NCBI GenBank assembly: GCA_966250015.1
Contig: CBINFS010000015.1
Coordinates: 6,608 to 70,607, forward strand
Direction: 5' to 3'
DNA length: 64,000 nt
Origin: an uncultured bacterium
Lineage (GTDB): Bacteria; Bacteroidota; Rhodothermia; Rhodothermales; DASSAV01
Part shown: positions 1 through 64,000 of the stretch, one piece after another
How the letters are laid out: each line of letters starts with the position of its first letter
Position numbering within the stretch: the first letter of the stretch is position 1
Notes under the pieces: generated by a model
What the model was told of the DNA's origin: nothing
The model's database searches: none
The model's input: only the letters and a program-made list of their open reading frames with translations
Made by a program: the position numbers and the translations under genes

Positions 1-220
1 GCGCGTAGGTATCCCAGGCGTCGGCTCCCACGAATCCGGTTACCGTCACCGTATGCCCGAGTCCTGCCAGCACCGTTGCCACGTTTACCGCCTTTCCGCC
101 GGGGTCGTCCTGCTCCCACTCAACGCGGTTCACTTCCCCCACCGTAAACCCCGGGATCGAAATTGAACGGTCGATAGACGGATTCAGGCAAACGGTGGCA
201 ATCGAGTTTCCGATATTCAT
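1..220 (-). CDS. 1-phosphofructokinase/tagatose-6-phosphate kinase family (PfkB) sugar kinase, N-terminal part; runs off left edge; absent from ORF track
   Basis: Manual translation from ATG at 220: MNIGNSIATVCLNPSIDRSISIPGFTVGEVNRVEWEQDDPGGKAVNVATVLAGLGHTVTVTGFVG. This has the FruK/LacC N-terminal LNPSID motif and PfkB signature GGKAVNVA. Confidence 0.88.
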   Translation of the reverse strand, partial: MNIGNSIATVCLNPSIDRSISIPGFTVGEVNRVEWEQDDPGGKAVNVATVLAGLGHTVTVTGFVGADAWDTYA

Positions 221-385
221 CGCGCAAGGACATTTAGATTCGGACCATCACCCCCTACCCAAAACTGGCGCCCGCACAGGTTTATGAACAAAATAACCTC
301 TCGACCTGTCCGAACGGAATAAAACAACGTATCATTCCGGAGCCAAATAAATACCGGCCACCTTCCAACAGACCTTTTTTTCGCC

Positions 386-1552
386 ATGCGTGGAAGAACG
401 CTCCAACACGTCTTCTTCTTCATTCTTCTCTTCATCATTACGGTTGCGTTTATCTGGCTCATCCGTGCCTTCATTGAACCTATCCTCTGGGCGGCCATCC
501 TGGCGATCATCTTCCGGCCCATTCAGAAAAGATGGTTGAGGGTATTTAAAAACCGGGTCTCTACGGCTTCACTTTTTTCCCTCATCACCATCATTTTTAT
601 CGTGATCATCCCCCTTTCATTGCTTGGCGTGGCCGTTTCAAATGAGGCGATTAACCTGTACGAAGGCATAACAGAAGGCAGGATAGACGTTCAAAAGCCC
701 ATCCAGATGATGCAACAGGCGGTGCCGGTTTTAAACGAGTTTCTCGAACGATTCGGCATAGAGACAGAGCGTATCCGGGAAAACCTTTCAAATATCGCCG
801 TCACTGCCAGCCAGTACCTTGCCTCTCAGACGGTGGCGATCGGCCAGAACACCCTCCGGATCACCGCCCTGTTCTTCATCATGCTGTACCTGCTTTTCTT
901 TTTCCTGCGTGACGGCGACCGACTGATCGATTCCTTCGTGAAGGTCCTGCCGCTTGGGGACGAACGTGAACGGAGGCTCTTCAGCAAGTTCGCGGAAGTT
1001 TCGCGAGCCACCATCAAAGGAACGCTGGTAGTAGGCGTTATTCAGGGCGCATTAGGTGGGTTCATATTTTGGGTTCTCGGCATCAGCGCGCCGATCTTCT
1101 GGGCCGTGTTGATGACCGTCCTCTCCCTCCTGCCCGCCATTGGAGCTGCCATTATCTGGTTCCCAGCCGCCGTCATTCTGATCGTGACGGGCAGCTACAT
1201 CAAAGGTTTGATCCTGCTCGCCTTCGGAACCGGCGTGATCAGTCTGGTCGACAACTTCCTTCGCCCTGTGCTGGTAGGCAGGGACACACGAATGCCCGAC
1301 TACCTCGTACTACTCTCCACCCTGGGCGGACTCGCAGTATTTGGCATATCGGGCTTCGTGATCGGACCCGTAATCGCAGCCCTGACTATCTCCTTCTGGC
1401 AGATGTTCGAAGAGGAATACGCCGTCAAAGAAGACGCCTATGCCATAAGTCCGCCGGTTGAGACTCCTCCGACAGATGAAGCCGACTACCCCCTCGATTT
1501 ATCAGAGCAGGAGCAACCGGCCGGTCAAGACGGCGACTACGAAGACGCCTGA
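386..1552 (+). CDS. AI-2E family (PerM/YhhT-like) membrane transporter
   Basis: 388 aa, multiple hydrophobic helices, family-typical LSLLPAIGAAIIWFPA and DNFLRP..G..G.V.GP motifs. Confidence 0.88.
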   Translation: MRGRTLQHVFFFILLFIITVAFIWLIRAFIEPILWAAILAIIFRPIQKRWLRVFKNRVSTASLFSLITIIFIVIIPLSLLGVAVSNEAINLYEGITEGRIDVQKPIQMMQQAVPVLNEFLERFGIETERIRENLSNIAVTASQYLASQTVAIGQNTLRITALFFIMLYLLFFFLRDGDRLIDSFVKVLPLGDERERRLFSKFAEVSRATIKGTLVVGVIQGALGGFIFWVLGISAPIFWAVLMTVLSLLPAIGAAIIWFPAAVILIVTGSYIKGLILLAFGTGVISLVDNFLRPVLVGRDTRMPDYLVLLSTLGGLAVFGISGFVIGPVIAALTISFWQMFEEEYAVKEDAYAISPPVETPPTDEADYPLDLSEQEQPAGQDGDYEDA

Positions 1553-1559
1553 GTCATCG

Positions 1560-2828
1560 TCAAGGCAAGGCTACCGGGGCGTTATCGAGCAGATACTGTT
1601 CGGCCTCAACCGACCACAGGCCGTTGTGTTTTGCGACGATGGCCGCAAGATCGGCATAGAATGGATTGTCCTTACCCAATTTCTCAAGGTCGTCGATGGC
1701 AAACAGCTCCAGCTCACGTTGCGTATAGATCAGCTTCTTACCTCCCGGAATCTTGGGCAGGTTCATCGTCACGTCTATGACGGCGTTTAGCCCTCCGACG
1801 TGCGTAACGAGGGCGGCGGGATCGATCCGTCCAGCCGACATCAGTTCGATGGCCTTACGCATGTCATCCGTGTTGCCACCGCTCGTCGCGACGACGTGCG
1901 TAAAGCCATAGTGGACGTTGTAGAAATTGATCTCCGCCGAGAAGTTGGGGTCTGTCGGCCCGGCAAAGAAGTTCATACAGCCGTCGCGGCCGAGGATTGC
2001 GTCGGCCATCTCAACGACCGATCTTACTGGAGCCATCACGAAAACGTCGTCAAACCCCTCACCTCCGGTTAACGACACCAGATATTCCGTCGGATTTTCG
2101 AGCTTCCCTGTATTCACGTATTCGACTCGGATACCGTCCTTGGCTGCCTTTTCCGGCGGGAAGAGCTTTTTTGCACGGGCAAGGCGGTCGTCGTCGATGT
2201 CGGTAACGACAAACAGACCCGGACGCCGGTCTCCGTGAAGAGCATAGTCGACGGCGCCCAGCCCCATCGGACCCGCGCCGCCAAAAATCGCCATGTTTCC
2301 ACCTTCCTTGATCCCCATTTCGTGCACGTACGTGCCGTGAGGCCGGTGGTAGCTTGCGTTGAACGCACCAACGATGCACGACATCGGCTCCGCGAGCGAA
2401 GCATAAAAGAACCCTTCACCCGTATACTCGAGGAGGCAGTCCATCTCCATCACTTCATTCGGGATGATGACGTGTGTAGCATCACCTCCGATGTATTGGT
2501 AGGAATAGCCGGGCGCATCCAGGCTCCCTTTGTAGTTCAACGCGGGCTGGATGGAAAAACGGCTGCCGGGACTGAACCGGTCCTTCCACTTGGCGCCGAC
2601 TTCCAGAATCCTCCCCGAGAACTCGTGCCCGATGATGACGGGATTCTCCGCCACGTTGTCCGGTACGCGCTTGTGATCCGGACCCTGTTTCGTCGCCTTA
2701 TGGGAAGACATACAGATGCTATCGGATATGACCTCAGCCAGGATCTCATCTTCCTTGAGCGGGGGAAGCTCGAACGTTTCCAGCCTGAGGTCATTTTTGC
2801 CATAAAGGCGAACTGCTCTCGTTTTCAT
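1560..2828 (-). CDS. MDR-family zinc-binding dehydrogenase, L-sorbose-1-phosphate reductase (SorE/YggP)-like
   Basis: MKTRAVRLYGKNDLRLETFELP, SDSICMSS, IGHE, SLAEPMSCIVGA, GGAGPMGLGA and NFYNVHY closely follow the SorE/YggP pattern. Confidence 0.85.
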   Translation of the reverse strand: MKTRAVRLYGKNDLRLETFELPPLKEDEILAEVISDSICMSSHKATKQGPDHKRVPDNVAENPVIIGHEFSGRILEVGAKWKDRFSPGSRFSIQPALNYKGSLDAPGYSYQYIGGDATHVIIPNEVMEMDCLLEYTGEGFFYASLAEPMSCIVGAFNASYHRPHGTYVHEMGIKEGGNMAIFGGAGPMGLGAVDYALHGDRRPGLFVVTDIDDDRLARAKKLFPPEKAAKDGIRVEYVNTGKLENPTEYLVSLTGGEGFDDVFVMAPVRSVVEMADAILGRDGCMNFFAGPTDPNFSAEINFYNVHYGFTHVVATSGGNTDDMRKAIELMSAGRIDPAALVTHVGGLNAVIDVTMNLPKIPGGKKLIYTQRELELFAIDDLEKLGKDNPFYADLAAIVAKHNGLWSVEAEQYLLDNAPVALP

Positions 2829-4127
2829 CTACTTACTCTCCACGGATTGTCTTGTGTCTTTACCGATCTCGCTGAAAATGCGAATACGCTCCTTCAAATC
2901 GGGGTACTCGAGGATGGTGCCAGGCGAGAAGAGGCCTGAATGTAAGTCCCGCGTTGCCGCTTTTTCGTGGCCTATGAGCGCCCAGGTCGACGTTTTGAGG
3001 TGGCTGAACTCGGGCCGGAGAATGGCTTCACAGACGAAGTTTTGGCGTGGCGAGTTGATGTCCTCACCACTTATCTGGAAGAACCCGTACCGGTCGCACA
3101 TTTTCTGCACGCGTTCGAGTTGGGCCAGCGTATTACGCGAAGGCATGTACGTCACGGCGTGAAAGCCGAGTTCTTTTAAAATTTCAAAGAGTAGATCGAG
3201 GTATTCGTCTTCGAACGCCAGGCTCTTTTTGTCTCCCGTCACCGATACACCGACGTCGCCGAGGTAAGCGTAAGCGCAGATCGCACCGACCTGATTGGCC
3301 AAGGCGACAATTTCCGTCACCGGGGCGCATTCGTCGGTCGCGTCAATGTAAAACGCGGGAACCAGGTCGCTTTTGAGCACACCTAAAAGATCGTATAGGA
3401 AGTACGGGTTGTTAGGATCCGAAAGCACTCCTTCGAACCGCGCCGGCACGTCGATTTTTACACCATTCCTCAGAAACTCTAGCAGCGTCCTTCCTCTTCC
3501 AAACCGCTTTTCAAGCTTCACGGCAAGAGCAAAGAGAATGTGTCGCTCTGTGACGCTGCCCCCTTCCGGCTGCTTCGAAAGCGTGATGACGTCCCGTTCG
3601 TAGTCTAGCTCTACTCCTGTCCCGCGAAGCAGGTCGTTCAGCCGAGCCGTCATCTTTCTATTCCGCTCGCCCCTCAGCATTCGGTAGGGCTGGAGAAAAG
3701 CTTCAACTGTCTCGAACTGCGTGTGCGGGATGCCGTGGATGGCAATGTAGGCCGAAGAAAGTTGATCGGGGTGATTGATCCTCCGGCCGGCGAGCGGCGT
3801 CGCGGAAAAATCGGCTCGGACCTCTACCCCGACGGTCACGGGCAGGTCCATGATAGCGCCCGCTTCGATGAACTCGACGACGCCGCTGAGGGTGTCGTGA
3901 TCCATGATCCCCGCGGTCGATAACCCCGCCTCGCAGCTCTTCCATACGGCCATGGCCGGTGAATAGGGGGAGAAGGAATAGAACGTGTGGATGTGATTGT
4001 TGACCGCATCGGTTCTCACCGATGCGGGCATTTCCCCACGCTTTATCCGATCGGCGAGCACTCGAAGCGTTTCCAGCCGCGTAGCGCGATCGGCGTCGTT
4101 CAAACGGTTTACGTCAATATTTTCCAT
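2829..4127 (-). CDS. PHP-domain metal-dependent phosphoesterase-like protein
   Basis: NNHIHTFYS (HxH), GIMDHDT, VGVE, IAIHG and SGEDINSPRQ are PHP-fold metal ligands; abuts the downstream gene with 0 bp gap. Confidence 0.8.
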   Translation of the reverse strand: MENIDVNRLNDADRATRLETLRVLADRIKRGEMPASVRTDAVNNHIHTFYSFSPYSPAMAVWKSCEAGLSTAGIMDHDTLSGVVEFIEAGAIMDLPVTVGVEVRADFSATPLAGRRINHPDQLSSAYIAIHGIPHTQFETVEAFLQPYRMLRGERNRKMTARLNDLLRGTGVELDYERDVITLSKQPEGGSVTERHILFALAVKLEKRFGRGRTLLEFLRNGVKIDVPARFEGVLSDPNNPYFLYDLLGVLKSDLVPAFYIDATDECAPVTEIVALANQVGAICAYAYLGDVGVSVTGDKKSLAFEDEYLDLLFEILKELGFHAVTYMPSRNTLAQLERVQKMCDRYGFFQISGEDINSPRQNFVCEAILRPEFSHLKTSTWALIGHEKAATRDLHSGLFSPGTILEYPDLKERIRIFSEIGKDTRQSVESK

Positions 4128-4137
4128 GCTTATGTAC

Positions 4138-5919
4138 TTATTTGAGCATGATCTGCCCCCCGGTCACCGGGATAGCCTGACCCGTCTCGTATTTCTGTTC
4201 GATGACGTATAGTATGGCACGAACGACGTCGTCGATACGGCATCCTCTGCGCATGGGTACTTTTTCTTCGTAAAATCGTCGCACGTCCTCCACCGTCTTC
4301 GCACCGGGGACCTTCCTGGCGTCCAGGTACTGCTTGAAAAGTCCCTTCTCCGGGTCCGACCACAACGGTCCATCGAACAGATTTCCGGGACAGATGGCAT
4401 TCACCTTGATGTTGTAGGGCACCAGCTCGAGCGCAAAGCTCTGCGTCAGGCCGATGCCACCGAACTTGCCCCCTGCGTACGCAAAGTTCTTGTTGCTCCC
4501 CGCCAGCCCCGACTTTGAATTGATCTGAATGATATCGGCGAAGTACGTGTCGTCGAACTCGTGCTGTACCTTCATGGGGATCGACGCGTACTTCGTGCAA
4601 AGGAAATACGCCGTGTAGTTTACCCGCGTCACTGCCTCGAAACGGTGCAAATCCATCTCCTCCAGGCCGCCGGCGTGCAGGATGCCCGCGTTGCTGACGA
4701 ATATGTCGAGCCCGCCAAACTCGGCCACCGTCTCGACGATCAAATCCTTTACCGCCACTTCATTCGTCACGTCTACCTCAAACGTCAGGATACGGTCAGC
4801 CGATTCCTGCCCCTCGTGGCTCTCGCGCAGCTCCGCAAGCCGGCTTCCGTTCAGGTCTGCAAAGACAACGTTGGCCCCTTCGGCAAGAAGCGCTTCAGCT
4901 ATTCCCCTGCCGAAACCCTGCGCTGCACCCGTCACAACCGCAATTTTTTCAGGCAGACGTAAATAACCAGGCTCGGGCGCGGGCTCGACCTCCGTTCCAA
5001 ACTCTCCTTCTCCGGCAGCGTACGGCTGAATGCCACCAAAAGAGCTTGCGACTACTTCCGCCTCGACTACGCTCTTGAAGAGGTTGTATGCCCTGACCGC
5101 ATCTTTCCTGCCCGTTCCCCAAACGAATAAGCCAAGACCTTCCAGTCCGATCACGACCGGCAGTCTCCCGTAAGTCTCCTGATAGTTCGAGATGGCCTGC
5201 CGAATCAGCTCGTATTGCCGGCTGAGGTCCGGATCAGATCCGATGAAAAGGGTTTCGGGTCCCAAAATCCTGGCGAGCGTTGGTGTTAGCGCGAGCGGCA
5301 AGTTTGAAAAGGCTTCCCGGTCACGCAGGAGACGTGATGTCGCGACGTTATTCCTGAACAACAAAGACGATGACTTCTGGCCCTTACCAAGCAACATCCG
5401 AATTGCTGGAGCAATCAAGAGGAGTCGATCCTTGTCGAAAGGCTCAGGTGTGTAATCCGGCATTGTGGCCGAGCGGGCGTTGAGCGTTTCCAGCACGACC
5501 GAAATCCGCTCCACGAGTCCTTCCGGCGAATAGCTCGCCACGTACATCCCTCTGTTGCGCACGAACAAAAGGTCGGGATTCGCCCACTCATTCGATGGCT
5601 TTATGTCGGACTCAAACCAGAACTGCTTTTCACCGAAGAGCGCCTGCGCCGTTTTCTGCCCTTCTTTCGCGCAAACGAGTCCCAGCGCCTGGGACGGCGC
5701 CAGAAAGGCAACAAGGTTGCCGTCGATGATGTCGTGTACTACCGCCAGCTCGACCTCAGAGTGTACCGGCGCCGTCGAAACGCGAAGGTTGCCTTCGATT
5801 CCATCCGTGTGATCTACCACGAACAGATCTTCACCTGAGCGCCAGGACAACGAGGAAAGAAAAAGCTCGGTCCTTTTCCTCAATTGTCTGTACAGATCGA
5901 ACAGCGCTGACTCATCCAT
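4138..5919 (-). CDS. Fusion of a degenerate class II aldolase-like domain and an SDR (sorbitol-6-phosphate dehydrogenase SrlD-like)
   Basis: C-terminal TGAAQGFG, SNAG, QINSKSG and YAGGKFGG (YxxxK); N-terminal ~320 aa with PLALTP and PVVIGLEGLGLFVWG, reminiscent of the aldolase II fold. Confidence 0.78.
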   Translation of the reverse strand: MDESALFDLYRQLRKRTELFLSSLSWRSGEDLFVVDHTDGIEGNLRVSTAPVHSEVELAVVHDIIDGNLVAFLAPSQALGLVCAKEGQKTAQALFGEKQFWFESDIKPSNEWANPDLLFVRNRGMYVASYSPEGLVERISVVLETLNARSATMPDYTPEPFDKDRLLLIAPAIRMLLGKGQKSSSLLFRNNVATSRLLRDREAFSNLPLALTPTLARILGPETLFIGSDPDLSRQYELIRQAISNYQETYGRLPVVIGLEGLGLFVWGTGRKDAVRAYNLFKSVVEAEVVASSFGGIQPYAAGEGEFGTEVEPAPEPGYLRLPEKIAVVTGAAQGFGRGIAEALLAEGANVVFADLNGSRLAELRESHEGQESADRILTFEVDVTNEVAVKDLIVETVAEFGGLDIFVSNAGILHAGGLEEMDLHRFEAVTRVNYTAYFLCTKYASIPMKVQHEFDDTYFADIIQINSKSGLAGSNKNFAYAGGKFGGIGLTQSFALELVPYNIKVNAICPGNLFDGPLWSDPEKGLFKQYLDARKVPGAKTVEDVRRFYEEKVPMRRGCRIDDVVRAILYVIEQKYETGQAIPVTGGQIMLK

Positions 5920-5942
5920 TTTGACAGTGAGGGTTTAATCTT

Positions 5943-6033
5943 AAAACGAAACCGGAACCCGCGATAATCTATGATGTGCAAATGAGAAAAAACAACGAAA
6001 GTGTTTGGAAAGCGAAAAACAAGGAAAAAGAAA
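5943..6033. promoter_or_regulatory. Divergent promoter region with candidate DeoR-family operator repeats
   Basis: A-rich intergenic region between the SDR fusion and deoR; AAAACGAAA at 5943 and GAAA cores at 5986, 5997, 6008 and 6030 (11-bp phase), resembling AgaR/SrlR-type TTTCGTTT repeats. Confidence 0.45.
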
Positions 6034-6065
6034 GCGGATATTAAGTTGAACGATTAAATTTGACT

Positions 6066-6821
6066 ATGAATACACCGCTATCGGAGCGCGAACGCACCAT
6101 ACTCGACCTGCTGACGACCGAAATGAACCGGTCGGTGGCTGAGCTGAGCGACATCTTGCAGGTGTCCCGGGTCACCGTTCGAAACGACCTGAACAGCCTG
6201 GCAGGAAAAGGTATGATCGTTCGAACCCGCGGAGGCGCCATTCCGGCCTTCCATCCGGATGTCATCCGGCACCAGCGGACCAGGGTCGATCAGAAGACGC
6301 GGATCGGGCAGGCAGCAGCGGCACTCGTTGAGGATGGAGACACGATTATGATCGAGGCCGGCACGACGACGGCCGTCGTCGCCCAGCACTTGCTGGGGAA
6401 GCACGATCTCCAGGTCGTGACCAATTCGACGCTCGTGCTCTCCGCCCTGCGCAGTTACCCTTCGGTGAGACTGACCATCGTGGGGGGCGAGTTCAGGCCG
6501 GCCACCGAATCGCTGGTCGGGCCTCTGGCGCTCTCAGCCCTCGACAGGTTCCACGTGCGCCTTGCCTTCGTCGGTACGGATGGATTTTCCCTGCAAGGAG
6601 GGCTCACCACCAACTTCCTCGACGGAGCCGAAATCGTACGGAAAATGGCTGAACGAGCGGAGACGACCATCCTTTTAGCCGATTCATCCAAGTACGGCCG
6701 CCGCGGATTCGTCAGCGTGCTGCCGGTTGAAAGCATCCATAAGCTGATTACAGATTCCGAGCTCCCCGAAACGGCCGTTCAAGAGCTTAAGAATGCCGGA
6801 ATCGCCGTAATCACCGTTTAA
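6066..6821 (+). CDS. DeoR/GlpR family transcriptional regulator
   Basis: N-terminal HTH (VSRVTVRNDLNSLAGKG..RTRGGA) and DeoRC sensor domain (EAGTTT, VVTNS, LADSSK). Confidence 0.93.
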   Translation: MNTPLSERERTILDLLTTEMNRSVAELSDILQVSRVTVRNDLNSLAGKGMIVRTRGGAIPAFHPDVIRHQRTRVDQKTRIGQAAAALVEDGDTIMIEAGTTTAVVAQHLLGKHDLQVVTNSTLVLSALRSYPSVRLTIVGGEFRPATESLVGPLALSALDRFHVRLAFVGTDGFSLQGGLTTNFLDGAEIVRKMAERAETTILLADSSKYGRRGFVSVLPVESIHKLITDSELPETAVQELKNAGIAVITV

Positions 6822-6838
6822 GCAAAAGAGGTTTTTAC

Positions 6839-8083
6839 ATGGCAACGGACGTGATCCTACCCAAACAGGGACAATCCGTAGAATCCTGCCTTATCGTCGA
6901 GTGGAAGGTCGCAGAAGGCGAGCGTGTGGAGGAGGGGGACGTGCTCTGCGTGATCGAAACCGACAAGGCCACCTTTGACGTCGAGGCTCCGGCCAGTGGC
7001 ACGCTGCTTAAGACGCTCGTCGAGGAGGGCAGTGACGTACCGGTGCTGACCCGGATTGCCGTCATCGGTGAGCCGGGTGAAGAAGTAGCGACGGTCACAG
7101 CCGAACCCGAGCCTGCTGCGCCTGCCACCGTGGCCGTTGAGGTCGCCGGCCGGGGAAACGGAACGGGTACGAAAGACTCCAAGATGCAAAAAATCAGGAT
7201 ATCTCCTCGTGCAAGACGGCTGGCTGAAGCCCGGCAGGTCGACATCTCGGCCCTGAAGGGTACCGGCCCGGCCGGACGGATCATCGTCCGTGACGTCGAA
7301 GCCTACCTCGCCCGCCCGCGTCCGGTCGCCGAACCGGTGTTTTCACCCCCCGTCCCGGCAGTGACTGCCGGAGAGGAGTTCGAAGAGGTCCCCCTGAAGA
7401 GCGTCAGGAAGGTTATCGCAGAGCGCATGTTGCAATCCGTGCAGACCTCGGCACAGTATACGCTTCACACCACCGCCCCTGCGGGAGCCCTGCTGGCCTA
7501 CCGAAAATTGCTAAAAAACAGCCCCGAGAGCTACGGATTGCAGCAGGTCACCATTAACGACCTGGTGCATTTTGCCGTCGCTCGCCTGTTACCACGGTTC
7601 CCTGACCTCAACAGCCATTTTCTCGGCGACCGGTTCCGGCGGTATCGTGACGTCCACCTCGGCTTTGCCGTCGATACCGATCGCGGCCTGATGGTTCCGG
7701 TAATTCGAAATGCGTCGAAGCTGAGCCTGAGGCAGCTTGCGGTCGAAGCGGCTCGCCTCCGCGATCGCTGCCTCAACGGAACCGTGACCACCGACGAGCT
7801 AAATGGCGGGACCTTTACGGTGTCCAACCTCGGTAGCGCGGGCATCAGCTTCTTCACCCCGGTGCTGAACGTACCTCAGGTTGGCATTCTAGGCGTGGGA
7901 AGCATCGAGCTGTATCCGGTTGAACGAGACGGTGACGTCGTGTTCGAAAAGAAAATTGCCCTTTCGCTTACGACCAACCACCAGGTGGTAGACGGCGCTC
8001 CGGCCGCACGCTTCCTCCAGGAGCTGAGCGGCTTGCTCGAACACTTCGAGCTGATCGCTGCTGATCCGATTTTAGGTAACTGA
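6839..8083 (+). CDS. 2-oxoacid dehydrogenase E2 (dihydrolipoamide acyltransferase), single lipoyl domain
   Basis: Lipoyl motif IETDKAT, E3-binding ISPRARRLAE, catalytic NHQVVDGAPAA. Confidence 0.92.
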   Translation: MATDVILPKQGQSVESCLIVEWKVAEGERVEEGDVLCVIETDKATFDVEAPASGTLLKTLVEEGSDVPVLTRIAVIGEPGEEVATVTAEPEPAAPATVAVEVAGRGNGTGTKDSKMQKIRISPRARRLAEARQVDISALKGTGPAGRIIVRDVEAYLARPRPVAEPVFSPPVPAVTAGEEFEEVPLKSVRKVIAERMLQSVQTSAQYTLHTTAPAGALLAYRKLLKNSPESYGLQQVTINDLVHFAVARLLPRFPDLNSHFLGDRFRRYRDVHLGFAVDTDRGLMVPVIRNASKLSLRQLAVEAARLRDRCLNGTVTTDELNGGTFTVSNLGSAGISFFTPVLNVPQVGILGVGSIELYPVERDGDVVFEKKIALSLTTNHQVVDGAPAARFLQELSGLLEHFELIAADPILGN

Positions 8084-8115
8084 ATATAAATATTAGACTA
8101 TAGAGGCCAGTTGTC

Positions 8116-10581
8116 ATGCCCAAATCCGTTGTTGTCGATCCGAACAGGGTACGCCGTGCAGGTGTGTTAAAGACCCGTGACATTCCCCTGAACCAGTACG
8201 TACCCGATGTACAGGTTGAGATCGCCCGATATGGCCGGGATGGACTGAAGAAAGTCTATCACGACATGCTCGTCATCCGAGAGTTTGAGACGATGCTCGA
8301 TAACATCAAACGGCAGGGCTCGTATCTGGGTATCGAGTACACGCACGCAGGACCGGCTCACCTATCAATCGGACAGGAAGCCACGGCCGTCGGACAGGCG
8401 CTGCCACTCGGCGTGGAAGATTTCATCTTCGGGTCTCATCGAAGCCACGGCGAGATCCTGGCCAAGTGCCTCTCGGCGATCGATAAGCTCGACGACGAGA
8501 CCCTCATGCACATCATGGAAACCTACATGGACGGCGCCCCCCTCCGCGTCGTCGAGAAGGGGCATCAGGGTTCCGTGAAAGACCTCGCCATCGACTACGT
8601 GCTGTACGGCACTTTGGCGGAAATCTTCGCGCGGGAGAATGGCTTCAACAAAGGCCTCGGCGGATCGATGCACGCCTTCTTTGCGCCCTTCGGCAGCATG
8701 CCGAACAACGCCATCGTCGGAGGATCGGCCGACATCGCGGTCGGTTCGGCACTGTTCAAACGGGTCAACCGCAAACCCGGCATCGTCATCGCCAACATCG
8801 GTGACGCCTCTTCCGGGTGCGGGCCGGTGTGGGAAGGGATCATGTTCGCCGCAATGGACCAGTACCGAACCCTCTGGGATAAGGAGGTCGGCGGCGCCCC
8901 CCCCATCCTGTTCAACTTCATCAACAACTTCTACGGCATGGGTGGTCAGCCGGAAGGCGAAACCATGGGGTTCGGCATCCTCGCTCGCCTCGGCGCTGGC
9001 GTGAACGAAGAGGCCATGCACGCCGAACGGGTGGACGGTTACAACCCGTTTGCCGTGGCCGACGCGGTCTCTCGCAAAAAGGAGCTTCTCCTGGAAGGCC
9101 GCGGCCCCGCCATGCTCGACGTCGTCACCTACCGTATTTCCGGGCACTCGCCCTCCGATGCCTCCTCCTACCGCACCAAGGAGGAAGTGACGCTCTGGCT
9201 TGAGCACGACTGCGTACAGACGTATGGTAAGTACCTGTTGGACAATGAGGTCGCCACGAGTAACGACATCGAGGAAGTCAAAAATGAGATAACCGAACGG
9301 ATCCGGAAAGCCCTGAGCCTCGCAACCTCCGACGAGATTTCGCCGCGAATAGACACGTCGAAGGGAGATCCCATTGGAGACTTCATGTTCTCCAATAAGA
9401 CGCGTGCTAAAATGGCCGAGGGAGAGCCCGAGGTTCTCATTCCCAAGGAGGAGAACCCGAGGGTTCAGGCGAACGCCCGGAAGTCTCGCTCCGCTTTTGA
9501 TGAAAACGGGCAGCCGCTGCCCAAATCAAAGGTCCTGTCGCTCCGCGACGCCATTTTCGAAGCGATTCTCGACGGCTTCTACACCGATCCAACGATGATT
9601 GCCTTCGGTGAAGAGAACCGCGACTGGGGTGGCGCCTTCGCCGTCTACCGAGGTCTCACCGAAGCCTTACCCTACCACCGCCTGTTCAACTCGCCCATTT
9701 CGGAAGGTGCGATCGTAGGAGCAGCCGTAGGGTATGCCCTGAGCGGCGGACGCGTCGTGGCCGAGCTGATGTACTGTGACTTCATGGGCCGCGCCGGCGA
9801 CGAGATCTTCAACCAGATGTCGAAGTGGCAGGCCATGTCGGCCGGCGTGCTCGAAATGCCCCTCGTGCTCCGCGTATCGGTCGGCAGCAAATATGGCGCG
9901 CAACATTCACAGGACTGGACGTCCATCGTCGCGCACATCCCCGGCTTGAAGGTATACTTCCCGGCCACGCCGTACGACGCCAAGGGAATGATGAACCTGG
10001 CCCTTCGGGGCACCGATCCGGTCGTGTTCTTCGAAAGCCAGCGGCTCTACGACATTGGCGAAATGTTCGTGCCGGGCGGTGTTCCGGAAGGGTTCTACGA
10101 GATCGAGGAGGGAATGCCGGCGGTTCGCCGGGAGGGCAGCGATCTGACGATCCTGACGATCGGGGCCACCCTCTACCGTGCACTCGAAGCAGCCGACGAG
10201 CTCCAGCAGAAGTACGGTCTGTCTGCCGAAGTGATAGACGCCCGGTTCATCAACCCGCTCAACTACGACCCGATCGTGGCGTCCGTCGAAAAGACCGGCA
10301 AGCTGTTGCTGGCTTCGGACGCCGTAGAGAGAGGCTCGTTCCTCAACACGATCGCGGCTGAGGTCACGCAGCTAGCATTCGACGCGCTCGACGGTCCGGT
10401 CGTCGTGGTGGGCAGCCGGAACTGGATCACACCGGCAGCCGAGATGGAGTCGAGCTTCTTCCCGCAGAAGGAGTGGATCATCGACGCCATCCACGAGCGT
10501 TTGCTACCGTTACCCGGCCACGTGGTAACAACCAACCAGAGCCTCGACGAAAAGCGCAGAAGAAACCGATTGGGCGTCTGA
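8116..10581 (+). CDS. Fused E1 alpha/beta TPP-dependent dehydrogenase
   Basis: [18 protein letters not shown]-binding GDA...NN, YRISGHS, and beta-part [12 protein letters not shown] and GAQHSQ. Confidence 0.92.
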
Positions 10582-10635
10582 TAAGCTGACTTGGAAATCG
10601 ACCCGTCGGGCATCCGTGGATTGCCCGGCGGGCAC

Positions 10636-11841
10636 TTACCGGATCAACGAAGCGATCTCCTCCGCTTCTTCTTTACCGGCACCCTGTTCGATCCACATGC
10701 GGGTGAGAAACCCGCTATCGATCGGACGTTCCTGCTCTTCAAGCAAAGCGACGGCAGCCTGTGTCCCCTTTATGAAGCGCTCGGGATGGATTCCAGCCTC
10801 TCGTGCCCGCCGTATGGTGCCGATCAGCCGGTCGTCCCAGGCGAGCTTTCGGAGCGGGTCACGCGTGAGTCGTTCGGCCGTATCGCGGAGGTATGGGTTC
10901 AACATACGGTTGAGGAGGTCTTCCGCATACGCCGTATACCCTTCCGGCGTAAAAAGCGGGTCCACACCTTGATGCCGGTGGATCATCGCACCCCCTGACT
11001 CCACTAGGAAAGCTTCCCTGATTGTTGCTAAAAGGCCAGGGTCCTTCGTTGCTTCGTAGGCATACCGGTATCCCCTCTGCAAACACTGGTACCCGAGAAG
11101 CGCGTGCGTCGCGTTGTGGCCGTACAGCTTGGCCTCTTCAAAGGGCAACAGGTCCTCCTTCTCGATAAAAACCTTGATCCCCCTGTCAAAACCCGGCAGC
11201 TTGATCGAAGAGATGAGAATCCTGTTGAATGCCTCGACGAGAAAAGCGCTGGTGCTGTCTTCCGTGACGGGAGCGAGACCCTCGCTTTTGATTCGGTCAG
11301 GGTCCGTTACCACACCGCTCATCTTACCGATCACGGTGTTGAGGATCTGGACACGCTTTCCCAGAAGATCTTGACTATCCCTGAGATACTTCGACAGGTC
11401 GGCATGTAACCGTTCGGCCGCGTGGTTATTGTTCTCGGCCGTATAAATGATTGCATTCGGAAGGCGAGGATCCGACAGCTTGAGGGCGAGTCCCTCGGCG
11501 AGAATTCGGGCCACCGAAGCCTCTCCCCTGTCGTAGAAGTCAACCGACGGCAGCGCGGTTGCAAGCTCCTTTGCCTGTCCGACGGCCTCGACGAGGCGAT
11601 CCCTGTCGGAGGGCTCGAGCGGGTTGTACACCTCGATCCCCACTATCGTATGGATCTCGATTCCGGTAAACGTTGCGACGTTGACCGTACACCGTCCGCT
11701 CCGACGAATCGCTTCAACGACCTGGGGATTCACTTCTGAAGCGACGAGCCTGTCGAAGTTACCCGACGTAAAAGCTTCTTGAAAAAATAGACCACTCTGA
11801 ATGGCGCCGAGACCAAAACCGACAAATACCCTGGAAGCCAT
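10636..11841 (-). CDS. Mannitol(-1-phosphate) dehydrogenase (MtlD)-like long-chain polyol dehydrogenase
   Basis: GFGLGAIQSG nucleotide-binding motif, TAENN, NTVIGKM, EAKLYGHNATHA and RDPLRKLAWDDRLIG. Confidence 0.75.
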   Translation of the reverse strand: MASRVFVGFGLGAIQSGLFFQEAFTSGNFDRLVASEVNPQVVEAIRRSGRCTVNVATFTGIEIHTIVGIEVYNPLEPSDRDRLVEAVGQAKELATALPSVDFYDRGEASVARILAEGLALKLSDPRLPNAIIYTAENNNHAAERLHADLSKYLRDSQDLLGKRVQILNTVIGKMSGVVTDPDRIKSEGLAPVTEDSTSAFLVEAFNRILISSIKLPGFDRGIKVFIEKEDLLPFEEAKLYGHNATHALLGYQCLQRGYRYAYEATKDPGLLATIREAFLVESGGAMIHRHQGVDPLFTPEGYTAYAEDLLNRMLNPYLRDTAERLTRDPLRKLAWDDRLIGTIRRAREAGIHPERFIKGTQAAVALLEEQERPIDSGFLTRMWIEQGAGKEEAEEIASLIR

Positions 11842-12054
11842 TAAATACCACTATATAAATCGCACCCCCTGATGGCCGGAACCCCACGCCCGGTCATCAA
11901 TTACCCGGGGCAACAATATATTCGGAGGAAGCCACGATTCAAATTTTTGGTACGATCCGGGAGGCGAATTCGTCGGAGGTTTTCTTTTACTTACCGGGGC
12001 TAGGGGTTATTTTGGATTAGGCAAATAGATGGGCCAGGGATGAAAGGCAGCCAC

Positions 12055-12161
12055 AAAAAAAGAGCACCGGTAGTTTGTCTGTTTGCTGAGTCCGAAATCG
12101 CCTTGGGCACCAGACCCAGAGCTACTTCAGGCTCGGAGATAAGACACTTACCGATGCTCTC
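12055..12161 (-). ncRNA. Candidate ~105-nt structured small RNA with U7 tail
   Basis: Long imperfect inverted repeat (12061-12074 with 12146-12160), A7 on the + strand at 12055-12061 (U7 on the - strand), and a sigma70-like promoter immediately upstream on the - strand. Confidence 0.55.
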
Positions 12162-12167
12162 GGTAAT

Positions 12168-12196
12168 ATAATACTAGGACGACCAGTCGAACGCAA
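12168..12196 (-). promoter_or_regulatory. sigma70-like promoter for the candidate sRNA
   Basis: Minus strand reads TTGCGT (12196-12191), 17-bp spacer, TATTAT (12173-12168), then about 6 nt to the hairpin start. Confidence 0.55.
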
Positions 12197-12275
12197 TCAG
12201 CACATTGCTTAAGTATTTGTACGTGGTTCCCCTACATTCTAGGGAATTTCGACCTCCGGGTACCATTGATTTAAG

Positions 12276-12782
12276 ATGGGCACGACAGTCAAATACCAGA
12301 ATACCAAGATCGACGCCACCGAGTCGGCGACGGAGATCGCCGCATTGATCCGGCAGCATGGAGGTACCCGCTTCGAAATGATCTGGGACGACGACGGAGA
12401 GCTCGAAGCCATCCGCTTTGCCATCCGGGTCGAAGACATGGGGGAAGTACCCGTTCGATTAGGGGTTCAGACCCGGCGCATATTCGAGCAGTTGTGGAAG
12501 TCGAACCTGGGTGGATCGGTGTACGACGAAGAACGGCACGACCTCATTCGCAAGCAGGCCAACCGGATCGCCTGGCGTAACCTAAAAGATTATCTCGAGC
12601 GCGCCCTCCAGACCGTCGAAAGCGGGCTTCTCCCCTTGTTTGAGGTCTTTATGGCACACATAGAGGTCTGGGACGACCTGGCTGGAAAGAACGTCACGAT
12701 GAGTGAGTACATGATTCGTCGCGCCCACACGCTCAAGGATGGTAGGGGTATCTCACTCAATCCGGCAAAAAAAGACTCGTGA
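12276..12782 (+). CDS. Hypothetical protein resembling a family recalled from phage/prophage genomes
   Basis: 168 aa. TKIDATESATEIAALIRQHG and QANRIAWRNLKDYLERALQTVESGLLPLFEVFMAH recall a phage hypothetical pattern (recall only, not searched). Confidence 0.6.
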   Translation: MGTTVKYQNTKIDATESATEIAALIRQHGGTRFEMIWDDDGELEAIRFAIRVEDMGEVPVRLGVQTRRIFEQLWKSNLGGSVYDEERHDLIRKQANRIAWRNLKDYLERALQTVESGLLPLFEVFMAHIEVWDDLAGKNVTMSEYMIRRAHTLKDGRGISLNPAKKDS

Positions 12783-12829
12783 AACTTGCTTCATCTTTAC
12801 ACCCCACAAGTTTTGACAGGTATTTACTT

Positions 12830-13723
12830 ATGTCACCTTCGATAAGGATTGCCGCACTTGTCCTTTTTTCACTTGTTTTGTCTGCCTGCGCCGGCACGCC
12901 CGCTACGTCAACGAGAAGCCTGGAAGATGAAAGCAGTCAGACTTCGACAGTTCGGATTATGACCTACAACATCCGGCTCAATACCCCGGCGGATGGCGAG
13001 AACGCCTGGCCCGAACGGAAAGACCGGGTGGCGGGACTGATTCGGTTCCACGCACCGGACTTGCTCGGCGTACAGGAAGCGATGAAGATCCAGCTCGACG
13101 ACCTTGAAGCCCGGCTGCCCGAGTACGGTTGGACGGGCGTCGGCCGTGACGATGGCAAAGAAGGGGGCGAATATTCGGCCATCCTCTACCGGAAGGACCG
13201 CTTCGAGATGATCGACGGTGGGACGTTCTGGTTATCGGAGACGCCGGAAGCGCCCGGAAGCAAGGGGTGGGATGCCGCCCTGCCGCGCATCGCCACCTGG
13301 GCGCGATTCAGAGACAGGGCGTCGGGCAAGACCCTTCTGCACGTCAACACACACTTCGACCACCGCGGGGAGACGGCTCGTACCGAAAGCGCCCGGCTCC
13401 TGAGCCAGCGTATTCCGGAGATGGCGGGCGACCTTCCCATCTTCCTCACCGGCGACATGAACTCGGAACCCACGACGGAAGCCTACAGTGTTCTCACAGG
13501 CTTCCTTTCCGACGCTTACGTTTTGGCCGGTGAAGCCAAACGGTATGGCCCGGAATTTACGTTCACCGGGTTTGCCGTGAGCGACCGGCAGGGCCCACGA
13601 ATCGATTACATACTGGTAAGCGAAGGCATATCGGTCGATCGATATGGCGTGCTCACCGACCAGTACATGGGCTTTTACCCTTCGGACCACCTACCCGTCG
13701 TTGCTGACGTCGTAGTCCCATAA
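12830..13723 (+). CDS. Endonuclease/exonuclease/phosphatase family lipoprotein
   Basis: Lipobox LVLSAC; MTYNIR, GVQEA, NTHFDH, TGDMNS, RIDYI and PSDHLPV motifs; start set at ATG 12830. Confidence 0.92.
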   Translation: MSPSIRIAALVLFSLVLSACAGTPATSTRSLEDESSQTSTVRIMTYNIRLNTPADGENAWPERKDRVAGLIRFHAPDLLGVQEAMKIQLDDLEARLPEYGWTGVGRDDGKEGGEYSAILYRKDRFEMIDGGTFWLSETPEAPGSKGWDAALPRIATWARFRDRASGKTLLHVNTHFDHRGETARTESARLLSQRIPEMAGDLPIFLTGDMNSEPTTEAYSVLTGFLSDAYVLAGEAKRYGPEFTFTGFAVSDRQGPRIDYILVSEGISVDRYGVLTDQYMGFYPSDHLPVVADVVVP

Positions 13724-13727
13724 GGCC

Positions 13728-14627
13728 TTACGGCAGGCCGTATTCGCGCATTTTCTGCCGGAGGAATCGAGCCGAAAGGTCGAGGTGCGTCATCCCGTTT
13801 TTGGGGTCCTGACCGTCTTCGATGGAGATCCATCCCGTAAAACCGGCATCCCGTAGCGTCGCGAATATCCGGTCGTAGTCGTTCATTCCCTGCCCGATGA
13901 CGCCGTGCATGAGGATCGACGCGTATCCGGTTTGCGGGTCGGCTTCCATCCTGCGCAGATCGTCGAGGGTCCCTCCTTCCAGGTACCGGTCGCTTGCGTG
14001 CATCGTAACGACACGATCCTTGACTGCCTCCAGTAATTCGTACGGGTCGTCGCCGGCCACCACGGCGTTCGAGGGGTCGTAGTTGACGCCGAAGTTCGGA
14101 TGCGTGCCCACAGCGTCGAGCACGTCGAGGAACACGTCCATCTTCTGGGCAAACTCGGGATACTGCCAGTAGCCGTCCTTGTAATGATTCTCGAGGATGA
14201 GGGTCACCCCGTGATCTGCGGCAAACGGAAGAACTTCGCGAATGGCAGCCGCCACCCATTCAACTCCTTGCTCACGGCTAACCTCAGGACGGCGTTGTCC
14301 AGTCAACACACGGCAGTACTTCCCCCCTAGTTGCGCCGTTGCGGCAATTGCCTTTTTCTGCTCCTCGACTTCTTGCGCTCGCTCCATCGGATCGGGCTTC
14401 GTGAAGTCCGATGAATAGCACATCATCGGGATCGACCGCCCTCTCTCTTCCACCATCCGACGCACCCGATCCAGCTCTTCCGGGTTCTGGGGCGTAAAGC
14501 CCCAGTAAAACTCGAGCCCGTCGACGTCAAGCTCGTCCGACAACAGGATCCATTCATCCAGCGTCATCTCGCCGGTAACGCAGAGCTGGTCGAGAAAACA
14601 CTTCGGGAAGACGGCCAGGGGCATCAC
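13728..14627 (-). CDS. Sugar phosphate isomerase/epimerase (xylose-isomerase-like TIM barrel, AP_endonuc_2)
   Basis: Metal ligands ILENH, NYDPSN, TMHASD and ISIEDG. Confidence 0.85.
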   Translation of the reverse strand: MMPLAVFPKCFLDQLCVTGEMTLDEWILLSDELDVDGLEFYWGFTPQNPEELDRVRRMVEERGRSIPMMCYSSDFTKPDPMERAQEVEEQKKAIAATAQLGGKYCRVLTGQRRPEVSREQGVEWVAAAIREVLPFAADHGVTLILENHYKDGYWQYPEFAQKMDVFLDVLDAVGTHPNFGVNYDPSNAVVAGDDPYELLEAVKDRVVTMHASDRYLEGGTLDDLRRMEADPQTGYASILMHGVIGQGMNDYDRIFATLRDAGFTGWISIEDGQDPKNGMTHLDLSARFLRQKMREYGLP

Positions 14628-15409
14628 ATTTCCTTGTTTGGGTTCCGGCCCAACATGGGATATTGCTCGATCTCGTAAACTGTACCAGTCGCCGGGCCCG
14701 AGGCGTCGGAGAGCCAGAATACGATGTGTCGCGCGACCTCGTCCGGTTCGAATATCCGGCCAAACGGAGCGTAGCTTGGCGGCAGATCATACTCCCAGCC
14801 CTTCGGTAAGCCCTCCGACTCCTTCAGCTTCCGCTCGTTTTCGGTGAGCGTCCACCCCACGTTGATCTGATTGATTCGGATACGTTCGGTACTGTAGCGG
14901 TCGGCCAGGTTCCTCGTCATGGTCATCAACCCGCCTTTCGACATTGAATAAACGAGCAGGTTGGGCTCCCCGCAGAAGGCGTTTACGGAGCCGATATTGA
15001 CTACCGAGCCCCCTCCCTGGCGGCGAAAGTGGGGCAGCGCCTCCTTGATCAGGAGCATGGGCATGCGCAGGTTTACCGCGATGATCCTGTCGAATGTCTC
15101 CACGTCGACGTTTTCGAGGTTACATCGCGTGGTGAGTGCCGCGTTGTTGACGAGCCCGTCGAGGCGGCCAAACCGCTCGACGACGGCATTGACCAGTCCC
15201 GGTGCGCTTTTCGGATCTGTGAGGTCCGCAATGAAAAAGGCGGCCGCCACGCCGAGGTCCGCAACGACTTTTTCTGCACGTTCACGGTCCCGACCATGTA
15301 CCATGACCCGGGCTCCTTCTGCCACACACCGCCTGGCGACGGCCTCGCCAATACCGGTCGTCGAACCGGTGACGAGGACGACTTTATCTTTCAAGAGTGA
15401 TTGCTCCAT
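14624..15409 (-). CDS. SDR family oxidoreductase
   Basis: TGSTTGIG, VNNAA, NIGS and YSMSKGG; start set at MEQSLLKDK (15409). Confidence 0.9.
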   Translation of the reverse strand: MEQSLLKDKVVLVTGSTTGIGEAVARRCVAEGARVMVHGRDRERAEKVVADLGVAAAFFIADLTDPKSAPGLVNAVVERFGRLDGLVNNAALTTRCNLENVDVETFDRIIAVNLRMPMLLIKEALPHFRRQGGGSVVNIGSVNAFCGEPNLLVYSMSKGGLMTMTRNLADRYSTERIRINQINVGWTLTENERKLKESEGLPKGWEYDLPPSYAPFGRIFEPDEVARHIVFWLSDASGPATGTVYEIEQYPMLGRNPNKEM

Positions 15410-15411
15410 TT

Positions 15412-16206
15412 TCAAAACGGGGTTTTCTCTGTTACGGGACCGATCCATACGGGGTGATCGGGATACTTGACCTTCATGTAAGCGCGGAAAAGTTCGGGGT
15501 CTTCGGCGTTGAACTCGAACATGTCGTAGTGTGTCGGCACCGTCAGCTTAACCCGCAACCCGCCAACCAGGTCTGCCGCTTCCTGATAGGTCATATTACC
15601 CTTGACGTCATCCTGCAAGCGCCGGGCATCACGCCCGTTGATCGGTACCATGGCCACGTCAAACGACCAGCGCGATAGACGCTTCTGAAGCCCCTCCCAC
15701 CATACCGTATCGCCCGCATGGTAAAGGCATTTCTTTGCCCCTTCAAGCACGTAGCCAAGGTAGGGGAAGTGGCCTACCGGAGTTGGATCGAAAAACTCGT
15801 GTGAGGCCTTAATGGCATGTACGGTCAGGCCTTCAAACCTGAGCTTTTCGCCGTCGTTGAGCCCTTCGTACCGCTTTTTCGGAACACCCAGCCCGTACAT
15901 CTTGTCCGTGTGGGCGATCGGTGCAATAAAAAGCGCGTCTGTTTTCTGTGCAAGTCCCGATATTGCAACGGGGTCCATGTGGTCCAGGTGATCGTGGGTA
16001 CAGAGCACCAGTGAGACGATTCCCTCTGCATCTTCAGGCTTAAAAAGAGGAGGCACCCGCCGCCCCTCCACCGGGCTAAGGAAGGGATCGATCAAAAGTA
16101 CCACGCTGCCTAGCTTGACGATAAAGCTGTGCTGTCCGAGCCACCAGAAAGCAGCCCGGTCGGAGCAGGTTTTCACCTCTTCGAATAACGAGCGTCCCGT
16201 CACCAT
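15412..16206 (-). CDS. MBL-fold metallo-hydrolase, UlaG (L-ascorbate-6-P lactonase)-like
   Basis: WWLGQHSF, THDHLDHMD (HxHxDH), HAGDT, PINGRD and PTHYDMF. Confidence 0.85.
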   Translation of the reverse strand: MVTGRSLFEEVKTCSDRAAFWWLGQHSFIVKLGSVVLLIDPFLSPVEGRRVPPLFKPEDAEGIVSLVLCTHDHLDHMDPVAISGLAQKTDALFIAPIAHTDKMYGLGVPKKRYEGLNDGEKLRFEGLTVHAIKASHEFFDPTPVGHFPYLGYVLEGAKKCLYHAGDTVWWEGLQKRLSRWSFDVAMVPINGRDARRLQDDVKGNMTYQEAADLVGGLRVKLTVPTHYDMFEFNAEDPELFRAYMKVKYPDHPVWIGPVTEKTPF

Positions 16207-16226
16207 GACGATGGTTATTTATGGTG

Positions 16227-16261
16227 CAAAGGGCGAAGCCGAAAGCCGACCCCGCCCTTTG
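16227..16261. repeat. Intercistronic inverted repeat (hairpin)
   Basis: CAAAGGGCG at 16227-16235 and CGCCCTTTG at 16253-16261 form a perfect 9-bp stem between the DUF1080 and MBL genes. Confidence 0.5.
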
Positions 16262-16291
16262 ACCCGTTGAATTCTGGTCTTGGTAGTTTCC

Positions 16292-17053
16292 TCAGACCGG
16301 GGGCTCCTGTCCGCCGAGTGGGCGAATTTTGATGTTACGGTACCACACCGGATCGCCATGATCCTGGAGCGCGATGTGTCCTGACGTCGCCATGCCGTAA
16401 CCAGGCATTTCGTTGAACTTGCTCGCGGCAACACGCTGCTTCCAGTCGTCGCTACCGAGCTCGTACTCGACGATTTTTTCACCGTTGAGCCAGTGTTCGA
16501 CGTGATTCCCATTCACGACGAGGCGCACGTGGTTCCACTCGCCACCCGGCTTGGCCACTTCTGCCGGAACGGGGTGGATCGCGTAGTTGGCGCCGGCATA
16601 ACGATCCGGGCCGTTCTGGGCGTCGGGATGGCAGGTATTGTCGAGCACCTGCATCTCAGGGCCAGTCTCCCAAGGCGCCCTGTGTTCGCCTTCGACAACG
16701 CGATAGATGATGCCGCTGTTGCCACATTCACCGATCTTCCAGTCCAGCTCGAGCTCGAAATTGTCGTATTGATCGATCGTGATGATGTCGCCACCCTCGC
16801 CTTCCTCGGCGCCGGTAAAATGAATCGCGTTGTCGTCGATGATCCACTTGGATGGAATGTCAGCGCGCTGAAAACCACGCCACTTCGTGATTTCCTGGCC
16901 GTCGAAAAGGAGCTGCCAGCCCTCAGCCTCCTCCTCTGCTGTAAGTGTGTTCGGTTCCGGTTCGACGGGCGCTTTCGGCCTACAGCCCGACAGTCCGACA
17001 AAAAGAACCAGTAAGGCAATAGTGGTGCCTTGTAAGAGTTTTCTGGGTGTCAT
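16292..17053 (-). CDS. DUF1080 (3-keto-glycoside hydrolase family) lipoprotein
   Basis: Lipobox GLSGC; LLFDG, NSGIIY, GPEMQVLD, GEWNH and GHIALQDHGDPVWYRNIKIR. Confidence 0.9.
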   Translation of the reverse strand: MTPRKLLQGTTIALLVLFVGLSGCRPKAPVEPEPNTLTAEEEAEGWQLLFDGQEITKWRGFQRADIPSKWIIDDNAIHFTGAEEGEGGDIITIDQYDNFELELDWKIGECGNSGIIYRVVEGEHRAPWETGPEMQVLDNTCHPDAQNGPDRYAGANYAIHPVPAEVAKPGGEWNHVRLVVNGNHVEHWLNGEKIVEYELGSDDWKQRVAASKFNEMPGYGMATSGHIALQDHGDPVWYRNIKIRPLGGQEPPV

Positions 17054-17116
17054 GTACGAAACCTCTTGTTAGGTGTGATGATGTTTGTAATTAACACATA
17101 AGTTGATGAATATCAA

Positions 17117-18160
17117 TCAGGTGCCGGGCGTCAAAACCGCTTTTACGTACTCCCCGGAATGCATCCCCTCAAAGCAGTCCAACCAGTCTTCAAGCGGAGC
17201 CACACGGCTGATGATCGGCCCGAGGTCGATCTGTCCCGAAACCAGCATACGAATCACGCGCTCCCAGACCGGCCAGTTGTGTGAGAAACTTCCCTGGATC
17301 CTGACGTTCTTCTGTACCATCGGGTCGAGGCTGAAGGCCATGGGTTGTGGACCCCACCCGACTTTGGTGATCTGCCCGGCAGGACGAACCGCCTGTAAAG
17401 CCTGGTTAAGCGTGGCCGATACACCTGCGGCGTCGATCACGACGTCCACCCCAAGCCCGTCACCTAGCTCTTTTACGCGCGACACAACGTCGCCATCCAC
17501 GGTTTCGTCGGCGCCGAGCTCCCGTGCGATTGCCAGCCGGCGTTGATCTGTCGGTAGTCCTGAAACGATCAGATATCCGGCTCCGCTCAACTTGGCCATC
17601 ATGGCACACAATAGCCCGATCGGCCCGGGGCCAATGACGAGCACGTGGTCGCCGGGACGGATGTGGGTGTTGACGCAGACAGCATTGTAGGCCACGCAAC
17701 ACGGCTCGGTCAGCGCCGCCTTCTCAAAGGCAAGGGTGTCCGGGATCACGTGAAGACATCGTTCAGGCGCTACGACGTACCGGGTCATGGCGCCGTCCAC
17801 CCCGTACCCGAATCCACGCCGGTCCGGATCCAGATTATATAATCCCTGCCTCGTATAAGGCGAATCCGGATTGATGACCGCGGCAGTCTCACTGACGACA
17901 CGATCCCCTAATTGAATGGACCTGACGCGGCTTCCCCTCTCGATGACGACCCCCGCAAATTCGTGCCCCAGGATTACCGGGTAGTTGACGGGCCAGCTGT
18001 GCGTAGCCATCCACTGATGAAGGTCGCTGCCGCACACCCCGACCGCTTTCACATCGAGAAGCACGTCTTCTTCACCGGGTACGGGGCGAGGTTTTTCCCT
18101 TAGCTCCACGCTCCCGGGCTCCGGTCCGTAGTTGACGATGGCGGGCATCGATTCAGCCAT
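17117..18160 (-). CDS. Zinc-dependent alcohol/polyol dehydrogenase (MDR)
   Basis: CGSDLH, GHEFAG, EPCCVA and GPGPIG; RBS GGAGGAGAGG before ATG 18160. Confidence 0.88.
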   Translation of the reverse strand: MAESMPAIVNYGPEPGSVELREKPRPVPGEEDVLLDVKAVGVCGSDLHQWMATHSWPVNYPVILGHEFAGVVIERGSRVRSIQLGDRVVSETAAVINPDSPYTRQGLYNLDPDRRGFGYGVDGAMTRYVVAPERCLHVIPDTLAFEKAALTEPCCVAYNAVCVNTHIRPGDHVLVIGPGPIGLLCAMMAKLSGAGYLIVSGLPTDQRRLAIARELGADETVDGDVVSRVKELGDGLGVDVVIDAAGVSATLNQALQAVRPAGQITKVGWGPQPMAFSLDPMVQKNVRIQGSFSHNWPVWERVIRMLVSGQIDLGPIISRVAPLEDWLDCFEGMHSGEYVKAVLTPGT

Positions 18161-18875
18161 GGCGATTTGCCTCTCCTCCGACCGGAACGTCTTCGTAAGC
18201 GTGGACCCGCTCGCAAATGTCACGAAGCACCGACCCTACATCCCCAGTTGCACTGCGGAACGCATATGCATCGATGGCCAGTGGCGCGCCGATGACAACC
18301 AGAGGCGCACCGTATTCCGGCGTCCTTATGGCTTGTTCGATCGTGAGCCCTCCAACCGCCTGGACGGGTACGTCAACCGCCTTCACGACGTCACGCAGAC
18401 GGTCGAGCGGCGATTCCCAGGCAAGATTACGTTTGGAGCGAAGCGTACGGTAATCGTACCCGATGTGGTGTATGATGTAGTCACATCCCAGATCGGCCAG
18501 GATGCGGGCGCCTTCGACTGGGTCCGGCATGGCCATCGTATCGCCCATCACCTTGACCCCCAGGTCACGCCCCGCCTGTACGACCAGCTCGACCGTTTCG
18601 GTATGGGCCCGACCCATGACGACTACGTGCGTAGCCCCTGCTTTCGCCATGATCTCAGCTTCGAGCCAGCCGCCGTCCATCGTTTTCAGATCGGCCACTA
18701 TCGGTACGTCCGGAAAGCGTGATCTCAGCTCGCGCACGCCGTGCATCCCTTCTGCGATAATCAGTGGAGTACCCGCTTCCAACCAGTCCACTCCGGCTCG
18801 CATAGCCGTATCAGCCATTTCGAGCGCTTCCGGGATGGTGGTCAGATCGAGTGAGATCTGAACGATTGGTTTCAT
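18153..18875 (-). CDS. OMPDC/HUMPS-family enzyme (3-hexulose-6-phosphate synthase / 3-keto-L-gulonate-6-P decarboxylase-like)
   Basis: QISLD, WLEAGTPLI, ADLKTMDGG (DxKxxD) and HHIGYD. Confidence 0.85.
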   Translation of the reverse strand: MKPIVQISLDLTTIPEALEMADTAMRAGVDWLEAGTPLIIAEGMHGVRELRSRFPDVPIVADLKTMDGGWLEAEIMAKAGATHVVVMGRAHTETVELVVQAGRDLGVKVMGDTMAMPDPVEGARILADLGCDYIIHHIGYDYRTLRSKRNLAWESPLDRLRDVVKAVDVPVQAVGGLTIEQAIRTPEYGAPLVVIGAPLAIDAYAFRSATGDVGSVLRDICERVHAYEDVPVGGEANRHG

Positions 18876-19097
18876 CGCGATTGACGAAGTGACTACAAGC
18901 GGTAAGAATAAAAAATAGCACCGGCAATGTACAGATTATTCCTGGTGAAGATGAACGCTTACCGTGAAAAGAGTCTGCCTAAACTGGCTGGTTGCGGCAA
19001 AATGTGCGATTTCTCCCTCCTGACTGGATACCTTTTCTTCTTCTCCGGTATCACCGATGAAATAGTACTAGAAACTCCTTAAACGCACGTTCTCCTG

Positions 19098-21920
19098 ATG
19101 ACCGATGAAAAAGACATCCTGACGTTTTCACCTGAAGCGGCAGGCATTTCACAGCCTCTCAGCGACCACATCCGGCTCCTGACGTCGGTTCTTGGCGGCG
19201 TAATCAGGGCCCAAGCTGGAGAAGAGACACTTTCACTTTTTGTCGACTTGCAGGAAAAGTGCCGTGAAGCTGCCGACGGCCTCTATCCGGAAAAGTGGGA
19301 AACGGTACGAGCGGTCATAAGGGACCTCGATACGAAAGAAATCGTCAGGCTGCTCCGGGCATACACGGCTTTCTTTCACCTCGTCAATCAGGCAGAACAG
19401 CAGGAAATCGTTCGGATCAACCGCGAACGAGCCGGCAAAGCAACCTTCGACAATCCCCGGGTCGAATCCATCGACGAAGCTTTTTTTGGGTTGAAGCAGA
19501 ATGGGGTTCCCCTCGAGGACGTCGTATCGCTACTTCAGCGGCTTGACATTCAGCCCACACTTACGGCCCATCCGACGGAGGCGCGGCGACGCAGCATCCT
19601 CCAGAAGCAGCTTAACATTGCCAACATCCTTACCGGGATAAGGCGGTGCATCATTACACCGGAAGAAGAAGAAACCGCGCGAGTGGACATCCAGAACCAG
19701 GTTGCCCTACTCTTCGGGACGGACGAGGTGCGTGAAAAAAGGCTTTCCGTAGAAGACGAGATCGAGCACGGGCTCCACTTCGTCCGAAACACCATCTGGA
19801 ATACGGTGCCTCGCATCTATCGCGACGTACAACGAGCGATCGAGATTTATTACGGGGTGGACGTTGAAATACCCACTTTCTTCCGTTTTCGGTCGTGGAT
19901 CGGCGGCGATCGCGACGGCAATCCCAACGTCACGGCTCGTGTCACCTTCCAGACCTTTCTCCATCACCGTCGCGTCGCCCTTTCCCTTTACCGGGAGGCC
20001 CTGGTCAACCTCAGACGTGAACTGAGTCTCTCCGATCAGCACGTATCCGTACCCGAATCGTTGTACCACTCCATAGAAGAGGATGCCCGATCGTTCGGCG
20101 CGGAGCATCACATCCCGCAGTATCGAAACGAGCCGTTCAGGACGAAGATTTCCTTCATGATCGCTCGGATCGATTCTTTACTCGAACAGCTTGATCGACC
20201 TGAAAGCTACGTCGATGCACCTGCTGCCGGCCGCTACGATAATAGGGCTTTTGTCAAGGACCTGGAGCTGCTCTCCGACGCCTTGCGCCGGAGCGGTCTG
20301 AACACCGCCATCCCCAGCCTCGAGCTCGCCAATCTGCTCGTTCAGGCCAGGGTATTCGGTTTCAACCTCGTCAAGCTCGACATCCGCCAGCACAGCAGTG
20401 TACACGCCAACGCCGTGAGCACTTTGCTGGAGCTCGCAGGAGTGGCGTCGGGTTACGAAGAGATGGACGAATCCGAACGGCTCCGCATACTCTCGGCGGA
20501 GCTTGCCAACCCGCGGCCGCTCGTCCCGATAGACGCAGAGCTCCCGGCGGACGTGCAGGAAGTACTCGAAACCTTCGAAGCCATTCGCCGGATCATCTCG
20601 ATCGATCCGGATGCGATAGGAAGCTACATCATCAGCATGACGCATAGCGTGAGCGACATGCTCGAAGTCATGCTCCTCGCCAAAGAAAGCGGACTCTGGA
20701 GCCGGCGAGCACAGGGCATAGCCACGCCTCTTGACCTTGTACCGCTATTCGAAACCATCGAAGACCTCTCTGAAGCCGGTGAGCGCACACGCGAGCTTTT
20801 CCAGCATCCCGTGTACCGGCAGCACCTGGAGGCGCGCGGCCGGTTCCAGGAGATCATGCTCGGCTACTCGGACAGCAACAAGGACGGTGGGTACTGGATG
20901 GCCAACCTCGCCCTCCACCGTGCACAGGAAAGCTTGGGAAAGGTCTGCGAGGAGTTCGGTATCGATTTCCGCCTTTTCCACGGCAGGGGTGGTACCGTCG
21001 GCCGTGGGGGCGGCAGAGCCGGTCAGGCGATCCAGGCGATGCCGCCAACCGTTCAGAATGGCCGGATCCGATTCACCGAACAGGGGGAAGTCATCTCCTT
21101 CCGGTATGGCCTGTCCGATCTCGCCCGCCGGCACCTCGAGCAGATCGTTCATGCCATGATCATCTCGACCGGAACGAGACACCAGCGCATCGTATCCACC
21201 ATTCCGAAGGTTTCCGAGCCTACGTTCGAGTTCAGGGATATAGCGGAGCAATCGATGGAGGAATACCGGAATCTGATTGACGATCCCGGCTTCTGGGCGT
21301 GGTACACCAACATCACCCCAATCGAGCAGATCAGCCGGCTGCCTATAGCGTCGAGGCCTGTGTCGAGAGGCTCGGCCCACGAAGTGGATTTCGAGGGGCT
21401 ACGCGCCATACCCTGGGTATTTGCCTGGACGCAGACGCGCTACATGGTACCGGGCTGGTACGGAGTCGGGCGTGCGCTCGATCATCACGTGCAAGAAAAT
21501 GAAACACGTCTAGAAGCGCTCCAAAAGGCCTACAGAGACTCAAGCCTGTTTCAGGCCATCATCAACAACGCCGAACGCGAGCTGGCAAGGACGAGACTCC
21601 CCATCGCTTCTTTTTATTCTCAACAACTCGCCATCGACGAGGTATCGGCACAACGCCTCCACGAAAAAATCGCTCACGACTTCGAGAAGGCCCGGGACCT
21701 CATTCTAACCATTACCGGGCAGGAACGGTTGCTCGATCACCGTCCCGAAATACAGAACTCGATCGAGTTCCGCAACCCGTTTACCGACGTGCTAAACCTG
21801 ATGCAGGTGGAATTGCTCGGGAGGTATCGATCAGCGTCCGGGAAAGATCGCGACTACCTGCGAAGGGCGATATTCCTTAGCATAAACGGAATTGCCGCTG
21901 CGGTGCAAAGCACGGGTTGA
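19098..21920 (+). CDS. ppc: Phosphoenolpyruvate carboxylase
   Basis: LTAHPTE, SWIGGDRDGNP, MLGYSDSNKDGG, FHGRGGTVGRGGG and LRAIPWVFAWTQ. Confidence 0.97.
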   Translation: MTDEKDILTFSPEAAGISQPLSDHIRLLTSVLGGVIRAQAGEETLSLFVDLQEKCREAADGLYPEKWETVRAVIRDLDTKEIVRLLRAYTAFFHLVNQAEQQEIVRINRERAGKATFDNPRVESIDEAFFGLKQNGVPLEDVVSLLQRLDIQPTLTAHPTEARRRSILQKQLNIANILTGIRRCIITPEEEETARVDIQNQVALLFGTDEVREKRLSVEDEIEHGLHFVRNTIWNTVPRIYRDVQRAIEIYYGVDVEIPTFFRFRSWIGGDRDGNPNVTARVTFQTFLHHRRVALSLYREALVNLRRELSLSDQHVSVPESLYHSIEEDARSFGAEHHIPQYRNEPFRTKISFMIARIDSLLEQLDRPESYVDAPAAGRYDNRAFVKDLELLSDALRRSGLNTAIPSLELANLLVQARVFGFNLVKLDIRQHSSVHANAVSTLLELAGVASGYEEMDESERLRILSAELANPRPLVPIDAELPADVQEVLETFEAIRRIISIDPDAIGSYIISMTHSVSDMLEVMLLAKESGLWSRRAQGIATPLDLVPLFETIEDLSEAGERTRELFQHPVYRQHLEARGRFQEIMLGYSDSNKDGGYWMANLALHRAQESLGKVCEEFGIDFRLFHGRGGTVGRGGGRAGQAIQAMPPTVQNGRIRFTEQGEVISFRYGLSDLARRHLEQIVHAMIISTGTRHQRIVSTIPKVSEPTFEFRDIAEQSMEEYRNLIDDPGFWAWYTNITPIEQISRLPIASRPVSRGSAHEVDFEGLRAIPWVFAWTQTRYMVPGWYGVGRALDHHVQENETRLEALQKAYRDSSLFQAIINNAERELARTRLPIASFYSQQLAIDEVSAQRLHEKIAHDFEKARDLILTITGQERLLDHRPEIQNSIEFRNPFTDVLNLMQVELLGRYRSASGKDRDYLRRAIFLSINGIAAAVQSTG

Positions 21921-21927
21921 CATTTAA

Positions 21928-22272
21928 CTACCCCTCGATTTCCGTTACAAGCTGGATTTCCCTGAGTACGCCTTGCACGCGAAAGCAGTCCTCAAAGCTG
22001 CCTTCGTACACGGCGGCTTTTCCATTGATATGTGCTTCCCACGCGTACGCCTCCGCCTGTGACTCCGAACATCCGGTAGCCTTCATGACCTGAAAAATCA
22101 CCTCGTCGAACGAGTGAATGTCGTCGTTGTAAAGGATGACGCGCCAGGGATCGTCGATCCGTTCCTGTGTCTCGTCCTCCTCCAAGACGTCAACTTCCAC
22201 GTCCGGAGCACCCGGCAAGGCTTCCGGAGCACCGGCGGACCAGAGATAACGGGGAATTGATCGATCTGACAT
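21928..22272 (-). CDS. clpS: ATP-dependent Clp protease adaptor ClpS (paralog 1)
   Basis: WRVILYNDDIHSFDEVI...AWEAHINGKAAV; start uncertain (22272 or 22317). Confidence 0.85.
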   Translation of the reverse strand: MSDRSIPRYLWSAGAPEALPGAPDVEVDVLEEDETQERIDDPWRVILYNDDIHSFDEVIFQVMKATGCSESQAEAYAWEAHINGKAAVYEGSFEDCFRVQGVLREIQLVTEIEG

Positions 22273-22313
22273 ACCCGGTTTGCTCGTAATTACTTCCAAC
22301 GTGGCAACTACGG

Positions 22314-22577
22314 TCAAACGCTCTCTTTTGCAACCTCTTCGACCGAAACGATGTAGTCCTCCATCACCGGATTGGCGAGCAGCTTCTGACAGGCTTCACG
22401 GGCACGTTCCTCCGCGGCCTCCAGTGAATCGGCTTCGATCCACATCTCGACGTACTTACCCATCCGGACGTGGGTTACGTCGGAGAAACCCAGATTGGAA
22501 AGCGCGTGTTGTGTAGCCTTTCCCTGTGGATCGAGAATAGAAGGACGAAGCGTTATTTGAATATTGGCTTTATACAT
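22314..22577 (-). CDS. purS: Phosphoribosylformylglycinamidine synthase subunit PurS
   Basis: LRPSILDPQGKA, VRMGK and LLANPVMEDY; start set at MYKANI (22577). Confidence 0.95.
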   Translation of the reverse strand: MYKANIQITLRPSILDPQGKATQHALSNLGFSDVTHVRMGKYVEMWIEADSLEAAEERAREACQKLLANPVMEDYIVSVEEVAKESV

Positions 22578-22684
22578 GGTACACCGTTTCGTGTCGGGAT
22601 GAAAATGCAAGCAGAAAGAAGTATGTGAAAATAAGCACGCTTTCAGGAGTTCGCCAGGAAGCAGACCCACGATCCACGTCAAAG

Positions 22685-23587
22685 TCATTCAGTCGGTTCG
22701 TGGTTGGTCCCGGTCCCGTCAGTCGGTGCGTTGAGGATGGCCTTGATGACACTACGTACGGCCTGTCCCACTCCCCAGAGCAGGTACACCGTAAGCACGA
22801 TGAGAAGGCCTACCTGTTGCAGGAAGACGAACAACAAGAATGCGATGAAATAGGCCGCCGATTTTTTCGGATGCTGCCGGATGTACGCAGGGGTCGGTTT
22901 CGGAACGGCGTCGAACGGGATCGTGGAGACCATCAAAAACGACAGGAAAAACACGATCGGAACCAATAGCGAGAGGTTGTTGATGCTGAACCGACTGAAC
23001 CACTCCGCGTTGTCGAAATTGAGTATGAGCGCGACGATGATGATGGCCGCTCCGGGAATCGGCAGACCGACGAAGTATTCCTTCTTCTCGGTGAACCCCA
23101 CGTTGAAACGTGCCAGCCGGACGGCGCCGGAAACGGCGGGTAACGACGATACGATCAATCCCAACACCCCGAACTCCCTGAGGCCGAAGGCATAGACGAG
23201 GAACGACGGCGCGATCCCGAATGAAACCACGTCACTAAGGGAATCGAGCTGGACGCCAAACGAGCTCGAAGAATGCGTCAGCCTGGCCATCATGCCGTCG
23301 AGAACGTCGAAAAACCCTGCCAGAACGATCAACCAGCAGGCGTAATCGAACCGTCCTCCGTAGATCTGCGTGATCGCCACGAACCCGCTGAAGAGGTTCA
23401 TCAACGTAAAAAAAGAAGGGACTGCCTCGGCGGGAATGGGCCGCCGGCCGTCAACGCGACGAGATTCCCGGTACGCACCGAGCCGCTCGCGAAAGCGACG
23501 TTGCTTTTCACCCGGTTGGTTCTGACGGATGGATAATAACCTCGATCTACGCGACATCCCGTTCCCCGGCATGCTCTGCCTTGACAT
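22685..23587 (-). CDS. pssA: CDP-diacylglycerol--serine O-phosphatidyltransferase
   Basis: CDP-alcohol phosphotransferase motif DVLDGMMAR...G..LDSLSD and RLARFN; adjacent to psd; true start may be 23572 or 23557. Confidence 0.92.
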   Translation of the reverse strand: MSRQSMPGNGMSRRSRLLSIRQNQPGEKQRRFRERLGAYRESRRVDGRRPIPAEAVPSFFTLMNLFSGFVAITQIYGGRFDYACWLIVLAGFFDVLDGMMARLTHSSSSFGVQLDSLSDVVSFGIAPSFLVYAFGLREFGVLGLIVSSLPAVSGAVRLARFNVGFTEKKEYFVGLPIPGAAIIIVALILNFDNAEWFSRFSINNLSLLVPIVFFLSFLMVSTIPFDAVPKPTPAYIRQHPKKSAAYFIAFLLFVFLQQVGLLIVLTVYLLWGVGQAVRSVIKAILNAPTDGTGTNHEPTE

Positions 23588-24269
23588 GGTTACCTTTACC
23601 TATTTCAGTCTCTTCGGGAAGCCTGGCGATGACCGTCAACCCCGCGGAAACACGGTCACCAACCCTGGCGATGACCTCCACTTCCGGTGGGACCAGCACG
23701 TCCATTCGTGATCCGAATTTGACGATGCCAAAACGCTGGCCAGCCGTTACGACGTCCCCGGGCTTGAGATCGAACACGATCCTGCGCGCCACGGCTCCCG
23801 CGATTTGTTTAAATAGTATCTTTATGCCGCTGGGGTGAAGCATCCCAATTTCCGACCGCTCGTTCTTTTCGCTCGCCTTGGGGTGCCAGGCTACCAGGTA
23901 TTCGCCCTTAAAATAGTTGACGTATTCGATCTTCCCATTGGCCGGCACTCGATTGACGTGAACGTTGAGCGGTGAGAGAAAGATCGAAATCTGCCTGGCA
24001 GGACCCTTAAGATAGAGCGGCTCCTCGACCTCGATTATTTGGACAACTTTACCGTCAGCCGGTGCAAGAATAAGAAGACCTTCTGCCGCCTCATCGGGTG
24101 GTATGCGCTGCGGATCTCTGAAAAAGTACAGCGTAAATCCTACGAGAACGGTCGCAAGCACTATGAGTACCGGTCGCAGGGCACCCGGCAGCATAAAGGC
24201 AATAGCGACCAGGAGGACTGCAATAAAAACCACCACACCGATGATAGAGTATCCTTCTCTTGCAAACAC
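23547..24269 (-). CDS. psd: Phosphatidylserine decarboxylase proenzyme
   Basis: FFRDP, APADGKV, IFLSPLNVHVNR and KFGSRMD (GS autocleavage site). Confidence 0.95.
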   Translation of the reverse strand: MFAREGYSIIGVVVFIAVLLVAIAFMLPGALRPVLIVLATVLVGFTLYFFRDPQRIPPDEAAEGLLILAPADGKVVQIIEVEEPLYLKGPARQISIFLSPLNVHVNRVPANGKIEYVNYFKGEYLVAWHPKASEKNERSEIGMLHPSGIKILFKQIAGAVARRIVFDLKPGDVVTAGQRFGIVKFGSRMDVLVPPEVEVIARVGDRVSAGLTVIARLPEETEIGKGNHVKAEHAGERDVA

Positions 24270-24481
24270 GTTAATTCAAATACTTTAGGAAACCGTAACG
24301 TACGGTTCACGTTGCAAAGCCCCGTCATCAAGGGCAGGAGCGTCAAAATACGCAACCTGTACCCGGGATTGTAGATGAATCCATCGTGATAAATCACAAT
24401 CCCGATTTAGGCGCGATCCTGCTGATCCTTTGACGCCTGAATGAACCTGCTGATTCGTAAATCTGGCAACGATCCGGTACT

Positions 24482-25804
24482 ATGGCACGTGTGTCGTTTT
24501 ATACACTGGGCTGCAAGTTAAACTATGCGGAGACGAGCACGATCTCCCGGGAGTTCGAAGATCGTGACTTCGAGATCGTACCTTTCGGCGCCCCGGCAGA
24601 CGTAACCGTCATCAACACGTGCAGTGTAACGGAGGAAGCCGACAGACAATGCAGGCAGATCATACGGCGAGCGCTCCGGCTAAATCCAGGTACGTTCATC
24701 GCGGTGACGGGTTGCTACGCACAGCTTCGACCCGACGAAATCGCGGCGATCGAGGGGGTAGATGTGGTCCTCGGCGCCAACGAGAAATTTCGACTGTTCG
24801 AAATAGTTCAAGCGTTTGAGAAAAAGGAACGTACGCAGATCGAGGTTTCCTGCATCGATCACGTGACGACGTACGGATCCGCCTATTCCTCCGGCGACCG
24901 TACGCGCGCATTTTTGAAGGTCCAGGACGGCTGTGACTACACGTGCTCCTTCTGCACGATCCCGTTTGCCCGAGGGAAAAGCCGGTCCCAACCGTTGGAG
25001 GAGACGTTGCAGAAAGCAAGAGAAGTAGCCGACCTCGGGTACAAAGAGGTTGTCCTCAGCGGCGTCAACATCGGCCTTTTCGGTCAGGAGCACGGCGTAA
25101 CCCTTCTCGATCTGCTAATCGGTCTCGAAAAAATCGAAAAGATCGAACGATATCGCATTTCATCGATCGAGCCCAACCTGCTCACCGACGAGATCATTGA
25201 GTTCGTGGCGCAGTCGCAGCGATTTCAGCCTCACTTCCACGTTCCACTTCAAAGCGGCGACAACCACGTGCTCGGTAAGATGCGGCGTCGATACCGGAGA
25301 GAGGTTTTCGCAGACCGGGTGAACACCATCAAACACCTGATTCCCCATGCCTGTGTGGGAGCGGACGTCATCGTCGGTTTCCCTGCCGAAAACGAGGCCA
25401 GGTTTGACGAAACCGTCCGCTTTATCGAGGACCTGCCGCTCTCCTACCTGCACGTATTTACCTATTCCGAGCGAGCAAATACCGTGGCGGTCACTGAGCT
25501 GGAAAAAATCGGTGAGCCCGTTCCAAAGGCCGAACGGTCCCGCCGCAACCACGTACTCCGCCTGCTTTCCGAGAAGAAGCGCCACGAGTTTTACCGCAAG
25601 CACATTGGGACCGTACGCCCGGTACTGTGGGAGGGTGCGGAAAAGAACGGGGTGATGTACGGGTTCACGGACAACTACATTAAAGTGCAGCGCCCGGCTG
25701 ACAGCGCCTACGAAGGTGTGATCGAAAACGTCTTCCTCGATTCCTTCGCGCCTGACGGCACGATCCACACCGGTTACGCGGATATGCAGGTGCTCGCGAA
25801 CTGA
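24482..25804 (+). CDS. mtaB: tRNA t6A37 methylthiotransferase MtaB
   Basis: TLGCKLNYAET, INTCSVT, VTGCYAQ, radical SAM CDYTCSFC, and C-terminal TDNY. Confidence 0.93.
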   Translation: MARVSFYTLGCKLNYAETSTISREFEDRDFEIVPFGAPADVTVINTCSVTEEADRQCRQIIRRALRLNPGTFIAVTGCYAQLRPDEIAAIEGVDVVLGANEKFRLFEIVQAFEKKERTQIEVSCIDHVTTYGSAYSSGDRTRAFLKVQDGCDYTCSFCTIPFARGKSRSQPLEETLQKAREVADLGYKEVVLSGVNIGLFGQEHGVTLLDLLIGLEKIEKIERYRISSIEPNLLTDEIIEFVAQSQRFQPHFHVPLQSGDNHVLGKMRRRYRREVFADRVNTIKHLIPHACVGADVIVGFPAENEARFDETVRFIEDLPLSYLHVFTYSERANTVAVTELEKIGEPVPKAERSRRNHVLRLLSEKKRHEFYRKHIGTVRPVLWEGAEKNGVMYGFTDNYIKVQRPADSAYEGVIENVFLDSFAPDGTIHTGYADMQVLAN

Positions 25805-25814
25805 GGTATCGAGT

Positions 25815-26306
25815 TCATTCCAGCGTTTTCGGAAGGACGAGCCACACCAGCGTCCCCGTCCCCTGATTCACCTCCCGCCAGGAGTCGACCTCCAGGTCGA
25901 TACGCGCCATTGCGGCAGTCGGGAAACGAACGGCGGTGCCTCCAGTGAGCAGCCGAATCGTCATGGACAGTGACGGCTCATGCCCGACAACGAGTACGTT
26001 TTCGACGGCGTCTTCTATCGAATGTAAAACATCCAGCACCCCACCGGGGCTCGCTTCGTAGAGCTCATCAGTCACCTGCACCGGTACGTCCCATTGCGTG
26101 GCCTCAAGGGCGACGTCGAGCGTTTCCCTCGCGCGCTGTGCAGACGAGGTGATGCACACGTCAGGCACGAATCCTGTGTCCTTCAAATACTTCCCCATCT
26201 TCCGTGAAGCCTTGACGCCTCGCTTTTTTAATGGCCGCTCGTGATCACTTTGCTCTTCCGTATCCCAATCCGACTTTCCGTGCCTGAAAAAGATGACGTT
26301 TTTCAT
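25815..26306 (-). CDS. sixA: Phosphohistidine phosphatase SixA family
   Basis: RHGKS, SSAQRARET and VVGHEPS. Confidence 0.88.
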   Translation of the reverse strand: MKNVIFFRHGKSDWDTEEQSDHERPLKKRGVKASRKMGKYLKDTGFVPDVCITSSAQRARETLDVALEATQWDVPVQVTDELYEASPGGVLDVLHSIEDAVENVLVVGHEPSLSMTIRLLTGGTAVRFPTAAMARIDLEVDSWREVNQGTGTLVWLVLPKTLE

Positions 26307-26342
26307 GAGTATGTCGCTTTAAGTGTTAAGTCGGCCTGCCTT

Positions 26343-27095
26343 TTACGGAATTACGGAATTGGGAACCTGAACCACCGAACTATTGACCGTCATGATGAAA
26401 ACCGTGATGTACAGTATGACGCCGACCGTTAGTGCAATGGTAAAGGTGGTATATGAGTATCGTAAATATCGAAACTTGAAGGCCAGCACATGCCCGAGGT
26501 TGTATATGTCCACCATCATGTCTCGGTACAACCGGTCAGTGTCCTGAAGCAGTTCACTCATGCTGGTCAGGTATTCATCTTCGGAAAGCCCGACGAAATT
26601 ATTGAAAAACAAGATACTGGTATTGCGCCCTCTCTGCCCCGGCCTGGCTTCCAGTTTTCTACTGATTCGGGGCCGCGCAGCCTGAATCGCATTGACGATG
26701 GAAACAAGGCAACCGATGAGCAGCACCGACGTCGGAATGAGCAACCACGGATTGGCGTCGATCTTTGGTGAGATGGAGGCCAAAACGAACGATATGATGA
26801 TGCCGTTGATCGTGATCATGATGTTCGCCTTATTGTCGGCGAGCGCGCTCAGGTCGACGTGCTGCCGGTAAGAAGTGCGAAACATCGTCTCGATGCCTCT
26901 CTCCGATCCAATCCCCTTATCCTTCTTTTTCTTCTTCTTTTTGTCCTTTCTCTCCTTCTCAAGCTGAGTCGCCTCGACCTGTTCGAGCCTAACCGGATAA
27001 CTGCCAGGATCAGACACGGATAGAGGGGTCCCGACCTCTTTCTCACCATTGGGTGCGGTGAGCCTGGTTTGCAATTTGGTGCGCTTTTCTTCCAT
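26343..27095 (-). CDS. DUF5706 / Pycsar-effector-like (PycTM-type) membrane protein, stand-alone
   Basis: ERGIETMFR...HVDLSALADNKANIMITINGIII, TM helices, ILFF and LAFKFRYLRYSY, preceded by a Lys-rich segment. Confidence 0.8.
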   Translation of the reverse strand: MEEKRTKLQTRLTAPNGEKEVGTPLSVSDPGSYPVRLEQVEATQLEKERKDKKKKKKKDKGIGSERGIETMFRTSYRQHVDLSALADNKANIMITINGIIISFVLASISPKIDANPWLLIPTSVLLIGCLVSIVNAIQAARPRISRKLEARPGQRGRNTSILFFNNFVGLSEDEYLTSMSELLQDTDRLYRDMMVDIYNLGHVLAFKFRYLRYSYTTFTIALTVGVILYITVFIMTVNSSVVQVPNSVIP

Positions 27096-27163
27096 GGGGA
27101 TTATCCTCCCTCGATTTAGTTACTGCCGGACGTTTCGTCCTCGATCCGGTCGGTTTGCCCTGC

Positions 27164-30100
27164 TCAGTAGAAAAAGCCCAGCCTGAGCGTAAACATTTGC
27201 TCCTCGTTTGAGAAATCCATCGTCCCGGTGAGTATGGCGCGGTTGAAAACACCCATCCATAGACCGCCTCCGTAACCCTGATGCCATACCCGCGAGCGCT
27301 CGTGGTCTGCCCACACACGGCCATTGTCCAGGAAACCGAGGATGCCGATCTCACCACCAAGCAGGTAGGTCGAAAAACCGAATAGCCGAGCCCTTAGCTC
27401 GACGTTCTGAAACACGCTGCTTCGTCCTGAAAACCGGGTGCTGCGATAACCGCGGAGGTTGTCCTTACCGCCGAGCGTGCTGGCCGCATAGTAAGGCATC
27501 GATCCCAACACGTGCTCGGCTCCTACACGAACCGCCAGCGTTATCGGTGACCGAACGCCTTGAGAGAAATAGACGACGAGCTCCGTTCCTGCCCTCGTAT
27601 AATCGTCTTTCGCGTGCCGGAGGCCGTAATGTACGCCAACTCTTGCCTCCCACTTGTAGCCGTACTTCGGGTTGACCTTGTTATCGACCGTATTGATTGA
27701 GAGGGCGGTCTCCGCACCGGCGTACCACTGATCCTGGAACACCTCGTCGCCGATCTCACTGATGGGCATACCGATAAAACGGCTCCCATCGCGGTGTGTC
27801 TTCGTGACTTCCAGTTTTGGACCGATGGCAAAACGAATTCCCTCGCCAATGTTGTGTTCGACGGTCGGCAGGAACGTAAACTGTGTTATGCGTGCTTCAT
27901 AAAACGACGATGATCCCTCACGCAGAGTCTCATTCCCCATCCCGTAGTAGTTGCGGAGCGCACGCGGGGCCAGCAGGTCCGCCGACAAATGGACGTCCCA
28001 CCCTCCGAGTACGGAGACGAAAAGGCCGTCGTACACCACGTTAAACGCCAGCGTCCGGGCTGCAAAGTTGGCGCGAAACCGTTGCAGGTTTGCATACGGA
28101 TCCTTGCGGAATCCGTGCTTCTTCCACTCGAAGCCGCCTCCGACGTACACACCATCGTCCCGGTTTGAACCGAAATACGTCAGCGGCACGACGAGGTCGT
28201 GCTTGTAAGCCCAGCTATCGTATTCGTTTACGAGCGGATTATGAGATAGACGGATGCGCGTTTCACCGTTGGACTCAGCCTTTGTGCTCGAGACCGTATC
28301 GTAAAACCGGCCTTTCTTTCCGACACCCTTGACCCGTGAGCGGTCCACAAATACGTCGTCACCCGGTCCGCCGACGGCGGTAATGAGGATACCTTCGTTA
28401 ACCTCACCCGATATTTCGAATTGATCGTTGCCGCCGAGCCCGTACAATCGCACTTCATCCGTCTCATCGTCGTAGAACGTGCGCCTGTACATTATGTCCG
28501 AAACCTGACCTTCCTTTGTGGTTTTGTAAACCACAACTTCAGTCTCGTCGTTGTTCTTCCGGATGACTTCGAAGCGTTCATGTTTGTCGCTGGTTACGAC
28601 GTCTACGACGCGTGCGTACAGATCGTAGTAGTCTTCAGCGAGTTCGGGCAGTTTGTCCCTCCTGACACGAAGCAAATGGCCGAACTCCGGTGCGTATAGC
28701 TTCCAAATTGAATCCGGCCAGGCCAACGACGCTTCGTCGATCACATCGTCCGTAAGAGCGGCCTTTACGCTATCCGCAATCTCGATCCAGTCTTGCCTTG
28801 TCAGCATTGAGGTAAATCGCCGGTCCTGCTCCATCCCGTTTTTGGTAAGACCCTTCAGACTTCCATAATCCGAATGGAAATCCTGGAACTTGGGCATGAC
28901 GTATTGGACGAGCGACGGAAACACGCCGTTCATCCGATTGAATGCCCAGTCTCTATCCCGCGGGATGGGCCGGTAGGTGTGCCCTTTACCGTTTGGATTT
29001 TCAAATTCGGCCCATCGGAACTGGTCCCGGTGACGATCCCAATCGCTGATGAGGAAGTCGAGCAGACGAGCTCTCGCAAACGCCCTTTGGTCAATCCGAT
29101 TATCGTTGTCCTTGTTGAGCTTCTCGTACAGCTTTTCGGAACCGATCACGTTCTTCGAGCGGCCGAAGCTGGGCATGTCGGACACGTCGCCGTCCGGGCG
29201 TTCTTCGAACATCATGATTTGCCCGGCGAACATTGCGCGGTAGATCCCGAGTCTGGGGTCATCGGGTACGAAGACGATCTTGGGATTGGTGTGATAGACC
29301 CCTGCGGCTTCGGCAAGTCTCGGGACGACGAACGCACCGAACGGATGTAACGACGAGATCTGATCCTGGATGATGTCGAGCGCAACCGTTTCACGAAGGT
29401 CCTCCGGAACCGTTTTCGTCGGGTCCTTATCAATCGACCGTAGAACGTACTCGTGGCCATCTGCCCCCAAGAGTTGCAACGAGAGGGTCTGCATACCGCC
29501 GCCGAGCTCTATCGGTGTCAGCCCTCCGGCCTCTTTGCTCATGTCGAGAACCGGAACGGTGACAGGAGTAGTCCACGCCTTACGGTGCTGGCTGCCCAGG
29601 AAGAAGGTTTTAAAACCTCCCGCCTCATAGCTCGGATTAACGGCCAACTGCCGCGTGGCGCCTTCGGGCACTGAGAACGTCTCACCGGCAATTTGATCAT
29701 CTGATCCTGTGGGTAATGGACCGGCTTCCCTGAGCGCCACCCGGTAAAGGGTATTCCCCTCTCTACTTTCAGGTACAGCCTCCTTCATATCAAGCCAGAT
29801 CGAGCCATCCCGATGATATTCGATGATGGCAATTCCGGTCGCAGACCTGGAGAATCCAGTCCGGCCCGCTTTCGCAACGTATTCGGGGTTTTCACCTGCA
29901 CCACTGATAATGTGATGCACCTTGCCATCAGGCAAGTGTTGCAGGCTCCGGTCGTGGCCCGACGCGTAGATCAGGTTTTCATGTTGGCGAAAGAGGGTCG
30001 AGAATCCGCGCCGTAGAATTTGGTAACGAGAGGCGGCAAGGTCCTGGTCATTACCAACGAACCGTCTGTAAAGCGGATAGGCCGACCCTATCAACGGCAG

Positions 30101-30874
30101 AGGGAGATACGCGTTTTCAAACCGGGCCGTCAGAGGGAACAGGTGATACCGAAGGGGAAAGTGGCCACCGTGAATGCCCTGTGACCGGATCGGATGGTGC
30201 CCCACCACGATCAGGTCTTTTTTTCGGTTTCGCTTGATCAGGTCGTCGAGCTGGACGAGGAAGTCGCCGTCCTGTTCTTGGCCCATGTCGACGTTTTCTT
30301 CGTCACCTTCATCCCGGAACCACTCCCTGGTATTCAATAGGATTAGTGTCAGCGATCCCGTCAGCTCGATCTCAATCGGCTCCATCGAATGATCCGTGGG
30401 AGCAACGATCTGTCCCACGGATGACGGAGTCGAAGCATCTGCGATCGCTTCCACTTCCGGTGCGTAGAAAGACCCATCGTGTTCTCCCGGCACGAGAATC
30501 ACTCTGCCCTGATACGAGCTGAATGCACGACGGGGAGCCTCTTGTTGAATCTCAGGAAGCCCGGCATACTGAACCTCCGTTTCATCCAGGAAACAACACG
30601 GCAGCCGATCGCCGAGAAAAACGACGCTGCTACGGCTGCCGGCCTCTTCGAGATGGTACGCTAACAGATCCGACATGGGCGAATCGTATTCGCCGTCAGG
30701 CCCGGCGTCGCCCACCAGAATGATCCGGTAATCGACGGTAGAGTCCGACCCTGCGTTGACCGCCGATCCAGATCCGACCCCCGCCTGCTGAACCGTACCA
30801 CACGCTGTGATCAGCAACAGCGCGACGATAGAGATGCCCCTGAGTATCCAATCAGTTCTCATCTTTTTCCTCAA
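27164..30874 (-). CDS. Omp85/BamA-TamA-family outer-membrane lipoprotein with N-terminal calcineurin-like metallophosphoesterase and central atypical-kinase-like domain
   Basis: Lipobox LLLITAC; phosphoesterase GDAG/GDR/GEHD/GHHP/GHD; central GGGMQT..YVLRS..DWDRHRDQ..PRDRD; C-terminal barrel with LRGYRSTRFSG and terminal GFFY. Confidence 0.85.
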   Translation of the reverse strand: MRKKMRTDWILRGISIVALLLITACGTVQQAGVGSGSAVNAGSDSTVDYRIILVGDAGPDGEYDSPMSDLLAYHLEEAGSRSSVVFLGDRLPCCFLDETEVQYAGLPEIQQEAPRRAFSSYQGRVILVPGEHDGSFYAPEVEAIADASTPSSVGQIVAPTDHSMEPIEIELTGSLTLILLNTREWFRDEGDEENVDMGQEQDGDFLVQLDDLIKRNRKKDLIVVGHHPIRSQGIHGGHFPLRYHLFPLTARFENAYLPLPLIGSAYPLYRRFVGNDQDLAASRYQILRRGFSTLFRQHENLIYASGHDRSLQHLPDGKVHHIISGAGENPEYVAKAGRTGFSRSATGIAIIEYHRDGSIWLDMKEAVPESREGNTLYRVALREAGPLPTGSDDQIAGETFSVPEGATRQLAVNPSYEAGGFKTFFLGSQHRKAWTTPVTVPVLDMSKEAGGLTPIELGGGMQTLSLQLLGADGHEYVLRSIDKDPTKTVPEDLRETVALDIIQDQISSLHPFGAFVVPRLAEAAGVYHTNPKIVFVPDDPRLGIYRAMFAGQIMMFEERPDGDVSDMPSFGRSKNVIGSEKLYEKLNKDNDNRIDQRAFARARLLDFLISDWDRHRDQFRWAEFENPNGKGHTYRPIPRDRDWAFNRMNGVFPSLVQYVMPKFQDFHSDYGSLKGLTKNGMEQDRRFTSMLTRQDWIEIADSVKAALTDDVIDEASLAWPDSIWKLYAPEFGHLLRVRRDKLPELAEDYYDLYARVVDVVTSDKHERFEVIRKNNDETEVVVYKTTKEGQVSDIMYRRTFYDDETDEVRLYGLGGNDQFEISGEVNEGILITAVGGPGDDVFVDRSRVKGVGKKGRFYDTVSSTKAESNGETRIRLSHNPLVNEYDSWAYKHDLVVPLTYFGSNRDDGVYVGGGFEWKKHGFRKDPYANLQRFRANFAARTLAFNVVYDGLFVSVLGGWDVHLSADLLAPRALRNYYGMGNETLREGSSSFYEARITQFTFLPTVEHNIGEGIRFAIGPKLEVTKTHRDGSRFIGMPISEIGDEVFQDQWYAGAETALSINTVDNKVNPKYGYKWEARVGVHYGLRHAKDDYTRAGTELVVYFSQGVRSPITLAVRVGAEHVLGSMPYYAASTLGGKDNLRGYRSTRFSGRSSVFQNVELRARLFGFSTYLLGGEIGILGFLDNGRVWADHERSRVWHQGYGGGLWMGVFNRAILTGTMDFSNEEQMFTLRLGFFY

Positions 30875-30934
30875 TACGGTTCATCAAGCCATTTCTTGCG
30901 CCCGTACAGGTTTTCCTCGATGTAAAGAAACACG

Positions 30935-33517
30935 CTAATACCCCTGCGTCTCTCTGGCATAGTGGCGAAGAGAATCCCTCGCCAGCTCACGTATTACCTT
31001 AACGATGGTCTTAGCCGTAATGGGTGATCCTTCGTCGAGATAACGGCTATCCAGGCGGAAGAGCGTGCAACCTCGCACGACGCGCACACTGGCAACAGGG
31101 GAGGCATCGACAAATACGGAGGCCCCATTGAATACGTCACCAGTCCCGAAGCGCCGAACCGGTTGCTCCGGTCCCTCGACTACCAGCTCTCCTTCTCTTA
31201 CGACAAATAACGCCGACGAGGGTCGGTCTGAAGACACTACGACGTCTCCGGCTTCGTATCGGACCGTTTCCAGAAGTCGGCTGATCGTTTCCAGCTCGTC
31301 ACGGCTGAGGGATCGGAAAGGCTCGTGCTCGCCGAGGAACTGCGGGATGTCCGGCGATTGACGGTCGGAAGCAGCGGCGGCAGGCTCCCTTTCCTCCGTA
31401 TCTCGTTTAGACTGGAGATAAACGTTCTCCGTGGACCCTGATATCTCATCTGACTCCTTCTTCAGCAAGCTGTACGTATCAAGCTGCGCGCGCACCGGTG
31501 GGGCCTGATCGTCGCGGATGTACTGGTTGGTCTGCTCCTCGTCGATGATCCTGGCTTTGGTGTTGTCGGCAAGGTGAAGCTCGACGAGCTTGCGTATTTC
31601 TTGCTTCAGCCTGTCGTCAAGAATCGGAAAGGCTACCTCCACACGCTCGCTGAGGTTACGTCTCATCCAATCGGCAGAGGCCAGGTAGTATTCTTCTGCC
31701 CCATCGTTGTAGAAAATGAAAACTCGCGAGTGTTCGAGGAAGCGGTCGACGATGCTCCGGACGCGTATGTTTTCGCTCTGCCCCTTAACACCAGGAACGA
31801 GTCTGCAAATACCCCGAACGACCAGATCGACGCGTACACCGGCGTTGGAGGCCTCGTACAGGCGTGTGATGATTTTCGTGTCTTCGAGGCTGTTCATTTT
31901 CAAAATGATTCGCGCCTCACGACCCGACTGTGCGTGCTCGATCTCCCGATCGATCAACCGGTAAAGTGACTTTCTCAGATAGAACGGTGCTACGAGCACC
32001 CGCTCGAACGAAGGTTTTTCGATCTCGCCGGATAGAAATCCGAAAACCTTCCGGATGTCCCGCGTTATTGTTTGGTCTGCCGTAAATAACCCTTCATCCG
32101 TGTAGATTCGGGCGGTTTTTTCGTTGAAGTTCCCGGTCGAGAGGTAGGCCAGCATGGGCGGGTCGGCCCCTGGAGAGCGAACGACGAGTGCGAGCTTGGC
32201 ATGGACCTTCAGGCCCGGCATGCTGTACAGAATGCGGATGCCGGCCTGCTCCATCTGTTCTGCCCAGAACAGGTTCGGCTCCTCGTCGAAACGCGCCTTG
32301 ATCTCGACGAACGCCGTCACCCGTTTCCCCTTCCTCGCAGCCTCGATCAGGGCGCTCACTACTTTAGATTGAGAAGCCACCCTGTATAGTGCAATCCAGA
32401 TCTCTTCGACCTCGGGGTCGTCGGTTGCTTCGTGGAGAAAATCGACCACGTAGTCGAAGCTCTGGTATGGCAAATGTAAAAGCAGGTCTTGCTCCTTGAT
32501 GGCCGAAAACAGGGAGGGATAGCCACTGATCACCGGGTGGCCAAGGGGCGGCAACGGAGCATAACACAGGTCCTTGAATCCGAATCGCGGAAATGAATGC
32601 AGATCGTGGAGGTTGTGATATCTTCCCCCGGGAACGAGGTCGTCCTCGTCAAACCTCATCCTCGAGGTGAGGACGGAAACCATTTCCACCGGCATGTTCA
32701 GATCGTACAGGACACGGCACGGGATTCCACTCGCTCGTTTTGCCAGCCCCTTGGCGATCTTTTCCTTTAAGTTGCCCGTGTACTCGTCGTCGAGATTCAG
32801 GTCTGCATCTCGCGAAAGCTTGACGGCATAGGCCTGCCCTATCTCGTACTCGGGGAAGATCTGCGGCAGATTGAACCGCACGATGTCGTCGAGGAACATC
32901 ACGTATTGATGTTCCCCGGTGCCCGGAATCCAGACGAACCGGGGCAGAACCGTTCTGGGGACCTCGACGACGCCATAGCTCAGACCACGCCGGTCCTCGC
33001 TTCCATTCACCGGCCACGCCCTGAGAGCAGTCAAGAGAAAGAGGCACTTATCCGGCAGAAACGGGACGTCGCGTTCATCATCCAGAAAATAAGGGCGAAC
33101 GTGCGGCCTGACCTGCTCATCGAAGTATTTCCGGACGAACTCAGCCTGCTCTTCCTTTACGTCCTGGTCGTTGATCAGCCGGATGCCCAGCGCCTCCAGC
33201 TCCGGGAGAATCTCCTCCCTGAATATCCGCCCAAACTCTTCCTGCTGCCCGGTAACGACCCGGTATATCTGCTTGAGCAGCTTCGAGGGATTAAAGTCCA
33301 GATTGTCGATGGACTTCTTTTTTAGTCGAAGCAGGCTTCGCAGAGAGGCTACCCTGACCCTGAAAAACTCGTCCAGGTTGGAGGAGAAAATCGCAAGGAA
33401 GGAGAGGCGTTCGAACAACGGGACCGTCGGGTCCTTTGCCTCTTGCAGTACACGTCCGTTAAAGCTTAGCCAGCTTAATTCCCGGTCGAAATAGATGTAT
33501 TTATCACGTTTAGCCAT
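30935..33517 (-). CDS. ppk1: Polyphosphate kinase 1 with C-terminal cyclic-nucleotide-binding-fold extension
   Basis: DRELSWLSFNGRVLQEA, NLDEFFRVRVA, EIKARFDE, KVHAKL, STGNFN, RFLEHSR and SADWMRRN, plus about 170 extra C-terminal residues with a CNBD pattern. Confidence 0.95.
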   Translation of the reverse strand: MAKRDKYIYFDRELSWLSFNGRVLQEAKDPTVPLFERLSFLAIFSSNLDEFFRVRVASLRSLLRLKKKSIDNLDFNPSKLLKQIYRVVTGQQEEFGRIFREEILPELEALGIRLINDQDVKEEQAEFVRKYFDEQVRPHVRPYFLDDERDVPFLPDKCLFLLTALRAWPVNGSEDRRGLSYGVVEVPRTVLPRFVWIPGTGEHQYVMFLDDIVRFNLPQIFPEYEIGQAYAVKLSRDADLNLDDEYTGNLKEKIAKGLAKRASGIPCRVLYDLNMPVEMVSVLTSRMRFDEDDLVPGGRYHNLHDLHSFPRFGFKDLCYAPLPPLGHPVISGYPSLFSAIKEQDLLLHLPYQSFDYVVDFLHEATDDPEVEEIWIALYRVASQSKVVSALIEAARKGKRVTAFVEIKARFDEEPNLFWAEQMEQAGIRILYSMPGLKVHAKLALVVRSPGADPPMLAYLSTGNFNEKTARIYTDEGLFTADQTITRDIRKVFGFLSGEIEKPSFERVLVAPFYLRKSLYRLIDREIEHAQSGREARIILKMNSLEDTKIITRLYEASNAGVRVDLVVRGICRLVPGVKGQSENIRVRSIVDRFLEHSRVFIFYNDGAEEYYLASADWMRRNLSERVEVAFPILDDRLKQEIRKLVELHLADNTKARIIDEEQTNQYIRDDQAPPVRAQLDTYSLLKKESDEISGSTENVYLQSKRDTEEREPAAAASDRQSPDIPQFLGEHEPFRSLSRDELETISRLLETVRYEAGDVVVSSDRPSSALFVVREGELVVEGPEQPVRRFGTGDVFNGASVFVDASPVASVRVVRGCTLFRLDSRYLDEGSPITAKTIVKVIRELARDSLRHYARETQGY

Positions 33518-33832
33518 TCAAGGATTGATGAACGTGGAGGGAATCTCTCAAAAAAGCGAGCGACCGGGGAAGTATGGACGTCCGGACCAAAAGTACGCCG
33601 AAACAAGGTGCGACATACGAGACTTCGGCTTATGATTATTGCGCTTTGGCGCACCGGTTATGTTTCGGATAAACAAGAACGTCCGTCAGATGGTCTGTTT
33701 GAAGCCAGAGAATACTTTCTCCCGGTTTGTACCCGGCAACGTTGACGTTTACTTACAGGTCGTTGAATCACTTTTATGACTTTTGGAATGGGATTAACCT
33801 GTATCAGAAGGGTGGTTCTTGTAGATGGGATA

Positions 33833-34222
33833 TCACCTCAAAGCTTGCCTTGATGGCTCCAGTTTTCTTTCGATCTCTACTACCTTGGCCAGAAGCAAAT
33901 CATTTGAGAAGGGCTTCAGAATGTACGCGTCGGCGCCCGCTTCAACAGCTTCCAGCACGTCCTCCGCCTCTTTCCGCGTGGCCATGATCATGATACCGTG
34001 ACGGTGCATCTCACGTTTGCGGACGCGTCGGATCAGCTCGATACCACTCAACCCGGGAAGCTTCCACTCGGCAATCAACAAGTCGACCCGATGCTTCTGA
34101 AGGTAATCCCAGGCCTCCTCACCCGTGGAGGCTGCCTGCACGTCGGTATAACCGGCTTCCAAAAGTGTTCTCACGACGCCCCTCAGGCTGGTGCCGTTGG
34201 CATCGACTACCAATATCCTCAT
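33833..34222 (-). CDS. Single-domain response regulator (CheY-like), atypical (Asp to Glu)
   Basis: MRILVVDA..., DLLIAEWKLPGLSGIEL and GADAYILKPF. Confidence 0.88.
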   Translation of the reverse strand: MRILVVDANGTSLRGVVRTLLEAGYTDVQAASTGEEAWDYLQKHRVDLLIAEWKLPGLSGIELIRRVRKREMHRHGIMIMATRKEAEDVLEAVEAGADAYILKPFSNDLLLAKVVEIERKLEPSRQALR

Positions 34223-34286
34223 TTCGTTTTCTTGTTGACCAAAATCAGAGCCGGGTTGCAGCTGAAAAAATCAAATATGCCCGTCA

Positions 34287-35522
34287 TCAGGGTTCAGATA
34301 CTCGAACGACCACCGGAAAGGCGTAATCGTACCAGAAACGATCGATCAAGTCCGGGTCCGGCTCTCCATCGTACGTCAAGAAGCGATAACGAACGTTGTA
34401 CGGCTGACCGGGATCGATCGCCCAGTCACCCATCTGTGACGGAGCGTAGTTGAAAAACGGCTCATCCGGGTGAATACGCATGGGCTGCGGCGAACGGAAG
34501 TTCTGCGGATGATCGAGTACGGCAATGCCGACCATCTGCCCGTCCACCAAACCCCCGATGTGGCACCACCGCGCCCTGGTAGCGTGCCCATTGCTGCGAT
34601 CCAGACCTTCCGACGTGAGGAAAACCGCATTGTCTGCCCCGTTCCAGTCGCGGTGCCCGCGAAAGCCCACACCACCGTAATGATACTCCGGCAGCACGAG
34701 CGGTGACGCGAAATGGCAGTATTGGACGATTTCGATATCGAATACCCTGACGGGGCGGTCAGCCGACACCATCGGGTAAACGTTCACCTCCCACACTTCG
34801 TCCAGCGCGACCTTGGGTTCGCCTCCGGTCAGGTCGACGTACTGGTTGGAAGCACGAAGGCCTCCTCGTACCGGACCACTCCACGTTTCCTCGAGCCCCA
34901 CCGGTTCAACAAACCCGGTAGAATCGCCCATATTCCAGAAATCAGGAGTGCGGCCTTCAAAGACCGTGCGGGTCCAGGCAGCCCAAATCCCGTGATGATG
35001 CAAATGGTTGGGTGGATAATCATCTGTAAGCATCAACCCGTTCGGGGTATAGACCGGATGGATGTACCCGCCACGCTGGAAAATTGGTGGGATGTCCGGA
35101 CGGGGTAAAGGCGTTTTTTCATAGTGGTAGGTAAGCACCGGCTGGCCAGACTCAGAAATGCTGACCGATCCCTCATCGTCAATCACAGCGACCCGTTCGT
35201 CAGCCAGGCGCTCATTCCCCTCAATGCTTCTGATCCGGTACCGACGGGTTTCTCCGGCCATCAACGAATCCAGAATAAAGGTGGCCGTTCGATCGTCGTC
35301 TATCTGAAGCGGCACCACCTGCCCGTCTTCACCGGCCAGTACGTACCGATCGCCGAAGAGCCCGTCCGGCATGGTAAACGTGACGACACTCCAGTGCCGA
35401 TCGTATGACCCTGCTTCGACGGTTATCGCAAAATCACCATTCTCCTGCGCCAGACACGGCGTGTTCATGAGGAACGCCGCAGCACATAGTGTCGTCAGGA
35501 CAATGGCTGTTTTTCGATTCAT
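34287..35522 (-). CDS. Secreted PmoA-like family (DUF6807) protein
   Basis: Signal peptide; YIHPVYTPNG..LTDDYP..HLHHHGIW and YGGVGFRG; start set at MNRKTAIV. Confidence 0.75.
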   Translation of the reverse strand: MNRKTAIVLTTLCAAAFLMNTPCLAQENGDFAITVEAGSYDRHWSVVTFTMPDGLFGDRYVLAGEDGQVVPLQIDDDRTATFILDSLMAGETRRYRIRSIEGNERLADERVAVIDDEGSVSISESGQPVLTYHYEKTPLPRPDIPPIFQRGGYIHPVYTPNGLMLTDDYPPNHLHHHGIWAAWTRTVFEGRTPDFWNMGDSTGFVEPVGLEETWSGPVRGGLRASNQYVDLTGGEPKVALDEVWEVNVYPMVSADRPVRVFDIEIVQYCHFASPLVLPEYHYGGVGFRGHRDWNGADNAVFLTSEGLDRSNGHATRARWCHIGGLVDGQMVGIAVLDHPQNFRSPQPMRIHPDEPFFNYAPSQMGDWAIDPGQPYNVRYRFLTYDGEPDPDLIDRFWYDYAFPVVVRVSEP

Positions 35523-35672
35523 GATGAAGTCAGAAGAGTTCTCCCTGGCAAAGTGAGGCGGCAAACTGTTGCTCCTGACTACGGGAAGCACACGTTCGAA
35601 TTAAAAGTAGGCCAGGAGGTAAAGAACCGCTAATAGCGACGATGAAAAAAGTATGCCGTCAGAAGTATGTCT

Positions 35673-37346
35673 CTACGTCTGGATGACGCCCGGATTGAAA
35701 TGAGGGATGTGCGGGTTGTGATCGGCTAGCTCGATGCCCATACTCAACCAGGACCGCGTCTCAGTCGGCAAAACGATTTCGTCCACCCAGAGCCGTGCTG
35801 CGGCGTACGTGGGTTGCATCTGCTGCTCGTATCGTGCCATGATGCCCGCCAGAATAGCCTCTCTTTCTTTTTCACTCAACCGCCCAGACTTTTTCGCAAA
35901 TCGGCTCTCCTGAATCTGCAACAGGGTTTCGGCGGCCTGCGATCCGCCCATCACGGCAATTCGCGCCGTCGGCCACGCCAGCATCAACCGAGGATCGTAT
36001 GCCCTCCCGCACATGGCATAGTTCCCGGCGCCGTACGAGTTGCCCACGATGACGGTAAATTTGGGTACGACCGAGTTCGCAACTGCGTTGACCAGCTTCG
36101 CGCCGTCTTTGATGATCCCGCCGTGCTCAGCGCGGCGTCCGACCATAAAACCGGTAACGTCCTGGAAAAAGACGATCGGGATACGTTTTTGATTGCAGTT
36201 CATGACGAACCGGGCGGCCTTATCCGCCGAATCGGAATAAATGACGCCCCCGACCTGCATCTCGCCGGTTTTTGTTTTGACAACCAGACGCTGGTTTGCC
36301 ACTATCCCGACGCTCCAACCATCGATTCTCGCGTATCCGGTTAGAATCGTTTGTCCATAGCCCTGCTTGTATTCCATCCACGATCCCCTGTCGACGATCC
36401 GGGCGAGTACTTCTCGCATGTCGTAGGGCTGGTCGCCACGACCGGGGAAGATCTGCGGGATTTCTTCCGGTGGATAGGCGGGGTCGACCGGCGCGGCACG
36501 CTCGAATCCGGCCCGAGGGCGGGGACCCATCCGCGCGATCAGCTCCCTGATCCGCTCGATGCACGACGCGTCGTCCTTCATCTGGTGGTCCGTCACTCCC
36601 GAGATGGTCGAGTGTGTGGTCGCTCCGCCGAGGGTTTCCGAATCGATGACTTCTCCGATGGCGGCTTTGACCAGGTAAGGACCGGCAAGAAAGAGCGATC
36701 CGGCGCCATCGACGATCAACGCTTCGTCGCTCATCACGGGCAAATAGGCGCCGCCCGCCACGCAGCTCCCCATGATCGCGGAGATCTGCGGGATTCCTTT
36801 GCTTGAGAGGACCGCGTTGTTCCTAAAGACTCGCCCGAAGTGATCCCGATCGGCAAACACTTCGTCCTGAAGCGGCAGATAGATCCCCGCCGAATCTACC
36901 AGGTATACTATCGGCACCTCGTTTTCAAGGGCGATTTCCTGTGCCCTTAGTATCTTTTTTACCGTTAGTGGAAACCAGGCGCCCGCCTTTACGGTCGCGT
37001 CGTTGGCCACGACCACGCAGAGCCTCCCGCTTATTCTCCCCACGCCGCAAATGACCCCGGCAGCAGGGCATCCCCCCTCCTCTATGTACATACCGTCCGC
37101 AGCAAACAGCCCAATCTCGAACCATTCGGCGGCACTATCGAGGAGCCGTTCTACGCGCTCTCGTGCCGTCAGCTTGCCCCTTTCGTGCTCTCGGCGAATG
37201 CGGTCTTCCCCTCCGCCGAGCTTGATCCGTTCGGCCTTCTCTTTTAGACGGTCAACGAGCTGTTGAAAGGATTCTTCTCGCGTCTCACGTACTTCCTGGT
37301 TGATCGAAAGGGGATTCCCGAGGATTGCCAGTTTCGCCTCTGCCAT
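35673..37346 (-). CDS. Acyl-CoA carboxylase carboxyltransferase beta subunit (methylcrotonyl-CoA carboxylase-like)
   Basis: GKLTARERVERLLD, ANDATVKAGAW, GSCVAGGAY and GNSYGAGNYAMCGRAYDPR. Confidence 0.92.
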   Translation of the reverse strand: MAEAKLAILGNPLSINQEVRETREESFQQLVDRLKEKAERIKLGGGEDRIRREHERGKLTARERVERLLDSAAEWFEIGLFAADGMYIEEGGCPAAGVICGVGRISGRLCVVVANDATVKAGAWFPLTVKKILRAQEIALENEVPIVYLVDSAGIYLPLQDEVFADRDHFGRVFRNNAVLSSKGIPQISAIMGSCVAGGAYLPVMSDEALIVDGAGSLFLAGPYLVKAAIGEVIDSETLGGATTHSTISGVTDHQMKDDASCIERIRELIARMGPRPRAGFERAAPVDPAYPPEEIPQIFPGRGDQPYDMREVLARIVDRGSWMEYKQGYGQTILTGYARIDGWSVGIVANQRLVVKTKTGEMQVGGVIYSDSADKAARFVMNCNQKRIPIVFFQDVTGFMVGRRAEHGGIIKDGAKLVNAVANSVVPKFTVIVGNSYGAGNYAMCGRAYDPRLMLAWPTARIAVMGGSQAAETLLQIQESRFAKKSGRLSEKEREAILAGIMARYEQQMQPTYAAARLWVDEIVLPTETRSWLSMGIELADHNPHIPHFNPGVIQT

Positions 37347-37609
37347 TCGTTCACTCCTGGATGATTAGCCGGTCAGCTTTTCCAGCTTCAGCCTTTTCCA
37401 TTCTTTCAGGCTACAATCGTTCGCGTCCTTCAAGTAAGCACATTGTACACAGACTTGCACGATCCAAAAGGATACAATTGCAGAAACGTACCTATTGTTT
37501 TTTAGTGCTATTCATCGATCTTCATGAAGACGCCAACTTTCGTGAACTTGCCGGTTTGCTGGTGCGTCGAATAGAATTGATGGTGGTAAGTAAAACCGGA
37601 TCGAATAGA

Positions 37610-37939
37610 ATGGAAACCCTTACGCCGCCCAAACGAGAAGTGGACGTAATCGACGAAACGCAAACGATCCACATCCCCCAGTACCACGTCATCCTGTACG
37701 ACGATAACGATCACACGTATGATTATGTGATCGAGATGCTGTCTCAGCTATTCGGGTACGATCAGGCTACGGCCATGCGCATGGCATACGAGGTCGACTC
37801 GACGGGCCGCGTCATCGTCGCCACGACTACCAAAGAAAGGGCGGAATTGAAACGCGACCAGATACACGCCTATGGACCGGACCCACGGATAGAAAAAAGC
37901 AAGGGTTCGATGGAAGCAGCCATCGAACCCGCAGAATAA
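37610..37939 (+). CDS. clpS: ATP-dependent Clp protease adaptor ClpS (paralog 2)
   Basis: YHVILYDDNDHTYDYVIEMLSQLFG...AYEVDSTGRVIV; start set at METLTPP (37610). Confidence 0.85.
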   Translation: METLTPPKREVDVIDETQTIHIPQYHVILYDDNDHTYDYVIEMLSQLFGYDQATAMRMAYEVDSTGRVIVATTTKERAELKRDQIHAYGPDPRIEKSKGSMEAAIEPAE

Positions 37940-38038
37940 CCCCGATTCGGCAATCAGAAATGTCCCGAAACGGATGATATCGAAAAAAGCCGGCTTTCCG
38001 CCTAAATCGAGCTTGATCCTGAAGAAACAGCCTTCGGA

Positions 38039-38233
38039 TCAAAATACGGAATGCATTTTCTGAAGGATTACGGACTGGTTCTCTCCCGTCTTTTCGTGGA
38101 TCAGGCTCACCATTTTCTTGAGATTCCCGCGCGTCTTCCTCAACTCCTTGTCGTCAAACTCGACGTTACTCCAGATTGCTTGAATGTTCGATAAAACCTG
38201 CTGCCAGCTATAATCAAGTTGTGCGTTTGCCAT
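38039..38233 (-). CDS. Small CsbD-like protein
   Basis: 64 aa; W..I...W....D.EL....GN..K.V..I.EKTGE pattern. Confidence 0.65.
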   Translation of the reverse strand: MANAQLDYSWQQVLSNIQAIWSNVEFDDKELRKTRGNLKKMVSLIHEKTGENQSVILQKMHSVF

Positions 38234-38408
38234 TTTAGTTTTACCTCGAAAGGTCCAATCCCAGCTATCTGGACGTATGTTACCAGTCAGTTACACCCGG
38301 GTTTCGACCCGTCTTCGCCGTCACCCAGGGCGTAGATGGTCATCCGGGCGTTATATTGCGGTGTAGCAGCCAAAATCCCCTCGCAGTTTTACCCGGAAAA
38401 GCGGTTTT

Positions 38409-39776
38409 ATGAAAAGTGTCGCAATCATTGGTGGCGGTATCGCCGGCCTCGTGTCGGGGTATCGTTTGATGCAATTGGGAGTGGAAGTGACCCTGTTTGA
38501 AGCGTCGCACCGGACAGGCGGTTGCATACGCTCTGAGAGAAGCGGCGGCTATCTCGTAGAGTACGGGCCCAATACGATCCAGACCAAAACTGACCTCATC
38601 GATCATCTGGTAGCCGAACTCGGCCTGCGAGACCAGCAGCTTTTCGCAGGCGATGAAGCCAAAAACCGGTACGTGGTACGAAATGGTAAACCCGTTCCGG
38701 TACCCACTTCCCCACCCGCCTTCCTGAAAACGCGACTTTTTTCTACCAAAGCAAAGCTGAGAGTTCTCCGGGAACCCTTTATTCCACCGGTGAATGGACA
38801 GGTCGAAGAAAGTGTTGCGGAATTCGTCAGGCGCAGGTTGGGCGATGAGTTTCTCGATTACGCCATTAATCCTTTCGTTGCAGGCGTCTACGCGGGAGAT
38901 CCGGCAAAGCTCTCGCTGCGCCACGCGTTCCCACGTTTGCACGAGATCGAGAGCAAATACGGTTCATTGATCAAGGGATTGATACGGGTGTCCCGTGAGC
39001 GGAAGAAGTCGACCAGCCCGATGCCTTCGGGCCGCATGATGTCCTTCAAAGACGGGTTACAGACGCTGCCGGACGCCCTCGCGAAGAGCCTGGGAAACCG
39101 TATCCACCTGGAATCTCGCGTCACGAGCATTAAAAAAGAAAACAGTCGTTGGGTTCTATCGGGTGAGAACGTTGAGGCTGACCGAAGCTACGACGCCGTC
39201 CTTTTCGCAGGACAGCTCTATACACTTCCGCTCATCCAGTTCGATTCAGGCGTCGACCTAAAGGTGCTTGAGAGGGTACACTATCCTGCCGTAAGCGTGC
39301 TGGCACTGGGTTTCCCGAGGGAGAACGTTCAGCATCCCCTCGACGGATTCGGCGTCCTCGTCCCGGAGATCGAATCACAGTTCAAAATTCTCGGGACCCT
39401 GTTTTCCTCGACGCTCTTTCCTGGCCGAGCTCCCGAGAACCACGTGCTGTTGACGACCTTCATCGGAGGCGTACGTCACGAAGAAATGGCCTCTGTCGCC
39501 TGGGGAACGTTGAAGGATACGGTTACGAACGACCTTCGGGACATACTGGGCATTCGCGGCATGCCGGACTTCACGCAACACATTTATTGGCCTCACGCCA
39601 TCCCCCAATACCACGTCGGCTACGGCAAAATCAAGGAACTCCTCGATACCATTGAGAACCGGAACCCCGGTTTTTACCTGACGGGCAGCTTCCGAAAAGG
39701 CATCTCCGTTAGCGACACCATCGCGTCCGCTTTTGAGACTGCCGAAAAGATGGCTTCCTGGTTGCGAGAATCGTAA
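38409..39776 (+). CDS. hemY: Protoporphyrinogen/coproporphyrinogen oxidase (HemY-type FAD enzyme)
   Basis: GGGIAGL, EYGPNT, FVAGVYAGDP, FGVLVP, LGTLFSSTLFP and AIPQYHVG. Confidence 0.92.
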   Translation: MKSVAIIGGGIAGLVSGYRLMQLGVEVTLFEASHRTGGCIRSERSGGYLVEYGPNTIQTKTDLIDHLVAELGLRDQQLFAGDEAKNRYVVRNGKPVPVPTSPPAFLKTRLFSTKAKLRVLREPFIPPVNGQVEESVAEFVRRRLGDEFLDYAINPFVAGVYAGDPAKLSLRHAFPRLHEIESKYGSLIKGLIRVSRERKKSTSPMPSGRMMSFKDGLQTLPDALAKSLGNRIHLESRVTSIKKENSRWVLSGENVEADRSYDAVLFAGQLYTLPLIQFDSGVDLKVLERVHYPAVSVLALGFPRENVQHPLDGFGVLVPEIESQFKILGTLFSSTLFPGRAPENHVLLTTFIGGVRHEEMASVAWGTLKDTVTNDLRDILGIRGMPDFTQHIYWPHAIPQYHVGYGKIKELLDTIENRNPGFYLTGSFRKGISVSDTIASAFETAEKMASWLRES

Positions 39777-39806
39777 TCCTTGCTGACAGGCTAAAGCCTA
39801 ATCCGG

Positions 39807-40295
39807 TCAGGACGGATCTTCTACCTTCCGGAGGGCAGGGTCTCCCTTTCTCTTGAGAAATCTGTTCCAGTAGAAAATGCCGACCGAAGCGAGGATGAGC
39901 GCGATCAGGCTCATGACACTGTTCAAGGCAGCCATTCTCCAGTGAGCCCTTCCAACGGAGGCGATGACGATTTCCTGGTCCGCTCCCCGCAATACGCGTA
40001 CCGGGACCTCTGTTTTGCCCTCCAGCTCAGCAGCAAACGAATGGGGAATGGAGAGCTTTTCTTTTTCGATGATCTCTCCGTCTGCAAGCGCCACACGGAG
40101 GTTGATGTAATCGTAACTGACGTCGACCCGGTCGGACGAAAAATACTCCGTTACCCTTGCGATAGCCGGCTCGCCGTGGACCAGCGTCCGGTGAATGTCA
40201 ATGGCAACGTTCGCCTGGTTAATGGTCAAAAAGACCAGAATGACGGGAATGATCCAGAGAATCCTGGCAATGAGACGTGTACTGGACGTAGCCAC
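39807..40295 (-). CDS. Hypothetical membrane protein (2 TM flanking a soluble domain)
   Basis: 162-aa ORF with N- and C-terminal hydrophobic helices. Confidence 0.7.
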   Translation of the reverse strand: MATSSTRLIARILWIIPVILVFLTINQANVAIDIHRTLVHGEPAIARVTEYFSSDRVDVSYDYINLRVALADGEIIEKEKLSIPHSFAAELEGKTEVPVRVLRGADQEIVIASVGRAHWRMAALNSVMSLIALILASVGIFYWNRFLKRKGDPALRKVEDPS

Positions 40296-40375
40296 ACCTA
40301 AACCGATTCAAGTCTTGACAATTTGCCCCCGCAAGGGACGCTCGAATGTTGGGGTGGTTCCGGAAGTATTGCCGC

Positions 40376-40879
40376 TCAATGGACGAACAGATACGGCTTC
40401 CAGGTATCGTTGAGCGTCGTACCCACAAAATCGCGTATGAACATGACGTGGGTTGGGCGGAATGGCCGGCGACGCAGCTGCATCCCGGCTTCTTCGGGCG
40501 TGCGATTGTCCTTTTTGTTGTTGCACGCTGTGCACGCCGCCACGAGGTTCTCCCAGGTATCCGTCCCCCCTCTCGATTTGGGGATGACGTGATCCACCGT
40601 GAGCCGTTCACGGCTTCCACAGTACTGGCAGCGATAGCGATCCCGGCGGAGAATGTTTTTCCTCGAGATCATGATCCGTTTGTACGGAACGGCGGCATAA
40701 GCCTTCAGCCGGACGATGCTGGGCCAGGGGATGTGCCGGCTCGGAGACCGCACGTACCGCTCGGGAATCGCATCGACGATCTCAGCCTTTTGCAAAAGGA
40801 GTAGAACTACCGCTCGCTCTACACTGCAGAGCGTAATAGCACTGAAGTCCTGGTTGAGGACGAGAACGTGTCCGGTCAT
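40376..40879 (-). CDS. HNH endonuclease (McrA/COG1403-type)
   Basis: [29 protein letters not shown] and [15 protein letters not shown]. Confidence 0.93.
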
Positions 40880-41179
40880 CTTACCTACCCGATGGTCGAA
40901 GCTTCAAAGCATTCGATGAAGTTCAGATCACCCGGGGCGGGGACCGGCTGTAGTATGTCGGGTCTGTGTACTGGGAAGACGAAACCTCCGGGCTACTGAG
41001 TACACAGGCAATTCTACCGGATGCTACCCGATGGAACTGCCATTATTGAAAAACCGGCCTTGAACGTACTGGCCTCGTGATTTTTATGGCCTAAAAAGTA
41101 ATAAGACGATTCGAATAGTTAAAGGCAGGGGAAATTTTTGCAGGCCTAAAAAAATAAACGTACTGGCTTCCTGAATATT

Positions 41180-41226
41180 GCGTATGCGTGGTGCCAATCC
41201 GAAGCAAGGAAGCATCACGCATACGC
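41180..41226. repeat. 15-bp-stem inverted repeat, possible terminator or stabiliser
   Basis: GCGTATGCGTGGTGC (41180-41194) and GCATCACGCATACGC (41212-41226), 14/15 complementary, just downstream of the 65-aa gene. Confidence 0.6.
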
Positions 41227-41231
41227 CGAAA

Positions 41232-41429
41232 CTATCCTATTGATTCTGCGCCTTTCTTTCCTCTTTTCGCGTAGGCAGTCGCCGACACAAACCAGGCGAT
41301 GGTTGCGAGCAAGAAGGTAAGCTTGAACTGCCCGTCGCTTAAGTATCCAAGGAAGTAAACGATCGATGAAATGAGGCACACCGCCAGGCTGATCGCAGCC
41401 AGTGTGAATAAAATCTTCTTTGTCATCAC
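41232..41429 (-). CDS. Small 2-TM membrane protein
   Basis: 65 aa, two hydrophobic helices, 35 bp downstream of the permease gene. Confidence 0.65.
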   Translation of the reverse strand: MMTKKILFTLAAISLAVCLISSIVYFLGYLSDGQFKLTFLLATIAWFVSATAYAKRGKKGAESIG

Positions 41430-41464
41430 GGGATACCGATTGAATGCTGATCTAAACGCTTACG

Positions 41465-42886
41465 TCATACACGCTGTGTCGTAGCCCCCGGTACACGGCG
41501 GTACTTTTTGAAGGCATCCATAGAGCTGACGGCATACTGAAGGATCGTGTAGACGAGGATGGCGAATACGTAGCTGGGAAGCCAGCGGAAGTAAAGATGG
41601 ATTGACGTCAGAGCGGTGAAGGCAAGTAGAAGCGTGCCTACCCAGACGATGAGCGCATTCCAGTTGAATGCCCACCCGTATTTTTCAGCCTGGTACTGCT
41701 CTATACCCAGGCGAGGCAGGATCCAGTGCTCGGAAAAGACGACCGCACCGATCGGCATCAGCGTCAACCCGTACAGCGCCACGTAATCGAGCAATTTCAT
41801 GAAGATGACGGGGAAGCAGGATAGCACCGTGGTGATGGCGCCTGCCAAAAGGGTCACCTTCCAGCGGGACCACCCGGGTGTCATGGTCTGCAGCGCGAGC
41901 CCGGCACGGTAAAGCGTCGGATTCGCCGTGGTCCATCCGGCGAGAAGCACCCCGAACGCACCGGCTATTCCAACCGCCTCAAAGGCCATGAGTCCCGGAT
42001 TCATGTCGCGTCCGATTGCTGCTACCATCACGCCCGAGCAAATCCAGGCAAGGTAATGGCCTGCAAAAACGCCGATGCCTGAATAGAGCCCGTAACCCCA
42101 GTGCTTCGCATACCGGAATAACGCCATGTCGGACAGGCCAACGTGCATGGCCAGGTTAGCGAACCAGGCGAAAAACATGACGTGCCACAGGCCAAGCTTT
42201 TCCTGTCCTTCAATCGGAACGCCGTTCCATATCTGCGTCTGTGCAACCTCAAGAAAGTTGCTCAGATCGGACTGGACACCGAGCCTCGGAAGCGAGGCGA
42301 TTGCACCCGCAATGAATACGACGAAAATCCAGGGCGACGCCACACTGGCAAACCGGCTAAGACCTTCGAAGCCCAGAATGGCAACGATCGTAAACACGGA
42401 GCCGATGGCCAGCGTGATAAGCACCCAGCCAACACTGCTCGGATAAATGTCGGTGAGCTCGGGGCTCGGTATGCCGAACGCCATTCCGAGTGCGGTGGCC
42501 GAGACGGCAATCATGGCGCCTGCCAGAACGCAGTAAAGCACCGCAACCGCCAGGTTGTAGATCAGGGTTAGACCCGGTCCGGCAATTCGTCTGAGATACC
42601 AGTACAGCGTTAGCCGCGTACGTGTGGCAATCGGCGCACAGATGAACAACCACGACAGGACGGCAAGCAGGTTACCAACCGCCAGCCCGATGACGAGATC
42701 CCAGAATGAAACGCCGTGCAGCACGAAAAACGCGCCGATCACAAACTCGGTCGCCGCCACGTGCTCTCCGGCGAACAATCCGGCAAAATACCTACCCGGT
42801 TTCAGGTTTTTCTCGTCGACAGGCTCTCGGTCGAACTCATACAGGTTATCCATGCGCGCCATTACGCGCGACAGCGAACCAGCCAT
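41465..42886 (-). CDS. NCS1 / purine-cytosine permease family transporter
   Basis: About 12 TM helices; GEHVAATEFVIG and WTTANPTLYRAGLA; start set at MAGSLSR. Confidence 0.8.
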   Translation of the reverse strand: MAGSLSRVMARMDNLYEFDREPVDEKNLKPGRYFAGLFAGEHVAATEFVIGAFFVLHGVSFWDLVIGLAVGNLLAVLSWLFICAPIATRTRLTLYWYLRRIAGPGLTLIYNLAVAVLYCVLAGAMIAVSATALGMAFGIPSPELTDIYPSSVGWVLITLAIGSVFTIVAILGFEGLSRFASVASPWIFVVFIAGAIASLPRLGVQSDLSNFLEVAQTQIWNGVPIEGQEKLGLWHVMFFAWFANLAMHVGLSDMALFRYAKHWGYGLYSGIGVFAGHYLAWICSGVMVAAIGRDMNPGLMAFEAVGIAGAFGVLLAGWTTANPTLYRAGLALQTMTPGWSRWKVTLLAGAITTVLSCFPVIFMKLLDYVALYGLTLMPIGAVVFSEHWILPRLGIEQYQAEKYGWAFNWNALIVWVGTLLLAFTALTSIHLYFRWLPSYVFAILVYTILQYAVSSMDAFKKYRRVPGATTQRV

Positions 42887-43033
42887 ACTTGCCTCTTCGA
42901 TACAGGTTCGGTGAACGAAAAACACAATAAGCCGGAATCACCTCCCGGCTGACGCAGAATCAACCGAAGATATGAACCTGGCGGAACCGCTTTCGATTAA
43001 AAACTAAAGAAGCGACCTCCCCTTTACCTTGCT

Positions 43034-43921
43034 TCAGGCGACCGTATTCATAAGACGGCCAATCCCATCGATCTCAATATCCACCCGATCACCCGGCTGA
43101 AGAAAAACCTTCGGATTGCGAAAAACGCCTACTCCATCGGGCGTCCCCGTCGAGATGATGTCACCCGGCAAAAGCGTCGACGACCGCGTAAGGTATTCGA
43201 GGAGAAATGGAATGTCAAAAATCATCTGCCCGGTATTAGAATCCTGCCTGATTTCGCCATTCACCCAACAGCGTATCGCCAGGTGGTGGGGGTCCGGTAT
43301 CTCATCGGTCGTAACCAGGCACGGCCCCATGGGACAAAAGGTGTCGAATGACTTCGACCGCGTCCACTGACGGTCGGCGAATTGGGCGTCGCGGGCGCTG
43401 ACGTCATTCACGATTGTATAGCCCGCGATACAATCGTACGCCTCTTCTCGATGCACCCGGTAAGCCTTCTTTCGAATTACGAACGCCAGCTCCGCTTCGT
43501 AGTCCACCTGCGTCGTGGCATCGGGGTGCCACCTGATGGGTTCGCCCGGACCGATCAGAGCGGATGGAAACTTAGAAAAAAATACCGGCCTCTCCGGGAT
43601 CGGGACGTTCTGCTCGCGGCAGTGATCGAGGTAATTCAGCCCGGCGCAAATGATCTTGGACGGATTCGGTACTGGAGGAGCGAGGCGCACCGAGCCGAGA
43701 GGAAACACTACGCCGATCAACTGCGACGAACCAACGTCGAATGAGTGGTCGATCTCTGCAGCCGCCTGCCAGGTTTCATCCGTGGAGGTAAGAAATGAAA
43801 TCATGTCGGACGGAATCGTGCTGCCTGCCTTTTCTCCGGCTCTTTCCAGGTCGACCACGTAGTCACCCTTTAGCAGCCCCAGTCGTTCGGTCCCTTCTCT
43901 TCGATAAGTTACAAGTTTCAC
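43034..43921 (-). CDS. Fumarylacetoacetate hydrolase family protein
   Basis: KIICAGLNY.DH, DYEAEL, NDVSARD, SKSFDTFCPMGP and ISTGTP.GVG. Confidence 0.93.
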   Translation of the reverse strand: MKLVTYRREGTERLGLLKGDYVVDLERAGEKAGSTIPSDMISFLTSTDETWQAAAEIDHSFDVGSSQLIGVVFPLGSVRLAPPVPNPSKIICAGLNYLDHCREQNVPIPERPVFFSKFPSALIGPGEPIRWHPDATTQVDYEAELAFVIRKKAYRVHREEAYDCIAGYTIVNDVSARDAQFADRQWTRSKSFDTFCPMGPCLVTTDEIPDPHHLAIRCWVNGEIRQDSNTGQMIFDIPFLLEYLTRSSTLLPGDIISTGTPDGVGVFRNPKVFLQPGDRVDIEIDGIGRLMNTVA

Positions 43922-44169
43922 GAGCCTTCACCTTTTGAATTAGCCGTCACGCGCTACAATATGCGCCGGTGCCGGGTATTATTCCACCTACAATCTCCAT
44001 TTCACCTCTCTGGCACCGTTTTTTCCAGAGTCGAGGGTTGATTCATCGATTGGAGAAGCTGATTTTCATACCAGTATTCACCCCAGCACGAATCGACTTA
44101 AGTTAACGGGTTCGAACGCAGTGAATCGCCCACCCGATCGATCATAAACGGTTTTAAACGCGAACTCCC

Positions 44170-45687
44170 ATGCCATATCTACTCGGAATCGACGTTTCTA
44201 CGACTGCCACGAAAGCGCTTCTAATCGACGAGCATGGCTCGGTCGTCGCCGTCGGCGTCACGGAATATCCTTACGATGTTCCCAAACCGCTCTGGAGCGA
44301 ACAGGAGCCCGCTTCCTGGTGGGAAGGCGCCGTCAATAGCATACGCCAGGCGCTCGACCAGTCGGGCATCCGACCTGAAGAGATCGCCGGCGTCGGTTTG
44401 ACCGGACAGATGCACGGGCTCGTGTTGCTCGACGAGAAAGGCGACGTCATTCGCCCGGCCATCCTCTGGAACGATCAGCGGACCGGTAAACAATGTGACA
44501 CCATACGAGAACGCCTTGGCAAAGACCGGTTGGTGCAGATTACCGGTAACGATGCTCTCACCGGATTTACCGCGCCAAAAATACTGTGGGTTCAGGAGAA
44601 CGAACCTGAATATTGGGCCCGTACACGCCACATCTTGCTCCCCAAGGACTATCTGCGGTACCGGTTGACTGGCGAAATGGCGACCGATAAGGCAGGCGCC
44701 GCTGGAACCCTGTTGATGGACATTCAAAAACGCGATTGGTCCGTTGAAGTCCTGGAAGCGCTCGACATTCCCCGTTCGTTGCTGGCCGAGACGCACGAAG
44801 GGCCGGAGATCACGAGCTACGTGTCGGAGGCGGCTGCGGAAGCAACCGGCCTCAAGGCCGGCACGCCCGTGGTGGCCGGGGGAGGCGATCAATCGGCGCA
44901 AGCCGTTGGAGTTGGCGCCATTCGGCAAGGCATCGTCGCGCTGACGCTGGGCACGTCGGGTGTCGTGTTTGCTTCCGCAGATTCGCCATTCATCGAACCA
45001 GAGGGCCGTCTGCATTCTTTCTGCCACGCCGTACCAGGCCTCTGGCACCTGATGGGGGTCATGCTGTCCGCCGCCGGAAGCCTCCGCTGGTACCGCGACA
45101 CCATGGCGCCAGGCACCGACTTCCCCGACCTCCTCAGCGAAGCCAACGCCATACCCCCCGGAAGCGACGGTCTGCTCTTCCTACCCTACCTAACTGGTGA
45201 ACGAACGCCATATCCGGATCCCCTCGCCCGGGGTGCGTTCGTCGGCTTTACGGTGCGGCATACCCGGGCGCACATGACACGTGCCGTGCTCGAAGGCGTC
45301 GCATTCGGTCTGAAAGACATCTTCAACCTCATGCAGCAGTCCGGTCTCCCGGCCCCAGATCAGGTACGCGTGTCCGGTGGCGGCGCAAAGAGCCCATTGT
45401 GGCGCCAGATCCTGGCGGACGTGCTGGGCACCGAGCTGGTTACGGTCAACACCACCGAAGGGGCAGCTTACGGCGCGGCGCTCCTTGCGGGTGTTGGAAC
45501 GGGCGTCTGGCCCGATGTAGCCACAGCATGTGACCAGGAAATCAAAGTCACGGGAAGCACCACTGTCAACCTGGACAACGTGCCCGTGTATTCGGCGTAC
45601 CACCAGCGGTATCGGGACCTCTACCCCGCCCTCAAGCCGACTTTCCACGAGCTCGAAAACGTCCGTAACGTTACTGCAACCCGGTAA
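44170..45687 (+). CDS. xylB: Xylulokinase (FGGY family)
   Basis: LGIDVSTT, GQMHG, AILWND.R, GFTAPK, GGGDQ, LPYLTGERTP and GGGAKS. Confidence 0.9.
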   Translation: MPYLLGIDVSTTATKALLIDEHGSVVAVGVTEYPYDVPKPLWSEQEPASWWEGAVNSIRQALDQSGIRPEEIAGVGLTGQMHGLVLLDEKGDVIRPAILWNDQRTGKQCDTIRERLGKDRLVQITGNDALTGFTAPKILWVQENEPEYWARTRHILLPKDYLRYRLTGEMATDKAGAAGTLLMDIQKRDWSVEVLEALDIPRSLLAETHEGPEITSYVSEAAAEATGLKAGTPVVAGGGDQSAQAVGVGAIRQGIVALTLGTSGVVFASADSPFIEPEGRLHSFCHAVPGLWHLMGVMLSAAGSLRWYRDTMAPGTDFPDLLSEANAIPPGSDGLLFLPYLTGERTPYPDPLARGAFVGFTVRHTRAHMTRAVLEGVAFGLKDIFNLMQQSGLPAPDQVRVSGGGAKSPLWRQILADVLGTELVTVNTTEGAAYGAALLAGVGTGVWPDVATACDQEIKVTGSTTVNLDNVPVYSAYHQRYRDLYPALKPTFHELENVRNVTATR

Positions 45688-45695
45688 AACAAGAT

Positions 45696-47372
45696 TTACC
45701 GGACCTCCATGAGAATGCGATGGCGGGGGTCGATCGCGACTTTAGCGGCTTTGCCCGGAAGATCCACCGCGACTCGACCCTCGCCCGCCTCGACCCGCTG
45801 GAGGTTTCCGTCAATCTCGATTTCTACGGGCATCGGGAAGGCACGTCCATCCGGAACGTCCCATTCAAGGTAAAGCGTCTGCCCCTCCCTGCTCGTTTTG
45901 AGCACCGGTAGTTCGGGCTGCCGCAGATACGTCTCGAAAAACCAGTCCATGTCGCGCCCGGAGACCTCCTCGACGATCTGCTGGAAGTCCTCCGTAGTGG
46001 CAAAGCGGCACTGCCGTCCGTCGGTGTACCGTTCGAGTTCCGGGGATGGATACGCCATGCGACGAAGCGCCAGGAAAAAGTTGTCGTCTCCGAGGACGTA
46101 CCGCAGGGTGTGTAGAATCCACGCGCCTTTGTAGTAGATGTCGTTGTCGGCGCGCTGCTTCTCGGCATCGATGAAATACACTTCATCCGCAGTCAGCGAC
46201 TCCTGCGGAGCCACTGGCCGGAGGTTGAGCAGATCGTCTCGATAGGATAGCAGCTGTGCAATATAGGCCTCCTCTCCGAACTGCTCTTCCAGGTATAAGG
46301 GCTGCATGTAAGTGCCAAACCCTTCATGAATCCAGAAGTCGCGCCAGTCGGGCGCCGTCACCATATTCCCCCACCACTCGTGTGCCAGCTCGTGGTGGTG
46401 GAGCCAATCGTACCCGTCGTTCCCGTTTGAAAAGGTGCTCCCGTACGCGATGATGGTCTGGTGCTCCATACCCAGGAATGGCGTATGCGCCACCCCGTAC
46501 TTTTGCGTGCGAAACGGATACGGCCCCAGGTACTTCTCGAAGAACCTCAGGTGGTCGATGAACTGCGGAAGCATTGCTTCCGCCTCTTTCTTCCGCTCCG
46601 GAAGCACCCAGAAGCTTACGGGCACCTCTTCTCCGGCAATACTCTTGAATACGCCCTCGACTACCTCGTAAGGCGCAACGTTGAGGGCAACCCCGTAGTT
46701 GTTGATCGGCGTCGGAACGAACCAGGAATACGTCCGCTTGCCCCCCGATTCTTCGGTTACCTCTCGTAGCACCCCATTCGACGCCGCCACGAGCGGCCGT
46801 GGAACCGTGATGTGGATCGCCATGGAATCTGGCTCATCCGACGGGTGGTCCTTGCAGGGCCACCAGAGGTCGGCGCCTTCGCCTTGAACGGACGTGGCAA
46901 TCCAGGGATGGCCGTCAGAGGTTAGGCTCCAGGTAAACCCGCCTCCCCACGGTGGATTTCTGGCCTCTCGCGGTTTGCCGGCGTACGAAATGGTGACCTC
47001 CACCACTTCGCCAGCTTCGAGCCTGCCCGGCAGCTCGATCCACAACTTGCCGTTTCGGTTCTCGTGCTCCAGCTCTCCCCCGGCTTCGTCCCCCGCAATC
47101 GTCACCCTCTTTACCGTAAAAACGGTATCTAGATCAAGCACGAGTGACTCCATTGGCCGAATGACGTTGGCCTTCACCGTCAGCTCTCCTGCAATGGCCT
47201 TCTCTTCAGGGAATACCTCGACGCCGAGCTCATAGAACGTGACGTCGTACGCCGCCTGCTCTTCCATGAGGGGGCCGCCGGAATCGGTCGGACCAAACGC
47301 CCGCTGGGTCCAGCCATTCTGATTACATCGAGCGAGCAAAAGAACCAAAAACACGAGGAACCAGCGGTTCAT
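45696..47372 (-). CDS. M1 family zinc aminopeptidase (probable lipoprotein)
   Basis: GMEHQT, HELAHEWWGN...E (HExxH-18-E) and YYKGA. Confidence 0.92.
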   Translation of the reverse strand: MNRWFLVFLVLLLARCNQNGWTQRAFGPTDSGGPLMEEQAAYDVTFYELGVEVFPEEKAIAGELTVKANVIRPMESLVLDLDTVFTVKRVTIAGDEAGGELEHENRNGKLWIELPGRLEAGEVVEVTISYAGKPREARNPPWGGGFTWSLTSDGHPWIATSVQGEGADLWWPCKDHPSDEPDSMAIHITVPRPLVAASNGVLREVTEESGGKRTYSWFVPTPINNYGVALNVAPYEVVEGVFKSIAGEEVPVSFWVLPERKKEAEAMLPQFIDHLRFFEKYLGPYPFRTQKYGVAHTPFLGMEHQTIIAYGSTFSNGNDGYDWLHHHELAHEWWGNMVTAPDWRDFWIHEGFGTYMQPLYLEEQFGEEAYIAQLLSYRDDLLNLRPVAPQESLTADEVYFIDAEKQRADNDIYYKGAWILHTLRYVLGDDNFFLALRRMAYPSPELERYTDGRQCRFATTEDFQQIVEEVSGRDMDWFFETYLRQPELPVLKTSREGQTLYLEWDVPDGRAFPMPVEIEIDGNLQRVEAGEGRVAVDLPGKAAKVAIDPRHRILMEVR

Positions 47373-47403
47373 AATCCTCCGAAGTCTAAGTCTCTTGCCG
47401 ATT

Positions 47404-49524
47404 TTACCGAACCACTGCGCCGTTTTCGCCTTCCGCGACGACCGGCGACAGTCGGCCGTCCCGATCTTCGGCCATCAGCAGCATTCCCTTGCTTTCGAAT
47501 CCCCGCAGCTTCCGCGGAGCGAGGTTGGCCACCACGACGACTCGTTTCCCCACCAGGTCTTCCGGAGCCATCTGCTCGGCAACTCCGGCCAGGATCTGCC
47601 GCTTCTCGAAGCCCAGATCGACGTCGAGGCGAAGCAGCTTGTCCGACTTCGGAATTCTTTCGGCGACCAGCACCGTTCCCATACGCAGATCGATCCGGGC
47701 AAAGTCGTCGTAAACGATCTCAGGCTTCAATTCAACATAAGGAGCGGTCTCCTCGGCGGCAATTACCGCTTCCGCACCGTTTTCACCGGCACGGCTCTTC
47801 AGGCGCTCGATTTCGCGCGTAATGACTTCATCTTCGATTTTGGTGAACAAAATCGTGGGCTCGTTCAAGGCACTCCCTGCATCGAGCAATGGCCGGCCGG
47901 CATCGGCCCATCCAATCTGGCCTTCCTTCGAGGCGCCCGGTACGCTTGGCCGAACGTTATGCAGATTCAGCATCTCCCTCAACGTAGCAGCCGCGTGCGG
48001 CAGAACCGGATCCATCAAGACACTCAGCGAAGCGCAGATCTGGAGCGAAACGTGAATGGTGTTCCCGCACGCTTTCAGGTTCGTTTTCCGCGTGTGCCAG
48101 GGCTCGGTGTCGTTAAAGTATTTATTCCCCAACCGCGCCAGGTTCATGGTTTCGAAGACGGCCTCACGCATCCGGTACGAGTCGTATGCGCCACCAATTT
48201 TTTCCGGAAATTCGGCAATTTGCCGGAGCGTCTCGAGGTCCACTTCAGAAGGATCCTCCAGCGGAGGTACTTTCCCGTCGAAGTACCGGGTTGCGAACGT
48301 CATCGTCCGGTTGACGAAGTTGCCCAGAATGTCGGCCAGCTCCGAATTCACGCGCGTCTGGAAGTCGCTCCAGCTAAAGTCAGCATCTTTGGTCTCCGGC
48401 AGCGTTGTGGCCAGCGCGTACCGAAGCAGGTCCGGCGGGAAGGCTTCGAGGTACTCGTGCAGCCACACGGCCCACCCACGGCTCGTCGAAAGCTTTTTCC
48501 CTTCGATGTTGAGGAATTCGTTTGCCGGAACGTTATCGGGCAGGACGTAGTCGCCGTGCGCCATGAGCATGGCCGGAAACATCAGGCAGTGAAAGACGAT
48601 GTTATCCTTCCCGATGAAGTGGACGAGCCGGGTCTCCTGATCTTTCCAGTATCGTTCCCACCTTTCGGGATCGCCCGTGGTATTTGCCCATTCCTTCGTG
48701 GCGGAGATGTACCCGATTGGGGCGTCGAACCATACGTAGATCACTTTCCCTTCGGCGCTCACACCCACGCGTTCCGCCACGTCTTTAGGCACCGGTACAC
48801 CCCACGGCACGTCTCTTGTGATTGCACGGTCGCGAAGGCCGTCAGCAAACCAGCTTTTAACCTGCCCGAGTACGTTGGGCTTCCAATCCGTCTTTGACGC
48901 GATCCAGTGCTCCAACTTTTCCTGGAAGTCGCCAAGCGGCAGGTACCAGTGGGTGCTTTCTCGCAGCTCGGGAATCGCCTGCGTGAGGGCGCTCCGCGGA
49001 TTGATGAGCTCCGCCGGACTCAGCGACGAGCCGCAACGCTCGCACTGGTCTCCGTAGGCATCCTCGTACCCGCAAATCGGACAGGTGCCTCTGACGAACC
49101 GGTCGGCCAGAAACACACCTGCTTCGGGGTCGAAGAGCTGCTCGTCCGTCTTGAGCTTGAAGACGCCGGCTGAGTCCAGCTTGCGGAAGAAATCCTGGCT
49201 CGTCTCCCGGTGTACGTCCGACGTGGTACGTCCGTAATAGTCGAAGCTCATCCCGAACCGCGCAAAGCTATCACGGATCATGGGATGGTATTGATCGACG
49301 ATCTCTTTGGGCTGAATGCCCTGTGCGTGCGCCTTCATCATGATGGCGACACCCAGCTCGTCTGATCCACAAATAAAAACGATATCCCGGCCCGTGAGCC
49401 GCTGATACCGGCAAAAGAGATCGGCGGGAAGATAGGCGCCCGCTAAATGTCCGATGTGGATAGGACCATTTGCATAAGGAAGAGCAGCGGTAACAAGAAT
49501 TCGCTTATATTCAGTATCCGACAT
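47404..49524 (-). CDS. metG: Methionine--tRNA ligase with C-terminal tRNA-binding domain
   Basis: ALPYANGPIHIGH (HIGH), Zn knuckle CPIC/CERC, KLSTS (KMSKS) and C-terminal Trbp111-like domain. Confidence 0.97.
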   Translation of the reverse strand: MSDTEYKRILVTAALPYANGPIHIGHLAGAYLPADLFCRYQRLTGRDIVFICGSDELGVAIMMKAHAQGIQPKEIVDQYHPMIRDSFARFGMSFDYYGRTTSDVHRETSQDFFRKLDSAGVFKLKTDEQLFDPEAGVFLADRFVRGTCPICGYEDAYGDQCERCGSSLSPAELINPRSALTQAIPELRESTHWYLPLGDFQEKLEHWIASKTDWKPNVLGQVKSWFADGLRDRAITRDVPWGVPVPKDVAERVGVSAEGKVIYVWFDAPIGYISATKEWANTTGDPERWERYWKDQETRLVHFIGKDNIVFHCLMFPAMLMAHGDYVLPDNVPANEFLNIEGKKLSTSRGWAVWLHEYLEAFPPDLLRYALATTLPETKDADFSWSDFQTRVNSELADILGNFVNRTMTFATRYFDGKVPPLEDPSEVDLETLRQIAEFPEKIGGAYDSYRMREAVFETMNLARLGNKYFNDTEPWHTRKTNLKACGNTIHVSLQICASLSVLMDPVLPHAAATLREMLNLHNVRPSVPGASKEGQIGWADAGRPLLDAGSALNEPTILFTKIEDEVITREIERLKSRAGENGAEAVIAAEETAPYVELKPEIVYDDFARIDLRMGTVLVAERIPKSDKLLRLDVDLGFEKRQILAGVAEQMAPEDLVGKRVVVVANLAPRKLRGFESKGMLLMAEDRDGRLSPVVAEGENGAVVR

Positions 49525-49744
49525 AAAAAACTTTAATAAAAAAGGTTGGTATTTTCAGCCACGTACTGTCCGTCGAATCGCTAAACGCCGAATCGCAGAG
49601 TAACAAGGTACGAAAGCGGCGTGTTGATGTTCACGCTACAAGGTGGGTGGAATACACCTCATTCATGACGAAATAACATAACGTCGCCACCGTAGGCCAT
49701 TATCCCGGATTTCGCCTGGCCTTCGGACGAGCTATTGGTAAGAA

Positions 49745-50356
49745 ATGGATACACAGGAAGCCGTCTTTGACGAGCGAAAAGCAAACGTTACCAGGAATAC
49801 GCGGGAGACGCGAATCTCTGTCAGCATCAATCTGGATGGGACAGGTGAGTACGAAAACCATACCGGGATCGGCTTCCTCGATCATATGCTCGATCTGTTT
49901 GCCCGGCACGGACGGTTTGACCTGGAAACCCAATGTGAGGGCGACCTCCACGTGGACGAGCATCACACGATCGAAGACGTGGGAATAACGCTCGGACAGG
50001 CGTTTCGCCAGGCGCTCGGGGACAAAAAGTACATCGGGCGCTACGGCCACGCCTACGTCCCGATGGATGATTGCCTGGCCCGGTGCGTCGTTGATCTGTC
50101 AGGCAGGTTCTTCCTGTACTTCGACGCCACCTTCACACGTGAGTTCACAGGCCAATTCCCGACGGAAATGGTACGCCATTTCTGGTACGCCTTTGCGGAA
50201 CAGCTTCAATGTAACATGCACCTCGAGGTCCTCCACGGCGAAAATACCCACCACCAGATCGAAGCCCTGTACAAGGCGGCCGGCCGTGCGCTCCGCGTCG
50301 CGGTAGACCGGAACGTGGTCTATGGCGAGGTGGCCTCGACGAAGGGACGTCTTTGA
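49745..50356 (+). CDS. hisB: Imidazoleglycerol-phosphate dehydratase
   Basis: RNTRET, DHML, DEHHTIED, PMDD and NTHHQIEA. Confidence 0.96.
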   Translation: MDTQEAVFDERKANVTRNTRETRISVSINLDGTGEYENHTGIGFLDHMLDLFARHGRFDLETQCEGDLHVDEHHTIEDVGITLGQAFRQALGDKKYIGRYGHAYVPMDDCLARCVVDLSGRFFLYFDATFTREFTGQFPTEMVRHFWYAFAEQLQCNMHLEVLHGENTHHQIEALYKAAGRALRVAVDRNVVYGEVASTKGRL

Positions 50357-50400
50357 TTGGAGTACGTGAAGTTCTCCTAAACCCATTGAGCGGATAAACG

Positions 50401-51228
50401 GTGTTTACGAATCAAATCATTGCCATAATAGGTGCGGGAAATATCGGCCGGGCGCTGATCGGCGGCCTTCTGAGCACACATAACATCGACCCGTTACGGA
50501 TTCGCGCTACTCGCCGGACCGAAGCTTCACTTGAAAGCCTTCGCGAGCAGTTCAACGGCATCCAGACAGGAACCGACAACCGGCAGGCCGTCACCGGCGC
50601 CACTATGGTCGTGCTCGCCGTCAAGCCCCAGAACGCGTCAAGTGTCATCGAAGAAATCCGAGGAGACGTTTCGAGCGACGCTCTGATCATATCGGTGCTG
50701 GCCGGGGTAACGACGGAAGGCCTCAGAGAGCGTTTCAAACGCGACCTCGCGATCATCCGGACCATGCCGAACACGCCCATGCTGGTGGACGAGGGCGCCA
50801 CTGCGATTGCGGCCGGGCGTTCGGCCTCGCCCGAACACGTCGAGCTTGCACGCCGTATGTTCGAGGCCGTCGGCAGGGTCGAAGTCGTTCCCGAATACCT
50901 GATGGATGCCGTGACGGGGCTTTCTGGAAGCGGACCTGCTTACGTATACATGTTCATCGAGGCCTTGACCGACGCAGGCGTTAAACAGGGCATACCCAGG
51001 CCAATTTCGGCGCGTCTCGCCGCTCAAACCGTATTCGGTGCGGCAAAGCTGGTCCGAGATACGGGAAAACACCCGGCCATACTGCGAGACGAGGTTACGA
51101 CGCCGGGTGGAACGGCCATTGCCGCCGTGGCCGAGCTCGAAAGCCACGGCCTTCGTACCATGCTAATCAATGCCGTCGCCACGGCAACCGCGCGATCGAA
51201 GGAGCTGAGTGAGATTAATTACGAGTGA
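50401..51228 (+). CDS. proC: Pyrroline-5-carboxylate reductase
   Basis: IGAGNIG, LAVKPQ, RTMPNTP, GLSGSGPAY and VTTPGGT. Confidence 0.95.
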   Translation: MFTNQIIAIIGAGNIGRALIGGLLSTHNIDPLRIRATRRTEASLESLREQFNGIQTGTDNRQAVTGATMVVLAVKPQNASSVIEEIRGDVSSDALIISVLAGVTTEGLRERFKRDLAIIRTMPNTPMLVDEGATAIAAGRSASPEHVELARRMFEAVGRVEVVPEYLMDAVTGLSGSGPAYVYMFIEALTDAGVKQGIPRPISARLAAQTVFGAAKLVRDTGKHPAILRDEVTTPGGTAIAAVAELESHGLRTMLINAVATATARSKELSEINYE

Positions 51229-51235
51229 GCAGGAT

Positions 51236-51907
51236 ATGGTGACGATCATCGATTATGGGATCGGCAACCTGCGATCGATTGAGAAGGCCTTTCAGTCGGT
51301 AGGTGTCGAGGCGATTCGAACGGACGATCCCGAGGCCATTCGAAAGGCGGAAAGGCTGGTTCTGCCCGGCGTCGGGGCATTCGGCGCCTGTGCAGACGAG
51401 ATTCGCAGGCGCAATCTGGAAGAACCCGTTCTGGAAGCCGTCGCCGCCGGTACTCCCCTGCTCGGGGTCTGCGTAGGCATGCAGCTTCTTTTCGAGGTCT
51501 CCGAGGAGCTAGGCCTTCACAGAGGACTTGGTATACTGCCGGGACGCGTTGTCCGCTTCAACGGCGACCTGGTTGAGCAGGAGCCTGATCCTGTGGGCCA
51601 GCCGGGCACGGCCGGCGTTCTCGCTCCCGAGTGCCGAACCCTCAAAATCCCGCACATGGGATGGAACGGCGTTCGGCCGCTTCGAAGCTCACCGCTGCTG
51701 GAGGGTATCGAGGAGGGTTCATTTTTCTACTTCGTGCACTCGTACCACGCCGCCCCGGACGAACCGGGTGACGTCCTCGCGACGACCGAATACGGAATCG
51801 AATTCCCTTCCATCGTGAACCGGAACAACGTATTTGGCGTCCAGTTTCATCCGGAGAAAAGTCAACGCAATGGCCTTCGTATCCTCAGTAATTTTAGTAA
51901 CTTTTAG
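51236..51907 (+). CDS. hisH: Imidazole glycerol phosphate synthase glutamine amidotransferase subunit
   Basis: IIDYGIGNL, LPGVGAF, GVCVGMQ, PHMGWN, YFVHSY and QFHPEKS. Confidence 0.96.
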   Translation: MVTIIDYGIGNLRSIEKAFQSVGVEAIRTDDPEAIRKAERLVLPGVGAFGACADEIRRRNLEEPVLEAVAAGTPLLGVCVGMQLLFEVSEELGLHRGLGILPGRVVRFNGDLVEQEPDPVGQPGTAGVLAPECRTLKIPHMGWNGVRPLRSSPLLEGIEEGSFFYFVHSYHAAPDEPGDVLATTEYGIEFPSIVNRNNVFGVQFHPEKSQRNGLRILSNFSNF

Positions 51908-52010
51908 CGAACGTTTGACTTCCCGGGCAGTAGGCGACACGCCTTTCTGCCCTTAATTGTCTGAAGTAGATCGAACGTGGCGGCTGGTTACTGGAGCCAT
52001 TGGTACTCTT

Positions 52011-52817
52011 ATGACACTTGTTATTCCGGCAATCGACCTGCGCGACGGGCAGTGTGTTCGCCTCTACCAGGGATCGTACGAGCGGGAAACGGTTTACTTC
52101 GACGACCCGGTGAAGATGGCGAAGTTGTGGCGCATTCAAAACGCGCGCACGCTTCACATCGTCGATCTGGACGCCGCCCGTGGAGGCTCCGAAGGACGGC
52201 CCAACAACAGAGACGTCATCCGTGACATCGCCGCCGCGGTCGACATCCCCATCCAGGTCGGTGGTGGGATCCGAACGATGGAGGACATCGAGGAAGTCCT
52301 CGCGTCCGGGGTCCATCGGGCCATTATTGGAACGGCCGCCGTGAAAAATCCCGACCTCGTAACGGAGGCCGTCGAAAAGTACGGATGCAGCCACGTCGTG
52401 GTCGGTATCGACGCCCGTGATGGTGAAGTCCGCGTCCAGGGCTGGACCGAAGGCAGTGGAATCGACGCCGTCGAAATGGCGCTCGACATGGAAAAGCGGG
52501 GCATTCGCCGAATCATTTATACGGACATCAGCAAAGACGGCACGCTTGAAGGCCCCAGCATCGACGCGTACCGCACGATGGGCGAAAAGCTCACGCGCGC
52601 CCGCATCACCGCTTCGGGAGGAATAGGGGGCTACCTGGACCTGCTCCGCATCAAGGAGCTCGCCCCGTACCGGGTAGATTCCGTCATCGTCGGCAGGGCG
52701 CTCTACGATAACCGGTTCCCCTGCCAGCAATTCTGGTGCTGGCACAACAAGGACGAGCTGGACCTGAACCGCTACAGCACTGTGTTGGACCGTGGGCTCG
52801 CCTCTGACGCCTGTTAA
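52011..52817 (+). CDS. hisA: ProFAR isomerase
   Basis: IPAIDLRDGQCVRL, HIVDLD, QVGGGIR and YTDISKDG; start set at 52011. Confidence 0.95.
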   Translation: MTLVIPAIDLRDGQCVRLYQGSYERETVYFDDPVKMAKLWRIQNARTLHIVDLDAARGGSEGRPNNRDVIRDIAAAVDIPIQVGGGIRTMEDIEEVLASGVHRAIIGTAAVKNPDLVTEAVEKYGCSHVVVGIDARDGEVRVQGWTEGSGIDAVEMALDMEKRGIRRIIYTDISKDGTLEGPSIDAYRTMGEKLTRARITASGGIGGYLDLLRIKELAPYRVDSVIVGRALYDNRFPCQQFWCWHNKDELDLNRYSTVLDRGLASDAC

Positions 52818-52835
52818 TTACCATTTACTCCTCGA

Positions 52836-53627
52836 ATGCTGGCGAAAAGAATTATTCCCTGCCTCGACGTCGACCAGGGCCGCGTCGTAAAAGGTGTCAA
52901 CTTCGTCGATCTGATCGATGCCGGCGACCCGGTCGAACAGGCACGTTTTTACGACGAAGCGGGCGCCGACGAGCTTGTCTTTCTCGACATCACCGCGACC
53001 CACGAGCAACGTGGCATCATGCACGAGGTCGTCCGGAGGACTGCCGACCAGGTCTTCATCCCGCTTACCGTAGGCGGCGGCCTCCGCACCGTCGACGACA
53101 TTTCGGCCATGCTGAATGCCGGCGCCGACAAGGTCTCGATCAACTCGTCTGCGATCCAGAATCCGGAGCTTATCTCTCGTGGAGCAGAAGCGTTCGGGTC
53201 GCAGTGTATGGTTGTGGCCATCGACGCAAAACGAAAGTCGAGCGACCCACTCCGGTGGGAAGTCTACACCCACGGCGGACGTATCGGAACGGGACTGGAT
53301 GTGATCGAGTGGGCGCTCGAGGCGGAACGCCGAGGAGCCGGAGAGCTGCTCGTGACATCGATGGACCACGACGGAACCAAGGGCGGTTACGACATCGAGC
53401 TGCTGCAAACGCTGTCCCGACTGGTTCACATCCCGGTCATTGCCTCCGGTGGCGCCGGAACGCTCGATCACCTGCGGGAAGCCATTCAGGAGGGGGGCGC
53501 CGACGCCGTTCTGGCCGCTTCCATCTTTCACTTCCGTATGTTCACCGTCCGCGAGGCGAAGGAATACCTGCACGCTTCGGGTGTAAACGTACGATTAGAC
53601 ACCGACCGGTATGCAGCCGTACAATAA
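52836..53627 (+). CDS. hisF: Imidazole glycerol phosphate synthase cyclase subunit
   Basis: [29 protein letters not shown] and ASGGAG. Confidence 0.97.
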
Positions 53628-53904
53628 TTCCCGTGCCGCTTCGTTTCTATTAAAAGGAGCTGCCGCACTCTTCGCGGCCGTCGGGTCGTTCATCGCGTAC
53701 TGGTTGGTCGATAAGGCGATTCGCTATCCAACGATTCGCGCCAGCCAGTTCGGATCTGACGCGCCGCTCTGGATTCCGTTTGCCCTGTTCGTGGTCGTCT
53801 GTACGGCTTCTGCCTGTTATTTGTTTATTCGAGCAGCACGCCGAATCGACGCGGGAGATAATCTCTACCAGGACCAAGAGGACCCGGCGCAGGGCAAATC
53901 GTGA
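53611..53904 (+). CDS. Hypothetical 2-TM membrane protein
   Basis: 97 aa with two hydrophobic helices; overlaps the hisF stop. Confidence 0.55.
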
Positions 53905-53964
53905 TTGAGCGTGTTTGAAGGCAGCTCCACCATCGTCGAATAACAATGGTTGGAGCCACCGGAT

Positions 53965-54507
53965 ATGCGCATCGGTATTCTCTTGCTGGTCTTTTCCTTT
54001 CTTCTGCTTGGTCCGGCTGCCGCTCAGGAAGCCGAGATACGGGAGCAGATCGAGCAATATTACAACCAGCGAAATCGTCTCGCGGCTATTACGACCCTCG
54101 ATGAACGCCTGACGCTCGCAAGCGCCGAGTTCGATTCGACCACTGCTTCCCCACGTCTACGAGAAGCCTTACTCCTGATCGATCAAATTCGCCGGAGAGA
54201 AGTGGGCGTCGACGAAGAAATGGTGCTCTCCCCACGCTCGCACCCTCCCTGCGTCCAGCCGGCGTTGATGCAGGTCATTTCCGTCACTCCGATCAGTCCC
54301 GAGCAATTGGAAGTGACAGTTCGCACGCTGCCCCTGTCACGCAAGCAAAACTTGCAGCTAATCGCCCAATACGAGAATCCGGACAAGCAAATAAAACAAC
54401 CGGATATTTCTGAATACCTGCCTGAATCCCTTTCAGTCTTCCGCTGGACGTTTGATGGCAGGCAATGGAAAGTTAACCCGACTCATATCACCTTGCTTTC
54501 CGAGTAG
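53965..54507 (+). CDS. Hypothetical secreted protein
   Basis: Signal peptide MRIGILLLVFSFLLLGPAAAQ. Confidence 0.65.
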   Translation: MRIGILLLVFSFLLLGPAAAQEAEIREQIEQYYNQRNRLAAITTLDERLTLASAEFDSTTASPRLREALLLIDQIRRREVGVDEEMVLSPRSHPPCVQPALMQVISVTPISPEQLEVTVRTLPLSRKQNLQLIAQYENPDKQIKQPDISEYLPESLSVFRWTFDGRQWKVNPTHITLLSE

Positions 54508-54568
54508 TAACACCGCGACACCCTTTCCCTCGATTGGAAGTAACCCGATCAATCCTGCGAGATATACC

Positions 54569-54889
54569 ATGGCGCCATCTTCCTCGACCTTCCGAAGCTC
54601 AATGGCCATGCTGTTTGGCCTGATCACGTTGTTTCTGAGTTGCATTGGCCTGACGGATCACCTGAAGAAGCACGTGGTATCGTGGTTTACGCCACGTGTA
54701 GTCGCCTGCCCTGCTGATCGTGCACCGGCTCGCATTGTCGAGATTCACCGGGACAATCACGCCCAAATTCGGGAATTCAACGTGTATAGGCGGCACCATG
54801 GTTTTGTGAGGGCACGGCGATCGATCCGGTCTTTTCACGACGGTTCGAGAGGCGAAACGGTGATTTTGGTCGAGCCCGCCATTCGTTGA
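54569..54889 (+). CDS. Hypothetical protein (uncertain)
   Basis: Fills the gap before thpR; one hydrophobic segment; no recognised motif. Confidence 0.3.
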   Translation: MAPSSSTFRSSMAMLFGLITLFLSCIGLTDHLKKHVVSWFTPRVVACPADRAPARIVEIHRDNHAQIREFNVYRRHHGFVRARRSIRSFHDGSRGETVILVEPAIR

Positions 54890-54996
54890 GCAAAAACAAT
54901 TCGGATTGAAACCACATCACTCAACGTGGCGGAACACGGTAGAAATTGGCGCGTCGAGGGCAGCACGGAAGGTTTGTTTCCTAAGGAATTCCTGCC

Positions 54997-55545
54997 ATGC
55001 CCGACACATTGCGCCTGTTTATTGCGATTGACCTGCCGAAAGAGCACAAAGCACAATTATCGAACGCACGCCGTGAGATTGACGGCATCAGGTGGTCGCC
55101 TCCCGAACAGTATCACCTCACCCTGCGCTTCCTTGGCGACGTAGAAGCCGACCTCGTCCCGGTGCTCGCAAAAGGCTTGCAACAACTCAAAACCGCGCCT
55201 TTCACGCTGCATCTGGAAAGGATCAATGCGTTCCCATCGCTGCGCAGGCCGAGAGTCATCCACATCGCCACACGTCAATCTACTCCTTTGCTGGCGCTGA
55301 ACCGCGAGGTTAACACGATCGTCGATGCGGCAGGCATCCAGCCCGATCCAAAGCCCTTTTCGCCCCACGTTACGCTCGCCCGAGTCAAAGACGAACGCAG
55401 GAGCTTTCCAACGGCATTTTTCGATCAGTTCAGCGACCTGTCTCTCCCACCTTTTTTAGTCGATGAAGTGAGGCTGTACAAAAGTATATTAAGACGATCC
55501 GGGGCTGTGCACGAGTGTTTGCACGTCTTCCCGCTTCACGCGTAG
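54997..55545 (+). CDS. thpR: RNA 2',3'-cyclic phosphodiesterase (2H family)
   Basis: RLFIAI and two HxT motifs (HLTLRF, HVTLAR). Confidence 0.92.
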   Translation: MPDTLRLFIAIDLPKEHKAQLSNARREIDGIRWSPPEQYHLTLRFLGDVEADLVPVLAKGLQQLKTAPFTLHLERINAFPSLRRPRVIHIATRQSTPLLALNREVNTIVDAAGIQPDPKPFSPHVTLARVKDERRSFPTAFFDQFSDLSLPPFLVDEVRLYKSILRRSGAVHECLHVFPLHA

Positions 55546-55628
55546 GCAATAACGGTACGGCACAACCTTTGTGATATTGCCTACTGTAAACCGTTGATGG
55601 ACATTCTTTTACTTATAGAAGGCCGAAT

Positions 55629-56279
55629 ATGAAAACAGGCTTACGAACATTTTATGTACTTTTGTCGTGTGCTGTCCTTTTTGCTGGGCAGCAAGACGCC
55701 AATGCTCAGTCTGCCGATCAGATCATCAAACGTATACAGGACAAATATCAGGCGATCGATGCGCTGAAGGCAGAATTCACCCAGACGATGACGACGCCCT
55801 ATTCGGAAGGGTCGGAAACGTTCTCGGGCACCGTCGTCCTGCAGGGGGACCGCTACCGTGTCGAGACCGGAAATCAGACACTCGTCACCGACGGGAAGGT
55901 CACGTGGATCTACAACCCTGCCGACAACCAGGTGCTCATCAATGACGTCGTCGAAGACGAGACGTCTTTTTCGTTCAACGACTTCCTGTTCAGCTTCGAC
56001 GAAAACTATACGGCGACGTCGGTCAAGTCCGAACTAATCGGAGGGGTGAAGCACTTCAGGGTCGACTTGAAACCCAGAGACGACGACTCATTTTTCCGTG
56101 AAGCCACCCTCTGGCTACGCGACAGCGACGACGTCGTTACCCGTCTTCAGGTGCTCGACGTGAACGATACCCAGATGACGTTCGAGCTCACGAACATCGA
56201 ACTCAATCCCAAGCTCGACGCGTCTACTTTCACCTTCCAACCCCCTCGATCAGCCGAAGTCGTAGATCTTCGTTCCTGA
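55629..56279 (+). CDS. lolA: Outer membrane lipoprotein carrier protein LolA
   Basis: Signal peptide; A.FTQ, YRVETGNQTLVTDGKVTWIYNP and C-terminal FTFQPP. Confidence 0.85.
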   Translation: MKTGLRTFYVLLSCAVLFAGQQDANAQSADQIIKRIQDKYQAIDALKAEFTQTMTTPYSEGSETFSGTVVLQGDRYRVETGNQTLVTDGKVTWIYNPADNQVLINDVVEDETSFSFNDFLFSFDENYTATSVKSELIGGVKHFRVDLKPRDDDSFFREATLWLRDSDDVVTRLQVLDVNDTQMTFELTNIELNPKLDASTFTFQPPRSAEVVDLRS

Positions 56280-56302
56280 CGAGCCCGGTTTTCCAGTCCG
56301 AA

Positions 56303-56406
56303 ACAGCCGGGGGGTGTTCCACCGAGCCGCCTATGGCCGATGCCCCCATGAAGAAGCAGAGATCAGAGAACCTGCGGGTCGGGTAAGGGGTACGTACCCC
56401 GGCTGT
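56303..56406. ncRNA. Candidate rod-shaped ncRNA (short 6S-like)
   Basis: Perfect 10-bp closing stem ACAGCCGGGG/CCCCGGCTGT, two further imperfect helices and a central loop. Confidence 0.5.
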
Positions 56407-56432
56407 CCAGTTATTGCGACGATACTGGTTTT
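56407..56432 (+). terminator. Possible intrinsic terminator
   Basis: CCAGTTAT-tgcgacg-ATACTGG followed by TTTT. Confidence 0.3.
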
Positions 56433-56473
56433 GAGAACGTCGTAAGCTTTCCTTTCCATCGAATTGTTCACCT

Positions 56474-57601
56474 GTGCCCCAACGTCTACGTACACTGCTC
56501 GCTCAGGTAGGAAGCCTGGCCCTCGCCGGTATCCTGCTGTACCTCGCGCTCCGTGGCGTAGACTTTTCGGCTGTTGGTGACGCCCTGAAAAGTGCAAATT
56601 ATACCTGGCTGTTGCCCCTCATCGGGATCGTGATCCTGAGCGTCTACATCCGGGCAATCCGCTGGAAAATCCTGCTCGACGCCATTCCGGAACAGGAGGA
56701 TGAGGTACACAACGTTTCCGTAAAAACGGCCTTCTATTCCCTCCTGATCGGGTACATGGTCAACTATGCGGCGCCGCGCCTGGGTGAGGTGGCTCGTTCG
56801 ACCAATGTGGCGAGGCAGGAAAAAGTCCGGTTCGCCAGTGTTTTTGGGACCGTGGTCGTCGAGCGAATACTCGACGTGGTGGTCCTGGCAGCCGCGTTGT
56901 TGAGCGTCGCCTTTTTGCTTTCCGACCGGTTAACCACCCTGAACGATCTATTTATTGAGCCCATCGTCAGGCAGGTTGGAGAGCTTCCGGCAGTCGCCAT
57001 TCTTCTCCTCACGGTGTTGACGGCGCTGGGCGTCCTGTTCATTTATCGCAGGATATTGATCGAGGATTCGCTGATCCAGCGCATCTGGATGCGGCACGTG
57101 CAACCAGTATTCGTATCGTTTAAGAACGGGCTGCTCTCGCTACTCAAAATTCGCCGCCCCGTACTCCTGATCGTGACGACAGTGGCCATGTGGTTCTGCT
57201 ACCTGCTGATGGCCTACCTTCCTCTCTTGATGCTCGGCCTGGTTGATGACTATTCCTTGTCGCTCACTGACGCATGGGGCATCATGACCCTTGGCGCGCT
57301 GGGCATTGCCGTCCCCTCGCCGGGTGGAATCGGCTCGTACCATTTTATCACGATCCAGACGCTGCAACACCTTTACGGAACGCCGGCCGAACCCGCCGCA
57401 ACGTATGCCGTGTTGACCCACGCCGCACAGCTCGTGCTCTATACGGCGTCCGGATTTATCGCTCTTATGCTTCAGGGGCTCGGGCTCAAATCAATCAGCA
57501 CGGTCGTACCGATCGATGGGCGAGGAAACGTTGAGGACGAATCAACGGATACGGACAGCTCCCACGCCCCACCGATGGAGCGCACGCAAAGTGACAGTTA
57601 A
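56474..57601 (+). CDS. Lysylphosphatidylglycerol synthase TM-domain / UPF0104 flippase-like membrane protein
   Basis: RAIRWKILL, GYMVNYAAPRLGEVAR, VVERILD and PSPGGIGSYH; GTG start. Confidence 0.88.
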   Translation: MPQRLRTLLAQVGSLALAGILLYLALRGVDFSAVGDALKSANYTWLLPLIGIVILSVYIRAIRWKILLDAIPEQEDEVHNVSVKTAFYSLLIGYMVNYAAPRLGEVARSTNVARQEKVRFASVFGTVVVERILDVVVLAAALLSVAFLLSDRLTTLNDLFIEPIVRQVGELPAVAILLLTVLTALGVLFIYRRILIEDSLIQRIWMRHVQPVFVSFKNGLLSLLKIRRPVLLIVTTVAMWFCYLLMAYLPLLMLGLVDDYSLSLTDAWGIMTLGALGIAVPSPGGIGSYHFITIQTLQHLYGTPAEPAATYAVLTHAAQLVLYTASGFIALMLQGLGLKSISTVVPIDGRGNVEDESTDTDSSHAPPMERTQSDS

Positions 57602-57837
57602 CAACAGGTTACAGCAATCAGTGCTCATTCCCGCCGGGTGCAGCTCTTTTCGAGCACGACCGATCAACCCGGTATTCGGACCACTCAGCACCGGTTCTCA
57701 ACTATTCAGCGACTTTCTTTTGTTTGGCTTCCGACAGATTCGTACCGTTCTTGTAGCCGTATAGAACAGCGGGAGGGTCATGATCCTGGCTGATCTAGGT
57801 GTTGCAAGTTGTTCACAGAATCAACTCGGAGCCGATC

Positions 57838-58095
57838 ATGCAAATTCAACTTGAGTGTGCAACCTCCAATCCGCTTTCAGAGCTGATCAGTGACGATCTG
57901 TACGCGCTTCTTGAAGAGCAGAACCTGCTGAACGAGAAGGGCATTCGCGATTACCAGATACGGAAACAGTTCCGTATGCTCAGGGCTCAGGACGTCCCGG
58001 CCTTTGATGCCATCGAGATTCTTCGCGAGAACTATCCTTATCTCCAGTTCGACACGATCCGCAAAATCGTCTACAAGGTAAACGGAAAAAGCTGA
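57838..58095 (+). CDS. Small conserved-looking hypothetical protein, possible HTH/Mor-like
   Basis: NPLSELISDDLYALL...IRDYQIRKQF...YPYLQFDTIRKIVY; start set at 57838. Confidence 0.7.
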   Translation: MQIQLECATSNPLSELISDDLYALLEEQNLLNEKGIRDYQIRKQFRMLRAQDVPAFDAIEILRENYPYLQFDTIRKIVYKVNGKS

Positions 58096-58146
58096 GGTAG
58101 TTGCCTTCTTCCAACACTTCTAACGTCCGCGCCTGTTGGCAAGTCA

Positions 58147-58935
58147 TCACTTGCTACGGTCGAACCGCACCTTGGCCGTAGCCCACAGCAGGATTCCGGC
58201 TGCGACGGAGGCATTCAAAGATTCAATAGGGCCTACGAGAGGGATAAATACGCGGTAATCACACGCATTTTCGACCCGTGGGCGTAGCCCCTTCCCTTCA
58301 TTCCCGATCACGATTACCAACGGCCGATCCAGATCCAGCTCCACTATGGAGGTCGTCCCACTTCCCGTGGCCGCCACGATCCAGTATCCACGTTCTTTAA
58401 GCTGTTCGATCGCGTCAGTCAGGTTAGTTACTCTCGCGATCGGGATTCTTAGCGCTGCACCGGCACTTGCCTTTATGGCCACCGCATTGAGCGGCGCCAT
58501 GTGATGCTTCGGGACAACGACCCCCTGGACGCCGAAAGCAACCGCACTCCGTAGAATCGCGCCGAAATTGTGCGGATCCTCAATCTGATCGAGCATGAGC
58601 AGAACGGGTTTCGTTGATCGAACGGCATCGAGGTCGGGCGCGATGGCGTTTAGCATGTCCTCGAGCTCGAGGTAGGAAACCGGCGTTGTGATGGCGACGA
58701 CGCCCTGGTGATTGGCGTTTCCCGCCAGCTGACTCAACCGCGTCTGCGGGACGAATTGAACGGGAATGCCACTTGCCCTCGCAACACGTTGAATTTGTTC
58801 GATCGGCCGACCACCGACTCCCTGCTGGATCAACACTTTTTCGATCGACGCGTCTCCCCGTTCGATGGCCTCGCGCACCGGATTCCTGCCAAAAATGAAG
58901 GCATCCCCTTCCAAACTTTCCTTTCCGGGCGCCAT
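58147..58935 (-). CDS. rlmB: 23S rRNA (Gm2251) 2'-O-methyltransferase RlmB (SpoU family)
   Basis: FGRNPVREA, HQGVVA, DPHNFGAILRS, GNEGKG and ESLNASVA. Confidence 0.93.
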   Translation of the reverse strand: MAPGKESLEGDAFIFGRNPVREAIERGDASIEKVLIQQGVGGRPIEQIQRVARASGIPVQFVPQTRLSQLAGNANHQGVVAITTPVSYLELEDMLNAIAPDLDAVRSTKPVLLMLDQIEDPHNFGAILRSAVAFGVQGVVVPKHHMAPLNAVAIKASAGAALRIPIARVTNLTDAIEQLKERGYWIVAATGSGTTSIVELDLDRPLVIVIGNEGKGLRPRVENACDYRVFIPLVGPIESLNASVAAGILLWATAKVRFDRSK

Positions 58936-60336
58936 TTAACCACCTCCACGAGATGCCAATAGATCACGAGCGACGCCGGAGATACGTTCGTGCAGATGGT
59001 CGACGTAAAGCTCGTGCTCAGGTTTCATCAGCACACTTCGCAGGATCCGGACGGGCGATCGATCCACCTCGAGGCCGGGCAGAATCGGCGCGAGCCTCTC
59101 ACCGGCAACCCGCAGCACACTCAGAAAAATGGGGTCCTGCTCATCAGACATCGCCTTCTCAAAGAGAAGCCCGCTCAGTTCATCAACGGTCGAAGATCTG
59201 GCGTTTTCGAGACGCGGGACGAACGTCAGAATGTCGAGATCCGGCCTTAGGTAGAGTGCGAGCTCTGTGGATTCCTCGATTCGCATCGCCCAGTTCGCCG
59301 CGGCACGAAGCCCGGCGCCAAGCACCAGCCCGAGGCCATCATCCGGCTTCAAGGGAAGTAGTTGCAAAGTGAACCACAATGCTCCCGCCGAGGCGCCCGC
59401 ACGCGAGCATTCGAGGCTGATCTCACCGAGGTGAAGCTCGTCTGACGTGAAGTACGTGTAGGGCGAATCGTGCTTGTAAAACCTTCCGACTTCGGGATCG
59501 CTAAAGAGTACACAACCGCACCCATATGGCTGCAACCCGTGCTTGTGTGGATCGACTACCACCGAATCACAGTGCCTGATCGCTTTCAGGTCGTTTCGAA
59601 CCGATTCCGAAAGCAACGGAGATTCACCCCACGCCAGAAGGGAGAAGAATCCTCCGTATGCGGCATCGACGTGCAGGCGGAAGCCGTACCGATCCCGCAG
59701 GGTAAGCACGTCCGAAATGGGGTCCATTATGCCCGGTCCGGTGGTCCCTGCGGTCAGGACTACCGTCCCCACGTCTCGAGTCCGAAGCGTGTCTTCGAGG
59801 TGATCCAGACTCATGCGGCCGTGGGAGTCCGTAGGGATCGTCGCCGTCTGGACTCGCAAAACTTCCGACATCCGGCTGTGCGTGTAGTGCGCGTCTTCGT
59901 TGAACACGATCAGCTTGTCAGGTGCCAGATGCCGCGACACCCAGAGCGCTTCCAGGTTGGCAATCGTCCCGCTGCTCGTCAAGTGGCCCAGGACGGGTTG
60001 CGGCAAATGAAACATGGCCGCGAGGTCATTGACAACCTCCTTCTCCATTGCGGCAGTCGCCGGCCCCCCGTCCAGCGCGTGGTTGTTGGGGTTGATCAAC
60101 ATTGCCGCCACGTAGGCGGTTATCGCCGCCGGATGTGGCGGCTTCAGCATCTGACCGGCATACCGGGGATGGAAAAACGGATAGTTGTTCCGCAATCGGG
60201 AGGTGTACTGCTCAAGTGCCCTGGCGAACAGCGCCTCGTCGACGTCCAGGGAGAAATGGCGTTTGTACTCACCCCAGGACGACTCCCATTCGCTGATCGC
60301 ACCGATGGCCTGTTCCAAATACCGTAAAAGATCCAT
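58936..60336 (-). CDS. PLP-dependent group II decarboxylase family protein
   Basis: [27 protein letters not shown] and DPHKHG (PLP lysine). Confidence 0.88.
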
Positions 60337-60362
60337 CCGGATAGTGTGATACCTGGCGGCCG

Positions 60363-61310
60363 CTAAACAGAAGGAACGACGGTCTTGCCCTCACTCTTAA
60401 CCTTTACGCCGGAGTCCTTCCTTTTACGGGTAGTAAGTATCAGGCCGACGCCTCCTGCCAGCACGATCAATACCGAGATCACCTCGGCCTGCGTCACTTC
60501 CATCCCGAGGAAGTCAAACACGTTGTTGACACGAATCTTTTCGATCAGAAAGCGCTCGATCCCGGCGAAAATCAGGTAGAGCGAGAAGAGCCAGCCCGGT
60601 CGGAAGGGATGTTTGCGTACCGCCCAGAGGATGCCAAACAGGATGGCCGCCATACCAAGCTCATATAGCGGTGTTGGATACACCCCGGGAGCCGGGATGT
60701 CCATGTTCAGGATGTTGTTCGGATACGTTTCCGCCCACAGCCAGGTCGGAATCCAGTCGGGTTTAAGCTGAAGGTTGCTCGCGATCCCCCAGTCCCCGTC
60801 GCCGGCGAGGTGGCATCCGATCCGCCCGATTCCATACGCGATCATCAATCCCGGCGCAACGGCATCCGCAAACGTCCACACGTGCAGCCCCTTTTTCCGT
60901 ACGTACCACGCGAGGGCGGCTGCCGCGATCAGTAAGCCTCCGTAGAACGTGAACCCTCCGGAAGAAAATATCATTCCGAAAGGATCGCGCGCAAAGTCTG
61001 GCAAATTTTCGAGGATGTGGAAGAGTTTTGCACCGGCAAATCCTGCCGCCAACGCCAGGATGGTAATGGTGCCCACCAGCACGGCCGGGCTCTGCTCCTT
61101 CGACGCTTCACGGCGTTTTTTCTCTCTGGGCTGGGGCTGCTCATGTATCCCGGGGAACCGGCCGGCTGCGTAAAGCCGATCCATCTCCAGGCGTAGAAGC
61201 CACGCTGCCGTCAAAACGGCAATCGCCACCATGGCCCCGAAAGAATAGATCGGGAAGGGCAGCTCGAAACCGAAAAGGTCAAGAAATATGTCGCTTAAGC
61301 GTGGATACAT
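60363..61310 (-). CDS. lgt: Prolipoprotein diacylglyceryl transferase
   Basis: GFTFYGG, GRIGCHLAGD, YPTPLYE and RFLIEKIR. Confidence 0.92.
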   Translation of the reverse strand: MYPRLSDIFLDLFGFELPFPIYSFGAMVAIAVLTAAWLLRLEMDRLYAAGRFPGIHEQPQPREKKRREASKEQSPAVLVGTITILALAAGFAGAKLFHILENLPDFARDPFGMIFSSGGFTFYGGLLIAAAALAWYVRKKGLHVWTFADAVAPGLMIAYGIGRIGCHLAGDGDWGIASNLQLKPDWIPTWLWAETYPNNILNMDIPAPGVYPTPLYELGMAAILFGILWAVRKHPFRPGWLFSLYLIFAGIERFLIEKIRVNNVFDFLGMEVTQAEVISVLIVLAGGVGLILTTRKRKDSGVKVKSEGKTVVPSV

Positions 61311-61320
61311 GGAAGCCGAA

Positions 61321-62640
61321 CTAGTTTTCTGAAGCGATCATCGCCTCTCGTTCCGCCCGAATAGTCCGGAGCAAGTCGCTGAAGGGTACGTTTTTCTGTT
61401 CGCCCGCTTGCATGTTCTTCACCTGGGCTTCACCGGCCGCAAGCTCGTCCTGGCCGACGATGACGGCGAACCGCGCATTCTGACGGTTAGCTTCACGCAT
61501 CTGGGCCTTCATCGAACGCCCTTTCAGATCGATTACAGCAATCAACCCCTCATTGCGAAACGCGTTTGCCATCTTGACCGCCCACCTTTCCGCTTCTTCC
61601 CCAAGTGCCACGAAAAAAACGTCCGGATTGGGTGAAGCCGAAAACGATTTGTCCTGCGCGGCCATCGCAAGGAACAGGCGCTCCATGCCGGCCGCAAACC
61701 CGACTGCCGGCACCTCCTCCTCACTACCAATCTCTTTTGCAAGTAAATCGTACCTTCCACCACCCGCCAGCGCACTCTGAGCGCCCAGATCCGGGCTTTC
61801 GAGCTCAAAAGCCGTGCGGGTGTAATAATCCAACCCCCGGACGAGATACGGATCCTCCTCGAAGGTCACGCCGAGGTCGCCGAGCAGCATCTTGACCTGC
61901 TCGTAGTGACGCCGGCTCTCGTCGTCGATGAAGTCCGTAAGTACCGGCGCACCTTCCAAAAGTCGTCTCTCCTTCTCGTCCTTGGTATCGAGGATTCGGA
62001 GGGGGTTCGTCCGCAATCGTTGCCTGCTGACTTCCGACAATTCCCCGGCATACGGTTCCAGGTATGCCCGCAATGCTTCACGGTAGCGGGGACGGCTCTC
62101 CGCATCGCCTAGTGTGTTCAGGCGCAGGCGTGTATCCGCTAAACCGAACGACCGGTAAACCGCCATCATAGCGGCAATGACCTCTGCATCGGCCCGGGGA
62201 TCCGGCGATCCTATGACCTCGCACCCGAACTGGTGAAACTGACGGTACCGGCCTTTTTGCGGACGCTCAGCCCGAAAGCAAGGCCCAATGTAGAACAATC
62301 GCTGGGGCCCGCCTTTCTGATCCAGGTGATGCTCGAGGTAAGCACGCATGACAGGCGCAGTGATCTCCGGCCGCAACACGTAGTTCGTGTCCCCCCGTTC
62401 AAAGGCAAACATCTCCTTGGACACGATGTCGGTCAGCTGCCCGATCCCCCTGGCGATCAATTCGGTCGGCTCCAAAATGGGCGTCCGGATCTCCTTCATT
62501 CCGAACCGCTGAAAGGTCTCTCGCAGCTTCGATTCGACGAAGCACCAGTCCGAGCTTCCGAATATCGTGGTACCTTCAGCAACGTATTTGTCCGGTAAAA
62601 TATCGAAGGTACCCTTGATGCTCTGAAATGCAGTTTTCAC
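61321..62640 (-). CDS. hisS: Histidine--tRNA ligase
   Basis: KGTFD, LRPEITA, FRAERPQKGRYRQFHQ, VRGLDYY and GGRYD. Confidence 0.97.
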   Translation of the reverse strand: MKTAFQSIKGTFDILPDKYVAEGTTIFGSSDWCFVESKLRETFQRFGMKEIRTPILEPTELIARGIGQLTDIVSKEMFAFERGDTNYVLRPEITAPVMRAYLEHHLDQKGGPQRLFYIGPCFRAERPQKGRYRQFHQFGCEVIGSPDPRADAEVIAAMMAVYRSFGLADTRLRLNTLGDAESRPRYREALRAYLEPYAGELSEVSRQRLRTNPLRILDTKDEKERRLLEGAPVLTDFIDDESRRHYEQVKMLLGDLGVTFEEDPYLVRGLDYYTRTAFELESPDLGAQSALAGGGRYDLLAKEIGSEEEVPAVGFAAGMERLFLAMAAQDKSFSASPNPDVFFVALGEEAERWAVKMANAFRNEGLIAVIDLKGRSMKAQMREANRQNARFAVIVGQDELAAGEAQVKNMQAGEQKNVPFSDLLRTIRAEREAMIASEN

Positions 62641-62703
62641 AAAAACAAGAGATAAAAGAGATGCGCTACTCAGACCAAATTTTGGGGTCGATCAACGGTT
62701 TGG

Positions 62704-63192
62704 TTACTGTTCGAGGAGCTCCGATTCGCCCTCTTCAAATATGCTGATCACCTGCTCTGGAGTCTCCGCTTTGAGCAGCCGCTCTCGGAATGAATCCCGA
62801 TTCATCAGGCGCGAAATCCGGCTGAGCAACTTGATGTGCAGGGATTTGGCAGACTCCGTTCCCACCAGAAGAAAGACGAGCTGAACGGGCTTGTTATCGA
62901 TCGAACCGAAATCGATCGGTTCAGCCAGCACGGCAAACGCTGCCACGGTGTCGTTAATCGCCGTCGTTTTGGCGTGCGGTAAGGCAAGCCCTTTGCCTAC
63001 GCCCGTCGACATGACCTTCTCTCGCTCCATCACCGCAGCACGAACGGCATCGAGGTCTTGCACCGCCGGGTGATCCTTTAACAGATCAACCAGACCGTCA
63101 ATCACTTCCTGCTTGTCCTTCCCCTTTAACCCGACGCTGATCGTTCTGGGCGATAGAAGCTGGTAAATATCCGTCACACTTGTTGTCTGCAT
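62704..63192 (-). CDS. PTS IIA domain protein (Fru/Ntr type)
   Basis: REKVMSTGVGKGLALPHAK (phospho-His) and DNKPVQLVFLL; start set at MQTTSV. Confidence 0.9.
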   Translation of the reverse strand: MQTTSVTDIYQLLSPRTISVGLKGKDKQEVIDGLVDLLKDHPAVQDLDAVRAAVMEREKVMSTGVGKGLALPHAKTTAINDTVAAFAVLAEPIDFGSIDNKPVQLVFLLVGTESAKSLHIKLLSRISRLMNRDSFRERLLKAETPEQVISIFEEGESELLEQ

Positions 63193-63385
63193 AGGTTTTG
63201 CGTATTGACCACTCCGGACAAGCCGCGCACAAAATTGCCCGTGAGGGCACATACGCAGACTCTACGTCCTTGTTCGCGGTCACATTACAGGTGTACGAGT
63301 ATAGATCATCGTAATATACTGGTTTCGGACATGAACCTCACCTCGTCAGACCGGACTAGTTCCGAGATTCAAACAAAACGTAAGC

Positions 63386-64000
63386 TCATGCGCCCTTTCT
63401 TCCCTCAACATCACGCAAACGCTCCACCACGTAGCGCATGTCTTCGGGAAAATCGGCCTCGAAGAACATTTCAGAACCGGTGTGCGGATGAATGAAACCA
63501 AGCTCAAAGGCGTGAAGAGCCTGTCGTTTGAGCACGTCGAACAGGTTGTGATAAAAGGCCTTTCGACTGGCCGTATGGGGACCCGTTCGAATCGACCTCC
63601 CGTCGTATACCGGATCGCCGAGGAGCGGGTGGCCGATGTGTTGGGCATGAACCCGTATCTGGTGCGTCCTGCCGGTCTCCAGCTTGAAGCCCACGACCGC
63701 CGTGTACGTAAAGGCCTCTTCCACCTTGTAGTGCGTCACGGCGTGTTTGCCGGCGGATTCCGGCACCACGGCCATACGCTTTCTATTCCTTGGGTCGCGA
63801 CCGATGGCGCTTTCTATCCGTCCTTCAGGAGGATCCGGCACGCCCCACGTGATGGCTCGGTACCGGCGACGGATCGTCCGGCGTTCGAACTGTGAGGCCA
63901 GCTTGCGATGAGTCACGTCGTCCTTCGCAATGACCATCAGGCCAGAGGTATCCTTGTCAAGGCGATGAACGATCCCGGGCCGGATGGACGGATCGCCCGG
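63386..64000 (-). CDS. RluA-family pseudouridine synthase (RluD-like), 5' end beyond window
   Basis: RPGIVHRLDKDTSGLMV read manually at the right edge; GRTHQIRVH and RQALHA. Confidence 0.93.
   Translation of the reverse strand, partial: PGDPSIRPGIVHRLDKDTSGLMVIAKDDVTHRKLASQFERRTIRRRYRAITWGVPDPPEGRIESAIGRDPRNRKRMAVVPESAGKHAVTHYKVEEAFTYTAVVGFKLETGRTHQIRVHAQHIGHPLLGDPVYDGRSIRTGPHTASRKAFYHNLFDVLKRQALHAFELGFIHPHTGSEMFFEADFPEDMRYVVERLRDVEGRKGA

Follow-up and report, generated by a model that had tools for sequence, protein, structure and literature searches.

Gene content and organization of the locus

The window, a stretch of 64,000 nucleotides from an uncultured member of the Rhodothermales, codes near its left end for two divergent operons separated by a promoter/operator region (5920–6059). 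The rightward operon is headed by the gene for a DeoR regulator (6060–6821, + strand), followed by those for an E2 dihydrolipoyl acyltransferase (6839–8083, +) and an 821-aa TPP-dependent protein with fused E1alpha and E1beta units (E1ab; 8116–10581, +). The leftward operon codes for a 593-aa fusion of an aldolase-II-like N-terminal domain to an SrlD-like SDR (4138–5919, −), a 432-aa PHP-type protein (2829–4127, −) and a 422-aa SorE-like MDR/Zn-ADH oxidoreductase with ADH_N and ADH_zinc_N domains (1560–2828, −). The intergenic gaps are 17 nt for deoR–E2, 32 nt for E2–E1, 10 nt for SDR–PHP and 0 nt for PHP–MDR. Beyond the rightward operon, an MtlD-like oxidoreductase gene (10636–11841, −) converges on E1ab. 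The genes that an earlier note on this DNA had named are all present, and the gene calls and short gaps agree with its account of a deoR between two operons and of a convergent MtlD-like gene. The note had also reported the lack of a PTS EIIBC; we found neither a PTS gene nor an E3 gene in the interval 1–12 kb of the window.

One element of that account did not hold. The 1-phosphofructokinase-like PfkB gene, of which the window has the 5′ part of ~82 codons (<1–247, −; full gene G000:C15:5892-6854), had been counted in the leftward operon. It lies outside it because a plus-strand gene for an AI-2E/PerM-family membrane transporter (386–1552; PF01594, 175 bits), convergent on the SorE-like gene, separates the two. 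The full PfkB gene (PF00294, E = 3.8e-52) reaches 297.5 bits against the 1-phosphofructokinase model TIGR03828 (cut-off 292), and no homolog was found in any other fetched locus; it is a mere neighbour rather than a conserved member of the module. The transporter gene, which the earlier note did not mention, is not conserved with the cluster in two related Rhodothermales genera (G003 and G004), being absent beside it in L097 and L098; in another locus (L012) an AI-2E gene lies ~1.2 kb from the cluster, probably by coincidence.

Affinities of the encoded proteins

The window MDR is 53% identical over its full length (415 aligned residues) to the Citrobacter SorE, a member of the canonical sor operon, and orthologs from Clostridia (58–70% identical) adjoin E1ab or PHP genes. 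SorE converts L-sorbose-1-P to D-glucitol-6-P, and SrlD converts glucitol-6-P to fructose-6-P; for the MDR, we predict ketose-1-phosphate 2-reductase activity towards a 6-deoxy substrate.

In the fusion protein, residues ~1–320 form a degenerate class II aldolase domain (RhaE-like) and residues ~321–593 the SrlD-like SDR. The latter, recognized by SDR Pfam models, scores 228 bits with the sorbitol-6-P dehydrogenase model NF009050, below the cut-off of this SrlD model, and is 37% identical to E. coli SrlD and only 29% to SorD; the stand-alone form from Clostridia shows 50% identity to SrlD. Residues 56–593 of the fusion are 44% identical to a 668-aa aldolase–SDR fusion with an intact Aldolase_II domain. 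In the window version, the aldolase-like domain has neither the GGGNTS (phosphate) loop nor any of the three Zn-ligand histidines (HxH is replaced by F-L-A and NHG by NRG in alignment A2), and we read it as catalytically dead. Thus, the fusion described in the earlier note is real, whereas its aldolase-like part appears to be inactive. This domain is still shorter in G003 and G004, and it was found in only 2 clusters among 5.8 billion proteins. The RhaEW proteins of DeoR-type-regulated rhamnose loci (B. subtilis YuxG, Chloroflexus Caur_2283; PMC3870299) are also class II aldolase–SDR fusions; however, the window SDR is nearer SrlD, the window aldolase domain has lost the above residues, and the fusion scores 150 bits against TIGR02632 (RhaEW; cut-off 568), with its intact relatives reaching only ~300 bits.

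The PHP protein matches PF02811 weakly (23.4 bits, residues 45–106), below Pfam and NCBIfam cut-offs, and has more than 8000 homologs at 55–60% identity. It displays an HxH motif along with many invariant His, Asp and Glu residues. Foldseek searches with its AlphaFold model (pLDDT 86) recovered 3e0f, 2yb1 (Cv1693) and 9etk (RNase AM) as best matches, with a probability of 1.0, a TM-score on the target of ~0.72 and 17% identity. The model thus suggests a PHP-fold, metal phosphoesterase-like protein of an unnamed family. Its closest folds, TrpH/YciV (RNase AM) and the 3′,5′-nucleotide bisphosphate phosphatase Cv1693 (COG0613), share ~17% identity with it and lack its ~150 extra residues; moreover, the PHP protein is co-inherited with a sugar/TPP-complex module and not with RNA or sulfur metabolism.

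The regulator combines an HTH_DeoR domain (PF08220, 48 bits) with a DeoRC sugar-phosphate sensor (PF00455, 173 bits) and is 68% identical to its counterpart in G004. The divergent promoter region contains one weak −35/−10 match (5941–5968) and CGAAA(G) repeats, partly kept in G004 in an alignment of three intergenic regions. The repeats are no more than a candidate DeoR operator, and they show no enrichment over the window (11 matches versus 7.9 expected).

As read from its translation, E2 (PF00364, PF02817, PF00198) has a lipoyl domain with ETDKA, an E3-binding domain and a catalytic domain with NHQVVDG, and it falls below every NCBIfam equivalog cut-off. E1ab (E1_dh, Transket_pyr, Transketolase_C) is likewise under the PDH E1 cut-offs, and both proteins miss every equivalog cut-off; Pfam and NCBIfam place them nearest to PDH components. 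E1ab is of the acetoin/2-oxoacid-dehydrogenase type and represents a separate subfamily associated with clusters of sugar genes. Its orthologs are 59–72% identical in Clostridia and Spirochaetota, and a spirochaete has an orthologous deoR–E2–E1ab unit (58/45/71% identity). The spacing of the genes supports co-transcription of E2 and E1 with deoR and, together with the spirochaete unit, the earlier view of a single operon. More distant orthologs (54%) occur on two plasmids, pRL8 of Rhizobium and one from Pleomorphomonas; these alphaproteobacterial clusters feature sugar kinases, a sugar-phosphate isomerase, SorC-type regulators, a lipoyl protein and an alpha/beta hydrolase (which the Pleomorphomonas record calls acoC), with SorE, SrlD and PHP absent from them.

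The MtlD-like protein (PF08125) reaches 108 bits with the best MtlD model (cut-off 356); MtlD itself converts mannitol-1-P to fructose-6-P. Its gene is not beside the cluster in G003 or G004. Elsewhere, homologs lie beside or within E1ab′, E2 and E3 genes in ~29 of 83 loci, E1ab′ being a sister E1 subfamily, and the longer contigs display a DeoR–E1ab′–E2–MtlD-like–E3 operon in which a second MDR accompanies the MtlD-like gene. This embedding shows the gene to be a genuine partner of such complexes elsewhere; in this genome, its product is probably an accessory second hexitol-phosphate dehydrogenase.

Phyletic patterns and co-inheritance

The core set (MDR–PHP–SDR with the dead aldolase domain, divergent from DeoR–E2–E1ab) recurs with the same six genes in G003 and G004, and at 55–72% identity in many Clostridia, Spirochaetota and other bacteria. 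There, it is usually joined by E3 and often by rhaA, rhamnulokinase, class II aldolases and lipoate ligase (the last, for example, in L061), and gene order may be shuffled, as in Anaerobacterium (MDR–E2–E3–E1ab–DeoR–SDR–PHP). Among 44 PHP loci flanked on each side by at least 6 kb, the SDR was found in 30, the MDR in 22, and E1ab, E2, E3 and DeoR in 21 each; 20 of the 21 with E1ab also had the SDR and 17 the MDR. When PHP, which is single-copy in each genome, is not part of the cluster, the same genome has E1ab and the MDR at other sites.

The phyletic profiles of 150 Clostridia genomes show the same tendency: 26 have both E1ab and PHP, 6 E1ab alone, 2 PHP alone and 116 neither (Fisher p = 3 × 10−21), with 28, 4, 8 and 110 as the corresponding counts for E1ab and the SorE-like gene (p = 4 × 10−19); both tests ignore shared ancestry. 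A spirochaete (G052) has E1ab, E2, the aldolase–SDR fusion and PHP without a SorE ortholog (best match 31% identity); therefore, the reductase step is not universal. The six genes constitute a conserved, co-inherited unit. The neighbourhood comparison that the earlier note had called for finds the set clustered across genera and phyla, in line with its idea that the sugar-phosphate dehydrogenases and the TPP/lipoate complex work together. That they are merely adjacent and functionally unrelated is refuted by the clustering across phyla despite shuffled gene order and by the genome-wide co-inheritance, leaving this explanation a negligible probability; conservation beyond this genus and phylum, with co-inheritance genome-wide, places the arrangement far beyond chance.

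Linkage to rhamnose utilization

In Biomaibacter and another locus (L013), the MDR–PHP–SDR genes occur with rhaM and genes for an ABC transporter, an isomerase, an aldolase and rhamnulokinase, and RhaA (600+ bits) and rhamnulokinase (517–520 bits) are encoded inside homologous operons. A rhamnulokinase-like gene is present in 30 of 32 E1ab-positive and all 28 PHP-positive genomes, versus 82 of all 150 sampled. The set is passed on as a unit in many anaerobes that use rhamnose. In the genome under study, the upstream sugar genes are dispersed and show only moderate similarity: a RhaI-like isomerase (46% identity) and a rhamnulokinase-like kinase (408 bits, under the cut-off) lie off-cluster, on contigs C6 and C33, and RhaA and RhaM were not found in it. 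Because rha genes share operons with the module, and the module is nested within rhamnulokinase-positive genomes, the evidence points to catabolism of a 6-deoxyhexose (L-rhamnose, perhaps L-fucose) and not of hexitols. The earlier proposal of a new polyol or rare-sugar pathway thus stands as to a sugar-linked module; the sugar suggested by the accompanying rhaA, rhamnulokinase, rhaM and class II aldolases is not sorbitol, galactitol or mannitol.

A hexose or hexitol route, the option closest to that proposal, would feed L-sorbose-1-P, glucitol-6-P, mannitol-1-P or fructose-1-P to fructose-6-P, with the complex either cleaving a ketose phosphate to glycolyl-CoA and erythrose-4-P or travelling along as a pyruvate or branched-chain 2-oxoacid dehydrogenase. 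The homology to SorE, SrlD and MtlD, the 1-phosphofructokinase-like gene ~1.3 kb from the cluster and the PDH-like affinities of E1 and E2 agree with it. We consider it improbable: neither this cluster nor its homologs encode a PTS or hexitol transporter, the linked genes are those for rhamnose, PfkB does not accompany the module elsewhere, and glycolyl-CoA would have no obvious fate. A housekeeping role for the complex is further at odds with the missed equivalog cut-offs, with the other E1/E2 sets for such complexes on contigs C17, C9, C47 and C21, and with PFOR-using strict anaerobes that carry the complex only together with sugar genes (PMC3561251).

We found no paper describing the biochemistry of this gene set; its association with rhamnose in Caldicellulosiruptor has already been reported, and in this respect the link is not wholly new. 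The Caldicellulosiruptor counterpart is rhamnose-induced with unclear function according to van de Werken 2008, as relayed in PMC4187192, and has been named a "predicted dehydrogenase in rhamnose utilization" (Rodionov 2021, PMC8579813). As described there, the cluster (Csac_0865-0876/Athe_0696-0706) codes for an aldolase, SrlD-like and SorE-like proteins (Athe_0698/0699; 51%/54% identity), acetoin-DH-like E2, E3 and E1, DeoR (RhaR2), RhaA, LipB and LipA (PMC8579813 supplement). The match to the window, which rests on gene content and the identities given in PMC8579813, is partial: the cluster in the window has no rhaA, functional aldolase, E3 or lipA/lipB and adds the MtlD-like gene.

For this cluster, Rodionov et al. 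proposed lactaldehyde/pyruvate disposal: an aldolase route would give DHAP and L-lactaldehyde, and the complex would oxidise L-lactaldehyde directly to lactoyl-CoA, or methylglyoxal or pyruvate (from lactaldehyde via the SDR/MDR) to acetyl-CoA, with the SorE-like or SrlD-like enzyme as the missing lactaldehyde reductase/dehydrogenase. Caldicellulosiruptor has no known enzyme of this kind, and Athe_0702-4 were assigned to the last step (PMC8579813); the RhaW SDR domain of RhaEW fusions was assayed as a lactaldehyde dehydrogenase (PMC3870299). PHP is also adjoined by fusions with an intact aldolase domain, and the spirochaete set lacks SorE. Further, C. saccharolyticus converts rhamnose to 1,2-propanediol, acetate, H2 and CO2 at 1:1:1:1 (PMC4187192), and the 1:1 propanediol yield demands some lactaldehyde reductase. 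This disposal role, which we regard as unlikely, leaves unexplained PHP and the co-inherited SorE homolog, SrlD-like SDR and sister-system MtlD-like protein, all hexitol-phosphate enzymes. Moreover, the window SDR favours the sorbitol-6-P dehydrogenase model over the RhaEW models, the alphaproteobacterial E1ab orthologs lie beside sugar kinases and isomerases rather than aldolases, and a free aldehyde would be an unusual substrate for a TPP E1.

A possible route for 6-deoxyketose phosphates

The best overall explanation, which we hold at a little short of an even chance, is a 6-deoxyketose phosphate catabolic module operating by keto transposition and then acetoin-style cleavage. We infer the substrate, stereochemistry and step order from homology and context. 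First, the isomerase and rhamnulokinase-like kinase encoded elsewhere would yield a ketose-1-phosphate: L-rhamnulose-1-P, or 6-deoxy-L-sorbose-1-P re-formed by an aldolase from DHAP and L-lactaldehyde. Second, the SorE-like enzyme would reduce its C2 keto group to give a 6-deoxyhexitol-1-phosphate. Third, the SrlD-like SDR and/or, for another epimer, the MtlD-like enzyme would re-oxidise the carbon beside the methyl group, a keto transposition like that performed by SorE and SrlD/SorD on L-sorbose-1-P. The product would be a 1-deoxy-2-ketohexose-6-phosphate, identical or epimeric to 1-deoxyfructose-6-P and, as a methyl acyloin, homologous to 1-deoxyxylulose-5-P. Compounds of this class are cleaved by acetoin dehydrogenase E1, and DXS forms one from hydroxyethyl-TPP and an aldose phosphate. 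Fourth, E1ab would place TPP on the keto carbon and release a tetrose-4-phosphate, as the acetoin enzyme releases acetaldehyde; with a sorbose/fructose configuration, this would be D-erythrose-4-P. Fifth, hydroxyethyl-TPP would reduce and acetylate lipoyl-E2 to furnish acetyl-CoA, and, sixth, the single Lpd of the genome (contig C5) would re-oxidise the lipoamide. The DeoR inducer is likely one of the sugar phosphates. PHP would be needed for a further step, probably phosphate-ester hydrolysis; it is the most tightly linked gene, yet the scheme gives it no step.

Several known systems offer parallels. One is the SorE and SorD/SrlD pair of Klebsiella, Citrobacter and E. coli: the MDR and SDR of the window would shift a keto group end to end, as happens in sorbose catabolism; in contrast, the cluster has no sorbose/glucitol PTS or SorC regulator, its type of cluster is linked to rhamnose genes and a TPP/lipoate complex, and the predicted product is a 1-deoxyketose-6-P instead of fructose-6-P. 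The acetoin dehydrogenase system (AcoA/AcoB/AcoC/AcoL) shares an alpha/beta-type TPP E1, a lipoyl E2 and, outside the Rhodothermales version, E3, and the proposed reaction is an Aco-type acyloin cleavage to acetyl-CoA and an aldehyde. It differs in that the window E1 is a single fused chain with an N-terminal extension, butanediol/acetoin genes are lacking, DeoR replaces AcoR/sigma-54, and E1 is predicted to act on a phosphorylated deoxy-sugar. The Aco proteins are the nearest characterised relatives of the Caldicellulosiruptor complex (33–42% identity; PMC8579813). 1-Deoxyfructose-6-P is a real bacterial metabolite, made from 1,5-anhydroglucitol/-mannitol-6-P by the glycyl radical isomerases YbiW and PflD, after which an aldolase cleaves it to GAP and hydroxyacetone (PMC13450708). 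That route shows a 1-deoxy-2-ketohexose-6-phosphate, as proposed here, to be a genuine catabolic intermediate; in the window, two dehydrogenases would make it, and an oxidative split would yield acetyl-CoA and a tetrose phosphate. The 1:1:1:1 yield of C. saccharolyticus agrees with the classical route, in which an aldolase acts and lactaldehyde is reduced, and argues against the proposed route as the main flux in that organism and condition.

The specific combination of transposition and acyloin cleavage is offered tentatively, as somewhat less than evenly probable, whereas the genes very probably form a functionally coupled, deoxyhexose-linked module. It would be a horizontally shared, DeoR-repressed module that catabolises a phosphorylated 6-deoxyketose derived from L-rhamnose, and possibly from L-fucose.

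Gene content and organization of the cluster

Our ORF listing, together with Pfam and NCBIfam scans of the window, recovered two divergent operons, within both of which the genes are separated by gaps of just 0–32 nt. The leftward operon codes for a SorE-like zinc-type MDR dehydrogenase of 422 aa (1560–2828, minus strand; PF08240 and PF00107), a PHP-type protein of 432 aa with a weak match to the PHP domain (2829–4127, minus strand), and a 593-aa protein (4138–5919, minus strand) whose last 270 residues form an SDR domain and whose first 320 belong to no Pfam family. The rightward operon codes for a DeoR regulator (6060–6821, plus strand; PF08220 and PF00455), a complete E2 with lipoyl, E3-binding and catalytic domains (6839–8083, plus strand) and a fused E1alpha/beta of 821 aa, hereinafter E1ab (8116–10581, plus strand; PF00676, PF02779 and PF02780). 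Beyond it lies a gene for an MtlD-like protein of 401 aa (10636–11841, minus strand), which features only the C-terminal mannitol dehydrogenase domain.

Thus, the genes listed in an earlier note on this DNA are borne out by the ORF and domain scans with two corrections: the PfkB gene is cut by the window start, and a further gene, coding for an AI-2E/PerM-family transporter, follows it (386–1552, plus strand; ORF and Pfam scan). The PfkB gene, 1-phosphofructokinase-like and just above the TIGR03828 cut-off, is real (<1–247, minus strand; whole gene G000:C15:5892-6854 in the window's own genome), but it was wrongly placed in the leftward operon, from which the oppositely oriented AI-2E gene splits it, and it is not conserved with the cluster. 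We rejected it as a member of the module, there being no homolog in any related locus, including those of the two related Rhodothermales genera that carry the cluster (G003 and G004). It stands alone, with PTS fructose genes not nearby; the genes upstream of it code for a 412-aa protein that matches no family and for a hybrid sensor kinase of 1232 aa that has Reg_prop and Y_Y_Y domains. The AI-2E transporter was likewise rejected, as it is conserved neither in G003/G004 nor in further loci. An AI-2E/PerM gene does lie within about 1.2 kb of the Anaerobacterium module (L012:1-185), though at no other locus seen, and its proximity in these two cases is probably a coincidence. The ORF listing and Pfam scan found no PTS gene in the window; the earlier note had likewise seen no PTS EIIBC.

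The DeoR protein has both the helix–turn–helix (HTH_DeoR, PF08220, 48 bits) and the DeoRC domain (PF00455, 173.5 bits), and scores below every named equivalog, the best being AgaR (196 versus 260). The divergent intergenic region contains CGAAAG repeats that are conserved in part in G004, making them a candidate DeoR operator; the motif is not enriched across the window, and no such repeats were found upstream of the MtlD-like gene. Neither promoter-like sites (6 versus a shuffle mean of 4.5) nor terminator-like sites (9 versus 11.9) were in excess over shuffled sequence.

Conservation and co-inheritance of the module

The arrangement MDR–PHP–SDR diverging from DeoR–E2–E1ab is preserved with all six genes in two other genera of the family, with E1ab 77–78% identical, and was not found in the other 38 relatives searched. 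In neither of those genera do the MtlD-like, AI-2E and PfkB genes adjoin the cluster. Farther afield, Anaerobacterium chartisolvens has the components in a single string (MDR–E2–E3–E1ab–DeoR–SDR–PHP), and Biomaibacter acetigenes and another Bacillota genome have the MDR, PHP and SDR genes amid a rhamnose-type ABC transporter, rhaM, an isomerase, class II aldolases and a kinase. We then fetched 80 further loci around PHP homologs, 44 of them with at least 6 kb on both sides. Among these 44, the SDR is present in 30, the SorE-like MDR in 22, and E1ab, E2, E3 and DeoR in 21 each; of the 21 loci with E1ab, 20 have the SDR and 17 the MDR. The gene order varies between loci, pointing to selection on linkage and not to a single inherited arrangement. 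Frequent operon companions are RhaA (PF06134, at least 600 bits), a kinase scoring 517–520 bits against the rhamnulokinase model and a class II aldolase of 350–410 aa; in one case, a lipoate-protein ligase is also part of the operon.

The same association is seen genome-wide. In an evenly drawn sample of 150 Clostridia genomes, many of them incomplete MAGs, E1ab is present in 32, PHP in 28, the SorE-like gene in 36 and a rhamnulokinase-like gene in 82. E1ab and PHP occur together in 26 genomes (E1ab only 6, PHP only 2, neither 116; Fisher p = 3e-21), E1ab and the SorE-like gene in 28 (4, 8 and 110; p = 4e-19), and PHP and the SorE-like gene in 27 (1, 9 and 113; p = 6e-21). The rhamnulokinase-like gene accompanies 30 of the 32 E1ab-positive (p = 1.6e-7) and all 28 PHP-positive genomes (p = 4e-9). 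These Fisher tests ignore shared ancestry; the co-inheritance pattern is strong enough to hold despite this and the incomplete MAGs. Thus, the homologs do co-occur elsewhere, both as clusters in other genera and phyla and by genome-wide co-inheritance in the Clostridia, and these comparative data strongly support the core of the original proposal, namely an uncharacterized sugar pathway that has a TPP/lipoate complex of its own coupled to it.

In 6 of the 28 PHP-positive Clostridia (G062, G121, G150, G159, G162 and G186), the PHP match is interrupted in frame by a single TAG or TAA. Several stops also occur in the E1ab of another genome (G051), and the Biomaibacter E3 beside E1ab is split over two frames. 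These may reflect decay of the module in some lineages or else assembly errors.

The SorE-like and SrlD-like dehydrogenases

The MDR protein has the GroES-like and Rossmann Zn-ADH folds (PF08240 and PF00107) and is 53% identical over 415 residues to Citrobacter SorE, which is encoded in a canonical sorC–sorD–sorFBAM–sorE operon; identity to other enterobacterial SorE/YggP proteins is 52–54%. Across the window and 80 homologous loci, neither the sorbose PTS (sorFBAM) nor SorC was found beside the SorE-like gene; its neighbors are instead the E1/E2, PHP, SDR and rhamnose genes.

The SDR scores 228 bits against the sorbitol-6-phosphate dehydrogenase model NF009050, below the equivalog cut-off of 307. 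Its SDR domain is 37% identical to E. coli SrlD, to which the stand-alone Clostridial form is 50% identical; SorD, at only 29% identity, was rejected as a model in favor of SrlD as the nearer relative. The N-terminal part of the 593-aa protein has no Aldolase_II match in Pfam, and its first 320 residues, used as a query, retrieve just one protein cluster besides the window's own. The protein nevertheless aligns, over everything from residue 56 onward, at 44% identity with proteins of 650–716 aa from Clostridia and Spirochaetota, in which an intact Aldolase_II domain is followed by the same SDR. These fusions branch off separately within the 'bifunctional aldolase/short-chain dehydrogenase' proteins, scoring about 300 bits versus cut-offs of at least 567. 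The window protein itself matches the RhaEW models over residues 248–589 only (TIGR02632, 150.6 bits versus 568; NF006189, 139.2 versus 634). In an alignment of ten sequences (the window protein, one close homolog and eight comparison sequences), the first two lack the GGGNTS phosphate loop and have F-L-A in place of H-x-H and N-R-G in place of N-H-G, whereas all eight comparison sequences retain the loop and both motifs. The substitutions thus remove every one of the three residues that bind zinc in class II aldolases. With these and the phosphate loop missing, the domain is predicted to be catalytically dead, so that the earlier label 'aldolase-like' is right as to ancestry but not as to catalysis. 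The domain is shorter still in G003 and G004.

The TPP/lipoate complex and its sister systems

E1ab features the TPP-binding, pyrimidine-binding and C-terminal transketolase-like domains (PF00676, PF02779 and PF02780), and E2 displays all three expected domains (PF00364, PF02817 and PF00198) with ETDKA and NHQVVDG motifs in its translation. Both fall below the equivalogs of the named complexes (PDH, OGDH and BCKDH): E1 reaches at best 235 bits (cut-off 321) and 173 (394), and E2 at best 281 (445). Additional E1/E2 sets are found on contigs C17, C9, C47 and C21 of the genome, marking the window's E1/E2 as an extra, specialized pair. No dedicated E3 gene was found in the window, unlike the Clostridial versions, which do have one; the genome has a single lpd-like gene (C5:110888-112255).

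In a tree built from the fused E1 proteins, a spirochaete sequence joins the three from Rhodothermales (support 100/100), followed by the Clostridia and then by 54%-identical plasmid proteins of Rhizobium (pRL8) and Pleomorphomonas. The spirochaete deoR–E2–E1ab unit is 58, 45 and 71% identical, respectively, to that of the window. The module has clearly been transferred between phyla, and the window copy is a laterally acquired, trimmed version with a predictedly dead aldolase domain, without E3, and with the MtlD-like gene added.

The alphaproteobacterial plasmid loci (L101, Rhizobium johnstonii 3841 pRL8, 75151–97547; L102, Pleomorphomonas plasmid) place their E1, 54% identical to that of the window, among sugar ABC transporters, RbsD/FucU, a sugar-phosphate isomerase/epimerase, carbohydrate kinases and a SorC-type regulator. 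Here, E1 adjoins a lipoyl-domain-only protein and an alpha/beta hydrolase (annotated acoC in Pleomorphomonas), with no canonical E2 found at either locus. These clusters provide a model in which the E1 family is accessible to genetics.

A further set of systems emerged from the MtlD-like protein, which scores far below the NCBIfam MtlD equivalogs (best 108 bits versus 356; Mannitol_dh_C domain only) and has thousands of homologs. In 83 loci gathered from three look-ups and one metagenome scan, the MtlD-like gene lies beside or within E1/E2/E3 genes in roughly 29, and on longer contigs the order is DeoR–E1ab'–E2–MtlD-like–E3, E1ab' being a sister E1 subfamily 38% identical to the window's E1ab. 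These loci often also have SDRs 49–51% identical to that of the window, along with aldolase–SDR fusions, and often a second MDR whose identity to the SorE-like protein is about 30%; one has rhaA and a rhamnulokinase-like kinase. Examples among the metagenome loci L105–L185 are L105:1241-8777, L155:6066-15455 and L157:681-9290. Other MtlD-like members adjoin a PfkB kinase and a transporter. This sister system also appears to be uncharacterized. The theme recurring across these independent parallels is a DeoR regulator in charge of a pair of hexitol-phosphate-type dehydrogenases and a fused-E1 lipoate complex, and the window's MtlD-like gene is probably a functional accessory rather than a bystander.

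The PHP protein

More than 8000 homologs of the PHP protein at 55–60% identity, mostly from Clostridia, are named just 'PHP domain-containing protein'. It falls below the PF02811 gathering score (23.4 bits versus 26.4) and far below the cut-off of the pAp phosphatase model NF041577 (28.3 versus 400). A structure predicted from 15 sequences (pLDDT 86) retrieved 3e0f, 2yb1 and 9etk with Foldseek at probability 1.0, the closest group being TrpH/YciV; the best matches are BAD_1165, the 3',5'-nucleotide bisphosphate phosphatase Cv1693 and RNase AM (TM about 0.72 on the target). While the window protein has the PHP fold and HxH motif in common with the TrpH/YciV–Cv1693 group, it is only about 17% identical to these structural matches and longer by about 150 residues. 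The His/Asp/Glu residues that do not vary among the 15 sequences include H45, H47, H77, E102, H131, H196 and H387, with the HxH motif among them; these are predicted metal ligands.

In 12 of the 44 well-flanked loci, the PHP gene has housekeeping neighbors only, namely genes of the RNase T-like, YceG or PFK kind, which would fit a housekeeping role. This reading was rejected: every genome tested has exactly one copy, the same genomes encode E1ab (61–72% identical) and the SorE-like gene elsewhere, and PHP is missing from 122 of the 150 Clostridia.

A probable link to deoxyhexose catabolism

Rhamnose and fucose are major sugars in pectin, mucin and bacterial surfaces. The textbook routes for both end in lactaldehyde, which anaerobes discard as 1,2-propanediol. 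The earlier note had proposed a hexitol/ketose-phosphate pathway for a polyol or rare sugar; the linkage to rhaA, rhamnulokinase and rhaM instead points to deoxyhexoses as the likely class. Its claim of novelty stands for the biochemistry and not for the association, which had been noticed in Caldicellulosiruptor (PMC4187192, PMC8579813), where the module has been known to be rhamnose-induced since 2008 (PMC4187192). In C. bescii, Athe_0696 is the aldolase RhaD1 (PMC8579813, supplementary table), Athe_0698 a 'SrlD' 51% identical to that of E. coli, Athe_0699 a 'SorE' 54% identical to that of Klebsiella, Athe_0700 and 0701 lipB and lipA, Athe_0702–0704 acetoin-dehydrogenase-like E2, E3 and E1 labeled 'predicted dehydrogenase in rhamnose utilization', Athe_0705 the DeoR regulator RhaR2 and Athe_0706 rhaA (PMC8579813). 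Those authors guessed that the complex acts on L-lactaldehyde, since the known lactaldehyde reductase and dehydrogenase are missing (PMC8579813). PDH activity has to date not been shown in these anaerobes (PMC3561251), and RhaEW fusions were assayed as a rhamnulose-1-phosphate aldolase joined to a lactaldehyde dehydrogenase (PMC3870299). In the literature, we found no reaction assigned to the complex, the PHP protein or the SorE/SrlD-like pair in the rhamnose-module setting.

What the scheme proposed below does not explain is that, in the window's genome, the upstream sugar genes are scattered and only moderately similar to known ones: on contig C33, a rhamnulokinase-like gene is accompanied by an aldolase and an ABC transporter, and C6 has a RhaI-like isomerase; neither RhaA nor RhaM was found in this genome. 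A 436-aa double-domain class II aldolase/adducin-family protein (G000:C58:12482-13792, equivalent to L096:6482-7792, minus strand), 50% identical to the stand-alone aldolase of the Clostridial rhamnose loci, is encoded away from sugar genes, in the vicinity of gap, pgk, pntAB and a gene for a 3-hydroxyacyl-CoA dehydrogenase. Overall, we consider it very likely that the module is functionally coupled to deoxyhexose catabolism.

A proposed keto transposition and acyloin cleavage

In sorbose catabolism, SorE and SrlD/SorD shift a carbonyl, converting L-sorbose-1-phosphate via D-glucitol-6-phosphate to D-fructose-6-phosphate, and MtlD performs the second half of such a shift for mannitol-1-phosphate. 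Methyl acyloins are cleaved by the acetoin dehydrogenase E1 and built by DXS. SorE/SrlD(MtlD)-type steps on a 6-deoxyketose-1-phosphate would put the carbonyl beside the methyl group, giving a 1-deoxy-2-ketohexose-6-phosphate (CH3-CO-CHOH-...), itself a methyl acyloin. The TPP-dependent E1 would then free the C3–C6 portion as a tetrose-4-phosphate, with the two-carbon unit passing via lipoyl-E2 to CoA. A substrate of sorbose configuration would yield acetyl-CoA and D-erythrose-4-phosphate; with L-rhamnulose-1-phosphate as the direct substrate, the tetrose product would instead be L-erythrose- or D-threose-4-phosphate, which would need further conversion. FBP-aldolase-type condensation of DHAP with L-lactaldehyde gives 6-deoxy-L-sorbose-1-phosphate, and this origin of the substrate would explain both why many operons have a second class II aldolase and why the lactaldehyde enzymes are missing. 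One 1-deoxy-2-ketohexose-6-phosphate, 1-deoxyfructose-6-phosphate, was recently recognized as a metabolite made by the glycyl radical isomerases YbiW and PflD and split by an aldolase into GAP and hydroxyacetone (PMC13450708). Our search of the literature found no description of the proposed pathway or its intermediates.

We infer that this scheme accounts for the co-inheritance of the SorE-like, SrlD-like/MtlD-like and acetoin-type parts, the DeoR sensor, the rhamnose link and the sister systems. The specific chemistry of transposition followed by acyloin cleavage is a tentative assignment, to which we give a little less than an even chance. The scheme leaves PHP, of all the genes the one with the tightest linkage, without a step. 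The protein might hydrolyze a bisphosphate that arises from DHAP and the tetrose phosphate, clear a dead-end deoxyhexitol phosphate or catalyze a non-hydrolytic isomerization. One E1ab'-type operon has a HAD-family hydrolase gene directly after E3 (L127:10655-11542), which may be a non-homologous counterpart of PHP and is a weak hint at a phosphatase step in the pathway.

Nor does the scheme explain the spirochaete genome, which has E1ab, E2, the aldolase–SDR fusion, PHP, rhaA and a kinase but in which no SorE ortholog was found, suggesting that the reduction step is dispensable or replaceable. An oxidation-first variant, with the SDR acting on rhamnulose-1-phosphate and cleavage following, is conceivable. 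Also not explained is that Caldicellulosiruptor saccharolyticus converts rhamnose to 1,2-propanediol, acetate, H2 and CO2 at 1:1:1:1 (PMC4187192), the 1:1 propanediol yield implying that the classical route takes the flux in closed batch culture. We speculate that the module is relevant where reducing equivalents are disposable, for example at low H2 or in aerobic life as in the Rhodothermales.

Implications

The full proposal is a catabolic route not described before, in which L-rhamnose or L-fucose would be turned wholly into central metabolites, with no three carbons lost as propanediol, by keto transposition and cleavage by a dedicated fused-E1 lipoate complex to acetyl-CoA and (erythrose/threose)-4-phosphate, with PHP as a new enzyme of its family performing an essential further step and the sister versions making up a broad enzyme class. 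We advance it as a plausible model that is somewhat more apt to fail than to hold. If true, a sugar phosphate would for the first time be the substrate of a complex of the 2-oxoacid/acetoin-dehydrogenase type, and oxidative thiamine/lipoate cleavage of a sugar phosphate would be a new reaction type in carbohydrate metabolism. It would also provide a reason for strict anaerobes keeping a 'PDH-like' complex, alter the yields of carbon and hydrogen predicted for bacteria that degrade biomass and mucin, and supply functions for three large unannotated families, namely those of the fused E1, the MtlD-like protein and the 430-aa PHP protein. The module is carried by about a fifth of the sampled Clostridia and also by Spirochaetota, Rhodothermales and others. 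Whatever its chemistry, co-inheritance marks out a clean unit of four families that lends itself to testing.

Follow-up and report, generated by a model that had tools for sequence, protein, structure and literature searches.

A second polyphosphate kinase gene beside genes for a PycTM-family membrane protein and an outer-membrane barrel protein: a candidate housekeeping module of Bacteroidota and Gemmatimonadota

The window, that is, the whole stretch of 64,000 nucleotides analysed, carries on its minus strand four open reading frames of 860, 1236, 250 and 163 aa, designated here P (ppk1-b), B, T and S. ORF calling confirmed the preliminary description of four co-oriented genes separated by 60 bp (P-B), 68 bp (B-T) and 36 bp (T-S), although an alternative ATG start for B at 30862 would widen the first gap to 72 bp. 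The features, with positions in the window, are as follows.

33833-34222, minus strand: stand-alone receiver-domain gene, 129 aa, 315 bp upstream of ppk1-b (Pfam Response_reg, 85 bits)
30935-33517, minus strand: P, ppk1-b, second PPK1 paralogue, 860 aa (Pfam, NCBIfam, structure alignment)
31448-33517, minus strand: PPK1 core of P, residues ~1-690 (Pfam PPK1 domains)
31034-31321, minus strand: cNMP-binding-fold tail of P after a low-complexity linker, residues ~733-828 (Pfam cNMP_binding)
27164-30874, minus strand: B, outer-membrane lipoprotein, 1236 aa (lipobox, Pfam Omp85, AlphaFold2/Foldseek)
~29720-30736, minus strand: purple-acid-phosphatase-like domain of B, degenerate here (Metallophos match)
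~28613-29662, minus strand: protein-kinase-like domain of B (AlphaFold2 model, Foldseek)
~28244-28609, minus strand: RTX-like beta-roll of B
27167-28192, minus strand: Omp85-type barrel of B (Pfam Omp85)
26343-27095, minus strand: T, inner-membrane protein of the PycTM/PucTM (DUF5706, 'pJV1-SpdB3 3TM') family, 250 aa (Pfam PycTM)
26916-26957, minus strand: Lys run (K47-K60) that ends the variable N-tail of T
26364-26849, minus strand: conserved three-TM core of T, residues ~83-244 (hydropathy)
25815-26306, minus strand: S, SixA-like histidine-phosphatase-superfamily protein, 163 aa (Pfam His_Phos_1)

The nearest relative has the identical order receiver-P-B-T-S, and its B shares 82% identity with that of the window; the genes flanking the module are, by Pfam, housekeeping and core metabolism genes. 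Public runs labelled as RNA, in which contigs reach 82 kb at flat depth, are probably DNA-containing.

All four PPK1 domains were found in P with Pfam, and the protein scores 774 bits on TIGR03705 (NCBIfam cut-off 466). The whole of it aligns with 1XDO and 2O8R, solved structures of the housekeeping PPK1 (E. coli, P. gingivalis), and it retains the catalytic His motifs KVHAK and LEHSR. The other PPK1 of the same genome (contig C6) shares 36-37% identity with P; members of the PPK1-b class are 49-58% identical to the P of the window versus 34-40% for housekeeping PPK1, and this is true in both Bacteroidota and Gemmatimonadota. By these identities PPK1-b is a distinct and apparently dedicated second paralogue class. 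Unlike housekeeping PPK1, it occurs in module-bearing genomes only, and it is translationally coupled to T or to X, a propeller lipoprotein of the SdiA-regulated type (Pfam match SdiA-regulated) that is the usual companion of B and T, or else joined to X in one protein by a TM helix. A further difference, in this family, is the C-terminal cNMP-binding-fold domain, already recognized in the preliminary description, which Pfam places at residues 752-827 (cNMP_binding, 38.3 bits, cut-off 27.5). That call stands for the fold, but the phosphate-binding cassette reads FNGAS...PVAS and is missing the canonical Glu/Arg pair, and such tails on PPK1-b are confined to this bacterial family; the PPK1-b tail of genome G004 keeps a canonical FGEL...R cassette.

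B carries a lipobox (ITAC, Cys25) and an Omp85 match of 35 bits in Pfam. Type Vd secretion, of which PlpD is an example, involves Omp85-superfamily proteins with N-terminal passenger enzymes, a patatin lipase in PlpD. B resembles these in having a C-terminal Omp85-type barrel after enzyme-like soluble domains that are necessarily outside the cytoplasm, and differs in its lipoprotein signal, in that no POTRA domain was detected in it, and in its passenger, which is putatively purple-acid-phosphatase-like, kinase-like and beta-roll rather than a patatin lipase. The phosphoesterase domain reported earlier is recognizable, the isolated N-domain giving a Metallophos match of 22.9 bits and the B family profile matching purple acid phosphatases at E ~1e-8, with TRAP5/PAP structures among the matches. 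The family majority motifs are GDxG / GDNIY / GNHD / GHHP / GHDH, so that all five purple-acid-phosphatase motifs are present; in the window they read GDAG / GDRLP / GEHD / GHHP / GHDRS, with degeneration in motifs II, III and V, and the domain is probably inactive. Bacteroidota versions of B also bear the purple-acid-phosphatase-like domain, Gemmatimonadota versions have no phosphatase domain at all, and what stays constant is the kinase-like domain with the barrel.

The kinase-like domain, likewise proposed before, was borne out by an AlphaFold2 model (pLDDT 93) for which Foldseek returned CtkA of H. pylori, CotH of Bacillus and PI4KII-alpha at probability 1.0 and E = 8e-6; the best structural matches, including the PI4KII/PI3K lipid kinases, span E = 8e-6 to 2e-4. 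Identity to these proteins is ~10-12%. A Gly-rich loop, a DRH-type catalytic loop and a DFG-like Asp are shared with them, and GGGxQT, the Arg of YVLRS, DWDRHxDQ and RDRD are invariant in the family. Unlike in CtkA, CotH and PI4KII, the ATP-anchoring beta3 Lys is an invariant Arg in B and the catalytic-loop Asn is Gln. Given the beta3 substitution, and since the periplasm is not expected to contain ATP, the true chemistry may be something other than that of a kinase. The domain family holds 2,713 representatives, whose lengths, among the matches listed and with some short entries, fall mostly into classes of about 1,230 aa and about 860 aa. The longer class fits a purple-acid-phosphatase-like domain, kinase-like domain and barrel, the shorter the last two only, so that, short entries excepted, these lengths fit fusion to an outer-membrane barrel, a further departure from CtkA, CotH and PI4KII.

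T matches Pfam PycTM (PF18967) at 91 bits, PADLOC PycTM at 4.7e-22 and CBASS 2TM effector models, and its TM segments lie at residues 90-110, 115-142 and 214-244 by hydropathy, in agreement with its earlier identification as a Pycsar-effector-like (DUF5706) membrane protein. It is a clear homologue, with the same three-TM topology, of the PycTM/PucTM ('pJV1-SpdB3') effectors that accompany PycC/PucC cyclases in Pycsar/Pucsar TM systems. A paralogue of T within the same genome carries an HD domain and belongs to a second, canonical X-B / HD-T module on contig C75. To our knowledge, neither the Lys-rich N-tail of T nor the HD domain of this paralogue occurs in any described effector. EcPucTM, a member of the same family, was reported as a cGMP-linked hexamer with a channel of ~15 A, in a study whose own limitations section leaves nucleotide sensing by PycTM-type proteins unresolved (bioRxiv 10.64898/2026.08.12.744502).

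S belongs to the fold family of E. coli SixA (Pfam His_Phos_1), and has its size, the RHG motif (FFRHGKS) and the HEP His; no signal peptide was found in it. SixA is its best NCBIfam match, but the score on TIGR00249 lies under the equivalog cut-off (63.6 versus 74.5 bits), and the earlier label sixA is better read as SixA-like. It also differs from E. coli SixA in its recurring neighbours T, B and PPK1-b, and we know of no ArcB/NPr-type partner for it here. Other cytoplasmic partners recur in related loci, namely an MBL-fold hydrolase, an HD domain fused to T, a GAF protein and class III cyclases with REC or TPR sensor domains, the cyclases being present at roughly a quarter to 40% of the loci; the recurrence of cyclases, hydrolase and HD domain fits the idea of nucleotide signalling. 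The window holds no X, MBL hydrolase or cyclase, as the preliminary description had noted for the cyclase, and any coupling to them would therefore have to act in trans. The only class III cyclase of this genome detectable by tblastn, a REC-cyclase, lies on contig C10 among two-component genes.

Genome comparisons were made with a sample of 201 genomes from across the phylum, in which B was scored through its kinase-like domain. T was found in 79 (39%), usually in one or two copies with conserved synteny, and the kinase-like domain in 81; 69 genomes held both, 10 T alone and 12 B alone (Fisher p = 5e-30). Most pairs are no more than ~5 kb apart, while some are more distant or split between contigs. 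Among 41 relatives, B was present in 27 of the 28 genomes with T versus none of the 13 without it (p = 8e-10), and B adjoins T in 18 of 20 loci from relatives holding either gene, as it does in the paralogous pair on C75. In T-anchored loci drawn from 80 species, the 27 well-flanked loci from Rhodothermales/Bacteroidota contained X in 23, B in 22, S in 14, the MBL hydrolase in 13, the GAF protein in 9, P in 6 and a cyclase in 5, and the 18 from Gemmatimonadota contained B in 14, P in 13, X in 7, a cyclase in 7 and S in 6. The linkage of B and T is thus very strong, and comparative genomics shows a core of T paired with B, usually with X alongside.

The linkage of PPK1-b to the module is strong. 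It was restricted to T-bearing genomes (20 of 28 versus 0 of 13 among the 41 relatives, p = 1.6e-5). In 7 loci P and T share 4 bp, P often overlapping the start of T in this way in Gemmatimonadota; X comes after P in G001, again with 4 bp shared, and adjoins it in G006. In three species PPK1-b, a TM helix and X, the propeller, form a single in-frame fusion. Of the T-bearing Rhodothermales genomes sampled, about 30% are without PPK1-b, and polyP synthesis is therefore not obligatory for the core. Linkage of S is moderate. Co-conservation of all four genes in relatives, proposed earlier as a test, was thus largely borne out, for B with T and for P, and in part for S, orthologues of which persist without the module in G018, G003 and G031.

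We consider it somewhat better than an even chance (about 0.55) that these genes form one copy of a housekeeping module conserved in Bacteroidota (Rhodothermales among them) and in Gemmatimonadota, for which we infer a mechanism as follows. A sensor cyclase, here the REC-cyclase on C10, would make a cyclic nucleotide acting on T, which by likeness to its defence relatives could be an oligomeric membrane gate. PPK1-b would make polyP at the inner membrane, T would couple it to X and B, the pair located in the periplasm or outer membrane, and the kinase-like domain of B might then bind or transfer phosphoryl groups. S would reset a phospho-His, plausibly the autophosphorylation intermediate of PPK1-b. 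In this genus PPK1-b would have gained its now degenerate cNMP-binding-fold tail, and B would have lost phosphatase metal ligands. Judged from sequence, the copy in the window is derived, genus-specific and compacted, being called derived because the purple-acid-phosphatase motifs of B and the cNMP phosphate-binding cassette of P are both degenerate. Surface phosphorylation, nucleotide gating of T and action of SixA on phospho-PPK1 are functional steps that we infer. The role is most likely everyday phosphate or nucleotide signalling and not phage defence. The module would tie a second PPK1 to a PycTM-type inner-membrane protein and to an outer-membrane barrel with an exported kinase-like domain; the papers searched contain neither a description of it nor an experiment on any member. 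In the yeast VTC complex, polyP synthesis is coupled to membrane translocation. The analogy is functional only, in that a polyP synthase has a dedicated membrane component linked to it, whether physically or genetically; homology is absent, the conserved basic lining that a polyP channel should have is missing from the TM helices of T, and polyP translocation by the module would be speculation.

Phosphate scavenging and storage is an unlikely alternative, in which the acid-phosphatase-like domain of B, together with X, would break down external organophosphates on the cell surface, PPK1-b would store the phosphate as polyP, T and S would be ancillary and cyclic nucleotides uninvolved. The five motifs of the B family consensus, its TRAP5/PAP matches and the linkage of PPK1-b are in keeping with it, as are the pairing of X with a small metallophosphoesterase on contig C40 and the membership of X in a propeller clan that includes phytase-like enzymes. 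However, in the B of the window ligand and catalytic residues are gone from motifs II, III and V, Gemmatimonadota keep T, P, S and X with a B that has no phosphatase domain, and the invariant parts of B are the kinase-like domain and barrel. The recurrent partners include cyclases, the MBL hydrolase, HD domains and GAF proteins, whereas no pst/phoU-type genes were seen among the window flanks or recurrent neighbours.

That a real B-T unit merely has for neighbours a second ppk1 unrelated to it and a sixA of general housekeeping function is quite improbable. The orders of P, B, T and S do vary widely among relatives, the genes are often dispersed (P lies 1 Mb from B-T in G027), the exact order P-B-T-S was seen in this genus only, and S has orthologues in genomes without the module. 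Chance adjacency, however, would not account for the limitation of PPK1-b to T-bearing genomes, for P-T, P-X and P-B neighbours repeated independently in two phyla with 4-bp overlaps and the fusion to X, or for S adjoining T in 20 of 45 well-flanked loci (14 of 27 and 6 of 18) from both phyla.

A Pycsar/Pucsar-type anti-phage system, with T as an abortive-infection membrane effector triggered by the cyclic nucleotide of a cyclase outside the locus and with the remaining genes accessory or unrelated, is very improbable: to the effector-model matches of T it can add the class III cyclases adjoining in some relatives and the match of the C10 REC-cyclase to PADLOC PycC (3.9e-25), a match expected of any class III cyclase, but it is disfavoured because T evolves slowly (orthologues 50-65% identical across phyla), sits among housekeeping flanks, is too widespread and syntenic for a fast-evolving, patchy defence gene, and keeps constant partners (outer-membrane barrel with kinase-like domain, propeller lipoprotein, PPK1 paralogue) not known from any described Pycsar locus, and because the only class III cyclase found in the genome is on another contig and the cluster cyclases carry REC/TPR sensors. 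Of the first interpretation, the domain assignments and a functionally linked phosphate/nucleotide module across the envelope thus survive the co-conservation test, while phage defence is unlikely.

Whether the receiver gene upstream of ppk1-b belongs to the module is uncertain. Its location is the same in the nearest relative. It has Glu at the phospho-acceptor position (LLIAEWKLPG), and its identity to the receivers of REC-cyclases linked to the cluster is only ~30%.

The four genes of interest were described initially as co-oriented with gaps of 60, 68 and 36 bp, and the ORF listing gives the same arrangement. Their coordinates, and those of a receiver-domain gene upstream, are as follows.

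33833-34222, minus strand: stand-alone receiver, found in the same place in the nearest relative (locus L133)
30935-33517, minus strand: P, a PPK1 polyphosphate kinase of the class termed PPK1-b, 860 aa (ORF listing)
27164-30874, minus strand: B, a lipoprotein with phosphatase-like, kinase-like and Omp85-barrel parts, 1236 aa (ORF listing), with a TTG start; an alternative ATG at 30862 is possibly the real start
26343-27095, minus strand: T, a PycTM-family three-TM protein, 250 aa (ORF listing)
25815-26306, minus strand: S, a SixA-like phosphatase, 163 aa (ORF listing)

S converges with a radical-SAM methylthiotransferase-like gene, leaving 10 bp (25805-25814) between the stop codons, and the receiver gene lies upstream of P across a 315-bp gap. 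The farther flanks are core metabolism (PEP carboxylase, ClpS, PurS, Pss/Psd, a DUF6807 gene and acyl-CoA carboxyltransferase), and the genomic setting of the four genes is not a defence island. In a scan for promoters and terminators, promoter-like sites were no commoner than in shuffled DNA, and none of the intergenic regions had a convincing terminator. Rfam at E <= 1 gave no match over 24000-36000, so no known riboswitch is located upstream of ppk1-b. The receiver carries Glu at the phospho-acceptor Asp position (LLIAEWKLPG) and DAN where an acidic pair is usual, and by these residues it looks like a pseudo-receiver. It was considered as a leftover of the receiver-cyclase (REC-cyclase) encoded in related clusters, which was rejected because it is only about 30% identical to those REC domains, no nearer to them than to other receivers of the genome.

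From the gene linkage, the folds and the fusions described here we infer that the four genes belong to a housekeeping module spanning the cell envelope, with a probability of about 0.55 for this general reading and a much lower one for any single step of it. T and B form the core of the module, the propeller lipoprotein X (SdiA-regulated type) is the usual partner, and P, S, an MBL or HD hydrolase and a class III cyclase or a GAF protein of ~800 aa recur around them. The operon of the window lacks X, the MBL hydrolase and the cyclase.

B begins with a lipoprotein signal (lipobox ITAC, Cys25). The isolated N-domain gave a weak Metallophos match with Pfam, and searching the PDB with the single B sequence returned nothing useful; a profile of 68 B-family members was needed, and this matches purple acid phosphatases, TRAP5 and GAP50 with E about 1e-8. 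Purple acid phosphatases were recognized by five metal-ligand motifs (GDxG, GDxxY, GNH(D/E), H and GHxH). Most members of the B family are canonical (GDxG, GDNIY, GNHD, GHHP, GHDH), as is the paralogue on contig C75 of the same genome, while the window copy reads GDAG, GDRLP, GEHD, GHHP and GHDRS. The window copy and its 82%-identical relative both have altered motifs II (GDRLP), III (GE(H/Q)D) and V (GHDR). The phosphoesterase domain named in the preliminary description is thus recovered by the family profile, but with three degenerate motifs the window copy has probably lost its activity. For this reason it is unlikely that the genes serve plain phosphate scavenging: the phosphatase domain is dispensable, being probably inactive in the window and absent from B in Gemmatimonadota.

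The middle 500 residues of B match no Pfam family. An AlphaFold2 model of this region, built on the 68-member family alignment (pLDDT 93, pTM 0.92), has a predicted bilobal kinase fold. Foldseek comparison of the model with the PDB gave CtkA, a kinase secreted by Helicobacter (3AKL, E = 8e-6), CotH of Bacillus (5JD9, 6e-5) and PI4KII-alpha (4HNE, 2e-4), all with probability 1.0, and PI3K was also among the best matches, so the original 'kinase-like' call stands. Canonical kinases employ a beta3 Lys, an Asp...Asn pair in the catalytic loop and the Asp of DFG. With the corresponding positions assigned from the secondary structure of the model, the B family has invariant residues at the Gly-rich loop (GGGxQT), the catalytic loop (DWDRHxDQ, with Gln at the expected Asn position) and the DFG-like Asp (RDRD). 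In its beta3 strand the position of the ATP-anchoring Lys is taken by an invariant Arg (YVLRS), and the chemistry of B may therefore not be ordinary ATP-dependent phosphorylation.

The C-terminal Omp85 barrel was also recovered, with PF01103 at 35-38 bits (cut-off 24), and NF047779 matched the barrel at 3e-25, under its cut-off. B has this barrel in common with the BamA, TamA and TpsB proteins of the Omp85 superfamily; however, the POTRA that precedes the barrel in those proteins was not detected in B by Pfam, whether in the full protein or in isolated parts. The segment before the barrel of B is modelled as a short all-beta RTX-like roll (GGNDxF, GGxGxD). Clustered at 50%, the kinase-like domain family has 2,713 representatives, and the lengths listed are mostly ~1,230 aa, which matches phosphatase-like, kinase-like and barrel parts together, and ~860 aa, which matches the kinase-like and barrel parts. 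Members are named 'BamA/TamA family outer membrane protein' or 'metallophosphoesterase' by NCBI. When the literature was searched for Omp85 proteins that combine metallophosphoesterase and kinase-like domains, only unrelated papers came up. One lead, a Riemerella 'metallophosphoesterase', was set aside as a T9SS-secreted enzyme which the relevant passages of a review do not link to an Omp85 barrel.

All four PPK1 domains are found in P with Pfam (PP_kinase_N, the middle domain, C_1 and C), and TIGR03705 scores 774 bits against a cut-off of 466. The alignment of P with solved PPK1 structures extends over its whole length, and the comparison with 2O8R shows the His motifs GLKVHAK and LEHSR to be retained. 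P is thus upheld as a PPK1, and by its full-length alignment and kept motifs it is probably an active polyphosphate kinase. The tail (residues 752-827) matches PF00027 at 38.3 bits (cut-off 27.5) and the cyclic nucleotide-binding (CNB) domains of PKG and PKA at 2.6e-8, and the occurrence of such a tail on PPK1-b is limited to this bacterial family. In the phosphate-binding cassette of CNB domains, Gly-Glu and Arg-(Ser/Thr)-Ala contact the cyclic nucleotide. The cassette of the window, FNGASVFVDASPVASV (FNGAS...PVAS), has neither the Glu nor the Arg, and so the cNMP-binding-fold tail proposed earlier is present as a fold but not with these contact residues. Among relatives the cassette is canonical in G004 (FGELSLF...RVA) and degenerate, as in the window, in G002, which suggests that an ancestor had a direct nucleotide input, since degraded in the window copy. 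S is a His_Phos_1 protein by Pfam and has sixA (TIGR00249) as its best NCBIfam match, although at 63.6 bits, below the cut-off of 74.5. It has an RHG motif (residues 8-10) and the second catalytic His (HEP His), and no signal peptide was found in it.

Linkage of the genes was followed in three samples. In the first, forty relatives of the same order, with counts over 41 genomes, 27 of the 28 genomes that carry T also have B, and B is absent from all 13 that lack T (Fisher p = 8e-10). B and T are neighbours, co-directional or divergent, in 18/20 fetched loci containing either gene, and also on C75. PPK1 in this sample falls into two discrete classes, 49-58% versus 34-40% identical to P. The more distant class occurs in 40 of the 41 genomes (the copy of this genome is on contig C6); the PPK1-b class occurs in 20/28 genomes with T and 0/13 without (p = 1.6e-5). 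The second sample comprised 80 species with a T orthologue, of which 27 Rhodothermales/Bacteroidota and 18 Gemmatimonadota loci were well flanked.

Genes found near T in the well-flanked loci (Rhodothermales/Bacteroidota; Gemmatimonadota)
B: 22/27; 14/18, no phosphatase domain
X: 23/27; 7/18
S: 14/27; 6/18
MBL-fold hydrolase: 13/27; 3/18
~800-aa GAF protein: 9/27; 0/18
PPK1-b: 6/27; 13/18
class III cyclase: 5/27; 7/18

The third sample was an even draw of 201 genomes across the phylum. Of these, 79 have T and 81 the kinase-like domain, with 69 having both (p = 5e-30); most pairs lie within ~5 kb of each other, and some are more distant or split between contigs. In genomes outside the class Rhodothermia, the open frames matching T are mostly ~400-430 aa, the length of the HD-fused form on C75, the HD domain itself being confirmed for the C75 copy only.

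In seven loci the stop of PPK1-b and the start of T overlap by 4 bp. Gemmatimonadota genomes carry both PPK1 classes, and the copy adjoining T is 51-55% identical to P of the window. One Longimicrobiales locus has genes for cyclase-TPR, Omp85, His_Phos_1 and PycTM proteins in a row (gene calls and Pfam), and the relative whose B is 82% identical retains the order REC-P-B-T-S. PPK1-b precedes X with a 4-bp overlap in G001, is adjacent to X in G006, and is fused to it in frame in three Rhodothermales species (L039:2647-6039, L052:2654-6034 and L059:2426-6031). The two parts are connected by a Pro-rich linker, a Lys-rich stretch and a single hydrophobic helix. Such a fusion would tie the kinase, as a cytoplasmic enzyme, to the propeller as its periplasmic partner. 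The hydrophobic helix of these fusions resembles a retained lipoprotein signal (...LLVSQCGS). No P-T fusion protein was present in the 80 loci.

Co-conservation of the four genes is accordingly very strong for B and T and strong for PPK1-b, but moderate only for S, since S orthologues occur in nearly all genomes of the order, including some that lack the module. That P and S adjoin a genuine B-T pair by chance is nonetheless very improbable, given the restriction of PPK1-b to genomes with T, the 4-bp overlaps and the PPK1-b-X fusion.

T matches PF18967 (PycTM) at 91.4 bits (cut-off 27.2) and the PADLOC PycTM model PDLC02364 at 4.7e-22, with CBASS '2TM' effector models also matching over the whole core, and its hydropathy profile has three hydrophobic TM segments. 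Its description as a Pycsar-effector-like membrane protein is therefore borne out. Close homologues of T are named 'Pycsar system effector family protein' by NCBI, a label under which such loci are easily counted as defence loci. The prospect that the genes act in Pycsar-type anti-phage defence is nevertheless very slight: T does belong to the PycTM/PucTM three-TM effector family, but the adjoining PycC/PucC cyclase gene is absent (the only class III cyclase that tblastn located in the genome is on contig C10), T evolves slowly (50-65% identical across phyla), it is widespread (79/201 genomes) in conserved synteny with B, and the flanks are core metabolism without the context of a defence island.

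The T family is named the pJV1-SpdB3 three-TM family in a 2026 preprint, in which E. coli PucTM, the partner of a cGMP-producing cyclase, forms a hexamer with a central channel of ~15 A, the action of the nucleotide on PucTM being left unresolved by the authors (bioRxiv 10.64898/2026.08.12.744502). In the Streptomyces plasmid pSVH1, deletion of spdB3 blocks intramycelial plasmid spreading, and SpdB2, a separate protein of this plasmid, forms pores in artificial membranes (PMC4447253). The TM helices of T have no conserved basic residues, which makes a polyphosphate-conducting pore in T less likely. The variable N-tail of T ends in a Lys run (K47-K60; 26916-26957, minus strand). Such a run just before the core is kept as a feature across phyla (consensus KxxKKKKKK), and several public contigs break at the low-complexity DNA encoding it. 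Against the PDB, the T profile yielded nothing beyond a hydrophobic match of 36 residues to urea transporters, which was taken as chance.

As stated in the preliminary description, no cyclase is present across the 64 kb, and the genome search proposed there for class III cyclases (tblastn) returned one only, a REC-cyclase of 466 aa at C10:127362-128762. Its cyclase domain is 64% identical to the REC-cyclase located beside T and an MBL hydrolase in G023 (locus L018), and its cluster is a possible input pathway for the module. At C10:123560-129199 the REC-cyclase is accompanied by another receiver gene and by two histidine kinases. A second, paralogous module at C75:208-6358 consists of an HD-fused PycTM protein (393 aa, minus strand) and, divergent from it, X (320 aa) and a B paralogue of 1260 aa. 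X-like lipoproteins of this genome are encoded on C75 and C40. At C40:24258-26001 a small stand-alone metallophosphoesterase (245 aa) immediately precedes a third propeller lipoprotein resembling X (293 aa); pairing of propeller and phosphoesterase thus exists without the barrel too.

The GAF protein, a neighbour of the module in other Rhodothermales, is encoded at C55:17722-20163 (~810 aa). Profile-profile comparison with class III cyclases was negative. Its full-length model finds its best fold matches in soluble guanylate cyclase and in a phytochrome-linked adenylate/guanylate cyclase; these extend over the entire protein but are loose, with TM-scores of ~0.18. The family is 40-48% identical across many phyla, with names including Nitrospinota, Desulfobacteraceae, Chlorobi, Rokuibacteriota and others.

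In a housekeeping module of this kind, a sensor cyclase would make a cyclic nucleotide, and T, as an oligomeric membrane gate like its defence relatives, would link PPK1-b at the inner membrane with the extracytoplasmic X and B. Turnover of the signal or of a phospho-His intermediate may fall to MBL or HD hydrolases and to the SixA-like enzyme. A fuller version, which is speculative and unlikely, is that PPK1-b, oligomeric T, periplasmic X and the B barrel would constitute a synthase-dependent, envelope-spanning apparatus. Through it, polyphosphate or phosphoryl groups obtained from polyphosphate would be delivered or presented outside the cytoplasm, where the kinase-like domain of B would take polyphosphate and not ATP as donor. 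The sensor cyclase would switch the whole, and T would represent the physiological ancestor-type of the Pycsar/CBASS membrane effectors.

Full-text literature searches found no paper linking the PycTM effector family, DUF5706 or PF18967 with polyphosphate or polyphosphate kinase, in keeping with the earlier remark that no described pathway is known to combine these parts. Should the linkage be functional, much of Bacteroidota and Gemmatimonadota has an envelope system absent from the searched papers. One component would be an additional polyphosphate kinase, dedicated to the module and coupled with partners in the membrane and the periplasm, which bears on the localisation and control of bacterial polyphosphate synthesis. 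Another would be an exported protein-kinase-like domain with its anchor in the outer membrane, a site at which no ATP is expected. T would be a housekeeping member of a membrane-effector family known so far only from cyclic-nucleotide phage defence, and could show the pre-immune role of such effectors and how they sense nucleotides.

Public compost, digester and soil runs, kept as contigs only, contain the window at ~99%. The 'RNA' runs among them have flat depth and contigs of up to 82 kb; they probably contain DNA and are uninformative on co-transcription. For 24400-34400, ~99% of sampled words occur in many unrelated compost, manure, digester, landfill and soil runs, some labelled as RNA and having 80-kb contigs. 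This organism, or a strain very close to it, is therefore widespread in material of this kind.

Follow-up and report, generated by a model that had tools for sequence, protein, structure and literature searches.

Enzymes with a kinase fold depend on ATP and are therefore generally regarded as acting in the cytoplasm or on a host. The periplasm is not known to contain ATP, so a conventional kinase reaction in that compartment would lack its donor. Among outer-membrane proteins, the Omp85 subtype named 'Metallo' joins an N-terminal PF00149 domain to an Omp85 barrel without POTRA domains (PMC4104836). In that paper, Heinz and Lithgow (2014) call PF00149 a 'metalloprotease' and leave the middle domain of 350 aa unmentioned, and the word 'kinase' is absent from their text. 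In PlpD, the prototype of type Vd, the enzyme domain is kept in the periplasm (PMC11116518). A further described relative in fold is SEAE1, an uncatalogued PIK-like family of protein-kinase-like (PKL) proteins from Bacteroidota, whose nearest folds are lipid kinases (bioRxiv 10.64898/2026.09.18.752743).

Here we describe a PKL domain inside an outer-membrane barrel protein encoded in a 64,000-nucleotide stretch of DNA (the window) from an uncultured bacterium of the Rhodothermales. An earlier note on this DNA had placed a kinase-like domain between the phosphoesterase and the barrel of this protein, and its overall reading is partly supported by our analysis. It rightly took metallophosphoesterase-Omp85 fusions to be a described Omp85 subtype: the protein belongs to the 'Metallo' group, and most of its homologues carry PF00149 plus PF01103.

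Architecture of the protein

The open reading frame begins at a TTG, and a downstream ATG is the likely start because record P0002, which is 99% identical, has 1232 aa (Table 1). Promoter and terminator counts in the operon are close to the shuffled expectation, in a scan whose models do not include this lineage's type of promoter. The C-terminal barrel is matched by PF01103 at aa 988-1195 (E 1.4e-8, Pfam) and by NF047779 (NCBIfam); in Foldseek, TamA (4c00) matches the full-length AF2 model with an E value of 4.9e-11 and the TamA barrel (4n74) reaches a target TM of 0.75, while 16 barrel strands can be counted in the model itself. No POTRA domain was matched in Pfam, and the linker at aa 756-877 has no beta-alpha-alpha-beta-beta unit in the AF2 model; neither Pfam nor the model contains a patatin passenger. 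The previously suggested 'type Vd-like' barrel is thus better described as a TamA/BamA-like 16-strand barrel that has neither POTRA nor patatin.

Table 1. Features of the kinase-Omp85 locus. Positions are those of the window; amino acid positions follow the 1236-aa (TTG-start) numbering.
Feature	Position	Strand	Basis or remark
SixA-like histidine phosphatase (His_Phos_1), last gene of the run	25815..26306	(-)	
PycTM-family (PF18967) membrane protein without HD domain, downstream gene	26343..27095	(-)	
ORF, 1236 aa, TTG start	27164..30874	(-)	translation of exact coordinates
1232-aa predicted lipoprotein gene: phosphoesterase, kinase-like domain, beta linker, Omp85 barrel	27164..30862	(-)	likely ATG at 30862
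Omp85 beta-barrel, 16-stranded, TamA/BamA-like, aa 894-1236	27167..28195	(-)	PF01103, NF047779, AF2, TamA match
All-beta linker domain, aa 756-877, two conserved GGxGxD motifs	28244..28609	(-)	AF2 model
PKL domain, aa 405-755	28610..29662	(-)	AF2 model, Foldseek
PRDRDWAF, aa 638-645, hairpin end	28940..28963	(-)	AF2, hhalign, alignments
Catalytic-loop-like DFLISDWDRHRDQ, aa 606-618	29021..29059	(-)	AF2, alignments, CtkA/CotH pairing
D504, helix after beta3 (alphaC position), D or E in relatives	29363..29365	(-)	AF2, alignments
Beta3 strand YVLRS (aa 476-480, 29435-29449) plus IDK, to aa 483	29426..29449	(-)	R479, K483 invariant
Gly-rich loop GGGMQT, aa 458-463, between beta1 and beta2	29486..29503	(-)	G458, G459, Q462 invariant
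Metallophosphoesterase domain, purple-acid-phosphatase type, degenerate in this copy	29720..30736	(-)	PF00149, ligand alignment, Foldseek
Predicted signal peptide with lipobox, MRTDWILRGISIVALLLITA followed by Cys	30800..30862	(-)	pattern
Polyphosphate kinase 1 (ppk1) with C-terminal cyclic-nucleotide-binding domain, upstream, same orientation	30935..33517	(-)	

A kinase-type fold in the middle domain

AF2 modelled aa 400-800 with confidence (pLDDT 91.3, pTM 0.90), and the result follows the PKL plan, with beta1, the Gly loop, beta2, beta3 carrying R479 and a helix carrying D504, and later a helix at aa 596-608, the DWDRH loop, a beta hairpin and the DRD motif. In Foldseek searches the best PDB matches were CotH (5jda, E 4.6e-5), CtkA (3akk, 1e-4) and PI4KIIalpha (4hne, 2.3e-4), further matches were YihE, COQ8A, Fam20, Rio2 and HipT, and all leading matches have PKL folds; in the viral library BFVD the top match was a phage PI3/4-kinase-like protein (E 1.7e-8, TM 0.41-0.44). 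The likeness to the PDB kinases is remote, at a query TM of 0.29-0.37, an rmsd of 9-13 A and 10-13% identity. The kinase-type fold that had been suspected from motifs is borne out by the predicted structure and this Foldseek comparison.

Sequence searches did not recognise the domain. No Pfam or NCBIfam family matched aa 405-775, even at E<=10, whether the whole protein, the isolated domain or 29 diverse domain sequences were used, and phmmer and profile searches against PDB sequences returned nothing significant. The one kinase picked up there by a sequence profile was CtkA, a motif-level pointer at a non-significant E of 0.49; in this alignment, made with profile A2, the DWDRH loop falls opposite the CtkA loop DRHNGN at D-R-H-x-x-(N/Q). 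Likewise, hhalign against 12 CotH domains pairs DWD with the CotH NWD and PRDRD with the CotH PWDxD, a non-significant result (probability 19%, single-comparison P 2.5e-4) from a small, shallow alignment, built from 12 genomic loci, with flanking translations that contain stops, which makes it a weak test in either direction. Both pairings are consistent with the predicted fold. Our literature searches turned up no description of an Omp85 protein with a kinase-like domain, nor of a CotH-VTC-DUF4956 cassette; a paper on R. anatipestifer OMP76 is unrelated.

The absence of a significant kinase match in sequence-only searches would fit a chance resemblance of the motifs inside a non-kinase linker domain. 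However, the confident model matches exclusively kinase folds in two independent structure libraries, and the motifs, all invariant, coincide with the structural elements where they would be expected, so that we regard a chance resemblance as extremely unlikely. We conclude firmly, on the strength of the model, that aa ~405-755 form a genuine PKL domain whose nearest folds are CotH, HipA/CtkA and the type II PI4-kinases. The family is previously uncatalogued in Pfam and NCBIfam and is not recognised by PDB sequence searches.

Conservation of the kinase-like motifs

Translation of the coordinates places all four motifs that had been reported between the metallophosphoesterase and the Omp85 barrel exactly there; equivalences to residues of known kinases were assigned from secondary-structure order and motif alignment. 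The Gly loop is flanked by predicted strands (452-458 and 465-470). The basic position of beta3 is R479 rather than Lys, and K483, four residues on and after the strand, is invariant as well; both are candidates for the phosphate-binding basic residue in the role of the beta3 lysine, with D504 as candidate partner. The loop DFLISDWDRHRDQ directly follows the helix at aa 596-608 and precedes the beta hairpin, and its residues D606, D611, W612, D613, R614, H615 and Q618 are conserved in the homologue alignments. Q618 takes the place of the Asn, which is found in a few relatives, while D640 and D642 occupy the position of the DFG Asp, 27 and 29 residues after D613.

The residues G458/G459, Q462, R479, K483, D611-W-D-R-H615, Q618, W621 and D640-R-D642 are identical in 68/68 full-length relatives from named genomes of Rhodothermales, Cytophagales, Sphingobacteriales, Bacteroidales and Balneolales, and the PKL residues are >=97% conserved in 109 close full-length homologues and in 258 cluster representatives (>=42% identity). 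Conservation of DWDRH among homologues, on which the kinase proposal had been staked, therefore holds in essentially all members of these three sets. Within the window, the six-frame open reading frames of >=100 aa add up to 43,786 residues and contain a single instance of the pattern D.DRH..[QN]-(15-35 aa)-D.D.

The family as a whole runs to thousands of sequences, with 2619 clusters at 50% identity and at least 599 genome loci, is present in 50/121 genomes of the phylum (about 40%), and extends across Bacteroidota, Rhodothermota, Balneolota, Gemmatimonadota and Ignavibacteria (FCB-group phyla). The PKL domain together with the POTRA-less 16-strand Omp85 barrel is its invariant core.

Several canonical residues are nevertheless exchanged in the PKL domain (beta3 Lys to Arg, Mg-binding Asn to Gln, alphaC Glu to Asp). 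Pseudokinase scaffolds are common in the kinase superfamily, and these exchanges, the lack of ATP in the periplasm and a tight co-inheritance with a membrane protein from a family of effectors (see below) would all suit a fold that binds a phosphorylated ligand (a nucleotide, a polyphosphate end or a lipid head group) without catalysis, serving in the periplasm as a receptor or plug through which the barrel is coupled to its PycTM-type inner-membrane partner. Yet D611/D613, D640/D642, R614, H615 and Q618 do not vary across several phyla, which is more than ligand binding usually demands, and the catalytic Asp is normally lost in binding-only relatives. We therefore consider a pseudokinase or ligand sensor unlikely.

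The phosphoesterase domain

The Pfam match of PF00149 at aa 50-240 reaches 22.5 bits, above the cut-off of 21.5. The AF2 confidence of this domain is patchy, and its best structural match in Foldseek is GAP50 (3tgh, E 9.7e-10), which we take to be an inactive purple-acid-phosphatase-like protein. We scored seven metal ligands (D, D, Y, N, H, H, H, in the motifs GDxG / GDxxY / GNHD / H / GHxH). The copy studied here keeps D56, D89, H226/227 and H307, and has lost 3/7 ligands (Y92 to P, N131 to E and H309 to R), and its phosphoesterase is probably inactive, as judged from these substitutions. The canonical set DDYNHHH is present in 49/67 family members, and the paralogue on contig C75 is canonical. 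About 15% of the family have no phosphoesterase at all; it is missing from the forms of ~860 aa.

Hence the idea of a 'writer plus eraser' on one polypeptide fails for this copy, given its three lost ligands, and meets a further obstacle in the members that have no such domain. Throughout the family the kinase-like domain is never lost, while the phosphoesterase decays or is absent. That all catalytic-type positions of the PKL domain are kept under these circumstances makes an active phosphotransferase, rather than a relic, the most likely reading.

Location at the outer membrane

The lipobox (LLITA followed by Cys, aa 20-25) has no acidic residues after the Cys, and by this pattern the protein is a predicted lipoprotein. 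A crude regular expression finds a lipobox in 118/241 relatives, and in 108/118 of these the five residues that follow the Cys are free of D/E. A lipobox that is not followed by a surface-export signal argues for enzyme domains that are most likely retained in the periplasm rather than exported, as is the case in PlpD.

These observations bear on the model of the earlier note, in which a surface-exposed, exported kinase and an active phosphatase share a type Vd-like autotransporter barrel and are fed by polyphosphate or polyphosphate-regenerated ATP. Part of its basis stands: the kinase-like fold is real, the phosphoesterase ligands are canonical in most of the members scored, and ppk1 is adjacent here and near the gene in other loci. 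Export, however, finds no match in the lipobox, which has no acidic surface-export signal, or in PlpD, whose own enzyme domain is periplasmic (PMC11116518); the missing ligands of this copy and the absence of POTRA and of a patatin-type passenger also speak against the model, which we consider very unlikely. We propose instead that the protein would be held at both ends, by a lipid anchor at the N-terminus and by the barrel at the C-terminus, and that the PKL domain would thereby be kept in the periplasm, close to the outer membrane on its inner side, as the sequence and the PlpD precedent suggest.

Genomic partners and a possible link to polyphosphate

Among 80 loci of the family, PycTM is a neighbour in 59, ppk1 in 23 (within 10 kb; 29%) and SixA in 20, which makes PycTM the most conserved genomic partner, tighter than ppk1. 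The PKL protein and PycTM occur together in 43/121 genomes, with 7 and 6 genomes carrying one of them alone (Fisher p 7e-19, shared ancestry ignored); as a control, the presence of CotH in the 121 genomes does not correlate with that of the kinase-Omp85 family (p 0.43, shared ancestry likewise ignored). Pycsar-type phage defence was set aside as a context, as PycTM is co-inherited in these 43 genomes with a housekeeping-looking envelope gene to which it is usually adjacent. The linkage to ppk1 recurs in several different arrangements; this recurrence and the 23 loci make a polyphosphate connection, drawn from gene neighbourhood, a fair inference.

Taken together, we favour as reasonably probable a joint reading in which the PKL domain is periplasmic at the outer membrane, is an active phosphotransferase, and takes part in a polyphosphate-linked envelope pathway. 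The co-inheritance of PycTM and the recurrent linkage to ppk1 and the SixA-like gene would, on the evidence of synteny, place the domain in such an envelope-spanning pathway.

The same linkage to polyphosphate synthesis could also accompany an active kinase-fold enzyme with another chemistry. The superfamily includes AMPylation or nucleotidyl transfer (SelO) and ligation (SidJ), polyphosphate hydrolysis or processing is a further candidate, and the active site has an unusual make-up, in which many of the invariant residues are Arg (R431, R479, R603, R614, R641). Neither SelO nor SidJ shows a specific resemblance in the Foldseek list, however, and the nearest folds are true phosphotransferases, which leads us to see another chemistry as rather improbable.

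The joint reading can be extended more boldly, to a periplasmic phosphotransferase that takes its phosphoryl group from polyphosphate and not from ATP. PPK1 would make the polymer, the three-helix PycTM-type protein would pass or present it across the inner membrane, the Omp85-anchored enzyme would use it to phosphorylate an acceptor in the envelope (a lipid, LPS or a protein), and in canonical copies the purple-acid-type phosphoesterase would trim or reverse the reaction. We offer this scheme of PPK1, PycTM, Omp85 enzyme and phosphoesterase as a speculation that is itself fairly unlikely to hold.

Based on our findings, we suggest that a Rhodothermales-type outer-membrane barrel protein with a kinase-fold domain points to unexplored extracytoplasmic phosphate chemistry. 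If the domain is active, either a novel phosphoryl donor reaches the periplasm, for which the gene neighbourhood suggests polyphosphate as a candidate, or the fold does something else there, and both would be new biology. Should the scheme of PPK1, PycTM and Omp85 enzyme prove right, it would be the first kinase system in the bacterial envelope to work independently of ATP.

Comparison with known systems

CotH (PF08757; B. cereus, 5jda) is the best PDB fold match to the PKL domain and likewise works outside the normal cytoplasm. The spacing from catalytic to metal Asp is similar, at 27 aa in the PKL domain and 23 aa in CotH, where it separates D228 and D251 (PMC7821199). In contrast to CotH, the PKL domain has DRH after the W-D, an Arg in beta3 and a fusion to an Omp85 barrel, and PF08757 did not match the PKL domain or 28 relatives at E<=10, or any protein of the genome.

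The HipA family, through H. pylori CtkA (3akj/3akk), is among the top three fold matches and has the highest target-normalised TM of the top matches (0.49); by sequence similarity, its tie to the PKL domain is the non-significant CtkA profile match described above. The kinase-Omp85 protein differs in all respects from the HipA kinases, which act in the cytoplasm as toxins or effectors, carry a Lys in beta3 and an Asn in the loop, and lack a membrane barrel. The type II PI4-kinases account for many of the top PDB matches (TM 0.33-0.37), with their phage PI3/4-kinase-like relatives best in BFVD, and they are lipid-anchored and apposed to a membrane, as the PKL domain would be; the substrate of the PKL domain might conceivably be a lipid. 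The PI4-kinases and their phage relatives are, by contrast, eukaryotic or viral enzymes that act on the cytosolic face and use ATP, and the likeness is one of fold, with no Pfam match to PF00454 (PI3/PI4-kinase).

SEAE1 resembles the PKL domain in its D-x-x-x-x-N loop and D-x-D motif. It is set apart by its description, as non-secreted and with no mention of Omp85, phosphoesterase or polyphosphate, and by the distance from the beta3 basic residue to the catalytic Asp, which is 76 residues from Lys K140 in SEAE1 and 130-134 in the kinase-Omp85 protein.

For the Omp85 'Metallo' subtype, our results change the description: it is the middle domain, so far unannotated, that forms the conserved working part, and not the PF00149 phosphoesterase. 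PlpD (patatin-Omp85) offers the closest parallel in layout, with an enzyme domain N-terminal to an Omp85 barrel. PlpD has POTRA and a patatin lipase, whereas the kinase-Omp85 protein has neither and adds an N-terminal lipid anchor, and the finding supports the view, based on PlpD, that Omp85 barrels are reused as anchors for periplasmic enzymes.

A predicted kinase-type fold in a large and conserved family

Exact translation places the four kinase-like motifs of the earlier note where it had put them, between phosphoesterase and barrel, within a single long ORF. Since a database record 99% identical to the window protein has 1232 residues, the ATG at 30862 is the probable true start; residue numbers follow the 1236-residue numbering throughout. 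Pfam matches Metallophos weakly at residues 50-240 (22.5 bits, cut-off 21.5) and Omp85 at residues 988-1195, NCBIfam recognises the Omp85 end only, and residues 405-775 match no Pfam family, even at E<=10.

The structure predicted for residues 400-800, built on an alignment with 56 full-length homologues, has a mean pLDDT of 91.3 and a pTM of 0.90, with no low-confidence segment. Its top Foldseek matches in the PDB are exclusively protein-kinase-like proteins, namely B. cereus CotH (5jda, E 4.6e-5), H. pylori CtkA (3akk, E 1e-4) and human PI4KIIalpha (4hne, E 2.3e-4), followed by YihE, COQ8A/ADCK3, PI4KIIbeta, PI3Kalpha, Rio2, Fam20 and HipT. The best match in a viral library is a phage PI3/4-kinase-like protein (E 1.7e-8, TM 0.41-0.44). 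The likeness is remote (query TM 0.29-0.37, identity 10-13%) yet unanimous in both structure libraries, and the order of predicted elements is that of the kinase plan, supporting the kinase-type fold that had been read from the sequence alone.

The kinase-Omp85 family has 2619 cluster representatives at 50% identity (E<=1e-3), 1317 of them below 1e-30, and species-representative genomes hold at least 599 of its loci. Named hosts include Rhodothermales, Rubricoccaceae, Pontibacter, Hymenobacter, Adhaeribacter, Pedobacter, Ancylomarina, Labilibaculum, Gracilimonas/Balneolaceae, Gemmatimonadota and Ignavibacteria. The gene occurs in 50 of 121 genomes evenly sampled from the window's phylum, in one to four copies each, and twice in the window's own genome. 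Across 68 full-length proteins (the window protein, its paralogue and 66 from named-genome loci), G458, G459, Q462, R479, K483, D/E504, R603, D606, D611, W612, D613, R614, H615, Q618, W621, D640, R641 and D642 are invariant; two larger sets (109 and 258 sequences) concur at >=97% for residues of the kinase-like domain. The DWDRH motif (D611-H615), on whose conservation the kinase reading depended, is thus retained throughout the 68.

Features of the window, of the window protein and of the second module on contig C75 of the same genome (motif positions from exact translation; strands and helices as predicted)
Feature	Residues	Position	Strand	Remark
Response regulator		33833-34222	minus	first of co-oriented run, just upstream of ppk1
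ppk1 with C-terminal cNMP-binding domain		30935-33517	minus	directly upstream of window gene; extra domain PF00027 at its aa 752-827
ORF of window protein		27164-30874	minus	encloses all four motifs
Phosphoesterase		29720-30736	minus	
Strand, Gly loop, strand	452-458, loop, 465-470			
GGGMQT	458-463	29486-29503	minus	
Strand	475-480			holds R479
YVLRS	476-480	29435-29449	minus	
Helix	497-507			holds D504
Strand	552-558			hinge-like
Helix, DWDRH loop	596-608, loop			
DFLISDWDRHRDQ	606-618	29021-29059	minus	
Hairpin	619-625/632-638			then D640-R-D642
PRDRDWAF	638-645	28940-28963	minus	
All-beta linker	756-877	28244-28609	minus	conserved GGxGxD motifs LYGLGGNDQF, AVGGPGDDVF
PycTM-family (PF18967) membrane protein		26343-27095	minus	directly downstream of window gene
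SixA-like histidine phosphatase		25815-26306	minus	last of co-oriented run
HD-PycTM		C75 208-1389	minus	second module
Propeller-type lipoprotein		C75 1474-2436	plus	second module
Phosphoesterase-kinase-Omp85 paralogue, 1260 aa		C75 2576-6358	plus	canonical purple-acid-type ligand set

A dispensable phosphoesterase

Fusions of a phosphoesterase to Omp85 form a known subtype, as the earlier note had said, namely Heinz and Lithgow's 'Metallo' subfamily (PMC4104836); that paper labels PF00149 a metalloprotease and mentions neither the middle domain nor kinases. In the family consensus the motifs are those of a purple-acid phosphatase (GDxG, GDxxY, GNHD, HH, GHxH), and the ligand string D-D-Y-N-H-H-H is complete in 49 of 67 full-length relatives. 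The window copy (D56, D89, P92, E131, H226/227, H307, R309) has lost three of seven ligands. Four related Rhodothermales-type loci in our collection (L002, L004, L024 and L072) share this degenerate pattern, of which L024, L072 and L004 also retain SixA downstream, and several unrelated lineages are likewise degenerate (for example DNSDK..N, NDTDR..R and GDSEA..P). The domain has thus decayed independently in several lineages while its kinase-like neighbour stays invariant, and 38 of 264 collected proteins have a ~860-residue architecture that begins directly with the kinase-like domain. Several stretches of the phosphoesterase fall below pLDDT 50 in the full-length model, and in structure the domain comes closest to Plasmodium GAP50 (3tgh), which we take to be an inactive purple-acid-phosphatase-like protein. 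The phosphoesterase is the dispensable part, and selection clearly protects the kinase-like domain instead. The proposal that one chain joins a writer and an eraser therefore fails for the window gene but may hold for many relatives; the C75 copy keeps canonical phosphoesterase motifs.

Location in the envelope

The full-length model (residues 37-1236, pLDDT 83, pTM 0.77) comprises, in order, phosphoesterase, kinase-like domain, all-beta linker and sixteen long strands. In Foldseek the barrel resembles TamA (4c00, E 4.9e-11) and BamA, with a target TM of 0.75 to the barrel-only TamA entry 4n74. No POTRA-like beta-alpha-alpha-beta-beta unit is present in this model; the linker stands in its place, and its GGxGxD motifs recall calcium-binding beta-roll repeats. 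At the N-terminus lies a signal peptide that closes with LLITA|C, and a crude pattern finds a lipobox in 118 of 241 relatives, 108 of these 118 lacking an acidic residue after the Cys. An acidic stretch at that point marks surface-exported lipoproteins in Bacteroidota, and the N-terminal domains of Omp85 proteins are periplasmic. Even for PlpD, the supposed 'type Vd' exception, the patatin domain was shown to stay in the periplasm (PMC11116518). We therefore infer that the window protein would be pinned to the outer membrane at both ends with its enzyme domains beneath, in the periplasm. Together with the missing POTRA-like unit, these points speak against the exported kinase on a type Vd-like barrel suggested earlier.

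A conserved gene partnership

The window gene sits within a co-oriented run of five genes, with gaps after ppk1 of about 60-72, 68 and 36 bp in turn. The response regulator is a stand-alone receiver gene, and just 5 of 80 related loci gave receiver-like matches. The window's PycTM-family protein lacks the HD domain of most relatives and has an N-terminal lysine-run tail (KDKKKKKKKDK); ppk1 with its PF00027 domain lies two genes upstream of it, and the PycTM family is best known as a cyclic-nucleotide-triggered effector. A second, paralogous module lies on C75 (locus L095, 208-6358).

Within 10 kb at 80 loci from other genomes, we found a PycTM-type gene at 59 (fused to an HD domain at 52), a propeller lipoprotein at 25, ppk1 at 23 and SixA at 20. 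Linkage to ppk1 takes at least four gene orders (Hymenobacteraceae, Cyclobacteriaceae/Ekhidna, Marinifilaceae and Gemmatimonadota); in the last of these, ppk1 is the divergent immediate neighbour of a phosphoesterase-less form. In the 121-genome sample, kinase-Omp85 and PF18967 occur together in 43 genomes, singly in 7 and 6, and neither in 65 (Fisher p 7e-19, uncorrected for phylogeny), and CotH, used as control, has no association (p 0.43). Given the neighbourhood count and this co-occurrence, the firm partner of the kinase-Omp85 gene is the PycTM-type inner-membrane protein, with polyphosphate kinase a frequent third party.

Proposed mode of action

Our analysis demonstrates a kinase-type fold with strictly constrained catalytic-type residues, an Omp85 barrel and a conserved gene partnership. 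The predicted kinase-like domain would be periplasmic and catalytically active, and part of an envelope-spanning pathway touching polyphosphate. For a conventional ATP-dependent kinase, we know of no obvious donor in the periplasm. This leaves three readings. The donor may be something else, in which case the gene neighbourhood points to polyphosphate, and the unusually Arg-rich invariant set (R431, R479, R603, R614 and R641) would fit a polyanion; the fold may carry out another reaction; or the domain may be a non-catalytic sensor. If the domain is an enzyme, a lipid acceptor is plausible because of its resemblance to PI4K-II and its membrane-apposed tethering.

Relation to known kinase families

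By sequence, the ties of the domain to known kinases are weak. When a 29-sequence profile of the kinase-like domain was searched against all PDB sequences, CtkA was the sole find (E 0.49), and the aligned stretch is exactly the catalytic loop ('llDlligDwDRhddqwrW' versus 'vaDtLLGNFDRHNGNWGF'). Against 12 genuine CotH domains from genomes of the window's own phylum, hhalign gave a probability of 19% (single-comparison P 2.5e-4), pairing DWD with NWD and PRDRD with PWDxD of CotH. True CotH-family proteins are common in the phylum, where 38 of 121 genomes encode as many as 14 copies, many of them 780-1200 residues long; none is present in the window's genome.

None of the 29 domain sequences matches any Pfam family, and our literature search turned up no account of an Omp85 protein with a kinase-fold domain. 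We conclude that the predicted domain represents a separate, uncatalogued protein-kinase-like family outside CotH, HipA and PI3/4K, in an architecture and a probable compartment not described for that superfamily. SEAE1, a PIK-like family of Bacteroidota from a preprint of 2026 that introduces new kinase-like families (10.64898/2026.09.18.752743), differs, as compared by description, in its spacing and in being non-secreted, and its account names neither Omp85 nor a phosphoesterase nor polyphosphate. In B. subtilis CotH, the catalytic D228 and the metal-binding D251 are 23 residues apart (PMC7821199), whereas D613 and D640 of the window protein are separated by 27. The kinase-like domain joins a W-D as in CotH to a D-R-H-x-x-(N/Q) as in HipA and PI-kinases.
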